Source: a virus. From it: a stretch of 64,000 nucleotides of DNA. The translations under genes were made by a program, and so were the position numbers. The stretch lies in IMG/VR virus record IMGVR_UViG_3300008450_000013, positions 1-64,000 of that record; one strand, 5' to 3'. Positions 1 to 64,000 of the stretch are shown one piece after another (position 1 is the stretch's first letter; every line of letters begins with the position of its first letter). The notes under the pieces are model-generated. The model saw nothing but the letters and a program-made list of their open reading frames with translations, made no database searches and was not told where the DNA came from.

Positions 1-376
1 TGCCCCATTTGTTTGCATATCAATATATTCGCCAGCGTCATTTTTCGATGTGTCAAAATTCACGGAATCTACAGATGGGTTCCAACACCAAGTTTCAAAA
101 TCTTCCTTCGTTTGCTCTTGCTCTAGCTGGCTCTCTAGCTCTTTGATTCGCTCTTTCAACTGCTCCACCTCAATTTGATATTGTCTACAAAACTCTGTAG
201 CACAATCAAGCTGTTGTTCTAAGCTTCTGACTTCCTCAGACATTTCCTGTTCGTCGCTCATAATTTCTCCTTAAAATACGTATAAGCTGTCTGCACAGCC
301 ACAAATAACACAACACTAATCGCTGCCACAGCCCAACACTGCAACAACCATGCAACGAATAATATAGTAGAATAAA

Positions 377-583
377 TCATGTGTCAAGCCCTTTCTTAAT
401 AATTTTCTTAAATTCATCTGGAGCATAATAGTTCCACAATGTGAAATCTGTGTCGTAAAGCTTCTGCATACGTTGTAGCTGTGCTAGTTCTTCACGTCCT
501 TTGCGAGTGATTCTGTAATCATCTGAGAACTCATGTGTCCAATCGTGCGAAGCTAGACACTTCTCATAGAGAGCTATTGTCAT
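377..583 (-). CDS. hypothetical phage protein
   Basis: 68-aa ORF in a tightly packed leftward run; overlaps the upstream ORF. Confidence 0.6.
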   Translation of the reverse strand: MTIALYEKCLASHDWTHEFSDDYRITRKGREELAQLQRMQKLYDTDFTLWNYYAPDEFKKIIKKGLDT

Positions 584-866
584 AATCTTCCCATTCTAAT
601 AATTTATTTAAAACATTCTGCCAAGAAGTTCTATCATTCCACTGTCCTAACGTATAAAATCCAGCTTCAGGGTTAGCTTCACGTTCCTCTTCATCCTTCT
701 TAAAAGCATACTTAAGCTCTCGGAGCATGAGCTTCTTAGTTTTATCTGGCACTTCATCGAAGTTAGCTAGGAACGCTTCTTCAAAATCTGAGACAATGTA
801 TGACATACGCCCAAGGCAATATCTGAAACTACAAAACCATAATACATCCAAGTGTGTTTGTTTCAT
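564..866 (-). CDS. hypothetical phage protein
   Basis: 100-aa ORF with GGAGG-like RBS; FRYCLGRMSY motif resembles small phage proteins. Confidence 0.7.
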   Translation of the reverse strand: MKQTHLDVLWFCSFRYCLGRMSYIVSDFEEAFLANFDEVPDKTKKLMLRELKYAFKKDEEEREANPEAGFYTLGQWNDRTSWQNVLNKLLEWEDYDNSSL

Positions 867-1052
867 TTAGCCCCTCCCCTTCAACATTTCATCTGCGAAA
901 TAATAAGCCATTTCACCAAGTTGTTCTAGCTCGTATTCTTTAGGATTAGATAACATACCTTGCATAGCCAATCCTGCAAAGTGGTCACGAAGAGTTGAAA
1001 ATTCTTTGTCAGTGTCCATTTTCAAGTGGTTGTTGTTAATTAACTCTTTCAT
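867..1052 (-). CDS. conserved small phage protein (TLRDxFAxxAMQG family)
   Basis: TLRDHFAGLAMQGML...AYYFADEML motif common in phage hypotheticals. Confidence 0.7.
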   Translation of the reverse strand: MKELINNNHLKMDTDKEFSTLRDHFAGLAMQGMLSNPKEYELEQLGEMAYYFADEMLKGRG

Positions 1053-1270
1053 ACATTCTCCAAGTAAAAATGTTTTACTTTCTTTAGGCGCTTCACAGCA
1101 TTCTTAGGGTGAATAAGGTGCTTGTCTCCGAGATAGTTCTTAGCAGCCTGTAATTTGTCCTCCAACACATTGTCTGCTGTAATCTTAGCAGAATACACAT
1201 TGTCAATTGTGTGAGATTGATCGTCAGATGTCATGCATTTCTGTTTAAATATATTCCAAAATAAATTCAT
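1049..1270 (-). CDS. hypothetical phage protein
   Basis: AAGGA RBS; 4-nt overlap with the next gene. Confidence 0.6.
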   Translation of the reverse strand: MNLFWNIFKQKCMTSDDQSHTIDNVYSAKITADNVLEDKLQAAKNYLGDKHLIHPKNAVKRLKKVKHFYLENV

Positions 1271-1441
1271 TTGGTTTCCTTTTCTTTTAATTTATAACCT
1301 GCTTTGAACGATTGAAAACTGAAATCAATTGTAGAGTTCATGTAGAAGTCCATACTACTACTTCTAATAAATTTACTTATTGGTTTATAGTTTTCAATAT
1401 ACCATGTTTCAAACTCTTGGTTTATGACAGGAATTTTCATA

Positions 1442-1654
1442 TTAGTCCTTTGGTTGGTTGTCGAAATAAATTTGTTTAGCTTGTTGAAATGCGTTATGTA
1501 TTCCTACCCATTCTGCCACAGCTTCATGAAAAAGAAATTCATGTCTTGTGTCAATCATTTTTCGTCTTTCGGCTGTTCGTTGTCTAGCCTTATAAACTCT
1601 CCAAGCTAAGTTTGCTAGGATTTTACGGTCTGTGTGCATATTAAATCCTCTCAA
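1442..1654 (-). CDS. hypothetical phage protein (true start probably 1639)
   Basis: GAGG upstream of the internal ATG (MHTDRK). Confidence 0.55.
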   Translation of the reverse strand: MRGFNMHTDRKILANLAWRVYKARQRTAERRKMIDTRHEFLFHEAVAEWVGIHNAFQQAKQIYFDNQPKD

Positions 1655-1946
1655 TTAGTTTCATAATCAAGTTGCTAGGCTCAATTCTATGTGTATTATC
1701 AGAGTATGTCAAGGGGTATTCTGTTGTTGCTGGTTCTATGTTGTAATAGCTTGACATCTCATCAAAAATAAATGTACTACCATTCTCTAACTTCCATGTT
1801 GTCGGCATGTATCCAACATCTGTGAGGCAGGCTTCCATCATTTCCATGGTAAGAGACTTGCCCCTAAATCTACCTCCTCCTCCGACAATTAGCACTCTCT
1901 TGTCATCTTTCGTATACAGTTCTTCGTTCATACAACACCCTTTCAC
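1641..1946 (-). CDS. hypothetical phage protein
   Basis: ORF packed against the recombinase stop codon. Confidence 0.5.
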   Translation of the reverse strand: MKGCCMNEELYTKDDKRVLIVGGGGRFRGKSLTMEMMEACLTDVGYMPTTWKLENGSTFIFDEMSSYYNIEPATTEYPLTYSDNTHRIEPSNLIMKLIERI

Positions 1947-2590
1947 ACTGCTTTAGCAGAAATTTGTCGTTGTAGTTGTTCCCACTTAACTTCCAATTGC
2001 TTAAAAGCCTCAGCACAAGAATATTGCTTCTTGTATGTGCTTACTGTCTTCTCAGATATGCCATGTCGATGTGCTACATTCATACGAGAAACACCAGCTT
2101 GCAAGTCTGCTAGGATTGCTTTGATTTTGTCTGGGCTGTGTTGCATTTGGCGACCAACGATAGTTCCTTGTTCACGAGTTCTATTCAATCCAGCCACTAC
2201 ACGCTCCGCGATCATGTTTCTTTCTAGCTCCGCCACCGCACTAAGCATTGTCAAGAGCATCTTACCAATGGGACTACACAAGTCTACAGAATCAAGCTGC
2301 AACACTCTCAGCTTAACTCCCATAGACTTGAACAATTCTACTGTGTTAAGAATATCAATAGCACTACGCCCCATACGATCTATAGAAATTGTGACAACAC
2401 AATCTGAAGGCTTGAGAATGCTTAACATTTCCTTGAACGCAGGTCGTTGTCCAGCCTCTACTGTACCACTGACACCGACATCTGAGAACTGTTTGTCAAT
2501 CTTAAAACCAGCATCTGCAATCAGCTTATCTTGATTGTCGGTTGTTTGCCCTTTCAGCGTACTTACGCGAGTGTAAGAGTATGTAGCCAT
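1943..2590 (-). CDS. small serine recombinase (resolvase/invertase family) with C-terminal HTH
   Basis: YTRVST catalytic Ser motif, D.GVSG, RP.F..ML, IDRMGRS, AELER.MIAER...G...G..GR, C-terminal HTH. Confidence 0.95.
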   Translation of the reverse strand: MATYSYTRVSTLKGQTTDNQDKLIADAGFKIDKQFSDVGVSGTVEAGQRPAFKEMLSILKPSDCVVTISIDRMGRSAIDILNTVELFKSMGVKLRVLQLDSVDLCSPIGKMLLTMLSAVAELERNMIAERVVAGLNRTREQGTIVGRQMQHSPDKIKAILADLQAGVSRMNVAHRHGISEKTVSTYKKQYSCAEAFKQLEVKWEQLQRQISAKAV

Positions 2591-2622
2591 TTGAATTTCT
2601 CCAAGAATTATTTGATGAACGT

Positions 2623-2651
2623 ATTATTGCAGAACTATTTTTATCTGTCAA
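2623..2651 (-). promoter_or_regulatory. sigma70-like promoter for the recombinase
   Basis: TTGACA-17nt-AATAAT on the minus strand. Confidence 0.6.
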
Positions 2652-3144
2652 GCTTTCTTTTCAAAATCTCAGCAGCCTTGATAAAATCTCTCAACCGCAT
2701 TCCCTGAAAAGCATCTGTCTGTACAAAATTATCTATCAGAGGCTCCATGTCACTGTCATCATCTAGAATGACAAAGTTATCAAACTCTGAGGAATACTTA
2801 TTAATCCACTGCAAGATTTCTTTACCTCGTCCGTGTTCTTCATAAGGAACCCCATTTATAGTAGGAGTCTTCCAACGATCATCTGTGTACATGTAATGTC
2901 CTAATGACGGACAAGCAGCTCCTAATATTCCTTGCAGTGCATATTGGTCGTAGAGTTTTCTCCAAGAGCTACTAATCACAATACGACAATTATATTCTTC
3001 ACAGAGACGCTTTACAAGACGACATGATACAGGGTCAAGATAGTTGTATCCTGCAATTTCTCCTTCTGCAATGCATGTCTCAGGGTTACAGATAACTCCG
3101 TCAAAATCCAAGAAGATGATGTTTGGTAGTGGCTTAGTTGTCAT
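2641..3144 (-). CDS. HAD-superfamily phosphatase (Swiss-Army-knife RNA-repair-like HAD domain)
   Basis: IFLDFDGV (DxD), IVISSSWR and FVILDDDSDM motifs. Confidence 0.85.
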   Translation of the reverse strand: MTTKPLPNIIFLDFDGVICNPETCIAEGEIAGYNYLDPVSCRLVKRLCEEYNCRIVISSSWRKLYDQYALQGILGAACPSLGHYMYTDDRWKTPTINGVPYEEHGRGKEILQWINKYSSEFDNFVILDDDSDMEPLIDNFVQTDAFQGMRLRDFIKAAEILKRKLDR

Positions 3145-3309
3145 TGTTAGTCACTCCCACATCAAGAACATAGAAAGCTCCTTTATAGAAGCTAATCGTA
3201 ACAACCCAGCCTTCAGACTCTGTTGTAACTACCTCTCCAAAAGCTTTGGCTTCGTCAAACATTTCTTGTGAAGGAGGTTTGTAGTGGACAGGGAATTCTA
3301 TGAATGGTT

Positions 3310-3558
3310 TCATAATTTCTTCTCCTTATTCAAATAGAACAATCTACTCTCGGCAATCTCTAACGCAAAAGCCTTCTCAGCTACTTTCTTTCTATTAGCC
3401 ATAACACCCTTCCACACATTTATGTCGTGGTTAGAGCTAATTCTTTCAATGTCACATAAATCTAAATCTTCCGAGCTACGAATTAATGTCCGCAGTCCTT
3501 GCCAATATGCATTGTACAGAGCTTTTAGTTCTGTGTCTTGTTGGTCTTCTGAGATCAT
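3310..3558 (-). CDS. hypothetical phage protein
   Basis: 82-aa ORF with AAGGA RBS. Confidence 0.55.
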   Translation of the reverse strand: MISEDQQDTELKALYNAYWQGLRTLIRSSEDLDLCDIERISSNHDINVWKGVMANRKKVAEKAFALEIAESRLFYLNKEKKL

Positions 3559-3885
3559 TCTGCTTCCTTCACTTTTCTCTTAAGCTCTTCTCTCATCCAG
3601 TTGTATGAGAAACTTGGTTGAGCTTTACCTACTGTGAGGATTGTGATAATCCCATCTAGTATTTGACAGAATCCATATTTAATACGTCTCTTATCAAAGT
3701 TCTTGTTATAAGTCATATCATTTCTCCTTTAATTTACCAACAAACCAATAAGCTCCTACCAAAGCCAACATTCCTCGGAAGAATCCGTTGAAGTGTTCTG
3801 ATACTCCGTGCACTAAGCCTATCATAATGAAACTTAACACAATAGCTACGCACAGCTCAATAATGAACCACATGAATGCTTTCAT

Positions 3886-4113
3886 TTAGCTTCCTTTTAA
3901 TTTATGTTCTAAACGTATAATCTTCACTTGCATGTCATACTTATCACAAATATCATGGATAGTACTATTCTGATAGACAACAACCTCGACATCATTATGT
4001 TTCGCAACAAATCCATTCCGATGCGAGGTTCTAACTTCTTCTAGCACTCTTTGCAAGAAAAAATATATGTGCTCTCCTAATTGTGCTTCAACTACTGGCA
4101 TATTGTTATTCAT
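3886..4113 (-). CDS. hypothetical phage protein
   Basis: AGGAG RBS, 75 aa. Confidence 0.65.
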   Translation of the reverse strand: MNNNMPVVEAQLGEHIYFFLQRVLEEVRTSHRNGFVAKHNDVEVVVYQNSTIHDICDKYDMQVKIIRLEHKLKGS

Positions 4114-4123
4114 AAGTTCTCCT

Positions 4124-4492
4124 TTAGTTAATCAAATCAACAAGACATGTTGCTTCCAACAACACTTGATAATACCCATCACTGTGAGAATTCTCCCAAG
4201 CCTTCTCAAACAGTTTCTCACGCTTAGGGTGATTTGTAATCCCAAGCTCTTCAAATAAATCTTGTTTGAATTCATTGTAGAGCTTTGCCTTCTCTTCGTT
4301 ATATTGCTTCAAGTGTTTCTTGTAAGCTTCTTTGTTTAATACAGTTTCTTTAGCTGAGTAGTTTGTCGGAGCAACAATACCCACACCAGAAGCTGCAATA
4401 CAAACACCAGCTTTGTAGTAGTACGTTGTTTCATATTCTCGTTTGTTAGGGTATTTAGTTGTTGGTGTCGCGTAGTAATCCATGTCTTTCAT
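4124..4492 (-). CDS. conserved hypothetical phage protein
   Basis: AAGGAG RBS; first gene after the leftward promoter; FKQDLFEELG...HPK.EKLF.KAWE..HS.G motif. Confidence 0.75.
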   Translation of the reverse strand: MKDMDYYATPTTKYPNKREYETTYYYKAGVCIAASGVGIVAPTNYSAKETVLNKEAYKKHLKQYNEEKAKLYNEFKQDLFEELGITNHPKREKLFEKAWENSHSDGYYQVLLEATCLVDLIN

Positions 4493-4523
4493 TTATTTCT
4501 CCTTACGTTGTTAATGTGTAGTC

Positions 4524-4552
4524 ATTGTGAAGCATTTAAAATTCCTTGTCAA
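4524..4552 (-). promoter_or_regulatory. leftward sigma70-like promoter
   Basis: TTGACA-17nt-CACAAT on the minus strand. Confidence 0.6.
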
Positions 4553-4651
4553 GCATTTTGTTGAGTTAATTCTCTAGGAATTCCAGTTATATGAAATAAG
4601 TATATCTCTAATACGTGTTATCAATTATGGTGATATCTGTTATTAAGCTAC

Positions 4652-4680
4652 TTGCAATTTCACCATCTCACTGTTATAAT
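4652..4680 (+). promoter_or_regulatory. sigma70 promoter driving the putative ncRNA
   Basis: TTGCAA(4652-57)-17nt-TATAAT(4675-80) with extended -10 TG. Confidence 0.75.
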
Positions 4681-4686
4681 GTCTGT

Positions 4687-5168
4687 TACATAGAAGGGCG
4701 GTTGTAATTGTACGTTGGCTTCTATGGAATATGTGAAATCATATTACAGACATCTACCAAGGGAGTGCGCAAGGTGTCAGCTTGAAAGAAGGGTATTATT
4801 ACACATGCGAAATCAATCAAAGTTGATTAATAACGTGTCAATGATAGTATTCGGAAGTGGAAGCTTCGCACAGCATAATACAATAGTGCTGCATATAGCC
4901 ACTGAAATGAATGGAGTGTATTCTCACATTCTGCTTATAAGTGATAATCGGTGACAGGGATGTTCTGTTGTTGAGAGACTATAAGTAAACCTCTAAGCTG
5001 CTTCTTAGGAAGTGGCTAGGGAAAGTTTTGCTTAAAGTTCCTCTCAGTGACAGGGGTTATATACTACTGTAAGATGCATTCAGTTTACTTTAAGTACGTT
5101 ATATCAGAATAAATGATACAAATAAAGAGTACATAGAGCTACAGCCTTAATCGGTTAGTAGCTCTTTT
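4687..5168 (+). ncRNA. putative large structured non-coding RNA (~480 nt), family unassigned
   Basis: Bounded by a promoter and an intrinsic terminator; no credible ORF; many helices with G-U pairs valid only on the + strand (e.g. 4963-4977 with 5041-5055, 15 bp including 5 G-U). Confidence 0.7.
5135..5168 (+). terminator. intrinsic terminator ending the ncRNA
   Basis: AGAGCTAC...GTAGCTCT stem followed by T-tract. Confidence 0.7.
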
Positions 5169-5191
5169 GCTTTATGGAGAGAAGAAATATG

Positions 5192-5220
5192 TTGACATAC
5201 AAAACTAGAGGAGCTACTAT
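5192..5220 (+). promoter_or_regulatory. sigma70 promoter for the rightward gene block
   Basis: TTGACA-17nt-TACTAT. Confidence 0.75.
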
Positions 5221-5252
5221 TCTTTCATTCGCTAACAAACAAGGAGAAACAA

Positions 5253-5513
5253 ATGTCAAGATTTGAAGATTGGATATTAGAAACATCACGTAGAGCTGGA
5301 ACACATATTGACAGGAGCACAAATGGAACATACTTAGACAATCGTGTAGCTGCTAAATATTCTGCTTGGAAAGCTTCTAAGACGCTTCCAACAGCTAAAC
5401 AAGTTCTTGACACATATCATAATAATGTTGTAGAGTATGATCTGTCCACTAACGAAGGGATATTTATGTTGGTGTCTGATGTTGTTAATCGTATGAATAA
5501 GGAGGATGTATGA
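5253..5513 (+). CDS. hypothetical phage protein
   Basis: AAGGAG RBS after the promoter. Confidence 0.7.
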   Translation: MSRFEDWILETSRRAGTHIDRSTNGTYLDNRVAAKYSAWKASKTLPTAKQVLDTYHNNVVEYDLSTNEGIFMLVSDVVNRMNKEDV

Positions 5514-5785
5514 AACATTTCAATACTAGAACAGTACCAGAGAAAACAGAAACATACTGCAGTGGAACAACTTGTGACTTTTGCAATAACAGGCTAGATT
5601 TTGTAAAGTATGCTGACTACTCTGTAGTCGAGATGTCACATGAAGAAGGTGTTAATTATCCTGAATACAGCCATTACACTAAGGTGCACATCCACTCTTG
5701 TGTTACTTGCTTTAATTCAAAGATACTTCCAAAGCTTAAGGAAATAGCTATCAGCGAGTTCTATGTCGAGAAGTATGAAGATTGA
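5510..5785 (+). CDS. hypothetical Zn-finger-like protein
   Basis: CDFC...CVTC pairs; AGGAGG RBS; ATGA overlap. Confidence 0.7.
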   Translation: MKHFNTRTVPEKTETYCSGTTCDFCNNRLDFVKYADYSVVEMSHEEGVNYPEYSHYTKVHIHSCVTCFNSKILPKLKEIAISEFYVEKYED

Positions 5786-5990
5786 GACTGTACAAAACAA
5801 CAGGTGAGAAATATCATGAAGATATTTAGAGTGACATACAAAATATATGATGACTTTGGAGAATTAATCAGAATCAGTATTGACAAGCCTAATAAAGACG
5901 ATTATAGTTACACCACTGTCAAGGAACTTATATTTGACACAGAATTATGTGAAGAAGCTTTGTTTTAATAAATTTTAAAGGAGAATTACA

Positions 5991-6407
5991 ATGAATACGA
6001 ATAACACGACAAATTTGCAACAAGTTGCAACACAGCAAATTAACGACACAACAGCCAAGAATGCAGCTATTCTTACAGCGATGTACGACGTAGCATTCAA
6101 TAAAGTGCCAGATGCTGAAGGCTTTCAATATTGGATGAATGAAATGGCTAATGGCAAGACAAGCCATGACATTGCTAAGATTTGGCAGAGCTACATTCCT
6201 AGCTTTGGTAGCATGGCTAACACAGAGGTTGTCATTGATATGTTTAGCAACAATGGATACAATCATGATGCTAGCACGTCAGTGCAGAATCACTGGGGTA
6301 ATTTGGCATTAAGTGCTGTGCCCAGCTATGAGCTGTTGTATGATATGAGTGTGAAGCTTGTAGGGCAGACAAATGAGTTTCACAGTTTTTATGACAATTA
6401 TTTCTAA
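5991..6407 (+). CDS. stand-alone DUF4214-like (S-layer anchoring-type) domain protein
   Basis: MYDVAFNKVPDAEGFQYWMNEMANG matches the LY..aFgR.PD.eG..YW DUF4214 pattern; AAGGAG RBS. Confidence 0.7.
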   Translation: MNTNNTTNLQQVATQQINDTTAKNAAILTAMYDVAFNKVPDAEGFQYWMNEMANGKTSHDIAKIWQSYIPSFGSMANTEVVIDMFSNNGYNHDASTSVQNHWGNLALSAVPSYELLYDMSVKLVGQTNEFHSFYDNYF

Positions 6408-6420
6408 TAGGAGAATTACA

Positions 6421-6972
6421 ATGACTATAAAATTTAAAGTAGGTGATCGTGTGGTTCGCACAGAACCTTATACATGGGTGTTTGACTATGATTTTATGCA
6501 AAAAGATAGCGAATACATAGTTAGTGACATTATTGGAATCCTAAACTTGAAGGTTGAAGGAAGTAATCATATTTATGCGAGTGCGAACTTCAAGCTTGTA
6601 GAAGAAAATCCAGTATTCAAAGCCATGAAATTTCGTGTAAACACTCCAGAGCAGTCTAAAGAAATTCAGGAAGCTTTGTTCTCTATGGGGTATGGGTGGG
6701 AGCAATACGCAAAGAAAGTTATGTTTCAAGAGGATGTTTGGGATTGGATATATACAGAGGGTAATGGATATATCTGGAGGATGTACAAGGAAGGCGAAGG
6801 AATTTGTAGCATCTTTGATTCTGCAGAAGAATTTACAATCAAGACTACAAAATCCTATGAACTCATTCCTGTGGAAACTGAAATTCCAGAAGAAACAATT
6901 GAGCTAATGGGACAGAAGTATTCTAAGAAGGAATTGGAAAATGCTTTACGTTCTCTGAAGCCTGTTGAATAG
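6421..6972 (+). CDS. hypothetical phage protein (KFKVGDRV N-terminus)
   Basis: AGGAG RBS before ATG 6421; modular phage motifs FKVGDRV and SKEIQEALF..GY.W. Confidence 0.75.
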   Translation: MTIKFKVGDRVVRTEPYTWVFDYDFMQKDSEYIVSDIIGILNLKVEGSNHIYASANFKLVEENPVFKAMKFRVNTPEQSKEIQEALFSMGYGWEQYAKKVMFQEDVWDWIYTEGNGYIWRMYKEGEGICSIFDSAEEFTIKTTKSYELIPVETEIPEETIELMGQKYSKKELENALRSLKPVE

Positions 6973-7203
6973 GATTTCCTTGGAAATTACGTTTTCCTGA
7001 TGTTTTGAAAATGCCTTGGAAAATAGGATTTTGATTTTGTCTTGGAAAACGTAATTGAACAGGAAAATACGTTTACACATTGTTCTATCATAATCATGCT
7101 GCAAATATGCAACATTTATGTAAGAATGATGTGTAAACACAACTGAAATAAGTAATATCATGGGCGTGGTAGATAACATGGACATGGTTGTTTAGGAGGG
7201 AAT

Positions 7204-7413
7204 ATGGAGAAGATGTATTATAATGGTAGGGAGGTTATTCTTGTTCAGAACATGTATGAGAGTAATCTGGATAATTTCCTCTGTCATAACTGTGTATTGG
7301 TGAGCGAGAACAACTGTGTTAAAGTGATTAACCCTCCACAGGGTAATAACATTTGTTGTCCTAGAAATAGTGGGAAGTTTTATGTATTTAAATTCAAGGA
7401 GGAAGCAGAATGA
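7204..7413 (+). CDS. small Cys-rich hypothetical protein
   Basis: AGGAGG RBS; CxxC...C...CC. Confidence 0.6.
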   Translation: MEKMYYNGREVILVQNMYESNLDNFLCHNCVLVSENNCVKVINPPQGNNICCPRNSGKFYVFKFKEEAE

Positions 7414-7649
7414 AAGTAGTTCAGCAATGTAATGAGAAGCCTAAGTATGTGCCTATTACGATAACATTAGAGACAGCAGAAGAATTTATGGAGTTGTATT
7501 CAATTGTGAATAACAATACGCAACAGACTAATGTCGAGAAGTGGGTTAAGGAAGACTTTAATATAGACAATTATGTTTCTCCGAATAGCCCTGATCTGTT
7601 GTATGAATCTTTGAAGCAGCTTAAACAACAAGTAAAGGAGACATTATGA
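7410..7649 (+). CDS. hypothetical phage protein
   Basis: PITITLET.EE motif; ATGA overlap. Confidence 0.65.
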   Translation: MKVVQQCNEKPKYVPITITLETAEEFMELYSIVNNNTQQTNVEKWVKEDFNIDNYVSPNSPDLLYESLKQLKQQVKETL

Positions 7650-7867
7650 GCATTTCAGTGAGTAGATTAGATGAAAGTTCTCCTGTGGTTATAAAGCTCA
7701 CTGAGAAATGTGAATTGGAGTTCTTGAATGCTGCTATCAAACATTTTCTTGCTAACGGACATTACTCAGATATGATAACAGGTAGCAAACATATCAATAT
7801 GCGTAGCTTGGATAGCTTAATTACTGGCTTTAGCAATGTTAATTTTTGTTTGAAATACTATTTGTAA
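7646..7867 (+). CDS. hypothetical phage protein
   Basis: AAGGAG RBS; ATGA overlap. Confidence 0.6.
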   Translation: MSISVSRLDESSPVVIKLTEKCELEFLNAAIKHFLANGHYSDMITGSKHINMRSLDSLITGFSNVNFCLKYYL

Positions 7868-8059
7868 AGATTTATACGCCCTGTCATTCCCTTCAATGGG
7901 AAGCAGGGCTTTGTCACATCTGGCTTGTAATATGTGTGGGAATATTCTAGAGAATATTTTTATAAATTTAAAAAATTTTAAGGCCAACTTTCGGAGTTGT
8001 GTAATCATTCTCCCTCCCCATGAATTCCTCGTTTTCAGCCTGCTTTGTCAAGGATGCTT

Positions 8060-8150
8060 TACATAACTATATAAGCATATAACTATATAATCATATACGT
8101 ATATAACTATTTACGCATAGATGCAAATACGTATATAAGCATGTAAAGCA
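8060..8150 (+). repeat. AT-rich short imperfect tandem repeats (TATAACTA/TATAAGCA-like)
   Basis: ataactat ataagcat ataactat ataatcat ... atataactat ... atataagcat. Confidence 0.7.
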
Positions 8151-8566
8151 CGTTTGACTTTTCTTGTAATTGCGTTGGTAAGTGTTAGACAGCTCAAGGA
8201 CGTTATAGAATGCCGTTACAGCTTGCGAGAACGCCCCAGAATCAATTTAAAACACTTGGTAGGGTACTTACTAGCCTAAAACATTTAAACGGCTCAGAAT
8301 GGCTTAAAATGCTTGTCTGAATATGGCGTGCAGGAAGCAATTAATAGCGCAATTCCAAAGGAAGGCGAAACGAGGCACAAGCTAGCTTCAGAATATGATA
8401 ATAAGCTTGTGGGACTGTCAATAGAACGGACAGCGAAGGGAAACAAACGACAAGACGAATATTAAAACATATAAAACCAGAATGCAAGCATGTTGTGAAA
8501 ATACTTCAAAATAAATACATGCATATATAAGCATCAAATTATTTTGAAGTTATTTGCAGAAAGTTG

Positions 8567-8596
8567 TTGACAGAATTTTCGATTCTCTGTTAAGAT
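8567..8596 (+). promoter_or_regulatory. sigma70 promoter for the early small-ORF block
   Basis: TTGACA-18nt-TAAGAT with extended TG and an A/T-rich upstream region. Confidence 0.65.
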
Positions 8597-8757
8597 TCTC
8601 CCATCGCAGCAAAACAAGGTTTTACGAAACTTTGGACAAGCTAGTTAAGTAAGGGTGAAAAGTCAGGCGGATCAATTAGACGTTAAAACGCTACTCTGAA
8701 ATGCTAGAATGTTGAATGCGATAGTGTAAGAATGTTTAAATCAATTAAGGGAATATC

Positions 8758-8940
8758 ATGTTTGAATCAGATATGCTGGAAAATATGCAAGCTATGCCAT
8801 CTTATAAAATGAATGTTTATCGTGCATGTAAGTATAAAAACAAGTGGGCAGTGCTAGACACAAAAACGAATGTGTATTATTTTATTGGTACAGGTTTTAA
8901 ATTCTGCGAAGCCAAAGCGAAAGAATTAAATACATTATGA
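8758..8940 (+). CDS. hypothetical early protein
   Basis: AAGGGA RBS, 60 aa. Confidence 0.55.
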   Translation: MFESDMLENMQAMPSYKMNVYRACKYKNKWAVLDTKTNVYYFIGTGFKFCEAKAKELNTL

Positions 8941-9021
8941 AAGATTTTTCAACGCGCCAAGCTAGTATTTTATTGTTTGCAGTATTTTTTGTTTTAGTTC
9001 CTCTTTTAGAAAGTATTTGAT

Positions 9022-9354
9022 ATGAAAACCAATATTCAAAAAATAAGCCAAGAATGGCAAGCAATGATACAAGGAAATACAATCCCGTGTTTTGAATTAG
9101 AGTTAAAGGATGGCGGGTATCTTTTAGTTGATTTAGAACTATTTGCAGACTTAGAAGAAATTCGGTTTTGTTTCGATTCTATGAATTTAAAACCGTGGTT
9201 TTCTGGCAATATCAAGGAAATTCACGATTGTAAATTTGCCTTGTCTATTACAGAATATGACGATAGTTTAGATACACTCTTAGAAGTGATTTATCAAGAA
9301 ATTACGGAAGGTTTTATGCTTCCTAATGATTTGTTCCCGAATGAAGAAAACTAA
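9022..9354 (+). CDS. acidic hypothetical early protein
   Basis: 110-aa D/E-rich ORF. Confidence 0.65.
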   Translation: MKTNIQKISQEWQAMIQGNTIPCFELELKDGGYLLVDLELFADLEEIRFCFDSMNLKPWFSGNIKEIHDCKFALSITEYDDSLDTLLEVIYQEITEGFMLPNDLFPNEEN

Positions 9355-9379
9355 TTTTAATTAAACGAAAGAAATTATT

Positions 9380-9838
9380 ATGCCTACTTACTACATGCAA
9401 ACAGAATCAGGACGCATTTTCACAACTTCTAGTTCACAGTATCACAAACAAGATAAAAAGCTTACTAAAAAAGAAGGTGAACAGCTTTACAAAGAACAAT
9501 GCAGAAATGAATTATTATCGCTGGTAAAACCTAATGATAAAATTTATGTTAATGTGGTTTCTGTGTCATCATCTGGCATGTCTAGAAAAATGAGTTTTCA
9601 CATTATCAAAGACAATGAACTGCGTAGTATTAGTTATCTTGTTTCTGTTGTAGCTGGGTATAATACCGATAATAATTACAATCTTAAGGTGTCTGGCTGC
9701 GGAATGGACATGGGTTTTAGTGTTGTTTATAATCTTGGGCGCTGCTTATGGCGTGATGGCACACCTGAATCACATGGCACTAGAAACGGTGTCGCTGACT
9801 TTGATGGCGGGTATGCTTTGAAATATTCTTACATTTAA
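9380..9838 (+). CDS. conserved phage protein of unknown function (VS.SGMSR / GCGMDMGF family)
   Basis: SVSSSGMSRKMSF and GCGMDMGFSVVYNL motifs recur in phage early proteins. Confidence 0.8.
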   Translation: MPTYYMQTESGRIFTTSSSQYHKQDKKLTKKEGEQLYKEQCRNELLSLVKPNDKIYVNVVSVSSSGMSRKMSFHIIKDNELRSISYLVSVVAGYNTDNNYNLKVSGCGMDMGFSVVYNLGRCLWRDGTPESHGTRNGVADFDGGYALKYSYI

Positions 9839-9846
9839 GGTTATTT

Positions 9847-10215
9847 ATGTCTTACACTAAATTAAAGTCACTTAATATAAATTGGGTAGATAAAATTGAT
9901 GGTTTAACAATTGCTAATGCCATCGAATATCTTAAAACTCTTGATCAAGACAAGCGCTTAGACTGTTATCTTGATGGCGATACACAAGGTTGTGATTTAG
10001 TATCACGACTTGTCTATGATGTACCAATGACTAATAAAGAAATTCTGTCACAATTGCGAGAAAAGCACGATAGGAATATAAAGCTTTATCAAGATGCAAT
10101 TGCCAGATATAAGGCTAGAAACGAACAACCGGAACGAATCTTGCAATGTGAAAAGCTTATTGCTGAACATCAAAACAAGCTTGATGAATTGATTTTAAAA
10201 TACTTGAAAGACTAA
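9847..10215 (+). CDS. hypothetical early protein
   Basis: AAGG RBS; 122 aa. Confidence 0.7.
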   Translation: MSYTKLKSLNINWVDKIDGLTIANAIEYLKTLDQDKRLDCYLDGDTQGCDLVSRLVYDVPMTNKEILSQLREKHDRNIKLYQDAIARYKARNEQPERILQCEKLIAEHQNKLDELILKYLKD

Positions 10216-10391
10216 CAACATGATCCAATTCACAATTCAACACAACCCTACAGCGCTTGCAAAATGGCAAGCCGTAGACAGTTCTGGCAAAGTATGGAAA
10301 AGTCACATTTATAAGCGTGGCATTATCGACTGGATAAGCGCGCAGTGTGGCACGGCTCCAACTAAGCAATATTAATTTACAAGGATTTATT

Positions 10392-10610
10392 ATGACAATC
10401 AATTCAATCAGGTACTGTGTGCAATGCACAGATAAAGATTCTGGAAAGGTGGGAGACTTTATAGTAAATGAAATTGCATATTCTCAAGGAAAAGGATTTT
10501 ATGCGATTAGCCCAATATTTACTAATCTTGTGGAATTATTCCAGTATGCAAAACAATTAGGCTATACAGAACATTCTTTCGCAGCACCTTTTACAATTTC
10601 AAGGAAGTAA
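10392..10610 (+). CDS. hypothetical early protein
   Basis: AAGGA RBS before ATG 10392 (MTINSIRY). Confidence 0.6.
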   Translation: MTINSIRYCVQCTDKDSGKVGDFIVNEIAYSQGKGFYAISPIFTNLVELFQYAKQLGYTEHSFAAPFTISRK

Positions 10611-11354
10611 TAATGCAAACAAATTTCAACACAATCAAAACAATACGTAAGCCTAAGACACAAGAGGCAATCGAGAAGCAATCTAAAACGGCTTACAAGG
10701 GCAAAACGTGGAAGCGGGACACGAATAAGCGGGAAATGTACAATTATGCATCGGAGGCACGTTAAAATGATTTTATTTCACAAGTACAAGGGACATTCAA
10801 TAATACAAGGAAATGCGTATTTCTGGCACGAATTCAGCAGCAGAAAATTTGAGACTTTGAAGAATGCTAAAATATCACTTTCGAGTATTTTAAAAATAAA
10901 ATCGTGGCTGTTGTAAAATAATGCTTGACACAATCTTTTAAGTTATGAGATGATTCTCTTAACGCAATTGTTTTGATTCCCAAAACTGTTTTGCGCATAA
11001 TTAAACAGGGGTTCAAAATGAGAGATTATTTATTCAATGTAGTGTCTGCTGTAGTGATTGCATTCTTTATTATGTCGTTGTTAGTGTTTTTGGTGGTCAG
11101 TAGTCCTTTGCAAGCGAGTAATGATCATTTCAAAGGAATCCATACAAACTGCCTGCATGCAAAATAACTTGCACAGAATTAAAAGCCTAGTGTAAAATTA
11201 GGCTTCCTTCAAACAACTAATAAATAGGTTTTATCATGAGCTACGCTATACCGTACAAAGGAATCACACGGTTCTTCAACAGTGAAGAACAAGCGATAGT
11301 TTTCTGTAAGCTTGCTATGATTCCAGCTAATTCTGTCATAAAGGTGACATTATC

Positions 11355-11594
11355 ATGAAATATCAATATTTTGCACAATTCTACAAACTTGATTTACTAG
11401 GTAATCTAGTGGAAGCACTGGGAAGTGATGCAGTGTGTCCAATTGACGGGCGCTTATCACGGTGTAATATGTTCTGGCAAGCGTCACAACATAACGAACG
11501 CTTGCAAGCGTTAAACAAGTGTTTTATGGGGTTTTCTGTGCATTATGGTACTTACTCACAGAATCGTGTAGTTTTGTCTTATACTGCGTTTTGA
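11355..11594 (+). CDS. hypothetical early protein
   Basis: AAGGT RBS; EALGSD.V..IDGRLS motif. Confidence 0.65.
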   Translation: MKYQYFAQFYKLDLLGNLVEALGSDAVCPIDGRLSRCNMFWQASQHNERLQALNKCFMGFSVHYGTYSQNRVVLSYTAF

Positions 11595-11603
11595 GGAATA
11601 AGA

Positions 11604-11807
11604 ATGTTAACATCAATAGATAATCATAAAGAGGTATGCAAGGCAATAGCACCGATTGACTGGACTTATACAGGCTTCGATGATGGCTTCTATTGTTTTC
11701 AAACTGGGAGCTATTCAACAGGCTTCAAAGAAATGAAGTGTAAGCAAGTAGACTTGACTAAAGCTAACTTGGTGCTTATGGTAAGATTAAATATGACAAG
11801 GGTATAA
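11604..11807 (+). CDS. hypothetical early protein
   Basis: GAGGA RBS. Confidence 0.6.
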   Translation: MLTSIDNHKEVCKAIAPIDWTYTGFDDGFYCFQTGSYSTGFKEMKCKQVDLTKANLVLMVRLNMTRV

Positions 11808-11808
11808 C

Positions 11809-11991
11809 ATGACAATCAATACAATCAAGTTAGACAAGCGGTATACATACCACCTAGAATGGTGCGGTTATGTCACGCCACTGTATTGTGCAAGGTTCCT
11901 AGGCGAGCTTATATCTACGCATAGGAACAAACAGGATGCTATACAGGCGTGCTCAGATGCTTATGATAGGCGGATGGCAGAGTACCTATAA
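11809..11991 (+). CDS. hypothetical early protein
   Basis: EWCGY..P.Y.ARF.G motif; last ORF before the terminator. Confidence 0.6.
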   Translation: MTINTIKLDKRYTYHLEWCGYVTPLYCARFLGELISTHRNKQDAIQACSDAYDRRMAEYL

Positions 11992-12014
11992 GCATAAATG
12001 ATAGTGTCGTATCA

Positions 12015-12042
12015 TAAGCCGCTTCTCAGCGGCTTTTTTCTT
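12015..12042 (+). terminator. intrinsic terminator closing the early block
   Basis: AAGCCGC-ttctca-GCGGCTT followed by T-tract. Confidence 0.85.
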
Positions 12043-12090
12043 TATGTGGTGTGGTATAGTTGCGAGTAGGTTATAGTACCATTAGTATAC

Positions 12091-12151
12091 TTATCCACAG
12101 GTTATCATTACTTATCACAGAGTTTGTATGTTATCCACAGAGTTATCCACA
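12091..12151 (+). promoter_or_regulatory. cluster of DnaA boxes
   Basis: Perfect TTATCCACA at 12091, 12131 and 12143, plus degenerate copies at 12102 and 12112, all co-oriented. Confidence 0.8.
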
Positions 12152-12189
12152 GGCTGGAGGTCAATTGTAACCTTTGCAGCTAGTAAGGA

Positions 12190-12227
12190 CAAAGTGGTCT
12201 GACCAATTCAAAGTGGTAGTACCAATT
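12190..12227. promoter_or_regulatory. tandem 19-bp repeat, each a PdhR/FadR(GntR-family)-like palindromic operator
   Basis: CAAAGTGGTctgACCAATT and CAAAGTGGTagtACCAATT; each differs by one base from AATTGGTnnnACCAATT. Confidence 0.6.
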
Positions 12228-12902
12228 GATAAACTTCGAACCAATAGCAATATCACAACACTTTCAATTTGCAAGCACCTACTCTCACCAAATCCATCAC
12301 AATAGCACTCGATCAGATCACATCGTCGCAGTATCCTAGCCAGTCAATCTACCATAACACCACTAATACATCACTCACAATACCGATTGTAAGGCATTAG
12401 AATCACTGCCAAGCGATTATATTGTGCTGTCCTATGTCTTCCTATACCTAGGTTTCTAAACGCCTAGAATCGCTTCTATTAAGGGAAATAAACAGGTGTA
12501 ACGGTAACACTGGCGCGGGTTTCAAGGAAGTGTTAGATATTTTACAAGTTACAGGTGTAGCGTTACATGCGTAGCAGGGCGTGTTAAGCGAAGGAAGCGT
12601 CTCTGACCAATTTTGAAGATGACACCCTCTCAGATATATTTCCAGAATCTCGAAAATACTCTCCCACAAAGAGGCTATGTCAGAAAAATTTTCATAGAAA
12701 TTTCAGCTCTCAAACTCACTTTATGTTATCAGAATAGATATTTTCTGTACAGAATAGCAATTATATGTGTCTTAAAAGATACAATAAAATTAAATTTTCA
12801 GAATAATTCAATTTGGGAAGAATTTACGGAAGTATAGACAGGCATATTAATAGGATTTAATATGCTATTGGGAAGCGTCTTATAGTGGGAATTAGACGTA
12901 AG

Positions 12903-12960
12903 AAAACGATTTAAACATCCATCCCATAGAAACATACTAGGACAACATTTAAATCGTTTT
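12903..12960. repeat. 13-bp perfect inverted repeat with 32-bp spacer
   Basis: AAAACGATTTAAA ... TTTAAATCGTTTT. Confidence 0.75.
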
Positions 12961-13172
12961 GAGGGTGATTTTACTTAGATAAACTACTGTATTGTTCGGT
13001 AAACTCCATAAGGCATAAACTCACTATCTGGCTTGTAAGTCCATCCTAACCTTTCATCGTAATACACAACTTTACCAATACTCTGCGACATCTTTAGGAA
13101 TTCTTGAGTGTCCTTGTCCAACTTACTAAATGCTTCCCACTTGTCATTACTGAAACTATTCATAGTCCCTCC

Positions 13173-13637
13173 TCACATATTCGGAAAGAAGCGACACACC
13201 ATGTCATAGTACAGAAATCCATCTCTGTCATATTTATACTTGTCGTCTTCCACCATCACCAATAAATGCCCTTTGTCAAAGACACTCACTTTAGAATTAA
13301 AGTTGTTTGAAGCCACAGACAGCTTTCTAGGTGCAATGTTAGTTTCTATTGGCATCCCTGTGTTAGCGTACAAATATTCCAACTCCTTAAGCTTAGAGTC
13401 TACAAGAAGCTTACAGACACCTTCTACAAAATCGGCTATCACTTCAGGGTCTGTACAAACACCTATACCATAGTAATATATGGCACAATCTGTCCCTACC
13501 TTGTACACTTCAAATTTAGCCTTAGTAGTTTTGTCCCTGTATGTCTTAGAGTGGTTCATCTGGTATGGGTATTTCTCATCCCTGTCAACAATCTCCCATC
13601 TGTCATATTGCTTGAAAGCTTTTAGTAAATTACTCAT
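13173..13637 (-). CDS. hypothetical phage protein
   Basis: AGGAGG RBS; ATGA overlap. Confidence 0.7.
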   Translation of the reverse strand: MSNLLKAFKQYDRWEIVDRDEKYPYQMNHSKTYRDKTTKAKFEVYKVGTDCAIYYYGIGVCTDPEVIADFVEGVCKLLVDSKLKELEYLYANTGMPIETNIAPRKLSVASNNFNSKVSVFDKGHLLVMVEDDKYKYDRDGFLYYDMVCRFFPNM

Positions 13638-13990
13638 ACCAATCCCTCCTTCAACTCAAGCACAACCCCTGCTGCAGCATACGCACTCCACGTAGGGTTG
13701 TTCTCTACAAAATATTTCATTGACGTATAGTGCTCATTGAATGTCTCAACCTCCACACCAGCCTTCTTCAAATACTTCCTAAGCACCTTGACAGAAACAC
13801 CCTCATCTCGTGAGGGCATCCTAATCTTCCACTTAGAAGCTAGTCCTTCCCAATATCCCATGTCAAGATAGCTTGTCTTGTATAAATGCTTATTAGCTTG
13901 AATGTCCAGTTGCTTCTGCTTACGTGCTTCTCTTGCCTTTACTAGAGCTTCTTCACGTTGCTCTGCTGTCATATTATTTATGAATGTCAT
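13634..13990 (-). CDS. conserved hypothetical phage protein
   Basis: AGGAG RBS, 118 aa. Confidence 0.75.
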   Translation of the reverse strand: MTFINNMTAEQREEALVKAREARKQKQLDIQANKHLYKTSYLDMGYWEGLASKWKIRMPSRDEGVSVKVLRKYLKKAGVEVETFNEHYTSMKYFVENNPTWSAYAAAGVVLELKEGLV

Positions 13991-14037
13991 TTGTTCTCCT
14001 AAATAAAGGGCTTCATGCAGACAGCCCTTATTGTATG

Positions 14038-15696
14038 TTAGCCGTAAAGACGCTTACGAATTTCCTCTAAACTTTGACTTACAAGCAGCTCCCCATCACG
14101 GAATACTTCCTTCATCTCTCCTTGTTGCTCTTGCTCAGGAGTTTGCTCATCATAAAGAACAAAGTTGTCTCCTTCCTTCTCTACACGCAACAAACCCTTA
14201 GCAGATTTCTTAACACCACTATCTGTCTTAGGGTCTTTGAAGATGTTACGTGGTTCTCCATTCACAACACCATATGTTGCCTTCATAGCAAAACCAAAGC
14301 TATCACGAGTTTGATATTGATATGTGTATGAACCAATACCGAATACAATATTACCAGAGGCAAAGCCCTTAGCTTCCAGACGCTTCATAATCTCGTTAGC
14401 TCGCTCCAATGTAATAGAGTCTCCATAGATTAGCCCTACATGACTATCTAACATCTTATAACTTTTATCTGTTGTAGTTCCTCCGAATATATTCCATAAA
14501 CATTCTACTGAGCCTTTAACAACATGAGCTGGAACTTCTTCTAAGAGGTCTGCCCTATGATTCCAAGTCTCTCCTTCGTAACCATAATCACAGTCAATGT
14601 CAAACTTGAAATAACGATCATCAACTTTAATAACATCATACTCGTCCTGAATATCGTAATAATTGCTGCTGTTTACAGAGACATTGAATTCCTCAAGAGC
14701 TATGTAACGCAGCCCACAAATAATATCCACAGGATTGCCACTATCAGGACGGAACACTACTTTACTTAAGCCAAGAGCATTAGGCTGACGTGACATAATG
14801 ACATCTTTGAGTTGCTTAGAGTAGTCAGTAATCACTTGCCAGTAGTCCCAACTGTCACTTACAACAGAGACGACACCTATTGGGAATGTGTCTTGAATCA
14901 ATCGACGGAATGTTTCAATTTCATTATCAGCTCCTGATAAGCACATAACAGAGTGTTCAGATGCTGGTACACTTCCACCAACAAATGTCTCTTTACCACG
15001 ATAGTAGTCTTCCACATAGTCCATAGCTGGAATTGTATCTGTACCTAAGAATGATAACAAATGACCTGCTCCAGAAGCTGCTGCATCATGCACACCAGAC
15101 AGCCCTCGGAAAGAGAAGTCGTGCCCTTGCCACAATACAAACTCCTTAGAGCTGCCTGTCTTGTCAGCATAGCTATCTAGCAACTTACGATATTGGTGAG
15201 CTGTAGTTGCTGTTGTACTAGCTTTCCATAATTCTGCAGACATAACGGATTCAATGTAATTAGGAAGCCAGAAGAACTCATCAATTGTGTTTGTCACTGT
15301 CAGAACAGGAACCTTAATATCTACTAAGCTACCTTCTGGCAGAGCTTTAATACTTAATGGCAGGTATCCTAAATTATGTAAAGCTTCAATATGGCTTGTA
15401 TCTGGATTAGCAATACATAAGCCATTGGATACACGGCTGCGATATTCTTCCACCACTTTCTCTTTTGGCTGTTGGAAGAAGTTATTATTCCATGTATCTA
15501 TTAAGAATGACTTGATGAATCCTTGTAGCCCAAAGAACACAATCTTGTTATTAAACACTGCTGGAAGCTTAGAAGCATGTGTTGAGCTACGAGGTGTAAA
15601 GTTACTGTAAATCTTTGTTGTGCCTTTCTCGTACATATCTTTATGACCAATCTTGTAGTAGTCACAGGCTGTATGAGGTTTGATATTAAATGTCAT
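14038..15696 (-). CDS. nicotinamide phosphoribosyltransferase-fold enzyme (NadV/NAMPT-like; probable Namat of NARP1)
   Basis: DYYK.GH, HDFSFRG, SVPASEHSVM, SVVSDSWD, RPDSG, LIYGDSIT, KDPKTD.G.KKSAKG; adjacent to a Prs-like gene. Confidence 0.92.
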   Translation of the reverse strand: MTFNIKPHTACDYYKIGHKDMYEKGTTKIYSNFTPRSSTHASKLPAVFNNKIVFFGLQGFIKSFLIDTWNNNFFQQPKEKVVEEYRSRVSNGLCIANPDTSHIEALHNLGYLPLSIKALPEGSLVDIKVPVLTVTNTIDEFFWLPNYIESVMSAELWKASTTATTAHQYRKLLDSYADKTGSSKEFVLWQGHDFSFRGLSGVHDAAASGAGHLLSFLGTDTIPAMDYVEDYYRGKETFVGGSVPASEHSVMCLSGADNEIETFRRLIQDTFPIGVVSVVSDSWDYWQVITDYSKQLKDVIMSRQPNALGLSKVVFRPDSGNPVDIICGLRYIALEEFNVSVNSSNYYDIQDEYDVIKVDDRYFKFDIDCDYGYEGETWNHRADLLEEVPAHVVKGSVECLWNIFGGTTTDKSYKMLDSHVGLIYGDSITLERANEIMKRLEAKGFASGNIVFGIGSYTYQYQTRDSFGFAMKATYGVVNGEPRNIFKDPKTDSGVKKSAKGLLRVEKEGDNFVLYDEQTPEQEQQGEMKEVFRDGELLVSQSLEEIRKRLYG

Positions 15697-16501
15697 TGGT
15701 TTCTCCTTTTGGTAAATTTAAGATGATTGGGTTTGGTGTTCCCATCAGATTGTAAGTGTATATGCCATCAATAAGATTGTCAAACACTTTGTAACCTTTT
15801 GAGAATATTCCATGTGTTACATACAAATAGATTTTACCTGTTGTATGTGGACGTAATGCTTTAGCTAATTCTGTGAACGTCCATCCTCCTTCACAAATGT
15901 CGTCCACTATGATGAAGTCTTGATTACCTATATGACCTCCATTAAACTGTGTAGATATGATGTTACCTGTCATACAATCTCGTTCTTTAGTTGCTACCTC
16001 TACTCGACAATTCACAAGCTTGCCAAGAGAAGCCACTTTCTTCATAGCACCTGCATCTGGAGATACCAAAACACTATTAGCAAACACTTCTGTTGGTATA
16101 GTTGCTTTAGCGCACTTAGATAAATCATTATGTATCAGATTGTTGAACAGTGCTAATGGCACATCACTATGAGCATCACACACCACCACTGTGTTAAAGT
16201 TTAAGCTGTTAATAAAGTCAGCTACCACTTTAATTGATAGGCTTTCCCCTTCATTACATACCCTGTCCTGTCGTGCGTATGGAATGTAAGGCATTTCTAA
16301 GTGGATATCTGGTTTATATTCAGCCCTACGAATAGCATCTACAGCTAAAGCTAAGTTAAATAAATCTTCATTGCTTTCCCAATCCAACACTAATGTGAAT
16401 ACTCCACTAAGAACCTCATAGTTTGGTGTATAAACAACTTTACTCTCTCCTGCAGGAAACTTAGTGATTTCTAAGTTGTGTCCTTTTAATTTAACGCTCA
16501 T
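15686..16501 (-). CDS. ribose-phosphate pyrophosphokinase-fold enzyme (Prs-like; probable Adps of NARP1)
   Basis: FPAGE, PY.PYARQDR, DAHS, SPDAGA, IVDDICEGG.TF, LYVTHGIFS. Confidence 0.92.
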   Translation of the reverse strand: MSVKLKGHNLEITKFPAGESKVVYTPNYEVLSGVFTLVLDWESNEDLFNLALAVDAIRRAEYKPDIHLEMPYIPYARQDRVCNEGESLSIKVVADFINSLNFNTVVVCDAHSDVPLALFNNLIHNDLSKCAKATIPTEVFANSVLVSPDAGAMKKVASLGKLVNCRVEVATKERDCMTGNIISTQFNGGHIGNQDFIIVDDICEGGWTFTELAKALRPHTTGKIYLYVTHGIFSKGYKVFDNLIDGIYTYNLMGTPNPIILNLPKGETNDI

Positions 16502-16510
16502 AACTCCTCC

Positions 16511-16948
16511 TTATAGCACATAACAAACAACTTGCACATCTGTACATTCCTCTTCAATAATCTTTTCAATGATATTCCAATCTCCATTAGCTAGTCCAGC
16601 TCCAATCTTAGGGATTGCAATTGAACAATATTCACATTGTTCGTTGATAGACCTGAAAGCAACTCGTATTGCTTCGTAGTCAGCATAAAGCTTGAGTTTA
16701 TCTCTTCCATAGTATTTCTGGGTGATAGTATTCAATATCAACTTATCTCCAGAGTATGCTCCCACCACTTCTCCAAGCTCTAACACATCATTTTCGTAGG
16801 CTGCTTTATATGCTTCATAAGCCTCAGGATATCTCTTACGGATAGCCAGAGCTACACCACTTCCCATAACTCCCTGAGCATTGCAGCCATGTACAATTAC
16901 TTGTTCTGTGCATTCCAGTAAATCTCCTTGTTTATAGATTATCTTCAT
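16511..16948 (-). CDS. macrodomain protein (ADP-ribose binding/hydrolase)
   Basis: GDLL, IVHGCNAQGVMGSGVA and PKIGAGLANGDW macrodomain motifs. Confidence 0.9.
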   Translation of the reverse strand: MKIIYKQGDLLECTEQVIVHGCNAQGVMGSGVALAIRKRYPEAYEAYKAAYENDVLELGEVVGAYSGDKLILNTITQKYYGRDKLKLYADYEAIRVAFRSINEQCEYCSIAIPKIGAGLANGDWNIIEKIIEEECTDVQVVCYVL

Positions 16949-17363
16949 TCTATCCCCTCCCCTTCAACGTATGTGATTTTCTTAATGGCTATGAGTTTAT
17001 AGTTAGCAGCACCCTGTCCATACTTCACACTCTGGAGTAAGGGTGCTTCCAATATGTGTACAACTACACGATTAGGAGCATCCTCTTCCCAGCTAGTAAA
17101 CCTGTAAATCTCCAACCACACTGTTTTCTCTTCTGGTTGTTCTACCAAATCATTATCTGTAAAATCTACCGCAAAGAACATACCGAACTTAGTCATCTGC
17201 CACACTTCAGTATCTACTACAACAACAACAGGGTAGTTACCTTCGCAGGCATCCACACACACAGCACCCTAACATCACGTCCATCACGAGTTTTGTAGCG
17301 TTTCTCCATAGAAACCAATTTCTTATCCATAGAAACTGGATTTTTAGTTTCAATTAAATTCAT
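16945..17363 (-). pseudogene. TRDGR-motif phage protein split by a 2-nt frameshift in a (TG)5 tract
   Basis: The 5' part from ATG 17363 (AAGGAG RBS) reads ...YKTRDGRDVRVL and stops at 17217; removing one TG of (CA)5 at 17254-17263 joins it to CVDACEGNYPVV... ending at 16945. Confidence 0.7.
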
Positions 17364-17508
17364 ACCTTCTCCTTCTTCAAAATAAAGAGCAACACAATAA
17401 CACCAATAGGAATAAATAACAAGACAGGATAAGCAATAAACAATGTAACTCCAAGAGCTAATACCATCAATTGCCAGTTAATTAAGCCTAGGCATAGGAG
17501 TGCCAAAA

Positions 17509-17808
17509 TTAGAAAGAACATTGTTCCACCACCTTCTGCCTCTCATACATCTTGATAATATTATTCATCCTTTCAGTTTTCTTGTATTCCTTCATACTCC
17601 TGATAACTTGACGGAATTGTGCTATAGTGAACTGAATGTCTGTATCGAGCTGTTCCACAAACCCTGTATTAATATCCCCATACTTAACAAGGTTTATAGG
17701 CAGTGTCTTGTGCAACAGCACACCCTCTTGTGCATGATTCCACACTTCAGGCTTCATCATCTCAGCTTCAATAATAGATCTTGTCTGTTGTTCTAATAAA
17801 CTAGTCAT
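17509..17808 (-). CDS. hypothetical phage protein
   Basis: AAGGAG RBS before ATG 17808 (MTSLLEQ). Confidence 0.6.
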   Translation of the reverse strand: MTSLLEQQTRSIIEAEMMKPEVWNHAQEGVLLHKTLPINLVKYGDINTGFVEQLDTDIQFTIAQFRQVIRSMKEYKKTERMNNIIKMYERQKVVEQCSF

Positions 17809-18106
17809 TGTATTCTCCTTTACATTTCTTTTGTACCTCGTTATCGAGGAATTGAACATGAGCTGCTAACGCAGTAATATCCCTAGAGCTATTCTGAATG
17901 TATTCCTCATCCTTCTCAAACATATTTATAACAGCTTCATTAGCATCGTTCTGAGCCTGTACAAACTTAGTCATGTTGAACATGTATTCTGTCAGTGTTT
18001 CTCGTAGCAGCTCTATTTGAGATTGTTGCTGTGTTAGCTTCTGTCCTTGCACACCTATTAACACCAAACAGATGAGTATAAGTATTGCTGTTATGATTTC
18101 TGTCAT
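17801..18106 (-). CDS. membrane-anchored coiled-coil protein (paralog 1)
   Basis: AAGGA RBS before ATG 18106; N-terminal TM helix. Confidence 0.65.
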   Translation of the reverse strand: MTEIITAILILICLVLIGVQGQKLTQQQSQIELLRETLTEYMFNMTKFVQAQNDANEAVINMFEKDEEYIQNSSRDITALAAHVQFLDNEVQKKCKGEYND

Positions 18107-18107
18107 T

Positions 18108-18311
18108 TCAGTATCCTTTCTTAATACAATCAATGAGCATCCGGCTAATGTCATTCTGATTCTTAATAAATTCATTCATGTTGTTGGAAAATGTTAGTGT
18201 GCTATCTTGTAACTCATGTAGCTGACGCTTCAATGTAGTAATCTCTTTTCCTTGTATGTGCAATAGAATCATAATAGCTATTATGCAAATTCCTATGAGT
18301 ATTTCTGTCAT
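18108..18311 (-). CDS. membrane-anchored coiled-coil protein (paralog 2)
   Basis: N-terminal TM; aligns with the downstream ORF (MTEI...QG...NM..F...QND). Confidence 0.65.
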   Translation of the reverse strand: MTEILIGICIIAIMILLHIQGKEITTLKRQLHELQDSTLTFSNNMNEFIKNQNDISRMLIDCIKKGY

Positions 18312-19090
18312 TCTTTCTCTCCTTGTTTCACATTATTTAAAATACGCTCTTTAGCTATGTTGAAGTAGGTTTCATCCATCTCAATACCTATAAACTTACG
18401 TCCTAAATTGGAACAAGCCACTCCTGTAGTGCCGCTGCCCATTGTGAAGTCTAACACTGTATCACCTTCATTACTATAAGTCTTAATGAGGTATTCCATT
18501 AGAGCAACAGGCTTCTGTGTTGGATGTACTTGGCTGACATTATGGATGTTATCAAATTTCAATAGCTCTGTTGGATAGTTAGTCCACTCTTGTACATACT
18601 CATTGTTACTGTTGCTAGGTCTTGTATAAGAGTTTTCTTTACCTAAGTCGCCACGAATTGACACCTTCTTGCCTTCCTTACACTTTATCAAACCTTGTGG
18701 GTTATATAACATATTGTTCTTATTGCCATTAGAAGTTTTACCATTTGAAAACACACAAACTTCTTCGATAACTTTAAGAGGCTTAAGTTTTGCATTAACA
18801 AAACCACCTTTCCTATTCTTTTCCCAGAACCAATTGTATTTGTACATTTCAAAATTACTGGGAATCAACTTTGAAGTAAATGGCTGTGCAGCAAACAAGC
18901 AGATTGCTCTATTAGGTCTTATAATTCTCCTGAGTTGCTCCCACATTAAGTCTAAAGGAATGATACTGTCCCACTTACAAGCTGTCGTCCCGTAGGGAGG
19001 GTCTGTTAATATTAAATCAACACTCCCATCAGGAATTTCTTTCATTCGCTCTAAGCAATCCCCTAACATAAGCCAATTGTTGTCAATCAT
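18308..19090 (-). CDS. DNA amino-methyltransferase (m6A/m4C, beta class)
   Basis: TDPPYG catalytic motif precedes HPTQKP and DFTMGSG SAM-binding motif. Confidence 0.92.
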   Translation of the reverse strand: MIDNNWLMLGDCLERMKEIPDGSVDLILTDPPYGTTACKWDSIIPLDLMWEQLRRIIRPNRAICLFAAQPFTSKLIPSNFEMYKYNWFWEKNRKGGFVNAKLKPLKVIEEVCVFSNGKTSNGNKNNMLYNPQGLIKCKEGKKVSIRGDLGKENSYTRPSNSNNEYVQEWTNYPTELLKFDNIHNVSQVHPTQKPVALMEYLIKTYSNEGDTVLDFTMGSGTTGVACSNLGRKFIGIEMDETYFNIAKERILNNVKQGEKE

Positions 19091-19100
19091 TTATTTCTCC

Positions 19101-19493
19101 TCAGTCGTTAATAGCAATAAACAATATAATCATACATAGGAGTCCACTTAAGATAACCCCAATCAAAGCCCAAGCTTTTGAATGTTGGCTTCTGTCCTCA
19201 AATTTAATACTATCACCAACACTATACTTGTAGTGAGTCACTTTGCTAACATCCTTGCTATCAAGTTCTCCTGTCAACACGTCCTTGACAATGAATGACA
19301 AAACTTGATTCTGCCCACTCTTAGAGTATGTGTAATTCATAAGCTTGTCCACTACAATGTATTCTTTAAACACAGGCTCTTGTAGGCTATTGACATAAAT
19401 CCCTATTGTAGCTGGCGTTGCTATAAATAGAATTATTCCAAATGTTACACAAATAGCTACAATAGCTTCCTTAATTGTTTTTAATAGTTTCAT
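19101..19493 (-). CDS. membrane protein (2 TM)
   Basis: Hydrophobic N- and C-terminal helices. Confidence 0.7.
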   Translation of the reverse strand: MKLLKTIKEAIVAICVTFGIILFIATPATIGIYVNSLQEPVFKEYIVVDKLMNYTYSKSGQNQVLSFIVKDVLTGELDSKDVSKVTHYKYSVGDSIKFEDRSQHSKAWALIGVILSGLLCMIILFIAIND

Positions 19494-19809
19494 TTAACTC
19501 TCCTTTAAATTGTTCAACAAGCTTCCTACCTCTTTGGAATCTACCTATCCACTTCTTCATCTTGTACAGCAACGTCTCCTTGTTACGCTCTGGAGTGATT
19601 GTCTCATATTGCCAACGCCCATTCAGCTTATGTGTAGCAACTTGTAAAATCATGTTCTCAGCTCTAGATACATGCACCACCTTATTAGCCTTGGTATGCA
19701 CCATGACAAGATTACCATCCTTCTTGATGTTAGTCATAAATGGTGTTGCAGAGGAGATTTCAGCGCCTGTGTCACGGTCTAGGAATCGGTAACGTACATT
19801 AAATCTCAT
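19471..19809 (-). CDS. hypothetical phage protein
   Basis: AGGAG RBS; ATGA overlap. Confidence 0.65.
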   Translation of the reverse strand: MRFNVRYRFLDRDTGAEISSATPFMTNIKKDGNLVMVHTKANKVVHVSRAENMILQVATHKLNGRWQYETITPERNKETLLYKMKKWIGRFQRGRKLVEQFKGELNETIKNN

Positions 19810-20126
19810 TGCTTCTCCTTGTAGAATTCCCCTAATTCAAATATCGCACCATTCCCTATACCAGCTTGCAGGCTACGTACAAGCTGTTCAACACTAATAA
19901 ACAATTGTACCCCTTTGAAAAATGGGTATGGCTGTGCATTCCATACTTCTAATACAACGCCTGTCAGTTTGTCTCGAATAACAACTGTTCTAGTAGTATC
20001 AAAGTATGTCACAACCCCTTCTTTTTCATAACTACTCAATGGGACTATTTCCCACCTAGCAATATCTTTAAAAGTCTCCTCCATTGACGCAAGTATTTTA
20101 TTCTTTCTTTCGTATTCTTCAAACAT
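19806..20126 (-). CDS. hypothetical phage protein
   Basis: GAGGAGG RBS. Confidence 0.65.
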   Translation of the reverse strand: MFEEYERKNKILASMEETFKDIARWEIVPLSSYEKEGVVTYFDTTRTVVIRDKLTGVVLEVWNAQPYPFFKGVQLFISVEQLVRSLQAGIGNGAIFELGEFYKEKQ

Positions 20127-20127
20127 A

Positions 20128-20484
20128 TCAATCCTCCTCTAATGCTAAAGCCAACGGAGCTAATATTGTCTCAGCCCATTCTTTGCGTGTCATTCCTTGT
20201 TCGTAGAATGTTGTGCTTTCATAAGTGTACTCCTCTGAATCTTCCACACTAAGTTCAGCATCAAGGTTTTCATTAATATTCTTCTGAATAGCTTGAGTCA
20301 ATACTTGGTAGTCATATTCGTTGTATTTCTCATTGTACTCAGGAAATATGCCAAAATGACCTGTGATATACCCAATGCGATTGCATAGGTATTGGTCACG
20401 GGTATTTAAGGCTACAGCTTCCATCAATAAATCTACATGTTTCTGCGACATTTGTTTTCTCCTTTGTTTGTTAAGAAAGCTCAT
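20128..20484 (-). CDS. hypothetical phage protein (start probably at MSQKH)
   Basis: AAGGAG before the internal ATG. Confidence 0.6.
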   Translation of the reverse strand: MSFLNKQRRKQMSQKHVDLLMEAVALNTRDQYLCNRIGYITGHFGIFPEYNEKYNEYDYQVLTQAIQKNINENLDAELSVEDSEEYTYESTTFYEQGMTRKEWAETILAPLALALEED

Positions 20485-20508
20485 AATTAAGCTGACAGAC
20501 GAATAGTA

Positions 20509-21699
20509 TTAGAGATTGGGAGGGATGTCAAGAGAAATTTCTTTCAATCCCACACATAATTCCAAAACTTCCTCTTTTCTGTCAATGCTGATACTCTCAC
20601 GTCTGAAGCCTTCGCAGTCTATTAAGCCTGTCTTGTGTAACAACTTGATAGCATTCTCCACTGATAAAATCTTAGTACCAGACCCCTCGAAGATTCTCGT
20701 TGAGAGGATTTTGTAGCCTAAATCTTTTAAGTTCTTACGGTGTGTTGTAAGTCTGTTGTTGAGTTTGTTAGTTATGCCGTAGCCTAGAACAATGGTAGAA
20801 TCTGTTTGGATTTCTAGTAGGTATAGTGAGCCTTGTTTGGACTTATCATAGCCTGTTTTTGGAGGGTTGCATTCTATACATTCGTAGCCTATCGCAGATG
20901 TACTATCATGTACGCGAGAGTATAACCCATGTATCTTACAAACAAAAGTAGGGAACCAGTAGTTACCTTTCTTTACTGCACCAATAACAGATATATTCTC
21001 ATTATTACCCTCTGAAACCCTTCTTTTAGCCATTTCCGATATATAATCCCCAGATAACTTCTTCTTGGCAGAACAATAGCAAGGTATCCTACCTTTATCA
21101 AGATTGTTCAAGGTACTTTCAAACAAACTCTCAAGTCCTTTGGATTCGCAAATCTTACAATGAAATCCGCACCAAACACTACTGCCGAATTTCTTGCCAG
21201 TATCCCATACTGTGTAAGATGGATTGTTCATGTTGTATTTAGATAGAGTTTCACTAGCAGAATGAGGAATTCCTAAGTTCCCATCTCCAGCAAAGAAACT
21301 GTTGATCGAATTTATAGTGAATTCTATTCCCATCCTATTGCAGAAAAGATTTACTTCAGTATTACTTGGTTTTCCTGAAATTACTCCAAACCCTAAAAAT
21401 TTAATTGGGAGGTTTTCGGAAACAATTTTACGATCAATCTTGATTTTATACTGCATCAAGGAAATTCTGGGATTTTTGGCACAACCACATGGAATACTTC
21501 CTTTTCTTAAAGCAGTATAAACTTGCTCAAATACTGCATCACCATATAACTCTGGGTCTTTTGCACAAACCAGACATTTAACTTTTACATAACCGCCTTT
21601 AGCACGGCTAACAACTACAAGATTACCTTCATTAAATGTTTCTCCAACTCTACTTTTATTATATTCCCTCATCTCCATCCCACTTGTTATCTCTTTCAC
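20509..21699 (-). CDS. putative free-standing homing endonuclease: Zn-binding repeats plus C-terminal GIY-YIG-like domain
   Basis: CxxC / CxC / CxxH repeats; GSLYLL...GYGIT...RL..H and E..I GIY-YIG-like motif. Confidence 0.7.
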   Translation of the reverse strand: MKEITSGMEMREYNKSRVGETFNEGNLVVVSRAKGGYVKVKCLVCAKDPELYGDAVFEQVYTALRKGSIPCGCAKNPRISLMQYKIKIDRKIVSENLPIKFLGFGVISGKPSNTEVNLFCNRMGIEFTINSINSFFAGDGNLGIPHSASETLSKYNMNNPSYTVWDTGKKFGSSVWCGFHCKICESKGLESLFESTLNNLDKGRIPCYCSAKKKLSGDYISEMAKRRVSEGNNENISVIGAVKKGNYWFPTFVCKIHGLYSRVHDSTSAIGYECIECNPPKTGYDKSKQGSLYLLEIQTDSTIVLGYGITNKLNNRLTTHRKNLKDLGYKILSTRIFEGSGTKILSVENAIKLLHKTGLIDCEGFRRESISIDRKEEVLELCVGLKEISLDIPPNL

Positions 21700-22474
21700 A
21701 ATCTATGTAGAAAGAAGCCTCATCAAAATAATTAAATAAATCCTCATCTACCTCTTTATCCACAGTATTTGAAGCCCAAGCTAGAATATCAGGCTCAACA
21801 ACATATACTTTTTCCTCTATAGCAGAATTAGTATATATGTCTACTTTTTCATCACTATACTTTTCTACGCAAGTATATATATGGGATATAATAGCATTGC
21901 GGTTCTCAAACTCATTAACTAAGTTCTCAACCATGTTGATTGTTGACTGTGCATCTGTACCATTGCCTAACTTACTGCCTGCATACGTTAATGAAACAAT
22001 AGCCCATCGTACACTGTTAGCATAAGAAGAATCAAGATTAAATAAATCAATGTAGTTACTTACCTCCTCCTCAATTCTGTCACTAATCAATTTTGTTGAT
22101 TGCATTAGTTCAATAAATGATTGTTGTGCTTTGTGAGGCTGTAACCAGTATGGACGTACAAGACAGTCTTTGTGTTCACGTAATCTTAGTTTGATACGAT
22201 TAAATATCTTGTCTTCTTTTATTTTGTCTTCTTTAGTGAATGTGTTTGTGTGCAAGGTTCTAATGATGTGTCGGATTTCAATATTTGTGATTCCTTCTTT
22301 ACTTCTTGCTTTATCCATTGTTTGTGCAAGAATTTCATCATCTGTTTTGTGTTTCTTCACTGTCTTGAGGTTGGTTTTGCACCATATCTCACTACACCCT
22401 AGTGTTTGTGCAATCTCTTTATATGTACAACCTTCTTCACGTAGTTGTTTAGCTTTGTTTATGTCAATCTTCAC
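21659..22474 (-). CDS. HTH DNA-binding protein
   Basis: N-terminal LREEGCTYKEIAQTLGCS helix-turn-helix. Confidence 0.7.
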   Translation of the reverse strand: MKIDINKAKQLREEGCTYKEIAQTLGCSEIWCKTNLKTVKKHKTDDEILAQTMDKARSKEGITNIEIRHIIRTLHTNTFTKEDKIKEDKIFNRIKLRLREHKDCLVRPYWLQPHKAQQSFIELMQSTKLISDRIEEEVSNYIDLFNLDSSYANSVRWAIVSLTYAGSKLGNGTDAQSTINMVENLVNEFENRNAIISHIYTCVEKYSDEKVDIYTNSAIEEKVYVVEPDILAWASNTVDKEVDEDLFNYFDEASFYIDCERDNKWDGDEGI

Positions 22475-22605
22475 TTACTATCCTTTCTTTATTATACTGT
22501 GTATGAATTTATAGGTATATTGTAGCACCCACTCTATCTGAAGTCAACAATTATTTGTGTACATAGAATAAAACCCCATACCAACTAAGGTACAGGGTTT
22601 GCTTG

Positions 22606-23337
22606 TTAAGCCTTCCAAATCCTCTCTTGAGCAATCTTGAAGTAAGCCTCATCAAGCTCAATTCCTATACCATTCCTGCCAGTATTTTTACAAGCTAGTA
22701 AGGTTGTACCACTCCCGCAAGTGAAGTCCAACACTGTATCTCCTTCATTACTGTAAGTCTTGATTAGGTATTCCATAAGCGCAACAGGCTTTTGTGTTGG
22801 ATGTAAGTTACTGGTAAGGATATCTCTTTTGAATCGTAATACTTGTGTAGGATATCTCAAACCATTGTCTTTGTACTCGAAAACCTTTTTCTCTGAAGAA
22901 TCAGACAATCCACCTATTTTCCCATTCTTGACTTTATTTGTTCTTGGAATACCATCATATACTACCATTTGCGGATTATATACACATTGTTTGTCATAGA
23001 ATACAGAAATTGTCTCCACGGTTTTTCCCGCCCGTTTCTTAACTTGATGTATGTTTGTAAGACGTTCTTTCTCCCATATCCAGTCGTACTTATACAACTT
23101 TAAGTTACTTGTGCGCAGTATGCTAGAGAACGGTTCTTGCCCAAACAACACAATAGCTCCGTTAGGTTTGATAACACGTTTCAATTGCTCCCACATAGGT
23201 TCTAATGGAATTATAGAATCCCAGTGGCACTGAGTCGTCCCAAAAGGAGGGTCTGTAAGCACTAAATCAATGCTTCCGTCAGGAATACCCTTCATTACTT
23301 CTAAACAATCCCCATTATATAATTCTATTTTACTCAT
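22606..23337 (-). CDS. second DNA amino-methyltransferase (beta class)
   Basis: TDPPFG, HPTQKP and DFTCGSG; paralog of 18308-19090. Confidence 0.92.
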   Translation of the reverse strand: MSKIELYNGDCLEVMKGIPDGSIDLVLTDPPFGTTQCHWDSIIPLEPMWEQLKRVIKPNGAIVLFGQEPFSSILRTSNLKLYKYDWIWEKERLTNIHQVKKRAGKTVETISVFYDKQCVYNPQMVVYDGIPRTNKVKNGKIGGLSDSSEKKVFEYKDNGLRYPTQVLRFKRDILTSNLHPTQKPVALMEYLIKTYSNEGDTVLDFTCGSGTTLLACKNTGRNGIGIELDEAYFKIAQERIWKA

Positions 23338-23567
23338 TAGTAGTCACTCCATTCAAGTTTTAACAAATACTTATTGCCACCAGCCTTCTTATACGTCACC
23401 CAAATCTCTTCATTTAGTAACAAACTAATAACATCATCTAAAGTAAATGGTTGCGTACAGGAAACAGTACGAATAATTGTGTTGTGGAACAAATTCTTAG
23501 CCATAGCCACTTCATGCAGCAAATTGCTTACAATAATCTCAGATTCCGATTTCAATTTATTCTCCAC
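23337..23567 (-). CDS. hypothetical phage protein
   Basis: Abuts the MTase start. Confidence 0.5.
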   Translation of the reverse strand: MENKLKSESEIIVSNLLHEVAMAKNLFHNTIIRTVSCTQPFTLDDVISLLLNEEIWVTYKKAGGNKYLLKLEWSDY

Positions 23568-23751
23568 AAGGTTGAATGTCTACAAACTTCTTACCAGTTG
23601 CTGCACCTGTGAACTCTGTATATGCAATATTACCGTCATCTTTAAGAGTTACACTGTACTCGTCATTCAAGCCAAGTTCGGCTTCTCCAAATCCATCTGC
23701 AATAAGCTTATCACACAGTCGCTTTAAGTCATTTATTGTTGCGTATTTCAT
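23557..23751 (-). CDS. hypothetical phage protein
   Basis: AGGAGG RBS. Confidence 0.6.
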   Translation of the reverse strand: MKYATINDLKRLCDKLIADGFGEAELGLNDEYSVTLKDDGNIAYTEFTGAATGKKFVDIQPCGE

Positions 23752-23908
23752 TCAACACCTCCTTCCACAACAGCGAGCACACGAGTTGCATTAACAGCCT
23801 CCTTGATACGCTCAATCTCCATGTCAATATCTTCAATAGCCTCTGGAGAGTCATCTAGCAATTTGCCTAGTGACCCATCAGGTTTTCGATAGTAGTAATG
23901 TACGACAG

Positions 23909-24106
23909 TCATTGTTTCTTTCCTTTCAAAATAATTATTTCTTTAAAATAAGCCAGCCAAGCTAGATTAAGAATTGGAATGAGGCATGTTACAACAAATA
24001 ATAACAACCAACCTAATTTCAAATCAATCCCTTTTTCATACTCCTCTTTAATAATCAAAATTAATGTTATTAAACTGGACAATAAGTACAAGACAATCCA
24101 AATCAT
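23909..24106 (-). CDS. small membrane protein
   Basis: Two hydrophobic segments; AGGAGG RBS. Confidence 0.65.
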   Translation of the reverse strand: MIWIVLYLLSSLITLILIIKEEYEKGIDLKLGWLLLFVVTCLIPILNLAWLAYFKEIIILKGKKQ

Positions 24107-24227
24107 ACCTCCTCCTTTTAATTGTTTGTCACAGCGACAGGCATCACTCTACACAACAGAATTGTCCTTGTCAACAGGTTTCTCCATAAAATAAAAGCCC
24201 ACTACAGTTAAGTAGTAGGCTTCTAGG

Positions 24228-25082
24228 TTATTTCTTTCTACTGTCTACAACAGCTCTCACAGCGGCTTGTGCTTCTGTTGCTGTGATGCTATCAGGGGGT
24301 TTTGCAGGACTCTTAACCTTACGTGTTGACTTCTCCAAGAACATCAACTCTTCTTCTGGTGTAATAAACCCTTCATCTATGGATTTAAAGCCCTCAGAAG
24401 GCTTTGTATCTGTTTTGGCTACCTTACTATCAACTTTCTTAGAACGTGGCTTCTTGGCTGGTTTTAGTGCCTTCAGAGCAGCTTTCTCAAGCTTCTCCAC
24501 TTGCTGCTGCATCCACTTGTTACGTTGCTCGTGTCGTTCACACCACTGTTCACTATCTAACAACAAGTCCTTACCATTCAGCATATCTTCAATTTCTTTT
24601 TCAGACATGAATCCTGCATAAGTGTTACGTAACAACTTCTCCATACGTGCAATGTGGAAAGAAGCACTTTGACGCATCTCATTCAAGTTGCCAGAATCTC
24701 CGATGCTTCCACAATGTATCAGAGCTGTGAAATCCTCACTGAGTTCAAAGGAGGGTGCATCTAGCAAGAGGATAGTTGCAGCAGAAGCATTGAATCCAGT
24801 AGCAATGAAGTGAACTTGTCCCTTTGTCTTCCGTAGAGCATGCAGGATTGTGTCAGTAGTGCTAAGGCAACCTCCACCTGATTGTAAATTGACTACCATT
24901 TCATCATCTTGCTCCATCATGCCTAAAGCGTCAATCATGTCGGAGAATTGTGAAGGAGACTCGATATAATCATAGATGTCTACAGTGAAACGTCCACATT
25001 TACTTGGAGAATAGCTAACAGGAACTTTGTTATCTTCAAAGAATGGGTTCTTAGCTGATTGTTTGTTGAATTTTTCTTTCAT
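24228..25082 (-). CDS. ClpP-like serine protease with Lys-rich C-terminal tail
   Basis: NLQSGGG, ASAATILL (catalytic Ser) and LIH motifs. Confidence 0.8.
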   Translation of the reverse strand: MKEKFNKQSAKNPFFEDNKVPVSYSPSKCGRFTVDIYDYIESPSQFSDMIDALGMMEQDDEMVVNLQSGGGCLSTTDTILHALRKTKGQVHFIATGFNASAATILLLDAPSFELSEDFTALIHCGSIGDSGNLNEMRQSASFHIARMEKLLRNTYAGFMSEKEIEDMLNGKDLLLDSEQWCERHEQRNKWMQQQVEKLEKAALKALKPAKKPRSKKVDSKVAKTDTKPSEGFKSIDEGFITPEEELMFLEKSTRKVKSPAKPPDSITATEAQAAVRAVVDSRKK

Positions 25083-25091
25083 GTGTTCTCC

Positions 25092-25865
25092 TTATTTAGT
25101 ATTGTAGTACATTTTAACAAACGCACGAGTAAGACCTGAACGCATCACATCGTCTGGTGTAAATGTAACAACACCAAATTTATTCTCAATAGCGTCTAAA
25201 TCTTCATCTTTCATATAATCAGGTTCGTCTGCCAATGTGTTCTCAATGAGCTGAACAGTTTGCTCCAATCCAGACACACCACGTAAGTCGTGCTGCTTCT
25301 CGTCTCCTGTTAGAATAAGTGTTGAATTTTTACCAAGACGTGTAAGCACCATTTCCATGTCATCTCTTGTAAAGTTCTGAGATTCTTCTACAATGACAAC
25401 ACAATCTTCAAACGAATATCCCCTGAGATATTCTACAGCTTTCATCTCTACTTTTTTCTTTTCCAAACAATAGCTCAAGAATCCACTACCCATGAAGTTC
25501 TCTAAGTGAGTGATTGTCTGAATGAAGTATGGCATAAGCTTCTCTTCTTCAGTTCCTTTCAACAACCCAATAGTTTTACCAGTTGGTACAGCAGGACGTA
25601 ACAGCCAAATTTTCTCAGTCTTCTTCTCTTTAAGTTGAGCTGCAGCCCACCAAGCAGCAATCATTGATTTCCCCGTACCTGCCGAGCCTCGTAAAACTAC
25701 CACACTCTTACCAGCTCTGAGCATTCTTACAGCTATGTTTTGATTATCATTTGCAGGAGTGAATTTAGGAATAACTTGAGAGTCTATTGTTTCCTGAACT
25801 ATGAACTTCTCTTTTACAGGTGGTTTCTCTGTTTGTTTTGCACGTTTGCCAATATTTCTTGCCAT
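25092..25865 (-). CDS. phoH: PhoH-like ATPase
   Basis: GSAGTGKS, LLRPAV, G.L.G..EEK, YLRG.SF, EESQN, LTRLG..S..ILTGD..Q.D, RS.L. Confidence 0.92.
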   Translation of the reverse strand: MARNIGKRAKQTEKPPVKEKFIVQETIDSQVIPKFTPANDNQNIAVRMLRAGKSVVVLRGSAGTGKSMIAAWWAAAQLKEKKTEKIWLLRPAVPTGKTIGLLKGTEEEKLMPYFIQTITHLENFMGSGFLSYCLEKKKVEMKAVEYLRGYSFEDCVVIVEESQNFTRDDMEMVLTRLGKNSTLILTGDEKQHDLRGVSGLEQTVQLIENTLADEPDYMKDEDLDAIENKFGVVTFTPDDVMRSGLTRAFVKMYYNTK

Positions 25866-25940
25866 GAAGGTATATCTCCCTACATTAAAGTTAAACTGCC
25901 AAGCACTTGATACATACTTGGCTTGTGCTGCAAAATACTA

Positions 25941-26216
25941 CTAATTAAAATTCTTCAATATTTGCTTCTCTAACAACTTCTCAATTGTCGTACCAGATTC
26001 AATTGCCAAAGCTGTGAAAGCTTTGTGCACATCCTTTGGGATTCGCACAGTGACTGGAAACAATGTTTCAGGTTGATTTACCTGCACACCACTACCAATC
26101 AAATTGAAGTTCTCTGCAAACACTGTGTAGTTGTCTGCTTTGGTGCGGATTGTATCGCCTGTGTGTGGATTGAAATCTGTTCTACTTTTACCGAAATTTC
26201 CACTATTCGTTGTCAC
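25941..26216 (-). CDS. ribbon-helix-helix DNA-binding protein
   Basis: C-terminal VTVRIPKDVHKAFTALAIESGTTIEKLL RHH pattern. Confidence 0.6.
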   Translation of the reverse strand: MTTNSGNFGKSRTDFNPHTGDTIRTKADNYTVFAENFNLIGSGVQVNQPETLFPVTVRIPKDVHKAFTALAIESGTTIEKLLEKQILKNFN

Positions 26217-26388
26217 TAAAATGCCCTCCTTCTGAATTTACTCTGCCATTTTCAATCTTTAAGACGAGATTTCCATCTTCATCTGTCCATTCTACTAATA
26301 TGCCACCTTGTTTACATGACTCTAACACATCATACAAATCAGCTTCTAGTAATTGTTTATTTTTCTTGCCCATTTGGTTTACGTCCAC
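26203..26388 (-). CDS. hypothetical phage protein
   Basis: Packed leftward ORF. Confidence 0.5.
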   Translation of the reverse strand: MDVNQMGKKNKQLLEADLYDVLESCKQGGILVEWTDEDGNLVLKIENGRVNSEGGHFSDNE

Positions 26389-26629
26389 GAGGTTTTGGTT
26401 CTGTTGGAGCCTTTGGATCTTCTTGTTCTTCTGTTTCGTCTGCTACAGGTACTTCATCCCCACCTCCCCATTTTTCAAGCGTTACAACATATTGTGTGCC
26501 TTGGTAGGGCGCTCGTGTAGGGTTTGTAGAAGGTGTGAAGCCTTCTTTGTAGAATTTGAACAGGTCATCTACGAACGTGATGATTGAAGGTGTTACGATT
26601 TCTACTGTGTCGATTAAAGTTTTTGCCAT
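26357..26629 (-). CDS. hypothetical phage protein
   Basis: AAGGA RBS. Confidence 0.65.
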   Translation of the reverse strand: MAKTLIDTVEIVTPSIITFVDDLFKFYKEGFTPSTNPTRAPYQGTQYVVTLEKWGGGDEVPVADETEEQEDPKAPTEPKPRGRKPNGQEK

Positions 26630-26797
26630 TTTGTTTCCTTTCTGTTAATTATCTAAGTCTTCTTCAAGCATATGCTCTACAAAGTCGTTTACGTCTAGCC
26701 ATTCTAATTCTGCGTATTCTTCCAATTTATTCTCCTAATGTGTTCAGAAATTTAAGTCTAACATTTAAACTTAAAAATTGCAAGTGTTATTTGCCAC

Positions 26798-26826
26798 TTG
26801 ACTTTATCATAATATTGTGGTAGGAT
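26798..26826 (+). promoter_or_regulatory. sigma70-like promoter at the start of the structural region
   Basis: TTGACT-17nt-TAGGAT with extended TG; a divergent minus-strand promoter lies just upstream. Confidence 0.6.
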
Positions 26827-26882
26827 AGATTGCAATTGCAAAAAGCCTCATGCAAGAGGTACTTTATATAAAGGGTAGTAAA

Positions 26883-27143
26883 ATGGCAAATACAAGAAAT
26901 GACGTAACAATACCAGCTAAAACTTGGACGAATTTATATTTAGCTTCAGGTATCACTGTTGGTACAGCAGTTTCAGTAATTAATAAAGGTATTAACGCAG
27001 CGTATATAAGCGTTGAAGCTACAACTCCAGCAGCCCCTACAGGGATGCCTAAAGGAGTTCCAAGTATCAATGGCGGTGTGACACAGACAGCACACTTGCC
27101 AACATACTCTGCTAAAACTGAGTTTGTGTATTTAGGTTTGTAA
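26883..27143 (+). CDS. putative small virion-associated protein
   Basis: Start MANTRNDV after AAGGG; Thr/Gly-rich beta composition; followed by a terminator hairpin at ~27155-27186. Confidence 0.55.
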   Translation: MANTRNDVTIPAKTWTNLYLASGITVGTAVSVINKGINAAYISVEATTPAAPTGMPKGVPSINGGVTQTAHLPTYSAKTEFVYLGL

Positions 27144-27197
27144 TATTGTAATTATACCAAGGACTAACCTCCTTGGTATTTCTTTTTGTACAAGGGC

Positions 27198-27226
27198 TTG
27201 ACAAAGCACCTGAAGTGTTATACAAT
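27198..27226 (+). promoter_or_regulatory. sigma70 promoter for the packaging genes
   Basis: TTGACA-17nt-TACAAT. Confidence 0.75.
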
Positions 27227-27258
27227 GAGCGTATCAGAACAATAATAGCAGGAGATGT

Positions 27259-27639
27259 ATGAGTGGAGACGTAGATAATTCAGTAGGGGAGATAGTAAGG
27301 ACAGGTGTTCAGAGTAAGAAGAACTCTATTACTATTCTGAAGAGGGCTTTGAACAAGCATACTAAAGCTGCTATTGATTTAATGGCAACTATTATGAACG
27401 ACCCTACAGAGAGTAAGAAGACTCGTATGTTGGCAGCTCAAGAGATTCTAAAGTTGCACATGGAGTCTATTAAAGTTGAGTCTACTGAGAAGGCTAGGAA
27501 CAAGGAATTTGCTGCGAAGCATCATGAGTTGCTTGTAAGTATTCAGCGTAATGGTGGGGTTATTGTTGATGATAGTGATAGCGAAGATGATGACGAGCAA
27601 CCCCTGCTTATGTTCGATCAGATAGCAGAAGTTGAATAA
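27259..27639 (+). CDS. putative terminase small subunit
   Basis: Position upstream of terL; helical 126-aa protein with acidic tail; AGGAG RBS. Confidence 0.55.
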   Translation: MSGDVDNSVGEIVRTGVQSKKNSITILKRALNKHTKAAIDLMATIMNDPTESKKTRMLAAQEILKLHMESIKVESTEKARNKEFAAKHHELLVSIQRNGGVIVDDSDSEDDDEQPLLMFDQIAEVE

Positions 27640-27703
27640 AGAATAAGGGAAGGGATCAGCCAACCCCGACAGGATTGAGGAGTTCCTTATAAACCTCGCT
27701 TAG

Positions 27704-27800
27704 ATTGTAAATACAACAGCTCTCCACTGATTTCTCCTTGGCACGTTCCTCCTCCTCGTGCTTTCTCCTGTCAGTGTCTGAGAGCTGTTCTGTTTGCAAT
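27704..27800 (+). ncRNA. structured RNA element displaying three CU-rich anti-Shine-Dalgarno-like loops
   Basis: Nested stems ATTGTAAATA/TGTTTGCAAT, AACAGCTCTC/GAGAGCTGTT, CACTGA/TCAGTG and GGCACG/CGTGCT; loops TTTCTCCTT, TTCCTCCTCCT and TTCTCCTG. Confidence 0.65.
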
Positions 27801-27951
27801 TTTCACAACAGTGTTTCGTCCCATATCTGGTTAGTAGATTCAGCTCTTATCGTGGAACACTGTTGTAGTTTCGTGGAGAGGGTAGCATTATGGCTACTAA
27901 GGTTCTGGCAGGTAGTTTAGTGGCGTGGAACTAAGAATTTAAAGGAGTATT

Positions 27952-28050
27952 ATGGTTAAAAAAGATCGAGTAAAGTTTCAACCTTGCTCAGAGAAACAAA
28001 AGCTAATTTTGATGGATAACACCACGGACGTTATCCTGATAGGCGGTGGT
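27952..28050 (+). CDS. terL: terminase large subunit, exon 1 (33 aa)
   Basis: AAAGGAG RBS; MVKKDRVKFQPCSEKQKLILMDNTTDVILIGGG ends mid-Walker A; below the ORF-track length cutoff. Confidence 0.88.
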
Positions 28051-28284
28051 GAACTTGCGCCTCCGCATTAAAAACAACTTCTTAAACGGTGAAACTCTCT
28101 AGTAGACAATACCGTGCCAAGCCCCTGAAGGGTGCAGTGCGTAACGACCAATCCGAAAGGATGTAGGGCTAAGTAGCTCGAAACAGAAGTCCTCGAAAGA
28201 GTGAAGATATGGTCTGGTCTTTATGGTGACATAAAGCAGCTTAAAAAGCGGAAGTAGATTAACGAACTACTTTGAACACAAACA
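28051..28284 (+). ncRNA. ORF-less group I self-splicing intron (IA2-like) in terL
   Basis: P1 with U28050-G28059 wobble; P3 ACTTCT(28077)/AGAAGT(28185); P7 GACCA(28146)/TGGTC(28210) within AAGATATGGTCT; P7.1, P7.2, P8 and P9-9.2 hairpins; removal restores IGGGAGGGKS. Confidence 0.9.
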
Positions 28285-29706
28285 GCAGGAGGAGGCAAAT
28301 CGAGGATTTGCCTTACAAAGAATTTAGATGGTATTAAAGATGGAAAGTTCCGTTGCGTTATTCTGAGACGTTTTGAGCCAGAGCTTAAAAAACAAGGTGG
28401 CTTGATTGATGAATCCAAGAATATCTACCCACACTTTACAAAAATACCTTACAAAAGTCAACAAAAATTATGGGAATTTCCATCTGGAGCCACAATCGGG
28501 TTTTCAGCAATATCTTGTGACGATGATTTAGGGAGCTGGCAGGGTAGCCAACTAACGAGGGCTTTGATAGACGAGGCGGCTGATAAGTGGACTGAAAAAC
28601 AAGTTTTGTTCTTACAATCTCGTTTGCGTACAGTTGGCTCTGATATTCACCCGCAACTGATTATGTCTTGCAACCCAGACCCTAACAGTTTCTTATTTGA
28701 GTGGGTTAAGTTCTGTCTTGATGAAGACACAGGAGTACCAAAAGAAGGTACTGAGTATCTTATCAGATGGTTCTGTGTAGAAGATAACAAAGCTAAATGG
28801 GCTGATAGTCCAGAAGAGTGCTATGAATTATATGGTGCTCCCAAGAATCTAATTTATGCTCATGGAATGACAGAAGAACAGATGAACGCATTCTCTAAAG
28901 AAGAGAAGATGCGGTTGTTCATGCCTAAGTCATTCAGGTTCATTCCAACTGGTGTTTTTGACAACCCATATCTACTCCCACCAAAGAATACAAGTTACTT
29001 AGCATCTCTCCTTTCCCAACCTTATGTAAATCAGTTAAAATTTTTACATGGAAGTTGGACAGCACGAGAACTTGGGAGTTCTTACTTCGACAGAAAGTGG
29101 GTTCAAATCGTTGACCAACCTCCCGTAAATGCAACAGCTAGGATACGTTCTTGGGACTTCGCTTCAGAAGAAAAGACAAAAACTAACAACCCCGATTGGA
29201 CAGCAGGTGTAAAAATGTCTAGGGATAGGTACGGTATTTACTATATCGAGGATGTTGTCAGAGTGCAGATGCGGATTGACGGTGTTTTAAAAACCGTCAT
29301 TGAGACTGCTAAAGCTGACGGTGTAGGCGAATGTGAAGTCTGCATTCCAGTTGACCCTGCAGCAGCGGGTAAGAGTAGTGCTCACTTCTTTCAGAAGGTA
29401 TTAGCAGAAAATGGCATTCCTTGTAAGAAAGCTCAGTCCTCTGGACACAGTAGCAAGCTCACAAGATTTAAACCGTTTTGTGCATTAGCTGAGAGTGGTA
29501 GTGTTCGTGTGGTTCGAGGGGATTGGAACGATGCATTTTTTGCAGAGCTTGAAGCATTCTCTGGTGACAAAGCAATTGAGAGAACTCAGAAGAACGACCA
29601 AGTTGATGCTTGCTCAGATAGTTTTAACAATTTAGCAAGACAATTACAGCTACCTGTATTCTCAGTACCGTCCCTAACAAAAGCCTCTCCTGTCCCAACA
29701 ATATAG
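28285..29706 (+). CDS. terL: terminase large subunit, exon 2 (spliced product ~506 aa)
   Basis: AGGGKS completes Walker A; ALIDEA Walker B; SCNP; RSWDFA and NDQVDA RNase H nuclease motifs. Confidence 0.93.
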   Translation, partial: AGGGKSRICLTKNLDGIKDGKFRCVILRRFEPELKKQGGLIDESKNIYPHFTKIPYKSQQKLWEFPSGATIGFSAISCDDDLGSWQGSQLTRALIDEAADKWTEKQVLFLQSRLRTVGSDIHPQLIMSCNPDPNSFLFEWVKFCLDEDTGVPKEGTEYLIRWFCVEDNKAKWADSPEECYELYGAPKNLIYAHGMTEEQMNAFSKEEKMRLFMPKSFRFIPTGVFDNPYLLPPKNTSYLASLLSQPYVNQLKFLHGSWTARELGSSYFDRKWVQIVDQPPVNATARIRSWDFASEEKTKTNNPDWTAGVKMSRDRYGIYYIEDVVRVQMRIDGVLKTVIETAKADGVGECEVCIPVDPAAAGKSSAHFFQKVLAENGIPCKKAQSSGHSSKLTRFKPFCALAESGSVRVVRGDWNDAFFAELEAFSGDKAIERTQKNDQVDACSDSFNNLARQLQLPVFSVPSLTKASPVPTI

Positions 29707-29745
29707 TCGTAATTATAACATAGAGATGTCTCAGTTAAAAACTAC

Positions 29746-29774
29746 TTGACTTTGACATAACAATATGTTATAAT
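29746..29774 (+). promoter_or_regulatory. sigma70 promoter for the head genes
   Basis: TTGACT-17nt-TATAAT with extended TG. Confidence 0.75.
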
Positions 29775-29815
29775 TATACGAAATTAAATAATAAGCATTA
29801 CAAGGAGCAATAAAT

Positions 29816-31330
29816 ATGCCAGAAGCGACCTCGCCTGATGGCGTTGCAACAGCTCTACAGCCTGACAGTGGGACAACTATACCACGTATCAAATTAGGAA
29901 GTCAAGGGTTTGGAGTATTAAAAACCTCTAACGGACGCATCTACGAAGAAGCTAACGCAGCCTTTAGGATGCCAGCTCGTATCAAAGTTGTGGACGAAAT
30001 GAGGCTCTCACCTCCAGTCAGCATCGCCATGAACGCACTTAAAATGCTCATGAATCGTTCAGAGATGTACGTAGAGCCTTTTGATGACACTCCTAAGCAC
30101 AGAGAACGTGCAAAGTTCTTACACTCTTGTTTGCATGACATGGAAGAAACATTTCAGCAAACAATGCAGAATACGTTCCCTGTTCTTGAGTATGGCTTCC
30201 ACGTATCTGAAAAAGTATACCGCAGACGCTTGAAAGTAAACGGTAGTAAATACAATGACGGACTCGTAGGGCTTAAATGTCTTGCAACTCGCCCTCAAGC
30301 TTCCATTGAAAAGTGGAACTTCTCAGAAGATGGTAGAGATCTTGTCAGTGTATCACAGTCTATTGCAAACCTCGAAAACAGTTACAGATTCAAAAACCTC
30401 ACAGATGAAAATGGCTTAATTGTCATACCTCGTGAGAAGTTTGTACTCTTCAATGTTGACCCTACAAATGGTAATCCTGAAGGTAACAGCATTCTCAAAG
30501 CAGCATATTTAGCTTACAAGCAATTGACATTGCTCACAGATAATATGATGACAGGTGTTGCCAAAGATACACAGGGACTTCCTGTTATTGGTATTCCTCC
30601 TCAGTATATGTCTGCAGACGCTAGTGACGATCAAAAAGCTGTCTATCAGATGTTCATGAAGATTGTTGATGATTTAGCAAGTGGTACTCAGCGTGGTATT
30701 GTTATGCCAAAGTCTTATGACATGGATTCCAAGGGTGAAATGTTCACTGTGGAATTGTTAGAGTCTAAAGGTGGTAAGGCTTACAACGTGTTAGAGATTA
30801 TCAAGACACTTCAAGCTAACATTCTTTCTGTGCTTTCGTGTGATGCTGTCAAGATGGGTAGTGATACTTCTGGGAGTTTGTCACTTGAGGACGGGGACAC
30901 GAACCTCTTGGCGATGGCTGTTAGTTATCGGTTGATGGAGATTGCTAACGCTTTAAACAAGGATTTAGTGCAGCAGTTATGGTCACTCAACGGATGGGAC
31001 TTGTCAGAAATGCCTCAGATTAAATTCAAGGATGTTTCTAATGTATCTCAGGAAACTTTCAGTAAGTTTATACAACGAGTGGCTTCAACAGGTTTGTTAG
31101 AACTTGATCGTGGTGTCATGAACCGTGTACGAGAAGTCGGTGGATTTGATTTACTTCCACATGATCTTCCAATTCAAGAAGATATGTTATCAACAACTAT
31201 GGCTGGAAAAGCTTCTAGCGCATCCGAGGGTATGGAAGTTGGGGTTGGTAATACTGTTGAGGGTGGGACGTCTAAAGGTGGCGGTAAGAAGACTGACAAT
31301 TCTGCGAAAAATAACGATAATAAGGGGTGA
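29816..31330 (+). CDS. portal protein
   Basis: Follows terL; 504 aa; YGF.V.EKVY, IPREKF, NP.G.SIL and LW.LNGW portal-like motifs. Confidence 0.88.
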   Translation: MPEATSPDGVATALQPDSGTTIPRIKLGSQGFGVLKTSNGRIYEEANAAFRMPARIKVVDEMRLSPPVSIAMNALKMLMNRSEMYVEPFDDTPKHRERAKFLHSCLHDMEETFQQTMQNTFPVLEYGFHVSEKVYRRRLKVNGSKYNDGLVGLKCLATRPQASIEKWNFSEDGRDLVSVSQSIANLENSYRFKNLTDENGLIVIPREKFVLFNVDPTNGNPEGNSILKAAYLAYKQLTLLTDNMMTGVAKDTQGLPVIGIPPQYMSADASDDQKAVYQMFMKIVDDLASGTQRGIVMPKSYDMDSKGEMFTVELLESKGGKAYNVLEIIKTLQANILSVLSCDAVKMGSDTSGSLSLEDGDTNLLAMAVSYRLMEIANALNKDLVQQLWSLNGWDLSEMPQIKFKDVSNVSQETFSKFIQRVASTGLLELDRGVMNRVREVGGFDLLPHDLPIQEDMLSTTMAGKASSASEGMEVGVGNTVEGGTSKGGGKKTDNSAKNNDNKG

Positions 31331-32133
31331 TGATATTGGCAATTTTATATTGGATACATTTACCTGAGCACACTGATATTACTTCAAGTGGGTATGTTGG
31401 GATAACAGTCAAAACCCTATCTCACCGTTGGTCTAGTCATAAAACTGCAACTAAAACTGCGTCTAAACAACATTTACCTATTGTACGTGCAATAAATAAG
31501 TACGGACATGAAAATTTGCTTGTAGAACCTCTTTTAGAAGGCTCTGAAGAATATGTAGCTTTAATAGAAAACAAACTCCGACCCTCTTGTGGTATTGGTT
31601 GGAATTGTGCCATAGGTGGTCAAGCTACAGGAGTGGGGAGAAAACATTCACCTGAAAGTATCGCCAAACGAGTTGCTAAGGTGAGAGGTACAAAACGTTC
31701 TGAAGAGACTAAATTGAAACAATCCCTCGCTTCCAAAGGTAAACCTAAATCTCCTGAACATAGACAAAAATGCGCGATTGCTAATCTAGGTAAGATTAGA
31801 TCACAAGAAGCTAAAGACACTCAAAGAGATAAGATGTTAGGCAAGAAGAAGATAACTGAGGAAGGTAGACTAAAGTTATCAGAGTACCACAAAAATCTAA
31901 AACCTTGGAAAAGGTCAAGGGCTAAATTCTCTTTGTGGTCTGGTGCAGCTACTCTGTTTGATTTGTTCTGTAAAGGGAATACATTGACAAATGGATTTGT
32001 GCGAACAGTCTTAAATGACAAGAACATATCTCCTATTACAATTAGGAATATGATTGAATCAGGATGGAACCCAAACGAAGATCAAGAATACCTTTCTTGG
32101 TTAGAAGAAAGAAAGGATAACGATGTCACATGA
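31327..32133 (+). CDS. free-standing GIY-YIG (Seg-like) homing endonuclease with NUMOD3-like repeats
   Basis: LYWI...GYVGIT...RW.SH, AI.KYG, GWN...GG; repeats HSPESIAK, RSEETKLK, KSPEHRQK. Confidence 0.85.
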   Translation: MMILAILYWIHLPEHTDITSSGYVGITVKTLSHRWSSHKTATKTASKQHLPIVRAINKYGHENLLVEPLLEGSEEYVALIENKLRPSCGIGWNCAIGGQATGVGRKHSPESIAKRVAKVRGTKRSEETKLKQSLASKGKPKSPEHRQKCAIANLGKIRSQEAKDTQRDKMLGKKKITEEGRLKLSEYHKNLKPWKRSRAKFSLWSGAATLFDLFCKGNTLTNGFVRTVLNDKNISPITIRNMIESGWNPNEDQEYLSWLEERKDNDVT

Positions 32134-32959
32134 ATTAATTCGACTTATGGGGAGTGTAGTTAATACTCCTCACTTAATAACACAAGATAGTTTTGCACCA
32201 ATCCTTGATTACCTAACCTTGCGCAATGCAGGTTTGATTGAGATGAGGGATACTTCTAAGGAAGCTCCTAAGAAACCAGAATATGTTAAAGCAACTTCTG
32301 GCAAGACAATTGGGGAGATTCAAGTATCTGGTGCTCTGACTTATAAACCTGTTCAAATGATGTGCGCTCCTGATGGGACAAGCTATCAACAGCTTATCAC
32401 AGACACAGAACAGTTAATCTCGCAAGGGGTTAAAACTATATTGTACACGCATTCAAGTGGAGGTGGAGAAGCAGCTCACTGTTTTACTACAGCTAACCGA
32501 TTACGTGAACTGGCAGATGAAAGTGATGTAACTCTTGTTACTTACATTGATGAAATGTCAGCTTCAGCAGCTCTTGCATTAGGAATTATCTCAGACCATG
32601 TGGTTATTCATCCGAGTGCAAAAACTGGCAGTATTGGGTGCGTTTGCGCAGTCGTAGATCGTAGTAAAGCTTTGGCAGATGCTGGCTTGAAACCAATCTA
32701 TATCAGCTCAACAGCAGGTAAAACTCCTTACCAATCCGATGGGTCGTTCAGTCAAAGCTTCTTAGACAATCTTCAGGCAGAAGTAACAGAACTTGGTAAT
32801 CAGTTTGCACAGCATGTAGAGAAATATACAAGTATCCCAGTTGAAGAGATTCTTGCACTAGATGCTCAAGTATTTAATGCTAAACGTGCCAAAGAAATTG
32901 GGCTTGTTACAGCCGTGATGAACCATCAAGAATTCGCAGAGTTTCTTGCAAACCTATAA
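32123..32959 (+). CDS. prohead maturation protease (S49/SppA family)
   Basis: SSGGGEA, SASAALAL, TGSIG, F.A..A.EIGLV. Confidence 0.88.
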   Translation: MSHELIRLMGSVVNTPHLITQDSFAPILDYLTLRNAGLIEMRDTSKEAPKKPEYVKATSGKTIGEIQVSGALTYKPVQMMCAPDGTSYQQLITDTEQLISQGVKTILYTHSSGGGEAAHCFTTANRLRELADESDVTLVTYIDEMSASAALALGIISDHVVIHPSAKTGSIGCVCAVVDRSKALADAGLKPIYISSTAGKTPYQSDGSFSQSFLDNLQAEVTELGNQFAQHVEKYTSIPVEEILALDAQVFNAKRAKEIGLVTAVMNHQEFAEFLANL

Positions 32960-32967
32960 GGACAAAT

Positions 32968-33504
32968 ATGTTAGAGCATTTAAAAAAGTTTCTATCAGGT
33001 AACACTGATGCAACCGCTACGCAAGTAGCAACCCCTGCGCAAGCAGACATTGAAAAGGAAGTCGTTAATATGACTACAGCAACAGAGCAGCCAATCGCGG
33101 CTGAAAACACATCCGCAGACTTGGTAGCACAACTTGCTTCCTCTACATCTGCTTTAACAGAGCTGCAAGCATCCTTTGCAGAACTCACTACTAAGTTTGA
33201 AGCAGCTCAAGCAGCTTTGACAGTGGTAGAAAATGAGAAGAAAGAATTGGCAACTAAAGCTGCAGAAGCACGTTTAGTAGCTCGTAAAGAATCCTTGGAA
33301 GCAGCAGTAGGCACAATCAAAGCAGCCGAATTGTTGACTACATTGGAAGTGTTGGATGACACAGCTTTTGCTGCTGTTGTATCAACTATGAAGGTGAATC
33401 TTGATGCTGAAGCAAAGAGTGCAGCTTTCACTGAAGCAGGTGTAACAGCGGAGGCTAAAGAAGTCAAGCCTACACACTTCAAAAACTATATCAAAACTAA
33501 ATAA
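32968..33504 (+). CDS. putative head scaffolding protein
   Basis: Ala/Glu-rich coiled coil between the protease and capsid genes. Confidence 0.7.
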   Translation: MLEHLKKFLSGNTDATATQVATPAQADIEKEVVNMTTATEQPIAAENTSADLVAQLASSTSALTELQASFAELTTKFEAAQAALTVVENEKKELATKAAEARLVARKESLEAAVGTIKAAELLTTLEVLDDTAFAAVVSTMKVNLDAEAKSAAFTEAGVTAEAKEVKPTHFKNYIKTK

Positions 33505-33513
33505 GGATATGAA

Positions 33514-33909
33514 ATGACTAAATTAGCAACTCGTAGTAATAAGTTGTCTGGTGTATTGGCTTGGGAATTAGAGCCAGAATCAGGCGTATGCCGTGAAACA
33601 GTGACAGTGGTTGTAGAAGCTGGTTTGGACGTTGGTGCTGTTGTTACATCTAACGGTGCAGGTAAGTATGTTTGGGTAGAGGCTGCTGACGTAGCAACCC
33701 TGAATGCTGACGTATGTGTTGTATTGACAGCAGATAAGGACATCCCTTCCATGACAGCAGGTGATAACACTATCACAGTATTGAAACGTGGTCATGCAAA
33801 GATTGTAGGCAGCAAGTTGACTTACAAAGATACTTTGACAACTAATCAAAAGAATACTGTCTTGGCTGCATTAAAAGTCAAGAACATTTTAGACACTGTT
33901 GCAGTGTAA
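33514..33909 (+). CDS. head decoration protein (lambda gpD-like position)
   Basis: 131 aa immediately before the MCP; CRETVTV motif. Confidence 0.7.
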   Translation: MTKLATRSNKLSGVLAWELEPESGVCRETVTVVVEAGLDVGAVVTSNGAGKYVWVEAADVATLNADVCVVLTADKDIPSMTAGDNTITVLKRGHAKIVGSKLTYKDTLTTNQKNTVLAALKVKNILDTVAV

Positions 33910-33931
33910 TCTTATAAAAGGAAAATAACAA

Positions 33932-34969
33932 ATGAATGTACGTGATTACTACAACAGTTTTAAACAAACTGACTTCGTTGATGGCATTGTCGAAACGCCA
34001 TTGCAATACGGCTATATCAACAGCTTGAACTTGTTCAACACAAAAGGCACTAACCAAACAGCTATTGTATTTGATAAAGATGTTAGCACAACTACTTTGT
34101 TACCACAAGTTGCTCGTGGTGATAAATCTTCTACACAAGGTAAAGAACACTCTGTAGATTCTTTCGCATTGCGTACAGCATACTTCAAACATGCTGATCG
34201 TTTGACAGTTGAAGACATCCAAGGCTGGCGCAAAACTGGCACTGCTGAAACTGAAACTTTGGCAAATGCTACTGCTGAGAAGTTGACAGATATGCGCCGT
34301 ATCTACGATCAGAACGAAGAGTATATGAAGCTGCAAGCTTTGAAAGGTGTTTTCAAAACTGCTGACGGTGCTGTAATGGCTAATATGTTCACAGAGTTTG
34401 GCATCTCTCAGACTTCAGTTGACCTTGCATTGGGTACTTCAACAACTGACGTTGATGCTAAGTTCCGTCAAATTAAGTCTCTGGTTGCTACAAATGTTAA
34501 AAATGGCGGTGCAATCGGTGGTGTAGAATTCATCGTTGACCCATTGACATTTGACAAGCTCATCTCTCATCCAAACATGAAGACAGCTTACCAATACTAT
34601 ATGAACTCTGGTCGTCAAGCTTTGCGTGATGATTTGAGCAACTACATGCAGTGGGGTATTATGGATGTGTTTGAACATCGCGGTGTTCGTATCGTTTCTT
34701 ATGATGCAACTTTCAACTTACCAAGTGGCTCTACAGAGAAAGCCTTTGCGGATAATACAGGTTTGGCGTTTGCTTCTGGTGTTCGTGATTTGTTCCGTGG
34801 TTATTATGCTCCAAGTAACAAGTTGTCAGCAGCTAATACAAATGGTCAGCCAGTTTATATGAACACCAAGGTTGACGAGGATGATGAGTATGTAGAATTT
34901 ACATTAGAGACAGCTCCATTGTTCTTCTGCACCAAACCAGCGAGCTTGATTGCATTGACAACAAACTAA
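33932..34969 (+). CDS. major capsid protein (lambda gpE-like, HK97 fold)
   Basis: 345 aa; EYMKLQALKG, FTEFGI and ETAPLFFCTKP; strong RBS; followed by a terminator. Confidence 0.88.
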   Translation: MNVRDYYNSFKQTDFVDGIVETPLQYGYINSLNLFNTKGTNQTAIVFDKDVSTTTLLPQVARGDKSSTQGKEHSVDSFALRTAYFKHADRLTVEDIQGWRKTGTAETETLANATAEKLTDMRRIYDQNEEYMKLQALKGVFKTADGAVMANMFTEFGISQTSVDLALGTSTTDVDAKFRQIKSLVATNVKNGGAIGGVEFIVDPLTFDKLISHPNMKTAYQYYMNSGRQALRDDLSNYMQWGIMDVFEHRGVRIVSYDATFNLPSGSTEKAFADNTGLAFASGVRDLFRGYYAPSNKLSAANTNGQPVYMNTKVDEDDEYVEFTLETAPLFFCTKPASLIALTTN

Positions 34970-34986
34970 TCATTAGTTTGTTAATA

Positions 34987-35017
34987 AAATACCTTCTCAG
35001 GAATGGGAGGGTATTTC
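34987..35017 (+). terminator. terminator after the MCP
   Basis: AAATACCTTCTC-aggaat-GGGAGGGTATTT. Confidence 0.7.
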
Positions 35018-35053
35018 AGTTAACAAATTGCACAGCTAATTAAAGGAACCTCC

Positions 35054-35602
35054 ATGCAAGACAACTACGTAGGAAGCTCTGTCTTAATCGACCTAGAGGA
35101 TAACATAGAACGTCCCACAAGAGCTGTATTAACTCAAGGGGGTTGGTTCTTTGCTCAACTTGGTACATACACTATAGGTTCTCCACTCTCTGTCCTCAGT
35201 GGTGTTAAAACTAAAATACCTTTTCCACCTTCGCAGTTTAGTTACAGCGACAGTAGAAACTTCACTTTAAACTATGACACTGCAACTGATAAGTTTCACC
35301 CCCTAGATGTTGGTGATTGTTTCATTGTTAACCTTCGTTTTAAGATCAAGGTAACTGCACAATCAGGTTACATGGATATTTTGGCAGAGAGTCCTACAGT
35401 GGTTTTCAACCCTATCCTAGCGAAAACAATTAACTTCAACAAGCAAGCAGGTGAGGAGCAATTTCAAGGTATCACGGAGATGTTGTTTGTGTCTCAGGAT
35501 GTCGCCATAAATGGGTTAGAAATATTTGTAAAACCTAGTGGTACTAACGTGCAGATATACGACTTGAGCTTACTCGTCAGCTCACAATATTCAAGCATAT
35601 AA
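35054..35602 (+). CDS. putative virion structural protein
   Basis: 182-aa beta-rich ORF in the head-tail joining region. Confidence 0.6.
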   Translation: MQDNYVGSSVLIDLEDNIERPTRAVLTQGGWFFAQLGTYTIGSPLSVLSGVKTKIPFPPSQFSYSDSRNFTLNYDTATDKFHPLDVGDCFIVNLRFKIKVTAQSGYMDILAESPTVVFNPILAKTINFNKQAGEEQFQGITEMLFVSQDVAINGLEIFVKPSGTNVQIYDLSLLVSSQYSSI

Positions 35603-35611
35603 AGGAAAATT

Positions 35612-36025
35612 ATGGCAGTAATAGACCCAACAAGCACTACTGGAAAATTAAGATTGCGTTGCGGGGACACTTCAGACCTTCCTATTTTATCAGATGAAGT
35701 ATATGAACAGACTTACACTGACAGTGGTAATAGTCTAAATAGAGCATCTGTAACGTGCGCGCAATACATTCTAGCTTTGCTATCGCAGAACACACACCAG
35801 AAATTAGTACAAATTGAGGTGTGGGGTGGAGAAGCTTTTACGAACTACATGAACTATTTGACTAAAGTAGTTCTCAACCCACAGCTATCACAAACCTGCC
35901 CAATTCCTTACTCTGCAAGCAATGACCAAGTTCACCCTCTCGTAGAATTTAACAAGGATTGGTACGGAAATTTCCACGCAGGTACGCAGAGTGAACAGCT
36001 TGCACAGGATAGTGTTACATCATGA
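35612..36025 (+). CDS. head-tail adaptor
   Basis: GKLRLRCGDT..P.LSDE.Y motif; synteny. Confidence 0.7.
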   Translation: MAVIDPTSTTGKLRLRCGDTSDLPILSDEVYEQTYTDSGNSLNRASVTCAQYILALLSQNTHQKLVQIEVWGGEAFTNYMNYLTKVVLNPQLSQTCPIPYSASNDQVHPLVEFNKDWYGNFHAGTQSEQLAQDSVTS

Positions 36026-36426
36026 GAATAAACCTAAATCAATTTCATGGTGTTGTCAGAGATATGTTAGGTGCATTTCAAGGTGTTGGTGTATTAAATA
36101 TATACTCTGACACTGATGAGTATGTTGACGGTGAAGTTGCGCGTACAAAAACTACGTACCAAGTTGAGCAAGGAATGTTTGAGTTCCCGCAGGCTAATGC
36201 TGGTGATAAGTCAAAATTCGGTACATTGATATTATCTGGCGATAAATATTGCCTAATGCGACCTGTCAACCAAACTAACCCTGCCATTCCAGCCCCTGTA
36301 ATCAAAGCTAACAGAGACACAATAACGATAGATAATGTAGAGTGGAAAATCTTTGCACTAAAGACAGTCAACCCTAGTGGAATAAATGGGAATGATTTCT
36401 TGTTTGAATTTCACTTAAGGAAATAG
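36022..36426 (+). CDS. head closure/stopper protein
   Basis: GTLIL.GD...W.I....VNP.G.....F..HLRK; synteny. Confidence 0.65.
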   Translation: MRINLNQFHGVVRDMLGAFQGVGVLNIYSDTDEYVDGEVARTKTTYQVEQGMFEFPQANAGDKSKFGTLILSGDKYCLMRPVNQTNPAIPAPVIKANRDTITIDNVEWKIFALKTVNPSGINGNDFLFEFHLRK

Positions 36427-36433
36427 TCAGCTA

Positions 36434-36462
36434 TTGACTTTTAACCACTATCGTAGTATAAT
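36434..36462 (+). promoter_or_regulatory. sigma70 promoter for the tail genes
   Basis: TTGACT-17nt-TATAAT. Confidence 0.75.
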
Positions 36463-36476
36463 CATAGGACAAACAA

Positions 36477-36974
36477 ATGGGAAGCTTTGCAGATAGCATA
36501 AAAGCAAACATCAAAGAGCTTCAACAAGAAGTTAATGATAAGATAGTAGATGTGTTTGTTGAGACTTCGCTATCTGTTGTCCACCTGACACCTAGCCCTT
36601 CTTGGAAAGGGCAGACTAGAGGAGCTTCTCCTAGTAGTCCTCAATATACAGACGGTTTATTAGCAAACCAATGGTATCCAGCAGAGAACAAAATCTCTAA
36701 TGAAGAAACCTCTGCAGAGTCAGATAACGGTGGTGACAGTATTACACGCATCAACGCAATGAAATCAGCCAAAACCTTTGTCGCTAAAGATGGGTATCTA
36801 TCTCTCACAAACAATGTGCCATATGCTTATCGTGTTGACGCTGTAGGTTATCCAGCAGGTAGAGCAGATGTCATTCAAGGATACGGCGATTGGTCTTGGT
36901 GGAATGGCTCTCATGAGAAACCCTACGCCATGATAGACACAAGCATTGCCAAGATCAAAGCTAAGATAGGCTAA
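36477..36974 (+). CDS. tail completion protein (HK97 gp10-like)
   Basis: TP...G.L..QW and LTNNVPYA motifs. Confidence 0.65.
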   Translation: MGSFADSIKANIKELQQEVNDKIVDVFVETSLSVVHLTPSPSWKGQTRGASPSSPQYTDGLLANQWYPAENKISNEETSAESDNGGDSITRINAMKSAKTFVAKDGYLSLTNNVPYAYRVDAVGYPAGRADVIQGYGDWSWWNGSHEKPYAMIDTSIAKIKAKIG

Positions 36975-36976
36975 AC

Positions 36977-37378
36977 ATGACACAAAGAACAATACGCTTA
37001 GAAGTAGAAGCTAAAGTGAAAGCTTGGGCAGCAGCTCAATCTCCCGCAATACCAATTGCTTACGAGAACGTAGCTTTCACAAAACCTGATGCAACATTCA
37101 TAGAACTATACATCATTCCAGCAACTACTGTCAATCAAACTGTAAGTGCAGCTAGAAAAACTTTAACAGGGTTGATACAGTTTAACATATACACAAAAGA
37201 AGGTGTTGGCACAAAGAAGTCAGAAGAACTTGCACAAGCTCTCTTAGACCTCTTCCCTGTAGTTCCTAAAACTGGCACTGTCAGTATAGAACAAACAGGT
37301 AGTATTATGAACACACTTTACGAAGCACAATGGCTCGTAACACCTGTACGTTTCAGATACAGGCAAGAAAATTATTAG
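36977..37378 (+). CDS. tail terminator protein
   Basis: IAYENV.F.KP, G..Q.NIY...G.G and PV.FRY motifs. Confidence 0.7.
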   Translation: MTQRTIRLEVEAKVKAWAAAQSPAIPIAYENVAFTKPDATFIELYIIPATTVNQTVSAARKTLTGLIQFNIYTKEGVGTKKSEELAQALLDLFPVVPKTGTVSIEQTGSIMNTLYEAQWLVTPVRFRYRQENY

Positions 37379-37440
37379 CAGCAAAATTTGCCCTCTTGGG
37401 CGCTATCAAGCCGTAAGGCAAATTTAATAAAGGAAATAAA

Positions 37441-37797
37441 ATGGCAGCATTAACACTCACTACACTGCAGAGTGCAACAGGTGTAGCAACAGCTATTGTC
37501 AATACAGCGTCAGCTTCTGACACTATGACATACGTTGCTGGTACTGGTCAACTGGTAGAGATGGACAATACTACAGTTGGTAGTTTGACATTGAATATCA
37601 AAGGTACAGCCCCTTCAGCAGCATACCCAATTACAGGTACTTCTACTACTACAGATTTGTCAGCAGGCTTTAACGTAACTATCGCTGCTGGTGCAAAGAA
37701 AATTATCAACTTGGATAAGATTAAAGCTTACTTGGTTGGCACAGGTGTTGTCACTCTCTCAGGTGCAGCTACATTAAAAATCACTGTTTACGCTTAA
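37441..37797 (+). CDS. small virion structural protein
   Basis: Strong RBS; Thr/Ala-rich; precedes the tail tube gene. Confidence 0.6.
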   Translation: MAALTLTTLQSATGVATAIVNTASASDTMTYVAGTGQLVEMDNTTVGSLTLNIKGTAPSAAYPITGTSTTTDLSAGFNVTIAAGAKKIINLDKIKAYLVGTGVVTLSGAATLKITVYA

Positions 37798-37815
37798 TCC
37801 TAAAGGAAAATAAAA

Positions 37816-38259
37816 ATGGCAATTCATACCGCAGCAGGTACAAAGTTCTCTATCTCAGCAGGCTTACCAGTAACTAATGATGAAGCAGGCTACGCAGCTC
37901 TGACATTCACAGAAGTTGGTGAAGTTACAAATATTGCAGACTTCGGTGCAAACTCTAACGTCATTAACCACTCTCCTTTGAGTGACCCAATCATTCAGAA
38001 ATACAAAGGTAGTGCTGATATGGGTGGTGGTAGTTTGGACTTCGCTACATTGTCTTCTGATGCAGGTCAAATCTTGTTGAAGACAGCAGCAGCTTACAAT
38101 ACTTATGCAGCTTACTCTGTAAAAGTAGAAGAGTCTGATGGTTCTATCAGTTACTTCAAAGCATTGTTCACATCTTTCGTTAAGAAGATTGGCACAATTG
38201 ATAACGTAGTTATGGCTAGTGTCAACATGGCTATCACTTCTAAAGTTATCGACGCTTAA
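37816..38259 (+). CDS. major tail tube protein
   Basis: T.AGTK..IS..LP.T.D.AGYAALTFTEVGEV...KYKGS...DAGQ siphovirus tube motifs. Confidence 0.82.
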   Translation: MAIHTAAGTKFSISAGLPVTNDEAGYAALTFTEVGEVTNIADFGANSNVINHSPLSDPIIQKYKGSADMGGGSLDFATLSSDAGQILLKTAAAYNTYAAYSVKVEESDGSISYFKALFTSFVKKIGTIDNVVMASVNMAITSKVIDA

Positions 38260-38339
38260 TAAATAGCAACAAGAAGGGGGACACAGATTCCCCTCTTAAT
38301 AATATAAATTAAATTCTCTCAAACTATAAAGGAAATAAA

Positions 38340-38744
38340 ATGGCTTTCAAATCTTCAAACTTCAAAGCAAAAACTTCTGCCGTGCCTATCGTTGTATTAC
38401 ATCCTGTCATTGGTGAAATGATTGATGAAAAAGGTAATAAAGTTACCCTTCATATCTACGGTAAGGCTTCTAAACAATATCGTGACTACACGGAAGCTCA
38501 GACAGATAGCTTCATTGCAAAACAGCAAGCTAAAGTCAAATCTAAGACCACTGGCAAGCAATTGTTAGCAGATCGTGTTAAGTTCATTGCAGCTATGACA
38601 GATAAGATCGAGCACTACGAAGATGAGAACGGTGGTAAGTACGATAACACAGAAGCTTTAGAGGCATTGTACACAGACCCATCTCATCACTGGTTGTTAG
38701 AATTTGCTGAAACAGCTTTGGAAGATAACGCAAATTTCTTTTAA
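38340..38744 (+). CDS. tail assembly chaperone (gpG-like)
   Basis: Between the tube and TMP genes; ends ...NANFF at a slippery site. Confidence 0.8.
   Translation: MAFKSSNFKAKTSAVPIVVLHPVIGEMIDEKGNKVTLHIYGKASKQYRDYTEAQTDSFIAKQQAKVKSKTTGKQLLADRVKFIAAMTDKIEHYEDENGGKYDNTEALEALYTDPSHHWLLEFAETALEDNANFF
38732..38738 (+). promoter_or_regulatory. programmed -1 ribosomal frameshift heptamer A AAT TTC
   Basis: X XXY YYZ just before the stop; the -1 frame stays open to 39187. Confidence 0.8.
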
Positions 38745-39187
38745 CCCTGTCTGACGAGCTTCTACTTTTTGCAAGACAATTAGGATGGTATCACAGCACA
38801 CCTGAAAAGGAAACAAAGAGTAGGGCTGCAAAATTATTAGAACAAGATCAAGGACTAGAACTCAGTTTGCCTACATGCACAGCCGAGTTTCTAGTCCTTT
38901 TGTTTTATGAGAGTGGGCTTTGTGGGCAGGGTATGAATGGGGCTACTCCTTTAACGTGGCAAGAGATTCAGTCATGGAATGAAATCGCTGATAAGCGATT
39001 GACCCCTTGGGAAGCAAACATGATACATGAGATGAGTGTAGCTTATGTAGGTGAAGTACACGCTGGCACAGACCCTTTAAAACAACCTCCTGTTGCAGTT
39101 GGTGGGGATATTACTGAAGTGAAGCGTAAAGCTGTGGCAAGTGCATGGAAACAAATGAAACAAAATGCAAACGAAAAATACAAATAA
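38738..39187 (+). CDS. tail assembly chaperone gpGT extension (-1 frame)
   Basis: LLTLSDELLLFARQLGWYHS...PLTWQEI.SW...L.PWEA; no RBS of its own. Confidence 0.75.
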   Translation, partial: LLTLSDELLLFARQLGWYHSTPEKETKSRAAKLLEQDQGLELSLPTCTAEFLVLLFYESGLCGQGMNGATPLTWQEIQSWNEIADKRLTPWEANMIHEMSVAYVGEVHAGTDPLKQPPVAVGGDITEVKRKAVASAWKQMKQNANEKYK

Positions 39188-39203
39188 AGAATAAGGAAGC
39201 CTT

Positions 39204-42200
39204 ATGGCAATGACACCGAGCCAACTATCAATTATAGTTCAATCTAAAGGTATCAAGGATGCAACTGATGACCTTAATAATTTAGCTAAAGCTGCGTCTT
39301 CTGTAGATAAGGAGACGAAGGCTTTTGTCATTGCTCAACAGAAGCTTTCTGAGTCTAACAGTAAAGTCTCTAAGAGTTCTGAGGCGACAGCAAGAGGTGT
39401 GTCAGCTCAAGAGCTTGCTTTAATTAGAGCACACAATGCTGCCAATAAGATGAACGATGCTATGACAGCAACGGCTGTTAAGCAAAAACTCATGGCTGAT
39501 AATAAGTTAGCTGCAGAGTTAGAGCGTCAAGCAGTAGCTTCTGAGAGAGCTGCTAAGGCTGCAGAAGCACACGAACGAGGCATGGTTAAGCAACACATGC
39601 AAGCACTGAAAATGAACGAAGCTTTTGACAAGCATGCTAAAGGTTTGGATGAAGTTACAAGACGTGGCAATGTATATGTCAACACATTGCGCTCAATGGC
39701 TACAGCAGCTTTAGCTTATGTAGGTGTTAATTTCTTTGCTAATATTATCAAACAAGCAGATGCGTGGGGTTTGTTACAAGCTAAGTTAAAACTTGCTGTA
39801 GGTAGCATGGAGCTTGCTAAGAGTGTGCAGAACGACTTGTTTAATATGTCACAAAACCTCAGAGTTCCATTAGAAGACACTGCCAAACTCTTTACACGTA
39901 TGTCAGTTCCTTTGCAACGAATGGGGCAGACTGTTGGAGATACTAAGAAAGTTGTAGAAGCCTTTAGTATGGCATTAAAGTTAGGTGGTGCTACAGGACA
40001 AGAAGCCTCTAGTGCTATGTTACAATTGTCTCAATCGTTCAATGCTGGACGTTTGAACGGTGGTGAATTTAACTCTGTAGCAGAAGCAGCTCCAAGCGTA
40101 TTGAGAGCTATTGAGGTTGAGTTGAAACGCGTTGGCAAAGGTGCGGATTTAGCTAAGTATGGATTGAAGGAACTTGCAGCTAAGGGCATTATTTCTGTCG
40201 AGATTATGGCAGAGGCACTTAAACGTGCAGCTCCAAAATGGGAAGAAGAGTTTAAGCAACTCCCACTCACTGTTGATGGCGCTATGACTCGCATCAAGAA
40301 TGCTTGGCAAAGAGCTATAGGTGAGATGGGACAAGATACTAAGTTCAATGAGAGATTAGCTAAGTCTCTGAAAACTATTGAGGACATGCTACCTAGCGTG
40401 GCTAAAGCAATTGCTGGTGCTTTTGTGTTCATGGTAGATAATGGTGAGATTTTATTAAAGACTTTAGCTGGTATTCTTGCTGTAGGAGCAGCATTTAAAG
40501 CTTGGGCTGTTGTCTCTGCAATGTACGCTGCAGGAACGGCTGCTATGGCTTTGTCTGGCGGTTTGGCTGCTGTACGTGCAGCATTACTGGTTATTGGTAT
40601 TACTCCTGTTGGATTAGCCATCACAGCATTAGGAGCTATCTTAGCTGGAAGCATCACCCTTCTTGGTAAAAAGAAGCAAGCTTGGGAGAGTGTTAAAGAG
40701 GCTTCTGACAAAGTTAAAAGCAATGACGAACTTATTAAGTCGATGAAGCTGGAAACTTTAGCAATGATGGAGCAGGTTGACGTTGCTAGAAACAAAGCAA
40801 GTCTCCCACCTCTTTACACCAAAGAAATTGAATCCGCAAAGAAAGCGACAGGAGCTACAAGTGCTTACACAGAGGCTTTAAATACAGCAGCTAAGGTGGA
40901 GAAGGATATTCTAACTTGGAAAAAGAGTCAAAAAGGGGGAATTAGTTTAGAAGTTGGTAAAGGTGAATACTACCTACCGAAAGATTTGGTCAAAGCTCGT
41001 GAAGATGCAAAGAGGGCAGTAGAACAAGAGAAAGTAAAGAATGCGGAAGTTGCTGAACAAACTAGGCTCGGCGCTCAAATAAAAGAAGCTGCTAACAAAG
41101 AATCTATGAACAAACTTGCAGAGCAATATGCTTTGGAAGCGAAGACAGGGAAACAAAGAGCTGAAGCTGTGAAAGCTGCTGCAATTGCAGAGCTGGATGT
41201 TCTAGTAAAGAATGGGTTGAGCAAGCAAGCGGCTTTCGATAGGATGATTAAAATAGAAAGAGATTACCAAGAGGCTCTCGATAAAATCAAGTCACCTAAA
41301 GCAGAAAAAGAAGCTAATAAAAATCTTGAAGACTACAATAAGCGATTAGATGAAATTATTAAGTCCACTGCTATCATAAATCAAGAGATGGCTAACATGA
41401 AAACTTTTGGAGATGCTTGGGAAAAGATGCTCCCAGAAGAAAAGAAGTTGATGGATGTTATTTCAAACTTTGATAAAGTATCTTCTGCAGTTGGAAAAGT
41501 CAGGGCGCAAGCTGAACTCGATGCTGCTATGAAGAAAGCTAACGCAGCGTTAGAAGCGAAATTCCTACAAGATGAGCTGGCAGGTAAACTTAAAGTAATT
41601 GATTCAGCAGAGAAGTCAGCAAAGTCTGCACAAGAAGAGTTAAAATCTGTCGAAGATCAAATAGCTGCTTTTGGTAAAGTTAAGGGAAGTATCCAAGAAT
41701 CTGAGATGGCTCGTTTGAACGATCAATTGACAGTTGCTAAAGGTATTGTTGGGCAAGAAGCTCTTGTCAAAGCTCTTGAAGAAGAGATAAAAACAAGAGA
41801 TAAAATAAAAGAGAAAACTGGAGAACTCGCGGGGTTAAAAGACGTGTCGAAGTTAGATACTGATGCCAAAAAAGCACTAGCAGATATGTGGGACACTTCA
41901 AAAGTTGACAAGTTTGAAAGTGCCACTTCAAAAGCATTGAAAGGAGCATTGAAAGGATTTGTTGACTTAATAAAAGTGATGGATAAATACAAGGCAGCAC
42001 AATCCTATATTGCGGATAGAACGAAAGATAATGAGAGGACTAACCGAAAAACTGCCGAAGGGGAATTAGAGTACCAAAAGAATAAAGCAGAGATTGCCAG
42101 AAAATCTGATGAGTATCAAATAGCTGCTTATGCTTCAATGGCAACTGCTGCAAGAGATTTCTTCAAAGAAGGTACTAAGGGTTATCAAGCAATGGATGCT

Positions 42201-44846
42201 GTTTCTAAAGTGTACCACGCAGCTCAAATGGCTCGTAACCTCATGGAAATGACAATGCTTGCTACAAAGGGTGTGATGAATCAAGCAGGTGGAGATGTCT
42301 ATACAGCAATCCCCCGTATGGCAGCTATGGCAGCAATTATGGCTGGTCTTGGTTATGCTACAGGTATGTTTGGCAGTTCTGGTTCAGGTGGCATGAAAGC
42401 TGCAGACGTTCAAAAGACACAAGGAAGTGGAACAGTGTTTGGTGATGCTGAAGCGAAATCTGAAAGCATTTCTAAGACAATTGAATTACTGAAGAAATCT
42501 ACTGATAGGCTCTATCCTGTTAACCAAGGAATGTTGAAGAGTTTACAGAGTATTGAATCTAATATGACAGGTTTAGCTAATCTTGTAATTCGATCTGGCG
42601 GTATTGCAGAAGGCAGTAATATGGGTATCAAAGAGAGCAAAACAGCGAGTACATTCGGCAGCGGTATGTTTAGTTTTGCTAACAGTCTTACAGGTGGGTT
42701 GTTTGCCTCAGCAATTGACCCTCTGGGGAAAGCAATACAGAAATTATGGGGCGGTACAGAGAAGAAGATAATTGATTCTGGTTTGCAATTTGGTGGTAGT
42801 TTATCTGGCATGAAACAAGGACAAGGATTTAATCAATACGCATCTGTAGACACTACCACAAGTAAATACTTTGGATTGAGTAAAGAAACAAATAACGAGA
42901 TTAAGAAGCAAAGTCTAGATAAAGCAGTAACAGACCAGTTAGCTTTAGTGTTCACAAACATGCAGAAAACTCTAGAAGAGGCGGGTAAAGCCTTGTACGG
43001 GTCTTCCACATTTGTTACAGACGCTCTCAAAAACATGGTTGTTGAAGTAACTAACCTATCTTTGAAAGGACTATCTGGAGAAGAAGCAACTCAGGCGATC
43101 AACAATGTCATCTCTAAAACTTTAGATCAAATGGCAGCTACAGCTTTCAAGAGCTTAGATAGTTTACAGAGTCTAGTTGGCGAGGGATACGCAGAAAAGG
43201 TAATACGCATAGCCAACTCTTTTGCAACAGCTAATGCTATTCTTGGCAAGTTCAACTTCAAGTTGTTTGAAATGTCTGACGCTGGTATCAAAGCTTCAAT
43301 GGCATTCACTGAGTTATTCGGTAGCTTAGAAAACTTACAGAGTGTCACATCAAGTTACTTTGAAAACTTCTACAGAGAAGAAGAACAAGTTAAGATTAAG
43401 ACAGAAGCTGTTGCTAAAATCATGAAGAGTTTAGGTAAAGAAATGCCTGCAACTCGTGAAGGATTTAAACTGTTAGTAGATCAAGCTCAAGCTGCTGGAA
43501 ATCTAGAACTTGTAGCTAATCTGATGAAAGTTTCTGGAGCCTTCGCAGAAGTTGTACAGTGGGCTGAAAAAGCTGCTGACTCTACAATGAATTATGTTGG
43601 TGAAGCTGCTAATCGTCCTAGCCTTGAGGATGACGTACTGCCAAGTCTGAAAGAAGCTTTAACTAAATCAGCAGAAGTTGCACAGAAGTGGTTAAGTGTC
43701 AGCAAGCAAGCTAGTGATATTCGTGCTCAGATTGGTAATGTGTTAGGAGGTAATGATAACATTAAGATGGAAGCTACGAGACGTGCTGAGAAGCTTTGGA
43801 AGATGATGTCTAGTGATATTACAGTTGAACAGAAGTTAAGTTTAGCTGCAGAATTAAAAGATAATATTATTTCTAAGTATCAAATTGAACGTGAGTCTAT
43901 CACCAAAATGATTGACTTCACAAAGCAATTGAGAACGTATGTAGATGGCTTGAAACTTGGCAGCTTGTCTCCTTTGACAATGACTCAAAAGCTTGCAGAA
44001 GCTCGTAGACAATATGAAACAACATTGACAAAAGCTCAGGCAGGTGATACAATAGCTCAAGGTGCGTTGACAGGAAGTGCTAACACATACTTAGAACTTG
44101 CCAAGACAGCATACGCTTCAAGTGATGGCTACCAAGCAATCTTCAACAACATCACATCGTCTCTAGATGCAATGAACATTGACACTCGTTCTGCTGAAGA
44201 GAAGCTATTAGTTGTTAGTGAAGCTCAACGAAACGAGTTGATGAAGCTTGTCACAGAACTCAACACAATTGAGTCTGTTGCGGATAGCTACTACAAGTCT
44301 ACAGTAGTTACAATGAGTAGTCAACTGACGGTTCTTAACAATCTCTACACTCGTATGGGCATCTTTGACGGTATTGCTGTAGATGTGGCAGGACTTCCTG
44401 CTGAATTAGCAGCAGCTCTTGCAGGCACATTTGGACGTTCATCTGGCGAAGATTTTGTCAAAGCAATGTACAGTAAGTTTGCTAACAAAACTGGCACTCA
44501 AGTTGATGCACAAGGACTTGCATATTGGACTCGTGAGTTTGAATTGTATGGTAGAGATTATGTTCTCAAAGCTTTCCAAGACAGCGTAGAGAAAGTTAAT
44601 GCTAAAGCAGCTTCAATGGCTCCACCTCCTGCAGCATCGACTGCAGCTTCTAACGAGTACAAGTTACAAGTAGAAGATTTGAGAAAAGAGATTGCAGCAA
44701 TGCGTGAAGATGCACAAGTACAAACAGTGGCTCTAATGAATACTTTGATTGAAACCAGCAAGTCTAATGCTGCGACAATTGTCGAAGGTACTCAGGAAGG
44801 CTTAGATAAAAATAACCCAAATTGGAATAAGGTGACAATGGAATGA
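39204..44846 (+). CDS. tape measure protein
   Basis: 1880-aa Ala-rich helical protein; QLSQ...GRL.G.EFNSV.EAAP tape-measure motif. Confidence 0.93.
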   Translation: MAMTPSQLSIIVQSKGIKDATDDLNNLAKAASSVDKETKAFVIAQQKLSESNSKVSKSSEATARGVSAQELALIRAHNAANKMNDAMTATAVKQKLMADNKLAAELERQAVASERAAKAAEAHERGMVKQHMQALKMNEAFDKHAKGLDEVTRRGNVYVNTLRSMATAALAYVGVNFFANIIKQADAWGLLQAKLKLAVGSMELAKSVQNDLFNMSQNLRVPLEDTAKLFTRMSVPLQRMGQTVGDTKKVVEAFSMALKLGGATGQEASSAMLQLSQSFNAGRLNGGEFNSVAEAAPSVLRAIEVELKRVGKGADLAKYGLKELAAKGIISVEIMAEALKRAAPKWEEEFKQLPLTVDGAMTRIKNAWQRAIGEMGQDTKFNERLAKSLKTIEDMLPSVAKAIAGAFVFMVDNGEILLKTLAGILAVGAAFKAWAVVSAMYAAGTAAMALSGGLAAVRAALLVIGITPVGLAITALGAILAGSITLLGKKKQAWESVKEASDKVKSNDELIKSMKLETLAMMEQVDVARNKASLPPLYTKEIESAKKATGATSAYTEALNTAAKVEKDILTWKKSQKGGISLEVGKGEYYLPKDLVKAREDAKRAVEQEKVKNAEVAEQTRLGAQIKEAANKESMNKLAEQYALEAKTGKQRAEAVKAAAIAELDVLVKNGLSKQAAFDRMIKIERDYQEALDKIKSPKAEKEANKNLEDYNKRLDEIIKSTAIINQEMANMKTFGDAWEKMLPEEKKLMDVISNFDKVSSAVGKVRAQAELDAAMKKANAALEAKFLQDELAGKLKVIDSAEKSAKSAQEELKSVEDQIAAFGKVKGSIQESEMARLNDQLTVAKGIVGQEALVKALEEEIKTRDKIKEKTGELAGLKDVSKLDTDAKKALADMWDTSKVDKFESATSKALKGALKGFVDLIKVMDKYKAAQSYIADRTKDNERTNRKTAEGELEYQKNKAEIARKSDEYQIAAYASMATAARDFFKEGTKGYQAMDAVSKVYHAAQMARNLMEMTMLATKGVMNQAGGDVYTAIPRMAAMAAIMAGLGYATGMFGSSGSGGMKAADVQKTQGSGTVFGDAEAKSESISKTIELLKKSTDRLYPVNQGMLKSLQSIESNMTGLANLVIRSGGIAEGSNMGIKESKTASTFGSGMFSFANSLTGGLFASAIDPLGKAIQKLWGGTEKKIIDSGLQFGGSLSGMKQGQGFNQYASVDTTTSKYFGLSKETNNEIKKQSLDKAVTDQLALVFTNMQKTLEEAGKALYGSSTFVTDALKNMVVEVTNLSLKGLSGEEATQAINNVISKTLDQMAATAFKSLDSLQSLVGEGYAEKVIRIANSFATANAILGKFNFKLFEMSDAGIKASMAFTELFGSLENLQSVTSSYFENFYREEEQVKIKTEAVAKIMKSLGKEMPATREGFKLLVDQAQAAGNLELVANLMKVSGAFAEVVQWAEKAADSTMNYVGEAANRPSLEDDVLPSLKEALTKSAEVAQKWLSVSKQASDIRAQIGNVLGGNDNIKMEATRRAEKLWKMMSSDITVEQKLSLAAELKDNIISKYQIERESITKMIDFTKQLRTYVDGLKLGSLSPLTMTQKLAEARRQYETTLTKAQAGDTIAQGALTGSANTYLELAKTAYASSDGYQAIFNNITSSLDAMNIDTRSAEEKLLVVSEAQRNELMKLVTELNTIESVADSYYKSTVVTMSSQLTVLNNLYTRMGIFDGIAVDVAGLPAELAAALAGTFGRSSGEDFVKAMYSKFANKTGTQVDAQGLAYWTREFELYGRDYVLKAFQDSVEKVNAKAASMAPPPAASTAASNEYKLQVEDLRKEIAAMREDAQVQTVALMNTLIETSKSNAATIVEGTQEGLDKNNPNWNKVTME

Positions 44847-46318
44847 TTTCAGACGCAGAATATACAACATGGCTATCAACACCCTCAGCGATGAGGTGTA
44901 TTCTGGTTGAAGCAACAGCTAACGTCAGTGGCGTAGAAACTGTCAGATATATGTCTAACAGGGGCTACGTCACTAGTCCAACTGACAGTCCTGCTAACAC
45001 TTCTTATCGGAGTATTATTACAGGGGGTGTTAAGCTCTCTGAGAGTTTATCTCTCAGCTCAGAGCCAACTATTTCTGTAGGTGATGTCACAATCACCAAT
45101 GCTAATGGAGAGCTGGATAGTTGGCTTAACGATGTGTGGGATAGCAGAGGTATTTCAATCTACTTCGGTGATATGAAGTGGGCTAGAAGCGATTTCAGAC
45201 TGATCGTAAAAGGCATGATATCAGGGATAGGGAGTCAGAGTAGAAATGAACTCACTCTCTTTATCCGTGATAGCTTACAACGTCTGAACACTCCTGTGAC
45301 GGATACTAAACTTGGTGGAAGTACAGTCAATAAAGACAAGCTTCTTCCTTTAGTGTTTGGCGAAGTGCATAATGTCACACCACTCCTGATTGATGCTACA
45401 TTACACGACTACAAAGTTCACAATGGGGCTATCGAAGGATTTATTGAGTTCAGAGATGAAGGAGTGCCTATCTCAGCTACTCCTACTCTTGGCACAGGTG
45501 TAGGACGCCTCACAGCAAGTCCGTTTGGTAATATTACGGCTTCTGTGCAAGGCAGTAAGCCTTCTACCTACTCAAATCAGATTACGGAAATAATTAAGAA
45601 TCTAGTAAAGAATTGGGGACAGGTTGATAAGCGTCTCTTAGATGCTGATATTGACACAGCAAATTTTGCAGCATTTGCAGCAGCTAACACAGCTCCTGTG
45701 GGAATCTATCTAGACAGCAAAGCTAATGTGCTGGAAGTGTGTCAGCAATTGGCTAACAGTGTTGGTGCGCAGATTACAATGTCTCGCACAGGATTGTTAC
45801 GCTTGCTGAGAATTGATTTTCCTCCAAGTGGAACTCCTAAGCTTATCACAGCTTCTGATATGGTTGAGAGAAGTTTAAAGATTGCAAGTAGAGAGCCTGT
45901 TCAGTCTGCTGTGCAGATTGGTTATTGCAAGAACTACACAATACAAGATAACTTAGCAACTATCATTCCAGACGATCATAAAGCATTATACAGCAGAGAA
46001 TGGTTGACAGCTAAAGCTAGTGATAGCACAGTGAATACGAAGTACAAGCTTCAAACAGAACCAACACAGAAGGACACATTGTTACAGGTAGCTTCAGACG
46101 CTACAGCAGAGGCTACAAGGCTTTTAAATGTCGTCAAGGTGCAAAGAACAGTGTATGAGTTTACAGGCTTTGCAAAGAGCTTAGAACTCGTCTTAGGACA
46201 AGCTGTTACATTGAAGCATAGTCGATTTGGTTTGAGTGCTGGTGTGTTAGGTGTTGTTGTAGGATTAGAGCCTCAGTGGGGGAATGAAGTAAGGGTTAAT
46301 GTAAAGGTTATGATTTAA
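44843..46318 (+). CDS. tail tip hub / Tal-like protein
   Basis: Follows TMP; PLVFGEVHNVTP motif; LELVLGQAV.L.HSRF C-terminus. Confidence 0.7.
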   Translation: MISDAEYTTWLSTPSAMRCILVEATANVSGVETVRYMSNRGYVTSPTDSPANTSYRSIITGGVKLSESLSLSSEPTISVGDVTITNANGELDSWLNDVWDSRGISIYFGDMKWARSDFRLIVKGMISGIGSQSRNELTLFIRDSLQRLNTPVTDTKLGGSTVNKDKLLPLVFGEVHNVTPLLIDATLHDYKVHNGAIEGFIEFRDEGVPISATPTLGTGVGRLTASPFGNITASVQGSKPSTYSNQITEIIKNLVKNWGQVDKRLLDADIDTANFAAFAAANTAPVGIYLDSKANVLEVCQQLANSVGAQITMSRTGLLRLLRIDFPPSGTPKLITASDMVERSLKIASREPVQSAVQIGYCKNYTIQDNLATIIPDDHKALYSREWLTAKASDSTVNTKYKLQTEPTQKDTLLQVASDATAEATRLLNVVKVQRTVYEFTGFAKSLELVLGQAVTLKHSRFGLSAGVLGVVVGLEPQWGNEVRVNVKVMI

Positions 46319-48996
46319 TGGCAACAATTGTAAATGCGAGAGATGTACTTCTTCAAGCTGCAACACGGCTCATCTCTGACAACATTTTGTCAATTGAAGA
46401 AAAACCAAGTTGGATTACAGCGTATGCCAACATCCTGTCAGAACAAACTTCTGTAGGAGCTGAAGCTACTAAGTGGGGCTTGACAGCACAAAAGACAACT
46501 TACGACACAGCTATCTCAGCACTTACAACTTACCTTGGGACTCTAACAACTCCTGTTGCGTGGAACAACTTGACAAACATCACTGTACTATCCTCTGGTA
46601 GTAATGGTGGCGTTACATTCAGAAGTAAGTTTACTGATGTGTCTACAGCCAAAGCTGCTATTTACGCTGGTGTAACTGCTGTTCCAACGACTAAGAGTAT
46701 TGTTGTTACAGCTTCATCTCAGCTATTCCAAATCAGCAAAGCAGGCGTTAATAGTCCTGCAAGTGTGACATTCACAGCACAACGCGAGAATCTCCCAATC
46801 AATCCTACTTGGTCTATCACAAGTGGGACAGGAACTCTCACAAGTGTCTCAGGCGATAGTGCAACTATTACGTTTGCAAACATGACCTCTGACACAGTGA
46901 CAGTTAGAGCATTGGACAGTGCGAGTGGTTTGTCTGATAGTATCACAGTTGTTAAGGTAAGAGAAGGTGTAGATGCTGTTGTAGGTTATCTCACAAATGA
47001 AGCACACACTCTTCCTGCCTCTGACACTGGTGTTGTATCAAGTTATGTAGGAGCTGGTGGAACATTTAAAGTTTACTACGGAGCTGCAGATGTTACAACG
47101 TCATGTACATTCTCTGTACAAACAAACTCCAGTTCTGTCACAACATCTATTGGAGCATCTACAGGTGTGTATGCTATTACGGCAGGTATTCCGAATGGTA
47201 CTCCTGTTGTCACAGTTACTTACAGAGCAACATATACAAGCCCTTTAGGTAATGCATACACAATAGATAAAACTTTCACAGTTGCTAAATCTAATGCCGG
47301 AACAAATGGTACTAATGGAACGAATGGCACAGATGCATTGTTAATGTCAATGACTGTTAGTAGTCAAGTGTTTCAGATCAGTAAGAGTAATGTTGTAACA
47401 CCGAGTAGTATTATGTTTACAGCTAAACCTAATAATGTTGCAGGAGCAAACTACACTGTCACAAGTGGTACAGCGACTCTTACTTCAGTCTCAGGTAATA
47501 ATGCTACTCTGACATATGCCAACCTTACTACAGACACTGCCACAATTCGTGTTGCTGATAATACAAATACATACGCAGACACAATTACTGTAATTAAAGT
47601 GAGAGAAGGTGTTGACAGTTTGTCTGGTATTCTGACAAATGATAGCGTAACAGTTCCTGCGAGTTCTGCGGGGGTTGTGTCAAGTTATTCCAGTGCCACA
47701 GGCAGTTTCATTGTCTACTATGGCAGTGCTAACGTCACAACATCGTGTACGTTCTCTGTACAATCTAACCCTGACAGCTTGACAACAAGTATTGTTGGGA
47801 GTGGGGCTAGTGCAGGACAGTATAATGTCACAAGTGGCATGAGTAGTGTGACTAATGCTAATGTTACATACAGAGCTACATACACAAATGCTTTTGGTAC
47901 TGTGTTTACAGTGGATAAGATATTCTCTTTGTCTAAAAGTAATACAGGGGCTACAGGCAATACAGGAGTTACAGGTGCTCAAGCTCGTATTGCTTATGGC
48001 AAATTCAGTATAGGATTTGTTCCTTCTGCAAGTCCAAGCAGTCAAACAGTAGTAGGAGATACACTTCCGACAGCAGGGTATTGGGGTACTCAGATTGGTG
48101 CTTGGCAAACAACACCATTTACTTTAGCTACAAATGAAATGCTATTCCAGACAACCGGATTGTTTGATACAGTATTAAATCAAACAGTTTGGGTAGAACC
48201 TTACCAAAGTAATTTGAAAGTTGGTAATTTGTCAGCTCTCACAGTAAACACAGGGACACTTACAGTAGATACAGCAGGGCATATTAAAGGTGGTCAGACA
48301 GCTTACAATACGGGTACAGGTTTTTGGCTTGGGTATGACAGTGGAGCTTACAAGTTCTCCCTTGGTAGTTCTACTAACAACATAAAGTGGACTGGTACAG
48401 GTTTGTCTATTTCTGGGGATATTGACGCTTCTGGTGGAGCTAAATTTGTTTTAACTGCCTCCAATTATGTTCAACTTGTAAGTGGCGCAGGTAGTCCAAT
48501 ACTCGGCATTTATAAAGGAACCAATAACGCATTTCCAGCTATGCGCGTTTCCGACTCCGCAGCCACCTCTGAAAGTTCGTTAGATATTGCATCTAATACA
48601 ACAGGAAGTGGTGCGGCTATTCGTGCAACAATGACAGGGACAGGTTATTGTGGGTTGTTCTCTGGCAGTAAGTTTGGCATTGGCGCATCTACTCCAATAG
48701 AATTAAGCGGCAGCGTAGGGACTTCAGGACAAGTATTAACAAGTGGTGGAAGTGGAGCTACACCGACATGGGGTAAGAAGATGTTCAGTGGTGCTAGTGC
48801 TGCAGATGGCTCTGGTAATCTTACTGTCACTGTTAGTTTTCCTGACACAAGCTATGCACCTGTTGCTACATCTACAAGTGGTGTCTATGTTGTTGTTACA
48901 GCTAAGTCAACAACGTCTATTACGTTCCAAGCACAAGATAGAGCTACAGGGGCTGGTGTTGCAAGTGCAGGCATTAGCTGGATTGCAATGGGCTGA
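46318..48996 (+). CDS. central tail fibre / host-specificity protein with duplicated Ig-like modules
   Basis: Two ~215-aa repeats (SSQ.FQISK...VREGVD...LTN); LKVGNLSALTVNTG motif of J-like proteins. Confidence 0.7.
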   Translation: MATIVNARDVLLQAATRLISDNILSIEEKPSWITAYANILSEQTSVGAEATKWGLTAQKTTYDTAISALTTYLGTLTTPVAWNNLTNITVLSSGSNGGVTFRSKFTDVSTAKAAIYAGVTAVPTTKSIVVTASSQLFQISKAGVNSPASVTFTAQRENLPINPTWSITSGTGTLTSVSGDSATITFANMTSDTVTVRALDSASGLSDSITVVKVREGVDAVVGYLTNEAHTLPASDTGVVSSYVGAGGTFKVYYGAADVTTSCTFSVQTNSSSVTTSIGASTGVYAITAGIPNGTPVVTVTYRATYTSPLGNAYTIDKTFTVAKSNAGTNGTNGTNGTDALLMSMTVSSQVFQISKSNVVTPSSIMFTAKPNNVAGANYTVTSGTATLTSVSGNNATLTYANLTTDTATIRVADNTNTYADTITVIKVREGVDSLSGILTNDSVTVPASSAGVVSSYSSATGSFIVYYGSANVTTSCTFSVQSNPDSLTTSIVGSGASAGQYNVTSGMSSVTNANVTYRATYTNAFGTVFTVDKIFSLSKSNTGATGNTGVTGAQARIAYGKFSIGFVPSASPSSQTVVGDTLPTAGYWGTQIGAWQTTPFTLATNEMLFQTTGLFDTVLNQTVWVEPYQSNLKVGNLSALTVNTGTLTVDTAGHIKGGQTAYNTGTGFWLGYDSGAYKFSLGSSTNNIKWTGTGLSISGDIDASGGAKFVLTASNYVQLVSGAGSPILGIYKGTNNAFPAMRVSDSAATSESSLDIASNTTGSGAAIRATMTGTGYCGLFSGSKFGIGASTPIELSGSVGTSGQVLTSGGSGATPTWGKKMFSGASAADGSGNLTVTVSFPDTSYAPVATSTSGVYVVVTAKSTTSITFQAQDRATGAGVASAGISWIAMG

Positions 48997-49002
48997 TATC
49001 CA

Positions 49003-49031
49003 TTGACATTTCCCTATAAACATGATATAAT
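49003..49031 (+). promoter_or_regulatory. sigma70 promoter
   Basis: TTGACA-17nt-TATAAT. Confidence 0.8.
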
Positions 49032-49054
49032 CATACGAAAATAAAAGGAGTATT

Positions 49055-49888
49055 ATGAGCAATAAGTTACGTGTAGTATATAATAATGCTGCTAACAGAG
49101 GTACAGTAACAGCCTCTAGCACAGCAGGAACTTTAGTTGCAAGTAACTTGTTGACTGACAGTAAAGCTGATACATGGAGAGCAACTGGAACATCTGCAAC
49201 AATTACAATTGTATTCACTACAGCAGAAATTGTCAATACAATTGTCACTCCATTTGCTAACTACACCTCTGGAGTTACATTCAGGGTCAAGTATTACACA
49301 AATGCAGCAGATGCATCCCCTGTATATGATAGTACAGCCATTGCAGCTTGTGCTCCTGTCCCATTAGGTGTGTGGGATTGGGGTAGTGTTCCTCTCGGTG
49401 TAAATGCTTATAGCTATGGTGGTGCGTCTTATGGAAGACTGTTTACACCAACACACACTGTTAAGAAGATAGAACTCATAATCACTGACACTGGCAATCC
49501 AAGTGGGTATATTGAAGCTTCTAGGTTGGTTGTTGGCTCCTATTGGGAACCTAACAATGATGCGGAATTATCCCCACAATGGGTTCCTATAGAAACTTCG
49601 ACACATACCAGAAATGATGCTAGTGATCTAGTGACAGACATTGGGACTCTTAATAAGAAGTTACAAATCACTCTCCCTGTCATGGATGCTTCAGACAGGA
49701 ATGCAATGATGAATGTTCTTCGTGGCAATGGAATGTCAAGACCAATCTTCTTGAGTCTATTTCCAGACGACGGTGATAGTACAAAAGAGCAGCACTTTCA
49801 AGTGTATGGTAAGTTATCTCAACAAGCTGGCATCACGCTCCCTAACTGGAATTTATACAACACAACAATAGAAATAGAGGAAGCCTAA
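49055..49888 (+). CDS. minor tail protein (Dit-like with carbohydrate-binding-type domain)
   Basis: YIEASRL.VG.YW.P..., G...PIF.SLFP and ..IEE C-terminus. Confidence 0.6.
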   Translation: MSNKLRVVYNNAANRGTVTASSTAGTLVASNLLTDSKADTWRATGTSATITIVFTTAEIVNTIVTPFANYTSGVTFRVKYYTNAADASPVYDSTAIAACAPVPLGVWDWGSVPLGVNAYSYGGASYGRLFTPTHTVKKIELIITDTGNPSGYIEASRLVVGSYWEPNNDAELSPQWVPIETSTHTRNDASDLVTDIGTLNKKLQITLPVMDASDRNAMMNVLRGNGMSRPIFLSLFPDDGDSTKEQHFQVYGKLSQQAGITLPNWNLYNTTIEIEEA

Positions 49889-52800
49889 TGACTATAGCTT
49901 ATTTTACTCCAAATGATGTAGACTACGTAGATCATTTTAACTTAATGGTAGATGCAGTCAATGCTGGAGGTGGTAGTAGTGGCACAGTTACTTCAGCTTC
50001 AGTTGTCTCTGCAAATGGTTTAGCAGGTACAGTGGCTAATCCTACAACAACTCCTGCCATCACCCTCACAACAACAGTGAATGGTATGGTAAAGGGCAAT
50101 GGTACAGCTCTTAGTGCAGCTACAGCAGGAACAGATTATAGCGCAGGCACAGCAGCTCTTGCAACAGGTATTTTGAAGTCTACCACAACTACAGGTGGAT
50201 TGACAATTGCTGTAGCTGGTGACTTTCCAACACTTAATCAAAACACGACAGGCACAGCAGCAATCTCCACAACAGCTACAACTACAAATGATGTAGCTAC
50301 AGCAACGTCTGTTTATCCATTATGGTCTAGTGCTACAAGTGGTAATAACGCAGTTAAGACATCTAGCACAAAACTATCATTCGTTCCAAGTACAGGTGTG
50401 TTGACAGCAACAGAATTTGCTGGTAGCGGGGCTTCTCTCACAAGTATCCCTAACACAGCTTTGACAAACAACTCTGTGACAATTGGTAGTACAAGCATAG
50501 CACTAGGTGCTACAGTTACGACATTCACAGGATTGTCCTCTGTCACATCAACAACATTTGTAGGTGCGCTTACAGGTAATGCTTCAACTGCCACAACAGC
50601 AGGTAATGTTACAGGTGTAGTAGCTAGTGCTAATGGTGGTACAGGTGTGAATAATGGCGCTAGTACACTAACAATGGCTGGCAATCATGTGCTGTCCGGT
50701 GCATTCGTTTCTACGTTCACGTTCACTGGAACTACAGGAGTTACATTTCCTACAAGTGGTACATTGTTGTCAACAGCAGCAGCCGTAACTGTACCTCAAG
50801 GTGGTACTGGTCTGACATCTTTAACTTCTGGTAGCGTATTAGTTGGTGCTGGCACAAGTAGCCCTACGTTAGTGGCTCCAAGTACATCTGGTAATGTTCT
50901 TACAAGTAATGGTACTACATGGGTATCTTCTCCCGCAACAGGTGGAGGTAGTGCTATCACTGTAAAGGACGAAGGCTCAACACTCACCAGCGCATTAACA
51001 AGTTTAGACTTCGTAGGCGCTGGTGTATCAGCGTCCAATACAGGTGGTGCTGTCACTGTCACAATCACAGGAGGTGGAGGTTCAGGGGGGACAGTGACTA
51101 GTGCTTCTGTAGTATCTGCTAATGGATTTGCAGGTTCTGTAGCTAATGCAACTACTACACCAGCTATCACATTGTCTACTACAATCTCAGGTATTCTACA
51201 AGGGAATGGAACAGCTATTTCAGCAGCTACCACTACAGGCAGTGGTGATGTTGCATTAGCTACAAGTCCTACATTAATAACTCCTGTACTCGGTGTGGCT
51301 AGTGCAACAACATTGAACAAGCTGGCATTCACTCAACCAGCTACAGGAGCTACACTAACAATTGCAGATGGAAAAACTCTAACTGCCAATAACACTGTAA
51401 CATTTGCAGGTACAGATGGGTCTACTCTAAACTTTGGTACAGGAGGTACATTAGGTACTGCTGCTTACACAGCTTCTAGTGCTTACGCTGCTGCTGCAGG
51501 AGCTGCTACTATTGTCACAGTTGGAACCGTTACAACAGGTACATGGAATGCTTCTGTTATTGCGGGACAATATGGTGGTACAGGAGTTAATAATTCTGGC
51601 AAGACAATCACGTTAGGAGGTAATCATACTAACTCTGGTGCGTTTGCTAGTACGTTTACATTCACTGGTACAACTACTGTAACATTCCCTACAAGCGGTA
51701 CTCTACTTTCTACAGCAGCAGCAGTCACAGTAGCGCAAGGTGGTACTGGTCTTGCAACACTGACAGCTAACAATGTGATGCTTGGCAATGGTACAAGTAC
51801 GCCATTGTTTGTAGCTCCTAGTACCTCTGGGAATGTATTGACTAGCAATGGCACTACATGGACATCTGCAGCTCCATCAGGAGGCTCTAGTGGCAGTGCT
51901 TACATAACAAGAACATCTAACACAATTCTTGGAACAGGAGATGTTGGTGACTTCATTGATATCACGTCAGGTACGTTTACACAGACATTTACAGCAGCAG
52001 CTACACTAGGAAGCTCTTGGTTTGTGTGGTTACGCAACTCAGGAACAGGGGTTATTACACTTGACCCCAACGCATCTGAAACAATAGACGGTGTGGCTAC
52101 AACGGTTATGTACCCTAATGAAGTTAGGAAAGTTCAGTGTACAGGGACTGCTTTTATATCAACAGTGGAAGTTCCATTCTTCTATCGCATTACCTCTTCA
52201 GCAACATTTATTAAGCCTTCTGGATATTCTGTCATTGAATTAGAAGTTGTTGGAGGTGGAGGTGGTGGGGGTGGGGGACGTGGAGGCTCTGGAACAACAG
52301 CTAGAACTGGTGGAGGTGGTGGGGGTGGAGGTGCTTACGTCAGATACACACTATCAGGGTCAAATTTATCTGCTGGTTTTTGTCAAGTAGGTGCAGGAGG
52401 GTCGGGAGGTACAACAAGTGGGGGTAATGGGTCAAATGGAGGGAGTTCTTATGCCATTGTTAGTGATTCTTCTTCGGCACACCAATTTCTTGTACAAGCA
52501 TTTGGAGGAGGTGGAGGCACAGGTGCAGCAAGTACAGGTGCGGGAGGTGCTGGTGGAGGAGCTACCAGCGGTGCAAGCACGACAACTGCTGGAAATGGAA
52601 ATCTAGTAGGATACGACTCAGGGGCAAGTAGTTCTGCTGGTACTGTCTCTGGTGGCGGGGTTGGAGGAGACGGAGGTTCTACATCTGGATCAGATGGAGG
52701 AGTTTCAGCATTTACCACTCAAGTAGGTGGCTGTGGAGGTGGTGGAGGTGGGGGTGTCAGTTCAACTGTGGCTGGAACAGGGGGTGTTGGGTTTGGTATT

Positions 52801-53016
52801 TTTAACTCAACTGGTGCGGCTGCTAACACAGCATCTACAAAGATCAGAGGTGGTGGTGGTGGTGGCTCATCAGTTCTCTCAGGAACTTCAAACGCTGGTG
52901 GGGCTGGTTTCCTAGGTGGAGGCGGCGGAGGCGGCGGCTCTAACTACGCTGGTGCTACAGGAGGTGCTGGAGGTGCTGGTGGTTCTGGTTATATAGCTTT
53001 ATGGGGAGTCATCTAA
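49888..53016 (+). CDS. long tail fibre with internal duplication and Gly-rich C-terminal domain
   Basis: QGGTG and GNVLTSNG repeats; VVGGGGGGGGG...GGAGGSG.I.LW terminus. Confidence 0.8.
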   Translation: MTIAYFTPNDVDYVDHFNLMVDAVNAGGGSSGTVTSASVVSANGLAGTVANPTTTPAITLTTTVNGMVKGNGTALSAATAGTDYSAGTAALATGILKSTTTTGGLTIAVAGDFPTLNQNTTGTAAISTTATTTNDVATATSVYPLWSSATSGNNAVKTSSTKLSFVPSTGVLTATEFAGSGASLTSIPNTALTNNSVTIGSTSIALGATVTTFTGLSSVTSTTFVGALTGNASTATTAGNVTGVVASANGGTGVNNGASTLTMAGNHVLSGAFVSTFTFTGTTGVTFPTSGTLLSTAAAVTVPQGGTGLTSLTSGSVLVGAGTSSPTLVAPSTSGNVLTSNGTTWVSSPATGGGSAITVKDEGSTLTSALTSLDFVGAGVSASNTGGAVTVTITGGGGSGGTVTSASVVSANGFAGSVANATTTPAITLSTTISGILQGNGTAISAATTTGSGDVALATSPTLITPVLGVASATTLNKLAFTQPATGATLTIADGKTLTANNTVTFAGTDGSTLNFGTGGTLGTAAYTASSAYAAAAGAATIVTVGTVTTGTWNASVIAGQYGGTGVNNSGKTITLGGNHTNSGAFASTFTFTGTTTVTFPTSGTLLSTAAAVTVAQGGTGLATLTANNVMLGNGTSTPLFVAPSTSGNVLTSNGTTWTSAAPSGGSSGSAYITRTSNTILGTGDVGDFIDITSGTFTQTFTAAATLGSSWFVWLRNSGTGVITLDPNASETIDGVATTVMYPNEVRKVQCTGTAFISTVEVPFFYRITSSATFIKPSGYSVIELEVVGGGGGGGGGRGGSGTTARTGGGGGGGGAYVRYTLSGSNLSAGFCQVGAGGSGGTTSGGNGSNGGSSYAIVSDSSSAHQFLVQAFGGGGGTGAASTGAGGAGGGATSGASTTTAGNGNLVGYDSGASSSAGTVSGGGVGGDGGSTSGSDGGVSAFTTQVGGCGGGGGGGVSSTVAGTGGVGFGIFNSTGAAANTASTKIRGGGGGGSSVLSGTSNAGGAGFLGGGGGGGGSNYAGATGGAGGAGGSGYIALWGVI

Positions 53017-53432
53017 TGAGATATGCAGTTATAGAAAATAACACAGTGGTGAATATAGCAATGGCTGATGCTGATTTTGCTACAGCTCAAGGGTGGGTTT
53101 TGCTAGAAGGTGAAAATTCATATGTTGAAATAGGAGTCTCCTACGTTGATGGAATTTTTTCTAACAATACTCCTCCTATTTTAGTGGTTGTGCCAGAATA
53201 TGTAGCCATGTGGCAAGCAAGAGACTTTTTAATTGCTAATAATTTGTTGGATGATGTCCTCGCTGTAATAGACTCTATCCAAGACCCTGTAGCAAAGAAA
53301 CGTGCTCAAAGTAAATTTGAGTTCTCTAACACAGTGCGAAGAGACGACCCTTTACTAAATTACGTTTGTACAAGTGCAGGGTTTTCTTCCGAGGATGTGG
53401 ATAACTGGTTTATAGAGGCTAACCGCGCATGA
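53016..53432 (+). CDS. putative tail fibre assembly/accessory protein
   Basis: Start MRYAVIEN..VVNI; VP..V.MWQAR and VD.WF.EA motifs. Confidence 0.7.
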   Translation: MRYAVIENNTVVNIAMADADFATAQGWVLLEGENSYVEIGVSYVDGIFSNNTPPILVVVPEYVAMWQARDFLIANNLLDDVLAVIDSIQDPVAKKRAQSKFEFSNTVRRDDPLLNYVCTSAGFSSEDVDNWFIEANRA

Positions 53433-53965
53433 AAATAGCATTTTTCAAAGGTACTAAGTGTGGCATCAATGGTATTTACAACAAAGGTGTTAGGCGGATT
53501 GAGGACGGTTTGTACAGCCATTGCGAATTAATATTTTCCAATGGACTATCAGCGTCTTCATCGTTTATGGATGGCGGTGTAAGATTCAAAGAGATTGAAT
53601 ATGACTTAGAAAAATGGGACATATTTGAAATTCCTTGGGCTGATGAAAAGAGAGCTTTGGTCTACTTCACGCAACGTATTGGCAGACCTTATAACTTACG
53701 TGGTAACATACATTTTGTATTTGGATTCATTAGAGGTGACTCTCATGGTGAATTCTGTTCGGAAGCTTGTGCAGGAGCTTTAGGATTGAGAAATCCTTGG
53801 CAGGTAGCTCCTAATGCACTAGCTAATATTGTGATGTTAATTAATGAAAGATTTGAAATGAATAAAAATTTAGTAAACTTAAAAGCAGACCCTGAGCCAA
53901 CTAACCCAGACGAAGGGTTTACAGGTGGAGGCTCGCCTCCTAAGAAGCCTCCGACAAATCCTTAA
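53429..53965 (+). CDS. permuted papain-like (NlpC/P60-type) amidase with a C-terminal Pro/Gly-rich peptide extension
   Basis: YSHCEL (His) precedes G.PY and FCSE (Cys); tail ...DPEPTNPDEGFTGGGSPPKKPPTNP. Confidence 0.7.
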   Translation: MKIAFFKGTKCGINGIYNKGVRRIEDGLYSHCELIFSNGLSASSSFMDGGVRFKEIEYDLEKWDIFEIPWADEKRALVYFTQRIGRPYNLRGNIHFVFGFIRGDSHGEFCSEACAGALGLRNPWQVAPNALANIVMLINERFEMNKNLVNLKADPEPTNPDEGFTGGGSPPKKPPTNP

Positions 53966-53973
53966 GGCTTAAT

Positions 53974-54387
53974 ATGACAGCAGCTATTTTAAATTATCTA
54001 TGGGTATTATATCCTTGCATAATGATAGCTGCTGTGTACTTAAATAAAGCTAACGCTAATTCTTTGTTACTACTATTTTTTGTAGCTCTTACATTCTACT
54101 TCCCTGTCAGAATGATAGAGAATTATTATTTATGGTACGCAGTAGTTATATGTGCAGAACTTTCAATAATAGTTCTTTCAACTCAAATAAAATGTAATGC
54201 TAGTTTACCCATACTTAGTATAACTTGCTTACTATTAATGAGTCACATTACATCTCTATTTGCAACAAACACAATCTTGTATAGCATTATTGCTAAGTAC
54301 TTAGAACACCTTCAGATGCTCACATTCATAGTTGCATCACCATTACTTATAGAAAAATTGAAGAGGAAATTACGATGCCTAGTGTAG
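53974..54387 (+). CDS. multi-pass membrane protein
   Basis: Four to five hydrophobic segments. Confidence 0.7.
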   Translation: MTAAILNYLWVLYPCIMIAAVYLNKANANSLLLLFFVALTFYFPVRMIENYYLWYAVVICAELSIIVLSTQIKCNASLPILSITCLLLMSHITSLFATNTILYSIIAKYLEHLQMLTFIVASPLLIEKLKRKLRCLV

Positions 54388-54737
54388 AAATTTGGTTGTG
54401 GGCGCTATCTGGAATATTTGCTGTAGCAGGAACTCTCATTACAGTGGTGTGGGCGTTACTCCGAGAGGAAGCAAAGGCACAAGCTGAACTTATTAAATCT
54501 AAAGCAGATCAAGTAAGACTGTCAGACGCTGAAACTAGGTGGAAAGAAGACCACAATCGTATGCGAGAAGATAATGAGAAGATGCGGGACAAACTTGAGG
54601 AGCGTCACTTGCGGGAGATAACACAAATGGAAACTCGACTTACTACGAAGATGGAGAGTTTAGAGCGCACTGTATTGAGTTCCAATAACAGCACAAATGA
54701 ACTGATACGGGATTTAATAAAGGAGATGGCTAAATGA
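54375..54737 (+). CDS. putative holin/antiholin-like protein (single TM plus coiled coil)
   Basis: N-terminal TM; directly upstream of the endolysin; GAGGA RBS. Confidence 0.55.
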   Translation: MPSVEIWLWALSGIFAVAGTLITVVWALLREEAKAQAELIKSKADQVRLSDAETRWKEDHNRMREDNEKMRDKLEERHLREITQMETRLTTKMESLERTVLSSNNSTNELIRDLIKEMAK

Positions 54738-55189
54738 CGCAGTTATCTCCACACTTTACACTAGAGGAACTCGTTGCATCCTCTAAAGCCAAGACACTCA
54801 AAATAGATAATACACCAACTCTAGAAGTCTTAGAGAACTTAAAGGCTCTTGCATTAGCTCTAGAAATGATTAGAAGCGGCTGTGGCAAGCCTTTAAAGAT
54901 TTCTAGTGGGTATAGATCACCTGCCTTAAACAAAGCTGTAGGAGGCTCTAAAACGTCAATGCATACTCAAGGTTTGGCTGCTGACTTTACAGTATCTGGA
55001 ATGACACCTAGACAAGTATGTGAGAAGATTGTAGCAGCAGGAATAAAAGTAGACCAACTCATACTCGAAAATATTTCAGCAGAATCCCCAGATGGCGTGT
55101 GGGTACATGTCGGATTGAGTAAAGGTGTTGTGAGAAATCAAGTGCTTACAATGAAAGCTGGTAAGTATTACGTAGGCTTAATTAAATAA
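54734..55189 (+). CDS. endolysin, peptidase M15A family
   Basis: LSPHFTLEEL, ISSGYRS..LN..VGG...S.H..G.AAD and WVH Zn-binding motifs. Confidence 0.9.
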   Translation: MTQLSPHFTLEELVASSKAKTLKIDNTPTLEVLENLKALALALEMIRSGCGKPLKISSGYRSPALNKAVGGSKTSMHTQGLAADFTVSGMTPRQVCEKIVAAGIKVDQLILENISAESPDGVWVHVGLSKGVVRNQVLTMKAGKYYVGLIK

Positions 55190-55198
55190 GGAAATAAT

Positions 55199-55546
55199 AT
55201 GTTACAGAAAATCAAAGCAGCATGGGAAGTGTTGCAACTAGGGAAGTCATTAGCCAACCCTCAAAAATGGAAACGGAAACAGATAGAGGTCACAGCTCTT
55301 GGTGGCTTGTTTATCGGTGTAGCTCAATTAGCAAAGATGTTTAATTATGATATCTATCTCGATGAAGATACCGCTACAGCTTTTGCTGCTGCTATTATTG
55401 GTGCTGTCAACTGGTATTTCACACTCGCAACTTCTACCAAAGTTGGAGTTGGCTCCAAATCAACAGGTGAAGCTCTACCAGAGCTGGCAGAAGCAGACAC
55501 AATCTCAGTTCCTGTGGAGATTGTCGACCACAGCATCAACAAATAA
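55199..55546 (+). CDS. holin-like membrane protein (2 TM)
   Basis: Two hydrophobic segments; follows the endolysin; AAGGA RBS. Confidence 0.55.
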   Translation: MLQKIKAAWEVLQLGKSLANPQKWKRKQIEVTALGGLFIGVAQLAKMFNYDIYLDEDTATAFAAAIIGAVNWYFTLATSTKVGVGSKSTGEALPELAEADTISVPVEIVDHSINK

Positions 55547-55694
55547 GTGTCAATATAAAATAAAACCTCTTGTCTCATACAAGCCTTTTGTAGAGGCTAT
55601 ACAAGAGCAAGAGGAAATCAATAAAGAAACTGCTTTGAATATTCTGACTAATTCGTTTGAGGGAGTTAGATTCACAATGCATTGCAGATTCTAA
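55362..55694 (+). CDS. overlapping (+1 frame) exported protein with a C-terminal aromatic beta-signal-like end
   Basis: MKIPLQLLLLLLLVLSTGISHS signal peptide; ends GVRFTMHCRF just before the terminator region. Confidence 0.5.
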   Translation: MKIPLQLLLLLLLVLSTGISHSQLLPKLELAPNQQVKLYQSWQKQTQSQFLWRLSTTASTNKCQYKIKPLVSYKPFVEAIQEQEEINKETALNILTNSFEGVRFTMHCRF

Positions 55695-55715
55695 TTTGTT
55701 TTAGTTGAGAGACTA

Positions 55716-55755
55716 TTGAGAAGATATCCTTCACAGGACTCTTCTCTTTTTATTG
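55716..55755. terminator. terminator between the convergent lysis and leftward blocks
   Basis: GAGAAGA.ATCCT-tcac-AGGACTCTTCTC followed by T-tract. Confidence 0.65.
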
Positions 55756-55760
55756 CCTAA

Positions 55761-56015
55761 TTATTTACCACTAAAGAAACCAGTAGCTTTCATAATAGAT
55801 GTAGCTACAGTAATTGCTTTGTTGAAAGCTGTAGCATAGTTCTCTTGACTAACATCTGTGGCAACAGAAGATACGTCTGACAACATCTCTTGCAGCAACT
55901 TCATCTTAGTAGCTCCTTGACCTGAAGTTGGAATTTGTGCTTCCAATACCTTCATTGCTTCAATGATGACTGGGATGAGTTGTAATACTAACTTTAGAAT
56001 ATTTAAAAATGTCAT
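55761..56015 (-). CDS. amphipathic holin-like small protein
   Basis: LKLVLQLIPVIIEAM..LE....SGQGATK pattern; AAGGAG RBS. Confidence 0.55.
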   Translation of the reverse strand: MTFLNILKLVLQLIPVIIEAMKVLEAQIPTSGQGATKMKLLQEMLSDVSSVATDVSQENYATAFNKAITVATSIMKATGFFSGK

Positions 56016-56026
56016 TTTGATTCTCC

Positions 56027-56200
56027 TTAATTAATTAAACCTAAAAGTGCTCCGAGAGGAAACACTAACACGCCGACAATTTTAAATGCAAACTTGGCTG
56101 TCAGCCCACCATCATACATCTGAGTGATTTGGTAGATGTTCATACACCAACCTACAATCACTGTAACCCATAAAACAATCAAGAATAATGCTGTCTTCAT
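56027..56200 (-). CDS. small 2-TM membrane protein (57 aa, below the ORF-track cutoff)
   Basis: AGGAG RBS; GWCMNIYQI...VGVLVFPLGALLG. Confidence 0.6.
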   Translation of the reverse strand: MKTALFLIVLWVTVIVGWCMNIYQITQMYDGGLTAKFAFKIVGVLVFPLGALLGLIN

Positions 56201-56208
56201 AGTTTCTC

Positions 56209-56592
56209 CTAAGATTCAATAATATTATTCAACACTTCAAACTCATCACCAAGAATAATCTTCTCTGCGACTTTCTCAGAAGCTCGTGCTTTAAAGTAAG
56301 CTGTCAAAACTTTCAACTTATCCTTCTCTTCGTACTCACTACCCTTCGCAGCAGCTTCAATAGCCATCTTAATCTCTTTATCGATGGATTTCTTCTCTTG
56401 AATCACTTCACCAGCATTCTCAAACTTCTCTAAGTAAGCTTTAGCAGCATCTTGAGCTTCTTTGACAGCAGCCATGAGGTCTAGATAACCTTCATCTGTC
56501 GCCTTAAAATCTTTTATTAAGTCAGATTTTAAAGCACTCTGACGTAACAGAGTTTGGATTTCTGGATTATATTGTTTAATCTTTTCATTCAT
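56209..56592 (-). CDS. hypothetical coiled-coil protein
   Basis: AAGGAG RBS; 127 aa. Confidence 0.7.
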   Translation of the reverse strand: MNEKIKQYNPEIQTLLRQSALKSDLIKDFKATDEGYLDLMAAVKEAQDAAKAYLEKFENAGEVIQEKKSIDKEIKMAIEAAAKGSEYEEKDKLKVLTAYFKARASEKVAEKIILGDEFEVLNNIIES

Positions 56593-56605
56593 TGTTTAGT
56601 TCTCC

Positions 56606-56794
56606 TTAGTTAGCTTCTTCATACATACTTGGTAAATCTTCTGCTGTGGTTTCTTCCCACTCATCCATACCTTCCCAACGTTCACCATAGCCACACCAAT
56701 TATCCACACCAGCTCCTTGTAGTGCTGTCAGTTCACGACTGTCTGACAACAAACTTAACAGCTCTTGTTCCTCAACTTTGTAATACTTCGTCAT
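56606..56794 (-). CDS. conserved small phage protein (L..L..AGVDNW.GY family)
   Basis: LTALQGAGVDNWCGYGE motif. Confidence 0.7.
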   Translation of the reverse strand: MTKYYKVEEQELLSLLSDSRELTALQGAGVDNWCGYGERWEGMDEWEETTAEDLPSMYEEAN

Positions 56795-56969
56795 TATTTA
56801 TTCTCCTTAGTTAATTTATTACACGTTAAACACTTGCTCTCAACAATGATGGTGTTCCTGTCAGGATTCATATTGACTCCTTCGCTATTGTAAATAGGAG
56901 GGTAATACGCACATGTCATTGTCTGAGCTGTTTGCATTATACGACATTTATATGGTGTTTGACAAGTAT

Positions 56970-57170
56970 TCATTTCTTCAAATCTTCAATAACAGACAAG
57001 AAATATGGTGTAGCATCTGCACCATAATCTTCCTCATCTTCAAACAACAAACGATAGGCTTCATTCATAAACTCATCAGGGGCTTCACGATAACGTCTAT
57101 CCCATTCTGTGAATGCTGCTTGAATTTCTCCTACTGTTAATGTTACTACTGAGTCTTTTGTAATGGTCAT
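56970..57170 (-). CDS. hypothetical phage protein
   Basis: AAGGAG RBS; AFTEWDRRYRE.P..F motif. Confidence 0.65.
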   Translation of the reverse strand: MTITKDSVVTLTVGEIQAAFTEWDRRYREAPDEFMNEAYRLLFEDEEDYGADATPYFLSVIEDLKK

Positions 57171-57335
57171 TATTTCTTCTCCTTAAATGTTTCATAACTA
57201 CGTGTCAAATAGACATCATAGGCTTCAATCAAATCCTTCATAACATCCTTCCAAACCCATTTCCATCCAATGTACAGACAATAACCAACTGTACTTACTA
57301 CAAGCAATCCCCCTACCAATACTGCAAATACCACC

Positions 57336-57593
57336 TCAAAAAAATTCATCTCTGCCCCCTAAGTTTTGTATTGTGATGTATTCCCAACCTGCTAAACCTG
57401 CTTCAATGATATTTGAAGCTTCTGCATCCTCTTCCTGTACACCCTTCCAAATCCAATCAAGTTCTTTAAGTACAATATCTTCGATTGCCTCTTCAGTCAT
57501 AGAATCTGGCACAGCAAACACTTCCTCATTACTGTTGCCTCCAAACTGACCATTCATGTCATACTCACACCACACTTTAATGTATCCCATCAC
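57336..57593 (-). CDS. hypothetical acidic phage protein
   Basis: VWCEYD motif; AGGAGG RBS. Confidence 0.6.
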   Translation of the reverse strand: MMGYIKVWCEYDMNGQFGGNSNEEVFAVPDSMTEEAIEDIVLKELDWIWKGVQEEDAEASNIIEAGLAGWEYITIQNLGGRDEFF

Positions 57594-58015
57594 TCATCCT
57601 CCTTTTTAAATTTACGGTAACAGTTCTTGACGAATACAACAACCCTCTTTACCACTTCCAAACGTTTCAACTCTGACATTGGCATTACAATCTTTGCATG
57701 GTCACTACTCTCAGGAGATATTAGAAAATACTTCCCACAATGGCTCACTTCCGCATGAAACTTGGTGAAATACTTACCGCTACCAATCCTGTTATTCTTA
57801 CTATGCTTACGTCTTTCATTCCACACTTTGAAGCGAAACTTAAACGGGTAGTGAGCTGTATCCTTCGTCTCAAGGATAATAGCTTCAAGAGCATCATACT
57901 CTGAATCAAACACCTTTGCAATACGTTCTCTTGCAAGCCTGTGAGATTCTTTCCACTTCTCTTTGTTCTCAGGGTTCTGCCAGTATTCGGTGCTACGCTT
58001 GTTCATTCTCATCAT
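57590..58015 (-). CDS. hypothetical basic phage protein
   Basis: Packed leftward ORF. Confidence 0.6.
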   Translation of the reverse strand: MMRMNKRSTEYWQNPENKEKWKESHRLARERIAKVFDSEYDALEAIILETKDTAHYPFKFRFKVWNERRKHSKNNRIGSGKYFTKFHAEVSHCGKYFLISPESSDHAKIVMPMSELKRLEVVKRVVVFVKNCYRKFKKEDE

Positions 58016-58193
58016 CCTCTACAAGCTTTAACCATCCTTCTGATACACCTGTAGCTACAACATCATCTGTGTAGTACCTTGTGAAGCCAAATCCACGCTT
58101 GATGATTGTTGTGGGGAGTCCGTCTATTACAGAGTGATAATACTCAAAGATTTCACCTGTGTCAACAAACATTGCTTTCTGTATTTTCTTCAT
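57993..58193 (-). CDS. hypothetical phage protein
   Basis: AGGAG RBS. Confidence 0.6.
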   Translation of the reverse strand: MKKIQKAMFVDTGEIFEYYHSVIDGLPTTIIKRGFGFTRYYTDDVVATGVSEGWLKLVEDDENEQA

Positions 58194-58201
58194 AGATTCT
58201 C

Positions 58202-58390
58202 CTAGCTCATGCGTTTCCAGATTCCTCTGTCCAACAAACTTTCAACTTCTTCAGGGTCGTAGGTAAAACTAGAATTAACAACTCCATTTATAACTGAAGC
58301 TATATCCCAAACGATAAACTCATCTGTGTGACTATCATAATAAGCTTCACATAAAACACCTTCTGAGTCTGTAAATTTCCATGAGTGCAT
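58202..58390 (-). CDS. hypothetical phage protein
   Basis: AGGAG RBS. Confidence 0.6.
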   Translation of the reverse strand: MHSWKFTDSEGVLCEAYYDSHTDEFIVWDIASVINGVVNSSFTYDPEEVESLLDRGIWKRMS

Positions 58391-58472
58391 ATTATTCTCC
58401 TAAGTTGATTGAAGGCTCTATTATGAACGTAGAGCCTTCCTTTTGTCAAGATTTATTCACTACGTTCATGAA

Positions 58473-58694
58473 TTATTTCAACATTTCTTGCAGTCCTTTG
58501 AAACCACCTTGGACATACAATTGAGTGCCTTGGTAGATTTGAGGGAACGAGCGATGACCTTGTGCGACAATGAAATCGAAGGCTTCAAAATCTTCATCAC
58601 AGTTCTTCACGACAAACTCAATACCTTTTGACTTCAATAAGGCTTTAGCACTTTCACATGCAGCACAGTTATTTCTACTATAAACAGTTATCAT
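58473..58694 (-). CDS. glutaredoxin/NrdH-like redoxin
   Basis: VYSRNNCAAC (CxxC), RSFPQIY and GGF; downstream of the RNR genes. Confidence 0.88.
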   Translation of the reverse strand: MITVYSRNNCAACESAKALLKSKGIEFVVKNCDEDFEAFDFIVAQGHRSFPQIYQGTQLYVQGGFKGLQEMLK

Positions 58695-58945
58695 TTATAT
58701 TTCTCCATATCATCTGCTAAAAATCCTAAGTGGTGGTTGTGAGCTGATACTACAGTTTCCATTATATACTCTTTGAACCCATTTAAATCTGTAGTAATTA
58801 AAGGGTTGTCGTGATATTGCGAAGACAAATAACAAGTTAGAATTTCAGCGTTTATGTTTATTAAGTCTATAACGGACATGCCACGGACATTCATGACTTT
58901 CTCACTGTTCTTTAATACCTCTTTGTATTTTTCTGTACTTAACAT
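58691..58945 (-). CDS. hypothetical phage protein
   Basis: Between nrdA and the glutaredoxin. Confidence 0.6.
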   Translation of the reverse strand: MLSTEKYKEVLKNSEKVMNVRGMSVIDLININAEILTCYLSSQYHDNPLITTDLNGFKEYIMETVVSAHNHHLGFLADDMEKYK

Positions 58946-58960
58946 TTATTCCCTTTCTAA

Positions 58961-60736
58961 TTATTGACACGATTCACAAGACTCTGGAACTTCAACTGTT
59001 TCATTTTCATCCAAACCTTCGCGTTTGCCAATCAAGTAATACAAACTCTTAATGTATGGGTCTTTAAAAGCCATTTGATGAATCTTAGAAATATACTCCT
59101 CATTGTGTCTCTTGTCAACAAACAGATTTAAACTAATACCTTGATCTATGCGACGCTGAATCATTGACACTAAGCGAAGAATACTCTCTTGAGGAAGTTC
59201 AAATCCAGTTTTAAACACAGCCTTCTCTTTATCGGTCAACCAACTTACACGTTGAACACTGCCCTTTGCTTTCTCAACATCTGAGATACACTTCTCAATA
59301 TCTAATCCCTTACTCTTAATAAGAGCTAACAGTACAGGAGACACACGAGCAACTTCACCCCCTGCTGTAGATTGAGTGTAACTGAAAGCTACGTCTGCAG
59401 CAACACCCTCACCAATCCCTCCATAAATAGCTGCTGTACTCTTTGTAGGAGCTATACAACGTAAATGGGTATTACGAATACCAAGACCTTCACACCACTC
59501 TGGTTCACCTTCATGTACTGCAAGCATCTTAGAAGCCTTTAGAGTTTCATCTTCAATTGCAGTAAACAGTTCTTTTGCCAATTGATAGGCTTCAACAGAC
59601 TCGTAAGGTAACATCTCTTGTTGGAACAATGTAGACAACCCACCGCAACCCAAACCAATTGGACGACCTTTAATGGCTCCTCGCACAGCTTTCTCAAGTC
59701 CACTAATCTTACTCGCTTCTTCAATAAAATAAGAGTTCACACAATCTAGTAATACGGTAGCTACAAATACAGCGTCTGTATCTTTCCACAACATGTACTT
59801 ACTTGCATTCATCCAACCGAGAGTGCAGATGTAGGTGTGATCTTCGTCTGAATGTAGCATCACTTCCGTACAAAGCTGAGTGGAAGAAACATTTAAGTTA
59901 TTCTTCTCGTATGCAGCTCCTTTTAGTCGGTTAGCTTTATCGGGGAAGTAGTAATAGCCTTTTCCAACCGTACTCTTCACATGCATAGACTTTGCAAATC
60001 GCTTCTGAGCTTCCTTATTACCATGGTCAAGCTTCTCAATAAACTTATCATTGACCTTCCAACCAACATTCAACTTGTCTGGATTGTAGTAGAGGTAGTC
60101 AGCAACCTCGTGGAAATCTTTATGGTGAATATCCATGTAAGATGCACAAGCCCCTCGTCTCGAACTTCCTTGAGATACGTCTGTAGTTACACTGTCCATC
60201 AACTTCATTACAGGAAGAACACCTGTAGCTACACCACCACCTTTGAAGTGACTGCCTCGGTGACGAATGTTACTCACATCTACAGCAGTTCCAAACCCTG
60301 CTTTAGTGAGCAATGCTACTTCTCGTGCAGCGGTGTAAAAGCCATCAACACTATCTTCAATCATGATACCACCAGAACAACTCACAGGGAGTCCACGATC
60401 TGTTCCAGTATTTGCTAATAGCGGAGTAGAGCAAGCAAAGTAACCTTTCCACATGATATCAAAGAACTTCTCTTCCCAATACTGACTTACTTCATTGCGG
60501 TTATGAAAAGCTTCTTTATTGTCATCAACAGGACTAATCATGAATGGTGCATACGCTGCCAATGTTTTTGCAATACGTTTGAACTGTTCTTTAGGATTGG
60601 CTGCTTGGTACAAATACTTCTTGTAAAACAATTGCACACCTGCTGTAGCCATCCACTCAGGGATTGTTCCGTCAATGTGTCCTTGCTTACGAATGTTTGA
60701 ATAATCTTCGTAATTTAGTTCTTTCTTTTTACTCAT
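58961..60736 (-). CDS. nrdA: class I ribonucleotide reductase alpha subunit (short, no ATP cone)
   Basis: STP.LAN.G, PVSC, RRGA.A.Y, QLCTE, RPIGLG, IAPT.ST, DQGIS.NL, KSLYY, C-terminal CESCQ. Confidence 0.93.
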   Translation of the reverse strand: MSKKKELNYEDYSNIRKQGHIDGTIPEWMATAGVQLFYKKYLYQAANPKEQFKRIAKTLAAYAPFMISPVDDNKEAFHNRNEVSQYWEEKFFDIMWKGYFACSTPLLANTGTDRGLPVSCSGGIMIEDSVDGFYTAAREVALLTKAGFGTAVDVSNIRHRGSHFKGGGVATGVLPVMKLMDSVTTDVSQGSSRRGACASYMDIHHKDFHEVADYLYYNPDKLNVGWKVNDKFIEKLDHGNKEAQKRFAKSMHVKSTVGKGYYYFPDKANRLKGAAYEKNNLNVSSTQLCTEVMLHSDEDHTYICTLGWMNASKYMLWKDTDAVFVATVLLDCVNSYFIEEASKISGLEKAVRGAIKGRPIGLGCGGLSTLFQQEMLPYESVEAYQLAKELFTAIEDETLKASKMLAVHEGEPEWCEGLGIRNTHLRCIAPTKSTAAIYGGIGEGVAADVAFSYTQSTAGGEVARVSPVLLALIKSKGLDIEKCISDVEKAKGSVQRVSWLTDKEKAVFKTGFELPQESILRLVSMIQRRIDQGISLNLFVDKRHNEEYISKIHQMAFKDPYIKSLYYLIGKREGLDENETVEVPESCESCQ

Positions 60737-61728
60737 TGCACTTTCTCCTCAATCTTCCAACCAAACTTATTCTCTGTAAAGCGTGAACTGTACTCTCGTC
60801 CGAGGGTGTTAAAGAAATCATTGGCTACATACCCTTTGATCTTATCTCCAAACCATTTTTCAACAGGGTTCTCAATCTCCGCAATATCAAAGATAGGGTC
60901 AATACCGAAGTTATTTAGGCAGTAGTTCAAACGAGACTTGATAAACACTTTAAACTGTTCTTTCGTGATACCTCGTAAAACACCCTTCTCATGGAACTTC
61001 TCAATGATTGCATCTTCGTGTTCGTATAATCTAACTGCTGCTTCTTGAATCTTAGAGAACAATTCTGCTTTGACTTCCTTACCTAATTTTGATTCTTTCA
61101 AGTCCTGATTGAATAAGTAAGCTCCTGCTTCATGGTGAAGGTTTTCGTCTAACGCAGATTGGTTAATTCCTGCGCCAAAGTTAACTAGTAGATTATGTCC
61201 GTTACTATTAAATGATTTGAACAACGCAAAGCTACTAAATAAAATTGCACCCTCCATCATACTAAATACAGCTAGTGCCAATCTATCATCATCTGAATCA
61301 ATAAAACTATTCAAGTAATCCATGCGGGAACTCAGAATAGGGTCTTCAATGTAACTCTCCCAAAACTCATCTGTATCCAAACCGAGTTGTGTATTCAATG
61401 CTTGGTAGAACGGACTATGAACTGCCAACTCTACCATGCCAAATGTTGCTGATAAACGCTCTACTTCTGGGCGTGGAAACATATTCATCACTCGATTCAT
61501 CCAGAACTCGTTACCAACAAAGCTCTCATACTTAACAAACAATTTAGCTGCAGTTAAGACAGCATGTTTTTCAGCTTCTGTGAGTTCTGTTAAGAATTGG
61601 TGCTTATCTTTTTCTACTTGAATTTCTTTCCAACGCCAGTAAAATTCATTCAGTTGTAAGTCTGCAAACTCTACAAGCTTAGGATATTTAATTGTAAAGC
61701 TATTTGTAGGTTCTCGTAATTTTGTCAT
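60733..61728 (-). CDS. nrdB: class I ribonucleotide reductase beta subunit
   Basis: W...EI...D, E..VH..FY, EG..LFSSFA, DE.LH and NDFF...GREY. Confidence 0.93.
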   Translation of the reverse strand: MTKLREPTNSFTIKYPKLVEFADLQLNEFYWRWKEIQVEKDKHQFLTELTEAEKHAVLTAAKLFVKYESFVGNEFWMNRVMNMFPRPEVERLSATFGMVELAVHSPFYQALNTQLGLDTDEFWESYIEDPILSSRMDYLNSFIDSDDDRLALAVFSMMEGAILFSSFALFKSFNSNGHNLLVNFGAGINQSALDENLHHEAGAYLFNQDLKESKLGKEVKAELFSKIQEAAVRLYEHEDAIIEKFHEKGVLRGITKEQFKVFIKSRLNYCLNNFGIDPIFDIAEIENPVEKWFGDKIKGYVANDFFNTLGREYSSRFTENKFGWKIEEKVQ

Positions 61729-61954
61729 ATTTCCCTTTCTAATTATTTTCAGAGTCGAACAGATATTCTACCACCCAACTCTGAAATTTGCAACTGTGGT
61801 TTGTTAAAGCACAAACTGTCATGCACATACAACAATATACCCATCTTGTGTAACATGTAACGTAGCTTCAGGGTGTTCTTCCAACACACTAACTAACGTC
61901 TTTATGATGTTAGCAACCTTCGCACCTGAATTGCAATAGTATATTTGTTTGTGA

Positions 61955-62491
61955 TTATTGTTTTCCATTCACACCCTCCTGCCATTCGTAGAAGCTTTTC
62001 ACTCCTCCATTAGCTCCTGTATAAGTTCCTCGGATGTCGTACACAAGTTTGTTAAGTAGATTGATTTGATCTTCGACTTCCTTATAGTCTGGCTCAAACA
62101 AACTGTCATATTCCCTATCACTGTCAGCATCCTCTTCTGCATTCTTGCCATAAGCAAAGCTACCCCCTGATAATTTTTGCATTTCTTGATGCAAACTAAC
62201 ATCTTTAGATAAATGACAAAGAGTAAGAAGTTCTGGTGTACAAGCTATACTGTCACGGAAAGACTTATCACTTCTCAAGTCTCCACTTAAAACATATCCA
62301 ACTACGACCTTACCCAAAATGTTCTTATGCTTCGCTGCAAAATAATGATAGCCACTTGTGACATCAAGACCTACTGTTCTTGCTTGATTCAACACTCGTT
62401 CATCGTTTTTAATTTGAATTAGTTCTACTTCATTCATCTCTTTAAATTCATCTACTTTCAGAATGTCTGATACGCTAAGTGAAAACATCAA
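61955..62491 (-). CDS. conserved hypothetical phage protein
   Basis: GGAGG RBS; 178 aa. Confidence 0.7.
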   Translation of the reverse strand: MMFSLSVSDILKVDEFKEMNEVELIQIKNDERVLNQARTVGLDVTSGYHYFAAKHKNILGKVVVGYVLSGDLRSDKSFRDSIACTPELLTLCHLSKDVSLHQEMQKLSGGSFAYGKNAEEDADSDREYDSLFEPDYKEVEDQINLLNKLVYDIRGTYTGANGGVKSFYEWQEGVNGKQ

Positions 62492-63072
62492 ACACCTCCA
62501 GCTAAGAATCCTACCACTTCAAATCCTTTGAGATTAACAGGAACAAAGTTGGTTGGTTTGCGAATCTTTCCAGTCTCAATATCTTTGAATACCCAAACTC
62601 CAAACCGATCATCAGAATGTTTAGTGGTATTTGGTGGTTGGACGTCGTGTTTTACTTTAGCTACTACTCTCCCTTGTTCTGGAGTATGCGATACAGTGTA
62701 TTCAATTGGTGGAAACTTCTGTAAGTTATTTTCATTCACCTTCTTCAAAGCGCCTGCCACATCGAAGCCAGCGCATTCAAGCTTCTGCACAAGTCCTGAC
62801 ACTGTTACGAACAAGTCACAGGCTGCATCTAACACCTCTACATTTGGGTCGTAGTCATCTAAGTTTTCATCCTCGTAAGCAGTCCATTCACTTCGCGGAG
62901 TTAGTCCACGTTCTACTGCGTCAACACCCTCTACCAACTCTTCATAGATAAAACCCAACTGATTGTCAATGCTCTCTGGAGTTACACTGTCTAAATTTCC
63001 AGCTATCGAGTTAAATAGCTTCACATTCTTGTAAGCTTCTTGAATTGTATCTTCCATTGTATTGTAGCTCAT
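62488..63072 (-). CDS. MazG-like/all-alpha NTP pyrophosphohydrolase
   Basis: EELVE...EVLDA.CD, V.E.NL.KF and GKIRKP..F motifs. Confidence 0.78.
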   Translation of the reverse strand: MSYNTMEDTIQEAYKNVKLFNSIAGNLDSVTPESIDNQLGFIYEELVEGVDAVERGLTPRSEWTAYEDENLDDYDPNVEVLDAACDLFVTVSGLVQKLECAGFDVAGALKKVNENNLQKFPPIEYTVSHTPEQGRVVAKVKHDVQPPNTTKHSDDRFGVWVFKDIETGKIRKPTNFVPVNLKGFEVVGFLAGGV

Positions 63073-63073
63073 A

Positions 63074-63586
63074 TTATTCTTCCTTTTCTGTAATTTCTTC
63101 TACATTAATCACTTGCACATTATCTACGCACCAATTATCACCCTCTTGTTCGACAAATCGCATAAGCGTATCAACAGCTCCAAGTGATGTGTCTTCATAG
63201 TGTACGTCTATTGTGCAGCTTACTCTAAAAGTTTTATTCATTTGTTTTCTCTCCTCATAAATACTACTGATTATCTCTATCCAACTACCTTGTTTATCAT
63301 CTACAAGTACACCTGAGAAGTAATCTGTATTATACTCATCCTCAATTTTAAATTGGTATATCTTAGACCCTCTTATAAAATGACTTGGAAATAATTCACT
63401 ATGGATATTTATAAATCCGTTATTTACTCCTCCCATTACTTTTTGGATAGGAGGATACTGTCTTTCATTTTCTCCAACCACAAAATTACTTGTAATCAAA
63501 TCATATTCTAAAGTTTTGTACTCATTAATATCTACAGGGTGTTTTTCTGAGAAAGCCGCTGATATATTCATAATTATTTCTCCCAA
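63074..63586 (-). CDS. hypothetical phage protein
   Basis: 170-aa ORF. Confidence 0.55.
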   Translation of the reverse strand: MGEIIMNISAAFSEKHPVDINEYKTLEYDLITSNFVVGENERQYPPIQKVMGGVNNGFINIHSELFPSHFIRGSKIYQFKIEDEYNTDYFSGVLVDDKQGSWIEIISSIYEERKQMNKTFRVSCTIDVHYEDTSLGAVDTLMRFVEQEGDNWCVDNVQVINVEEITEKEE

Positions 63587-63798
63587 CGAATGTCTATTCC
63601 AAACTTATTTGAAAAACTAACAGCATCATGTTCATTGTAAAACTCGCAGATTCTGTTTGCGTTGTCATCATATAAGCACCCAATAAATCTAATCTCATTG
63701 TTGTTTGGTAATAGTACAACAACAGCTCTTGCGTAAATATTTATCACCATAACACCTCCTTGTCCACCAATGTTGGACGTTATGTTTTGTTGGACAGA

Positions 63799-63987
63799 TT
63801 AAAACACACATTCACAAGGTTTAGCATCTTCTTCATTCTCTATAGCTTTAAACTCACGTTTAACTCTGGCAAAGAATGTAACACCTTTCTCGTGCTCTGT
63901 AGTCTTAAATCCCATTTGTTTCATCTTCTCAAAGTCCTGCTCTACTTCATCTAAGTACCAATCTTTGTGAATACTGTATCCTATCAC
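63799..63987 (-). CDS. probable C-terminal part of a gene entering from beyond the window
   Basis: Frame appears open to the window edge; ends KPCECVF. Confidence 0.45.
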   Translation of the reverse strand: MIGYSIHKDWYLDEVEQDFEKMKQMGFKTTEHEKGVTFFARVKREFKAIENEEDAKPCECVF

Positions 63988-64000
63988 ATCTTCAGCTAGT

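What the first reader, a model, noticed from the sequence alone, without database searches (positions are those of the whole stretch)
4652..5168. Orphan ~480-nt highly structured ncRNA with a dedicated promoter and terminator
Seen: a TTGCAA-17-TG-TATAAT promoter, no credible ORF, an intrinsic terminator, then a separate promoter for the next gene, so this is a stand-alone transcription unit. Helices include CATAGAAG/CTTCTATG (4689/4719), AATATG/CATATT, a composite 4791-4852 arm, CAGCAT/GTGCTG, GAATG/CATTC, and a ~93-nt arm (4963-5055) with a 15-bp helix containing 5 G-U pairs, capped by AGCTGCTTC-ttag-GAAGTGGCT. Many G-U pairs that work only on the + strand point to selection on RNA structure rather than DNA palindromes. 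I see no tRNA, tmRNA, RNase P or intron hallmarks. Inference: a large phage ncRNA of unknown function, such as a scaffold, an anti-defence decoy or antitoxin, or a replication primer at this transcriptional divergence point.
Basis: partly seen in the sequence, partly recalled or inferred. Interest (0 to 1): 0.82.

Follow-up and report, generated by a model that had tools for sequence, protein, structure and literature searches.

The report
New structured RNA gene in freshwater phages
A freshwater phage carries a stand-alone gene for a roughly 485-base folded RNA that makes no protein, matches no known RNA family, and keeps its fold in a related phage, but its function is still unknown.

Summary
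Window 4652-5176 (+) is a self-contained unit with an extended -10 sigma-70 promoter, an ORF-free body of about 485 nt, a bulged terminator hairpin with a U-tract, and then a separate conserved promoter for the next gene.

- **Setting:** the window is an 86.8-kb uncultivated freshwater FelixO1-like myophage.
- **Homologue:** one related IMG/VR phage (L004) has a full-length copy, about 61% identical in the body.
- **Conserved fold:** the two copies share a fold well beyond chance. Consensus energy is -63 against -20.9±4.7 for column-shuffled alignments, with 33 compensatory pairs against 12.2±3.5. The + strand scores better, and 12-16 of 95 pairs are G-U.
- **Indels and variants:** indels add or remove whole hairpins. 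Contigs from other freshwater runs carry variants about 94% identical.
- **Negative searches:** there is no conserved ORF, no Rfam match and no tRNA.
- **Dispensable:** one complete close relative lacks the cassette. Two others have a shorter body of about 300 nt at the same site, with no demonstrable homology in the body and no significant shared fold. This argues against an origin or packaging role.

Best reading: an accessory, early-transcribed structured RNA gene, an "RNA moron". It probably acts in trans on a host or phage factor, but that function is inferred, not shown. No RNA-seq data exist and the host is unknown.

The parts
4524..4552 (-). Leftward promoter (TTGACA-17-CACAAT) for the minus-strand early genes, the first being the 122-aa gene at 4124-4492
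   Evidence: The region is conserved in L002, L003, L004 and L013.
4560..4651 (+). Conserved stretch upstream of the RNA promoter that belongs to the cassette. It is absent together with the RNA in L003. An inverted repeat (4627-4636 / 4657-4666) brackets the -35 hexamer.
   Evidence: The region including the promoter is 84% identical to L004's genome over 197 nt and 77% identical to L013 over 171 nt. L003's match stops at about window 4580.
4652..4680 (+). Promoter of the RNA gene: -35 TTGCAA at 4652-4657, a 17-nt spacer, and extended -10 TG-n-TATAAT at 4672-4680
   Evidence: 10 of 12, TG present. Conserved in L004 and L013, and diverged in L002.
4688..5176 (+). Predicted transcript of about 485 nt. 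The start at A4688 is inferred from the spacing to the -10; the end lies in the U-tract.
   Evidence: The sequence is. The ends are inferred, because no RNA data exist.
4689..4726 (+). 5' hairpin CAUAGAAG/CUUCUAUG. L004 has ACAAGAG/UUCUUGU in the same position (read by eye). The Logan variant A4724G turns a U-A pair into U-G.
   Evidence: (I15).
4749..4778 (+). Hairpin with a 7-bp stem (3 compensatory pairs) and a conserved 16-nt loop, ACCAAGGGAGUGCGCA. The loop contains a Shine-Dalgarno-like AAGGGAG and the self-complementary UGCGCA (UGUGCA in L004).
4779..4865 (+). Closing helix 4779-4783/4861-4865 enclosing the long arm 4791-4801/4842-4852 (5 compensatory pairs) and the helix 4803-4807/4834-4838
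   Evidence: The same architecture appears in L004's own MFE.
4811..4828 (+). Optional 18-nt hairpin inserted in the apical loop. It is absent in L004 and deleted exactly in the contigs of runs X2 and X7.
   Evidence: table 4: 18 letters left out at 4811.
4871..4891 (+). Hairpin CAGCAU/GUGCUG (CAACAC/GUGUUG in L004)
4909..4931 (+). Hairpin GAAUGGA/UCACAUUC (GAGCAGU/ACAUGCUC in L004), with 4 compensatory pairs
4963..5055 (+). 3'-domain arm. The outer helix is specific to the window. The inner helix 4977-4989/5027-5039 (5 compensatory pairs) and the cap 4997-5013 are conserved. It contains the conserved block GGCUAGGGRAAGUUUUG.
5057..5072 (+). Small hairpin UUAUA/UGUAA with loop UACUAC and 2 compensatory pairs
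5076..5134 (+). A/U-rich 3' tail, mostly unpaired. It is shared at about 75% identity with the short-type RNA of L002 but not with L004.
5135..5176 (+). Intrinsic-terminator-like hairpin (5135-5146/5153-5165, one bulge) followed by UUUUGCUUUAU
   Evidence: present in 4 of 4 cassettes; 3 of 12 pairs compensatory.
5192..5220 (+). Separate rightward promoter (TTGACA-17-TACTAT) for the gene at 5253-5513. It is not part of the RNA gene.
   Evidence: The pattern is conserved in all 3 other records that were hit, including L003, which lacks the RNA.

Best explanation
Window 4652-5176 is an independent gene for a structured non-coding RNA of about 485 nt, in an uncultivated freshwater FelixO1-like myophage.

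**Shown**
- The unit has host-type promoter and terminator signals and no conserved ORF.
- A multi-helix fold is kept in a homologue that is about 61% identical, through compensatory and G-U changes.
- Indels add or remove whole hairpins.
- The cassette shows presence, absence and replacement among close relatives.

**Inferred**
- The host RNA polymerase transcribes it from the start of infection. It sits between the two divergent early promoters and has a near-consensus extended -10 promoter.
- It ends at its own terminator.
- It is an accessory unit, a "moron" whose cargo is an RNA rather than a protein.
- It acts in trans, most likely by binding or titrating a host or phage factor for host take-over or counter-defence. 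This rests on two things: the conserved unpaired loops presented by its helices, and the general rule that dispensable, fast-swapping early phage genes serve such roles.

The molecular target is not known.
For: - **Signals:** the promoter scores 10 of 12 with TG and is conserved in L004, L013 and L002. The terminator hairpin and U-tract occur in 4 of 4 cassettes. The next gene has its own conserved promoter.
- **No conserved ORF:**
- **No known RNA family:** Rfam gave 0 matches at gathering score in the window and in 5 related loci. The permissive searches gave nothing inside the RNA body.
- **No tRNA:** none in the window or the whole genome.
- **Conserved fold, window against L004:** with the terminator left out, the consensus energy is -63.0 against -20.9±4.7 in 100 column shuffles (z = -8.9). 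There are 83 pairs, 33 of them compensatory, against 12.2±3.5 (maximum 22) in the shuffles. The minus strand is weaker, at -38.4 with 18 compensatory pairs (the terminator is included).
- **Control less dependent on RNAalifold:** the window's own MFE pairs form in L004 in 86 of 122 cells (70%), against 31-46% when the partners are slid. The reciprocal test gives 77 of 113 (68%), against 36-48%.
- **Strand:** 16 of 95 pairs in the window and 12 of 95 in L004 are G-U.
- **Hairpin-sized indels:**
- **Variants elsewhere:** contigs from other freshwater runs carry the RNA. X7 has 32 changed letters and 20 gap letters over 515 nt. Adjacent coding pieces differ more (25 of 176, 22 of 151), and the flanking genes are replaced.
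- **Dispensable:** the cassette is absent from the 100%-complete relative G002 (L003) and has a different body in G001 (L002) and G004 (L013).
Against: - Transcription is not shown. No listed sequencing run is RNA.
- The structural case rests on two full-length sequences. The 33-of-95 count comes from a structure fitted to that same alignment.
- In the less fitted test, only about 70% of single-sequence pairs transfer between the two copies. Double-change pairs (24, and 22 in the reciprocal test) exceed the slid controls (8-18 and 8-13) only moderately.
- Single-sequence z-scores are modest and equal on both strands.
- The outer helix of the 93-nt arm is not conserved in L004.
- The short-type RNAs at the same site show no significant shared fold: z = -0.9 and 1 compensatory pair, against 2.9±1.6 in shuffles. 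They are not found by a covariance model of the long-type 3' arm. The site may therefore tolerate unrelated filler.
- The family is very rare: 2 full-length genomes in IMG/VR, and none in the GTDB genomes by pattern.
- Nothing tested here bears on the proposed trans-acting role.
Confidence: 0.6

Rival explanations
1. It is a cis-acting leader. Transcripts from the RNA promoter read through the terminator into the rightward early operon, and the folded RNA regulates that read-through. It would act as an attenuator, a riboswitch-like sensor, or a processive antiterminator in the manner of HK022 put.
For: - The unit lies directly upstream of, and in the same orientation as, the rightward early genes.
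- The U-tract is short, four U's followed by GC, so termination may be partial.
- The 3' arm of the terminator is 78% complementary to 5202-5219, just downstream (pair I5). This could allow an alternative pairing.
Against: - A separate promoter lies between the terminator and the first gene, and it is conserved in all relatives.
- The relative without the cassette keeps the same promoter-gene arrangement.
- The genes downstream of the cassette differ between the window, L004 and the X7 contigs, so no constant regulated gene exists.
- No riboswitch or leader family matched.
Confidence: 0.12
2. It is a replication origin or primer transcript. Transcription through the structured region would form an R-loop or a processed primer at the point of divergent transcription, as with ColE1 RNA II or the T4 oriF/oriG transcripts (both recalled, not tested here).
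For: - The unit lies at a strand-switch point where cumulative GC skew reaches its local minimum, at about 4300-4400.
- It has a strong promoter and a long structured RNA.
Against: - An origin should be essential, yet the 100%-complete relative G002 has no copy anywhere. Two other relatives carry a different body.
- The skew minimum coincides with the switch of coding strand, so it is confounded.
- The only cluster of perfect DnaA boxes is at 12091-12151, and none lies within or next to the element.
- No iterons or tandem repeats were found.
Confidence: 0.06
3. It is a non-functional spacer or a decayed gene remnant between two promoters, with structure that is fortuitous or a by-product. Alternatively, it is a DNA-level element such as protein-binding sites or a recombination hot spot.
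For: - The site tolerates loss of the cassette and replacement by unrelated sequence.
- A more distant relative (L014) has a 770-nt ORF-free gap at the same position with no stable fold, z = -0.56.
- The short type shows conserved sequence boxes but no conserved fold.
Against: - The consensus fold lies far outside the shuffled alignments and is better on the + strand.
- Compensatory changes are spread over at least 8 helices.
- Indels come as whole hairpins.
- In the X7 contigs the RNA body is better conserved than the neighbouring coding pieces.
- The dedicated promoter and terminator are conserved.
- No protein-family remnant was detected.
Confidence: 0.1
4. It encodes one or more small proteins, for example the 79-aa TTG ORF at 4715-4954 or the 13-15-codon ORFs that start at the conserved GAAATGA.
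For: - A 79-aa ORF exists in the window.
- Both long-type copies have a short ATG ORF at the same conserved block. This was read by eye.
Against: - The 79-aa ORF is broken in L004. Its longest + strand open frame is 44 aa, each frame has 9-15 stops, and tblastn gives only 39% identity over 46 aa at E = 0.004.
- No Shine-Dalgarno sequence precedes either ORF.
- The indels of 18, 20 and 26 nt are mostly not multiples of three.
- The substitutions in the short ORF region are the compensatory pairs of helix 4909-4931.
- There is no significant PHROG hit.
Confidence: 0.03

Closest known systems
ROOL and GOLLD, large ornate RNAs of unknown function that are often phage-associated (Rfam families). 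Source: 10.1101/2024.12.08.627333, of which only the search listing and the start of the abstract were seen; sizes and phage association are recalled.
   Same: - It is a large, multi-helix non-coding RNA carried by phage DNA.
- It has conserved loops and variable peripheral hairpins.
- Its function is unknown.
   Different: - There is no match to either covariance model, even in the permissive search.
- At about 485 nt it is smaller than GOLLD.
- It is not next to tRNA genes; this genome has none.
- Oligomer formation was not tested.
Phage ncRNA candidates mapped by ONT-cappable-seq, Grad-seq or RNA-seq in Pseudomonas phages, such as PAK_P3 ncRNA1/2 and the phiKZ UTR-derived RNAs. Source: PMC10914365, 12 passages read with 'find'.
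   Same: They are phage-encoded non-coding transcripts that are conserved within a genus and have no known function.
   Different: - In the passages read, those RNAs are 89 to about 210 nt and derive from 5' or 3' UTRs by premature termination or processing.
- This unit is about 485 nt, has its own promoter and terminator, and has comparative support for a complex fold.
Morons: independent promoter-gene-terminator units inserted between phage genes (concept recalled from the lambdoid-phage literature; no paper read)
   Same: - It has its own promoter and terminator.
- It is inserted between conserved neighbours.
- It is present in some close relatives and absent in others.
   Different: - The cargo is a structured RNA rather than a protein.
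- The phage is virulent-type (FelixO1-like), not a prophage.
Type III antitoxin RNAs and their phage mimics (ToxI and pseudo-ToxI; recalled)
   Same: It would be a phage-borne non-coding RNA that could neutralise a host protein.
   Different: - There are no tandem repeat units in the long type.
- No endoribonuclease toxin gene lies next to it.
- There is no Rfam match.

Membership tests
Any Rfam 15 family, including ROOL, GOLLD, OLE, HEARO, 6S, tmRNA, RNase P, group I/II introns, riboswitches and small ribozymes | A score at or above the family's gathering threshold against its covariance model | tested here: not met
   - There were 0 matches at gathering score in the 64-kb window and in 5 related loci.
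- The permissive search of 4450-5300 gave only a 26-bit RefA9 match (gathering score 49) and two MIR159 matches, all on the terminator hairpin.
- The permissive search of L004, L002 and L013 gave nothing inside the RNA units.
- Caveat: a first-stage note claims a group I intron at 28043-28295, which Rfam also did not report. That claim is unchecked, so a negative result here is not absolute.
tRNA / tmRNA | Cloverleaf or tmRNA architecture detectable by ARAGORN | tested here: not met
   0 genes in the window and 0 in the whole 86,810-bp genome.
Type III toxin-antitoxin antitoxin RNA (ToxI-like) | Tandem direct repeats of about 36 nt next to an endoribonuclease toxin gene | tested here: not met
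   No tandem family was found in 4400-5300, only scattered two-copy matches of 9-19 nt. The neighbouring genes are small proteins of unknown function and differ between phages.
Moron-type accessory transcription unit | Its own promoter and its own terminator flanking the cargo | tested here: met
   The signals are conserved in 4 of 4 cassettes. Their function as signals is inferred, not measured.
Moron-type accessory transcription unit | Presence/absence polymorphism between otherwise collinear relatives | tested here: met
   In L003 (G002, 100% complete) the two divergent promoters lie about 65 nt apart and no copy exists elsewhere in the record.
Replication-origin primer RNA (ColE1 RNA II / T4 ori transcript type) | Essential and universally present in replicating relatives; origin features such as DnaA boxes, iterons or a DUE at the site | tested here: not met
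   The cassette is absent from one complete relative. There are no DnaA boxes within or next to the element (the nearest, with one mismatch, is at 7266; the perfect trio is at 12091-12151) and no iterons. Priming itself cannot be tested with these tools.
Structured ncRNA (generic criterion) | Conserved secondary structure supported by covariation beyond matched controls | tested here: met
   Met for the long type, with the limit that only 2 full sequences were available. Not met for the short type.

The most novel reading that the evidence does not exclude
The divergent early-promoter hub of these freshwater myophages is a swap site for RNA cargo. It holds a promoter-terminator cassette that carries interchangeable non-coding RNAs, either a folded RNA of about 485 nt or an RNA of about 300 nt with two identical G-rich boxes.

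The long RNA would be the founding member of a new class of large structured phage RNAs. They would be made at the very start of infection to bind or neutralise a host factor, for example a defence effector, an RNase or the translation apparatus. Binding would go through displayed conserved loops, such as the Shine-Dalgarno-like and self-complementary 16-nt loop at 4756-4771. In short, an RNA counterpart of protein anti-defence genes.
Probability: 0.25. Interest if true: 0.85.

Novelty: new variant of a known kind. Interest (0 to 1): 0.6.

Why it matters
- **Rarity of the type.** Large structured RNAs of unknown function are few, and each one studied so far has revealed new biology. Phage-encoded RNAs are much less explored than phage proteins.
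- **An experimentally tractable unit.** The RNA is compact and self-contained, with host-type signals and clear boundaries. Comparative support gives a testable secondary structure with named helices, loops and an optional hairpin.
- **A natural genetic experiment.** Close relatives carry the long RNA, carry a different RNA, or carry none.
- **Wider meaning if functional.** It would show that the accessory early "arms-race" region of phages trades RNA genes as well as protein genes.
- **Limits.** The host is unknown, no expression data exist, and only two full-length copies are in hand.

Tried and rejected
- **Known RNA families.** Four Rfam searches and ARAGORN gave nothing.
- **Cultured relatives.**
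  - blastn of the element against 50,697 phage records gave no match.
  - The nearest cultured phage by capsid (OP714164, 63% identity) does not share the flanking early genes.
  - No paper mentions that phage.
- **More homologues.**
  - Protein-anchored and pattern scans of IMG/VR found only four related genomes plus one distant one.
  - The metagenome scan returned only L003's own contig.
  - The GTDB pattern scan returned one match inside a 720-aa ORF of a Prevotellaceae MAG, with no hairpin context. I judge it a chance match; by my own estimate about 0.5 chance matches were expected.
- **Mis-specified patterns.** Three collection scans were wasted on my own errors: overlapping anchors; one N too many. 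The pattern was corrected after a local check.
- **Expression.** No RNA holder was listed among the sequencing runs, so nothing can be said about expression.
- **Long and short types.** A covariance model of the long-type 3' arm (R1) found only its two training sequences at E ≤ 0.01. It found nothing in L002, L013, L012 or L014 even at E ≤ 10. MAFFT alignment of the four 3' domains gave no common fold beyond the terminator and one 5-pair hairpin.
- **Short-type fold.** It is not significant (first attempt).
- **CsrA-sponge idea.** About 9 GGA motifs in 482 nt, counted by eye, is near the 7-8 I expect from composition, so I dropped it. No tool call supports this count.
- **Antisense targets.** Only short imperfect repeats were found, such as 4702-4717 and 5093-5106 against 4413-4433 (D2 and D6). 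They are not distinguishable from chance and were not pursued.
- **RNA-guided nuclease partner.** The 396-aa "endonuclease" has a CapR domain. Among the 10 proteins scanned, nothing resembling TnpB, IscB or a reverse transcriptase appeared.
- **L014.** Its 770-nt gap at the same position has a similar promoter layout but no terminator call and no stable fold.
- **Earlier notes of this scan.** There was no look-alike by sequence.
- **Supplements.** The supplementary tables of PMC10914365 (Table S7, its ncRNA list) were not opened. They could hold comparable stand-alone phage RNAs.
Full report
**Setting.**
- The window is the first 64 kb of an 86,810-bp IMG/VR virus record with direct terminal repeats.
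- Its large terminase, portal and major head proteins match PHROG families, and it encodes NAMPT and ribonucleotide reductase.
- The closest cultured capsid is Pseudomonas phage vB_PsaM_M1 at 63% identity. After that come Aeromonas, Pectobacterium and Rheinheimera myophages of 80-120 kb. I call the group FelixO1-like from recall; the call only lists Escherichia (332) and Salmonella (97) records among the 984 records matched.
- The runs that hold the DNA are labelled freshwater metagenomes.
- The finding lies where a block of minus-strand genes (ending at 4492) meets a block of plus-strand genes (starting at 5253).

**The observation.**
- *Promoter.* The described promoter is there: TTGCAA at 4652-4657, a 17-nt spacer, and TG-n-TATAAT at 4672-4680, scoring 10 of 12 with the TG. 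Promoter-like matches are frequent in this AT-rich DNA (18 found against 11.7±4.0 expected). The site counts only because the same promoter stands in front of the homologous units of L004 and L013, and in diverged form L002.
- *ORFs.* All six frames of 4686-5168 carry 8-12 stops. The longest ORF is 79 aa from a TTG start (longest open frame 86 aa).
- *Terminator.* The 3' end has a 12-pair hairpin with one bulge (5135-5146/5153-5165), followed by UUUUGCUUUAU. The simple terminator scanner missed it. The hairpin and U-tract are nevertheless kept in all four cassettes, with compensatory change in 3 of 12 pairs.
- *Next promoter.* Twenty-six bases downstream, TTGACA-17-TACTAT (5192-5220) and the 5' leader of the next gene are conserved in every relative, including the one that lacks the element.

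**Relatives.**
- *Searches.* Protein-anchored and pattern searches of IMG/VR found four related genomes and one distant one. The metagenome and GTDB collections added nothing real.
- *L004 (record G003).* It has a full-length homologue at about 2875-3352 (+). The promoter-upstream region is 84% identical and the terminator region 87%, but the body is only about 61% identical.
- *L002 (G001) and L013 (G004).* They have a shorter unit of about 300 nt between similar promoter and terminator signals.
  - L002 shares about 100 nt of 3' tail with the window (75% over 183 nt, which also covers the terminator and the next promoter).
  - L013's matches to the window cover only the promoter region and the terminator region.
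  - Otherwise the bodies do not align with the long type.
- *L003 (G002, 100% complete).* It has the two divergent promoters about 65 nt apart and no copy anywhere else in the record.
- *Flanking genes.* The genes next to the cassette differ between the window (122 aa on the left, 86 aa on the right) and L004 (65 aa on the left, 81 aa on the right).
- *Other freshwater runs.* Logan contigs carry close variants.
  - In X7, one contig covers 4547-5061 with 32 changed letters and 20 gap letters.
  - Its neighbouring coding pieces differ more (25 of 176, 22 of 151).
  - The genes on both sides are replaced or skipped in X7.

**Is it a folded RNA?**
- *Single sequences.* These say little. The z-score is -2.93 on either strand of the window and -3.50 for L004.
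- *Comparison of the two long-type copies.* This is much stronger.
  - RNAalifold on their MAFFT alignment gives 95 pairs in 16 helices, 33 of them with changes on both sides. Because that structure is fitted to the alignment, I ran matched controls.
  - I shuffled alignment columns within conservation and gap classes and refolded. Without the terminator, the real alignment scores -63.0 kcal/mol with 83 pairs and 33 compensatory pairs. One hundred shuffles give -20.9±4.7, 53.8 pairs and 12.2±3.5 compensatory pairs (maximum 22), so z = -8.9.
  - The reverse strand gives -38.4 and 18 compensatory pairs against 9.2±3.2. With the terminator included, z = -11.7 against -8.4.
- *A less fitted test.* The window's own MFE pairs, projected onto L004, form in 86 of 122 cells (70%) against 31-46% for slid partners. 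The reciprocal test gives 77 of 113 (68%) against 36-48%. Double-change pairs number 24 and 22, against 8-18 and 8-13 in the slid controls. Roughly two thirds of either single-sequence fold is therefore shared, not all of it.
- *Best-supported helices.*
  - 4749-4755/4772-4778
  - 4779-4783/4861-4865
  - 4791-4801/4842-4852
  - 4803-4807/4834-4838
  - 4871-4876/4886-4891
  - 4909-4915/4924-4931
  - 4977-4989/5027-5039 with its cap
  - 5057-5061/5068-5072

  L004's independent MFE recovers the same 5'-domain architecture.
- *Strand.* 16 of 95 pairs (window) and 12 of 95 (L004) are G-U and would be A-C mismatches on the other strand.
- *Indels behave as in structured RNAs.*
  - The 18-nt hairpin at 4811-4828 is absent in L004 and is deleted exactly in X2 and X7.
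  - L004 has two extra hairpins where the window has gaps.
  - One variant shared by X2 and X7, A4724G, turns a U-A pair of the 5' hairpin into U-G.

**Not coding, and not a known RNA.**
- The 79-aa ORF is not kept in L004.
- No ORF in the unit has a significant PHROG match.
- Rfam gave no match at gathering score in the window or in five related loci. Permissive searches hit only the terminator hairpin weakly.
- There is no tRNA or tmRNA in the whole genome.

**The short type.**
- L002 and L013 are 72% identical across their units but show no significant common fold: z = -0.9, with 1 compensatory pair against 2.9±1.6 in shuffles.
- Their most conserved parts are two boxes of about 30 nt, similar to each other and identical between the two phages.
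- A covariance model of the long-type 3' arm does not find them.
- I therefore treat the long and short bodies as different cargos in one promoter-terminator cassette. The alternative is that they have diverged beyond recognition.

**What it most likely is and does.**
- *Shown.* It is a conserved, self-contained, ORF-free unit. Its long form keeps a multi-helix fold under substitution. It can be lost or exchanged.
- *Inferred.*
  - The host sigma-70 polymerase transcribes it from the onset of infection, and it terminates at its own hairpin.
- Its dispensability speaks against any essential cis function such as an origin or a packaging site.
  - The conserved downstream promoter and the changing downstream genes speak against a dedicated leader.
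- *Reading.* What remains is an accessory trans-acting RNA. By analogy with accessory early phage proteins, I propose that it binds or titrates a host or phage factor.
- *Possible contact points.*
  - the 16-nt loop at 4756-4771, which is Shine-Dalgarno-like and ends in a self-complementary hexamer;
  - the block GGCUAGGGRAAGUUUUG;
  - the A/U-rich tail before the terminator.
- *Status.* None of this was tested. I give about 0.8 to "a real structured RNA gene" and about 0.35 to the trans-acting take-over or counter-defence role.

**Comparison with what is known.**
- It works like a moron, with its own signals, insertion between genes and presence/absence polymorphism, but with RNA cargo.
- It resembles ROOL and GOLLD only in being a large phage-borne RNA of unknown function. 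It fails their models.
- In the passages I read (PMC10914365), the phage ncRNA candidates are 89 to about 210 nt and UTR-derived, unlike this stand-alone RNA of about 485 nt.
- My paper searches found no description of this RNA. Those searches do not cover subscription journals.

**Limits.**
- There are two full-length sequences only.
- The host is unknown, and no RNA data exist.
- Three collection scans were lost to my own pattern errors.

Noticed in passing
L002:3277-3583 (-) and L013:5603-5895 (+): At the same cassette site there is a non-coding unit of about 300 nt. It contains two boxes of about 30 nt (GGGGCUUGUGAGUAGUAGAGU... and GGGGCUUAUGAGUAGCGAGU...). The boxes are 100% identical between the two phages, while the rest of the unit is about 72% identical. 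No conserved fold was detected. They may be protein-binding or processing sites.
   Followed up: partly
window 4627-4636 / 4657-4666: An inverted repeat (ATGGTGATAT / ATTTCACCAT) brackets the -35 hexamer of the RNA promoter. Its GGTGA/TCACC core is kept in L004. It looks like an operator, so the RNA gene may be repressible.
   Followed up: no
window 5156-5173 / 5202-5219: The 3' arm of the terminator is 78% complementary to the spacer and -10 region of the next promoter. AGAGCTAC (terminator) and GGAGCTAC (promoter) are near-repeats. This could allow an alternative pairing on read-through, or it could be a trace of the recombination that inserted the cassette.
   Followed up: no
L014:3351-4123: A distant relative (32% identity in the 199-aa neighbour) has a 770-nt ORF-free gap at the same divergent-promoter position. 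It has a leftward TTGACA-17-TATAGT promoter and a rightward TG-extended -10 promoter, but no terminator call and no stable fold (z = -0.56).
   Followed up: partly
window 12091-12151: Three perfect, co-oriented TTATCCACA DnaA boxes lie within 61 bp. Four more perfect copies are scattered through the window.
   Followed up: partly
whole genome (G000, 86,810 bp): There are no tRNA or tmRNA genes at all. From recall, this is unusual for a FelixO1-like myophage of this size.
   Followed up: partly
window 7868-9021, 10611-11354, 11595-12447, 27664-28401: These are other stretches of 740-1150 nt with no ORF of 70 aa or more. They may hold small genes or further non-coding units.
   Followed up: no
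window 2641-3144 (-): A 167-aa protein matches Pfam HAD_SAK_2, the HAD domain of 'Swiss Army Knife' RNA repair proteins (E = 6.5e-23). It lies 1.5 kb left of the RNA gene, in the leftward early block.
   Followed up: no
window 14038-16501 (-) and 20509-21699 (-): There is a NAMPT-like protein of 552 aa and a ribose-phosphate pyrophosphokinase-like protein of 271 aa. The 396-aa 'endonuclease' carries a CapR homology domain.
   Followed up: no
window 3887-4547 and 5238-5834, as seen in the contigs of run X7: In another freshwater sample the RNA cassette is kept at about 94% identity. The genes on its left are replaced by 341 other letters, and the two genes on its right are skipped. The early region around the cassette is highly mosaic.
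   Followed up: partly

Follow-up and report, generated by a model that had tools for sequence, protein, structure and literature searches.

At which nucleotide does the group I intron in the terminase gene of an uncultured freshwater phage end? To our knowledge, the G that closes group I introns (omega-G) is near-universal and among the most conserved nucleotides of these ribozymes, with few natural exceptions, and in model introns its change to A strongly impairs exon ligation. Within the window, which is the 64,000-nucleotide stretch of IMG/VR record IMGVR_UViG_3300008450_000013 that was analysed, a sequence-only reading had placed a 234-nt group I intron in terL, the DNA-packaging terminase gene, and had taken A28284 to be its last base. 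We consider it probable that this is a genuine omega-A intron, spliced at U28050|G28051 and A28284|G28285, and we set out below the comparisons on which the boundaries rest.

The host gene and the junction it requires

The insertion lies inside the Walker A motif of terL, on the + strand. Exon 1 (27952–28050, 33 codons) begins with an ATG at 27952, 4 nt downstream of the ribosome-binding site AAAGGAG (27941–27947), and its open reading frame, which ends in TTDVILIGGG, matches the N-termini of intronless homologs; read without splicing, it meets a stop 7 codons into the intron. Exon 2 (28285–29706) runs from AGGGKS to the stop codon, and from G28285 it is in frame with a 434-aa ORF ending at 29706. 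Exon 2 was assigned by Pfam (PF03237/PF17289) and by a homolog search, which returned 3260 terL homologs at E <= 0.001; the closest cultured relatives are Pseudomonas phage PA10-like, at 40% identity.

Joining 28050 to 28285 gives IGGGAGGGKS and restores the host gene, as had been claimed for the ligation GGU-GCA. The same sequence is found in the homologs: GGGA precedes GxGK in 61 of 65 N-terminally complete terL proteins, Ala stands directly before GxGK in 93 of 93, and in an intronless allele (L006, a 94% relative) the DNA of the Walker A motif is uninterrupted. Because the intronless homologs demand Ala before GxGK, only GGU|GCA or GGUG|CA can be the junction. The frameshift that had been predicted for G28285 as omega with the canonical 5' site is borne out by translation, since a mixed register, in which U28050 is joined to C28286, gives a truncated product of 33+13 aa.

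Fold of the intron and covariation among its relatives

The segment 28051–28284 contains no + strand ORF of at least 30 aa except the read-through from exon 1; a homing endonuclease was considered and rejected, the intron being without an ORF. Rfam model RF00028 matches 28041–28236 with 44.9 bits (E 3e-10 in a 551-nt search), which is below the gathering threshold of 50, and a search of the whole window at the gathering cut-off returned no group I match. The minimum free energy (MFE) fold recovers P1 and P4–P9.2; folding energy is uninformative by itself: at –67.2 kcal/mol (z –0.95) it is matched by 37 of 200 shuffles.

Eight distinct introns of uncultured phages occupy the same junction with the same guide sequence, four in the same terL family (L041, L058, L065 and L123) and four in a second family (L042, L043, L051 and L095). 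Each is inserted after the glycine codons and before the Walker A Ala codon; they share with the studied intron P1 and the guide, including a U-U mismatch, as well as P10 and a core with covariation, and their intron identity to it is 42–66%. We counted pairing on eight related introns for P1, P3–P9, P7.1, P7.2, P9.1 and P9.2 as drawn from this sequence, and 84.2% of 456 cells pair, with both sides changed in 36 of 62 pairs, in a count that favours the tested structure since that structure was derived from one of the aligned introns. The pairing of the core is equalled by 0 of 500 shuffles, and slid controls reach 37.5–49.4%. Covariation thus confirms the prediction that 28051–28284 is a group I intron with a complete core, in agreement with the 234-nt ORF-less intron first proposed. 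It lacks P2 and is probably IA2-like: subgroup IA2, the type of phage T4 td, is marked by two extra hairpins, P7.1 and P7.2, which follow P7 and precede the 3' strand of P3. We predict that it splices as a small self-splicing ribozyme.

The 5' end of the fold bears directly on the splice sites. P1 (28043–28066) pairs 28043–28051 with 28058–28066 around the mismatch of U28047 and U28062. The RF00028 alignment pairs U28050 with G28059, the conserved U and G of the model, and this wobble at the 5' splice site is U-G in 8 of 8 related introns, which speaks for the cut after U28050 that had been read from the sequence; Doudna, Cormack and Szostak reportedly established in 1989 that the 5' cut of group I introns follows the U of the wobble. 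G28051-C28058 lengthens P1 into the intron, and at this position intron base 1 and the guide base form A-U in four introns, G-C in three and another combination in one. The internal guide (28054–28058) is also the 5' strand of P10, which pairs over 5 bp with exon 2 bases 28285–28289. Across the eight introns 90% of 40 P10 cells pair, the pair at the first exon base being C-G in four and U-G in four, so that the earlier placing of G28285 as first exon base by P10 is sustained.

In the catalytic core, all cells of P3 (28077–28082 with 28185–28190) are paired (100%) and 4 of its 6 pairs have changed on both sides. P4 (28086–28091 with 28110–28115), P5 (28096–28098 with 28104–28106) and P6 (28116–28117 with 28137–28138, and 28122–28124 with 28130–28132) lie within 28086–28138, and the paired cells amount to 100% in P4, where two pairs have changed on both sides, 87.5% in P5 and 44% in the inner P6. 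P7 (28144–28150, with bulged C28145, and 28210–28215) is paired in 100% of cells, with four pairs changed on both sides, and its G-binding pair G28146-C28214, present as G-C in all eight related introns, is as canonical as had been claimed. P7.1 (28151–28162, GAAA loop) and P7.2 (28166–28179), drawn from the sequence and the MFE fold, are weakly backed in the alignment, where 60% and 50% of their cells pair. P8 (28192–28201) has a GAAA loop and P9 (28219–28236) a GUGA loop, and P9.1 (28239–28249) and P9.2 (28252–28272) follow. A candidate P9.0 (28217–28218 with 28282–28283) fits the register of the introns of phages nACB1, DES1 and phiR1-37, by eye and with one double change, and misfits in L041, L065 and L044; it lends weak support only.

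An A in the omega column

All eight introns at this junction end G|GCA, whereas 28051–28284 ends A|GCA. Comparison with homologous introns, which had been suggested as a check, places A28284 in a column of G: in the MAFFT alignment the omega position, 28284, is G in 7 of 7 relatives, and the eighth, L123, likewise reads G|GCA. Counted to A28284 as omega, the spacing from the P9.2 loop motif is 19 nt, the value found most often among the relatives examined. The register of the intron family is fixed because four relatives with A as base 1, paired with U in the guide, keep Ala only with the canonical boundaries. The closest G-ending relatives are no more than 59–66% identical to the studied intron, a point against omega-A. 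A pocket adapted to A was considered and rejected, the P7 pair being G-C in 8 of 8; this unchanged pair counts against omega-A too, as the pocket shows no adaptation to A.

Is A28284 real? Over 27850–28650 the sequence agrees letter for letter with a Logan contig of run X1 (depth 32.7), and A28284 is no assembler slip; X1 is the probable source sample and hence not independent. In run X3, from another study, there is a variant that differs over 801 nt by 54 substitutions and 2 gaps, an identity of about 93%. It is under purifying selection, as the listed exon-2 changes sit at third codon positions (16 of 17), and the changes within its intron leave the structure intact: G28051>A is accompanied by C28058>U, the P9 loop changes from GNRA to GNRA, and one P9.2 pair changes from A-U to G-U. 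Positions 28284 and 28285 are unchanged among the differences listed, a set that leaves out 14 of the 54 substitutions, which probably lie 3' of 28491 and one of which is A>G, so that A28284 is not strictly proven for X3. Read in this way, the comparison shows an A at the homologous omega column that persists in diverged variants under purifying selection. Furthermore, X3 has A at 28051, so that its invariant alanine is regained only through cuts at U28050| and A28284|.

In a freshwater metatranscriptome (run X20), an RNA contig links the 3' end of the intron to its 5' end through one G only, and it reads A then G at 28284 and 28285, with no difference listed there. It looks like a full-length intron circle. 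Its joint is compatible with both 28051–28284 and 28052–28285; the mixed register is ruled out for this molecule because the joint has one G and not two. No X20 contigs were found on either terL exon. Two further matches, in run X5 and in X20 (record 3), cover only 28084–28123, the conserved P4–P5 region, and belong to other introns.

Alternative readings of the boundaries

In this phage neither the mRNA nor the circle joint, that of X20 included, would differ if both sites were shifted by one base, with cuts after G28051 and G28285 and an omega-G intron of 28052–28285. The mRNA would be identical because 28051 and 28285 are both G. G28285 directly follows A28284, the G pocket is canonical, G28051-C28058 adjoins the wobble pair, and a 4-bp P10 would be left; a terminal G is absent at the homologous column and is obtained only if both sites shift in this way. 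The most similar 3' end, that of L044, points in the same direction: it shares an exact 36-nt run (28247–28282) and then reads AAAG|CAGG with the canonical U at –1, so that its omega-G aligns with G28285, given a 2-nt insertion before that base in the studied intron. We nevertheless regard the shifted sites as unlikely. They would put G-C instead of U-G at the cut, though P1 and guide are exactly identical to those of L042 and L043 and all eight relatives retain the wobble; in X3 they would place Thr at a position that is Ala in 93 of 93 homologs; and the relatives with A as base 1 (L051, L058, L065, L095 and L123) are limited to the canonical register. The earlier claim of omega-A consequently stands in part: the comparative evidence and X3 agree with it, and 28052–28285 and the L044 alignment fit as well.

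In another reading, the 5' cut would follow U28050 and the 3' end would be chosen between two registers, A28284|G28285, which is in frame, and G28285 as omega, which loses one base. A pocket-fitting G does lie one base from omega, and the out-of-frame product would end after 13 codons, so that part of the molecules would yield a 46-aa dead-end peptide and the intron would lower the yield of TerL. We judge this quite improbable: P10 pairs G28285 with C28058, opposing the entry of G28285 into the pocket, and attack of G28285 on the canonical 5' site predicts two G at the joint, where X20 has one. The two registers are the sole concrete route identified to the throttling in the idea, put forward with the omega-A claim, that terminase production might be throttled or timed by a slower second step.

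Finally, that A28284 was misread in sequencing, or arose lately as an inactivating mutation and marks a non-viable genome, as might be supposed from the single full-length genome that carries it, from X1 being probably its own source, and from the absence of any other copy among the sequences searched, is very improbable in view of an independent assembly at the X1 depth with no other letters listed, a complete genome with terminal repeats, the X3 variant that lists no change at 28284 despite its 54 substitutions under purifying selection, and an X20 RNA contig that too reads A then G.

With the patterns used, no further copies of the lineage were found in IMG/VR, JGI metagenome contigs or GTDB genomes. 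One copy-search pattern gave L044 alone and one gave 0 matches; 17 matches of another were without intron context, and 3 matches of a further pattern were all chance. A broad 5' pattern produced 56 chance matches of 61 in the metagenome scan, with no nearby completion of Walker A, and 4 chance matches among 10 new ones in the viral scan.

A model for splicing with a terminal A

We propose that the omega-A intron would splice as follows. The canonical P7 pocket (G28146-C28214) would bind free guanosine, which would attack after U28050, marked by its wobble with G28059. The P1 extension G28051-C28058 would then yield to P10, which would set G28285 beside the 5' exon and A28284 in the omega slot. 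U28050 would attack the A28284-G28285 bond and restore GGGAGGGKS, with A28284 probably the actual leaving nucleotide. The strong 5-bp P10, perhaps together with a 2-bp P9.0, may offset the poor fit of A in a G pocket, although the second step would probably become slower or less accurate.

A stronger version would hold that a terminal A at a canonical G pocket is competent both for exon ligation and for full-length circles, and that A followed by G offers two 3' registers. We think this unlikely. Were it true, the X20 contig would be the circle of an omega-A intron, and the choice between 3' registers one base apart would set the amount of in-frame terminase mRNA. It would also contradict the published proposal (PMC8146996) that omega-A serves to block 3' splice-site hydrolysis and circularisation.

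Comparison with known introns

How does a terminal A compare with what has been described elsewhere? According to PMC6545197 and PMC8146996, the hexacoral mitochondrial ND5-717 group I intron has omega-A, which upholds one precedent named for the terL intron. ND5-717 is strictly vertically inherited, carries a giant gene-containing P8 insert and is probably helped by host factors, whereas the 234-nt phage intron is ORF-less and patchily distributed; unlike ND5-717, it has an RNA contig resembling a full-length circle. The other precedent, the Coxiella burnetii 23S rRNA intron Cbu.L1917 (Raghavan et al. 2007, J Bacteriol 189:6572), is compared here by title only, and by that title it is bacterial, self-splicing and 'lacks the canonical omegaG'. 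That intron interrupts rRNA and not a phage gene, whereas ours interrupts a phage gene that encodes a protein. The terminal base of Cbu.L1917 is reportedly A, as the sequence-only reading had it. Likeness in omega-A to these two introns need not mean kinship.

Known phage group I introns in terL and other core genes, such as those of the T4 td/nrdB type and of Bastillevirinae terL (PMC11878797; review PMC3984707), are small and self-splicing and interrupt conserved motifs, in genes for terminase, polymerase and reductase. In sequence the studied intron resembles introns in the polymerase genes of phages nACB1, DES1 and phiR1-37. The other phage group I introns examined end in G, whereas the studied intron most likely ends in A, and in comparison with them it lacks both P2 and a homing endonuclease gene. 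A literature search by the omega-A wording found no phage omega-A introns, the Greek letter being unreliably searchable. Most likely, the terL intron is a rare exception of a type already published for other introns.

The locus brings its own controls, namely eight sister introns that keep the G and an X3-type base 1 that removes the one-base ambiguity, and a 234-nt ORF-less RNA is easily transcribed. It could thus serve as a clean system for asking how a canonical guanosine pocket tolerates A in the second step, how far P10 and P9.0 replace the recognition of omega, and whether a change of omega alters how much of an essential late phage protein is made, or when. The intron also matters for annotation, since gene callers overlook the first 72 codons of terL, P-loop included, in this phage.

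Results

What is the sequence that divides terL within its Walker A motif? The virus record containing the window is complete (86,810 bp, direct terminal repeats), and the nearest cultured relatives of this terL are the Pseudomonas phage PA10-like terL, at 40% identity. On the + strand, exon 1 runs from ATG 27952, with an upstream AAAGGAG site read from the sequence, to U28050 and encodes 33 residues ending TTDVILIGGG. Exon 2 (G28285 to 29706, +) opens with AGGGKS. Reading through from exon 1 into the intron meets a stop after 7 codons, and the 234 nt between the terL exons hold no ORF. In the mechanical ORF list (window 28402-29706), terL begins only at an internal TTG, so that 72 codons, and with them the entire P-loop, are lost; many database terL homologs of 461-479 aa likewise start within or just past an intron end.

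With the Rfam group I model, 28041-28236 scores 44.9 bits (E 3e-10, 551 nt searched). The gathering score is 50, which accounts for the absence of any match in the whole-window Rfam search. We derived P1, P3-P9, P7.1, P7.2, P9.1 and P9.2 from the window sequence and scored their pairing across eight aligned related introns. In these helices 84.2% of 456 cells are paired, a count biased in favour of the structure, which derives from one of the aligned introns; this level was reached by none of 500 shuffles, and slid controls gave 37.5-49.4%. Both sides have changed in 36 of 62 intron pairs. Pairing is 98-100% in P1, P3, P4 and P7 and 90% of 40 cells in P10 (guide 28054-28058 with exon-2 bases 28285-28289), while P6, P7.1, P7.2 and P8 are weakly supported by the alignment (44-60%). 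The splice-site U-G of P1 and the G-C guanosine-binding pair occur in all eight introns. Helices outside the pseudoknot also appear in the MFE fold, the energy of which is unremarkable (z -0.95). On this comparative reading of sequence the terL intron (28051-28284) is a real group I intron, and what a sequence-only reading had described is borne out: an ORF-less intron of 234 nt with a core, its 5' splice site placed by the P1 U-G pair, P10 and a canonical P7 G-binding pair.

Among the 120 best terL homologs, Ala directly precedes GxGK[STA] in 93 of the 93 with the motif in the first 130 residues; the 65 that are N-terminally complete comprise 61 with GGGA, 2 with GGSA and 2 resembling read-through from intron ends. 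In L006, an intronless terL that is 94% identical, the expected junction DNA is uninterrupted. In the terL mRNA, ...GGU must consequently be followed by GCA..., the ligation already claimed to restore Walker A. With G at both 28051 and 28285, two cut pairs yield this same mRNA: one between 28050 and 28051 and between 28284 and 28285, the other between 28051 and 28052 and between 28285 and 28286. A cut after U28050 with G28285 as omega, the last intron nucleotide, gives a dead-end product of 33+13 residues, so the earlier statement that this combination breaks the terL frame holds.

Protein-guided and pattern scans located eight different introns that interrupt terL just ahead of the Ala codon and carry the same guide sequence. 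Four are in the window's terL family (L041, L058, L065 and L123; L041 and L016 are on one contig) and four in a second (L042, L043, L051 and L095); L056, L124, L125, L127, L128 and L130 were left out as duplicates. All eight end G/GCA where the window reads A/GCA, and in a MAFFT alignment of seven sisters with the window the column of A28284 is G in 7 of 7. The proposed check of homologous introns thus upholds the observation. Intron base 1 is A, paired with guide U, in five sisters (L051, L058, L065, L095 and L123), in which only a cut after U and a terminal G keep Ala, fixing the register of the family. Base 1 and its guide base covary (A-U in four, G-C in three, one misaligned), and in P10 this guide base has the first base of exon 2 as its partner (C-G in four, U-G in four). 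P1 and guide sequence of L042 and L043 are exactly those of the window.

Discussion

We propose that this is probably an omega-A intron with A28284 as its terminal nucleotide. P1, unchanged from G-ending relatives, would set the 5' cut after U28050 (a wobble pair, here U28050-G28059, reportedly sets the 5' splice site; Doudna et al. 1989). An in-frame product would then need ligation to G28285, presented by P10, which would make A28284 the leaving nucleotide although the pocket is one that fits G. Against this, we find no pocket change that would favour A.

A shift of both cuts by one base, to G28051 and G28285 with G28285 as omega-G, is unlikely. In its favour, against L044, the closest 3' end, the window appears with two extra bases and G28285 aligns with omega-G. 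By eye, the distance from the P9.2 loop motif to omega is 18-19 nt in most relatives read and 23 in L007; in the window it is 19 to A28284 and 20 to G28285. The unchanged P1 and the register fixed by the five sisters speak against the shift, as does X3, a run from another study (probably DNA) with one 3387-nt contig spanning 27850-28650, the stretch over which run contigs were compared. It differs by 54 substitutions and 2 gaps; 16 of 17 listed exon-2 changes fall at third codon positions and 7 of 12 listed exon-1 changes are synonymous by reading of codons, so terL is under purifying selection. Within the intron the listing shows just eight differences. Two of them, 28051 G>A and 28058 C>U, together leave the P1 extension intact; the others are a 1-nt deletion at 28243, a replacement of A-U by G-U at 28252, and changes at 28052, 28128, 28227 (GNRA loop kept) and 28259. 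Since X3 has A at 28051, the shifted cuts would place Thr at the position that is Ala in 93 of 93 homologs. No difference is listed at 28284 or 28285; 14 substitutions are not listed, the tally holding one unlisted A>G, and as listed rows run in place order to 28491 we infer from row order and density that these lie in 28492-28650.

Mixed use of two 3' registers is quite improbable. In X20, a freshwater metatranscriptome, a 158-nt contig (depth 3.8) reads 28191-28285, four letters, then 28055-28114: the 3' end of the intron runs straight into its 5' end, only one G stands at the joint, and the P1 loop is longer by one T. The contig has three differences in common with X3 and covers neither exon. 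It has the appearance of a stable, naturally occurring full-length intron circle, a pathway described previously (PMC3679873). Having just one G at the joint rules out, for this molecule, that G28285 attacked the canonical 5' site. The joint fits A28284-G28051, the shifted G28285-A28052, or a variant with a canonical ...G/G end and base 1 A, which would break the base 1-guide pair.

A defect or artefact is very improbable: X1, a freshwater metagenome that is probably the source and hence no independent support, has one 2511-nt contig (depth 32.7) identical over 27850-28650, so A28284 is not an assembler slip.

The A in a G column stands as an observation, and the omega-A reading of it is favoured but unproven, making the intron another example of a known, rare kind. 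Coxiella Cbu.L1917 is reportedly one such case. PMC6545197 and PMC8146996 document hexacoral ND5-717 as another, as had been stated, the latter proposing that its omega-A serves to block 3' hydrolysis and circle formation. Phage terL genes with group I introns are described in PMC11878797 and PMC3984707. The literature searched for omega-A wording, a blunt kind of search, yielded no phage omega-A intron. An effect on terminase timing or dose is conjecture.

The 3' half of the window intron recurs in introns that lie in polymerase genes of phages nACB1, DES1 and phiR1-37 and end in G. L044:2686-2979, in another terL on an IMG/VR contig, shares a 36-nt exact run with window 28247-28282, after which it reads G/CAGG, and has the canonical U before its 5' site. 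It differs from the window in 5' half, guide and insertion point, lying after the first base of the Ser codon in GAGSGKS; this mosaic suggests module exchange between introns.

Finally, we note other insertions in related genes. In L007:1256-1497, L021:1250-1496 and L025:1250-1496, a related intron that ends in G lies one codon further upstream, where it separates the second Gly codon from the third. As the L007 terL has 97% identity to that of the window, the P-loop site that is occupied varies among close relatives. L007 and L012 (97% and 91% relatives) give tblastn matches about 270-280 nt longer than their coding length, and a further group I intron-like stretch, absent from the window, lies about 400 nt into exon 2 (L007:1897-2039, L012:1911-2054). 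In terL homologs of 652-810 aa (P0057, P0080, P0083, P0086, P0090, P0093, P0114 and P0118), most with intein-type Pfam domains PF05204 and PF14528, the extra sequence begins directly after GGGAGGGK where the N-terminus is present; both inteins and introns thus target the terL P-loop. Annotation splits the T7-like 'DNA maturase B' gene of Klebsiella phage vB_KpnP_ZH4 (L002:589-810), and likewise of Henu2_3 and P284, into two CDS on either side of a group I intron; an ORF follows this intron, and the U-U mismatch in the P1 of the window intron is found in its P1 too.
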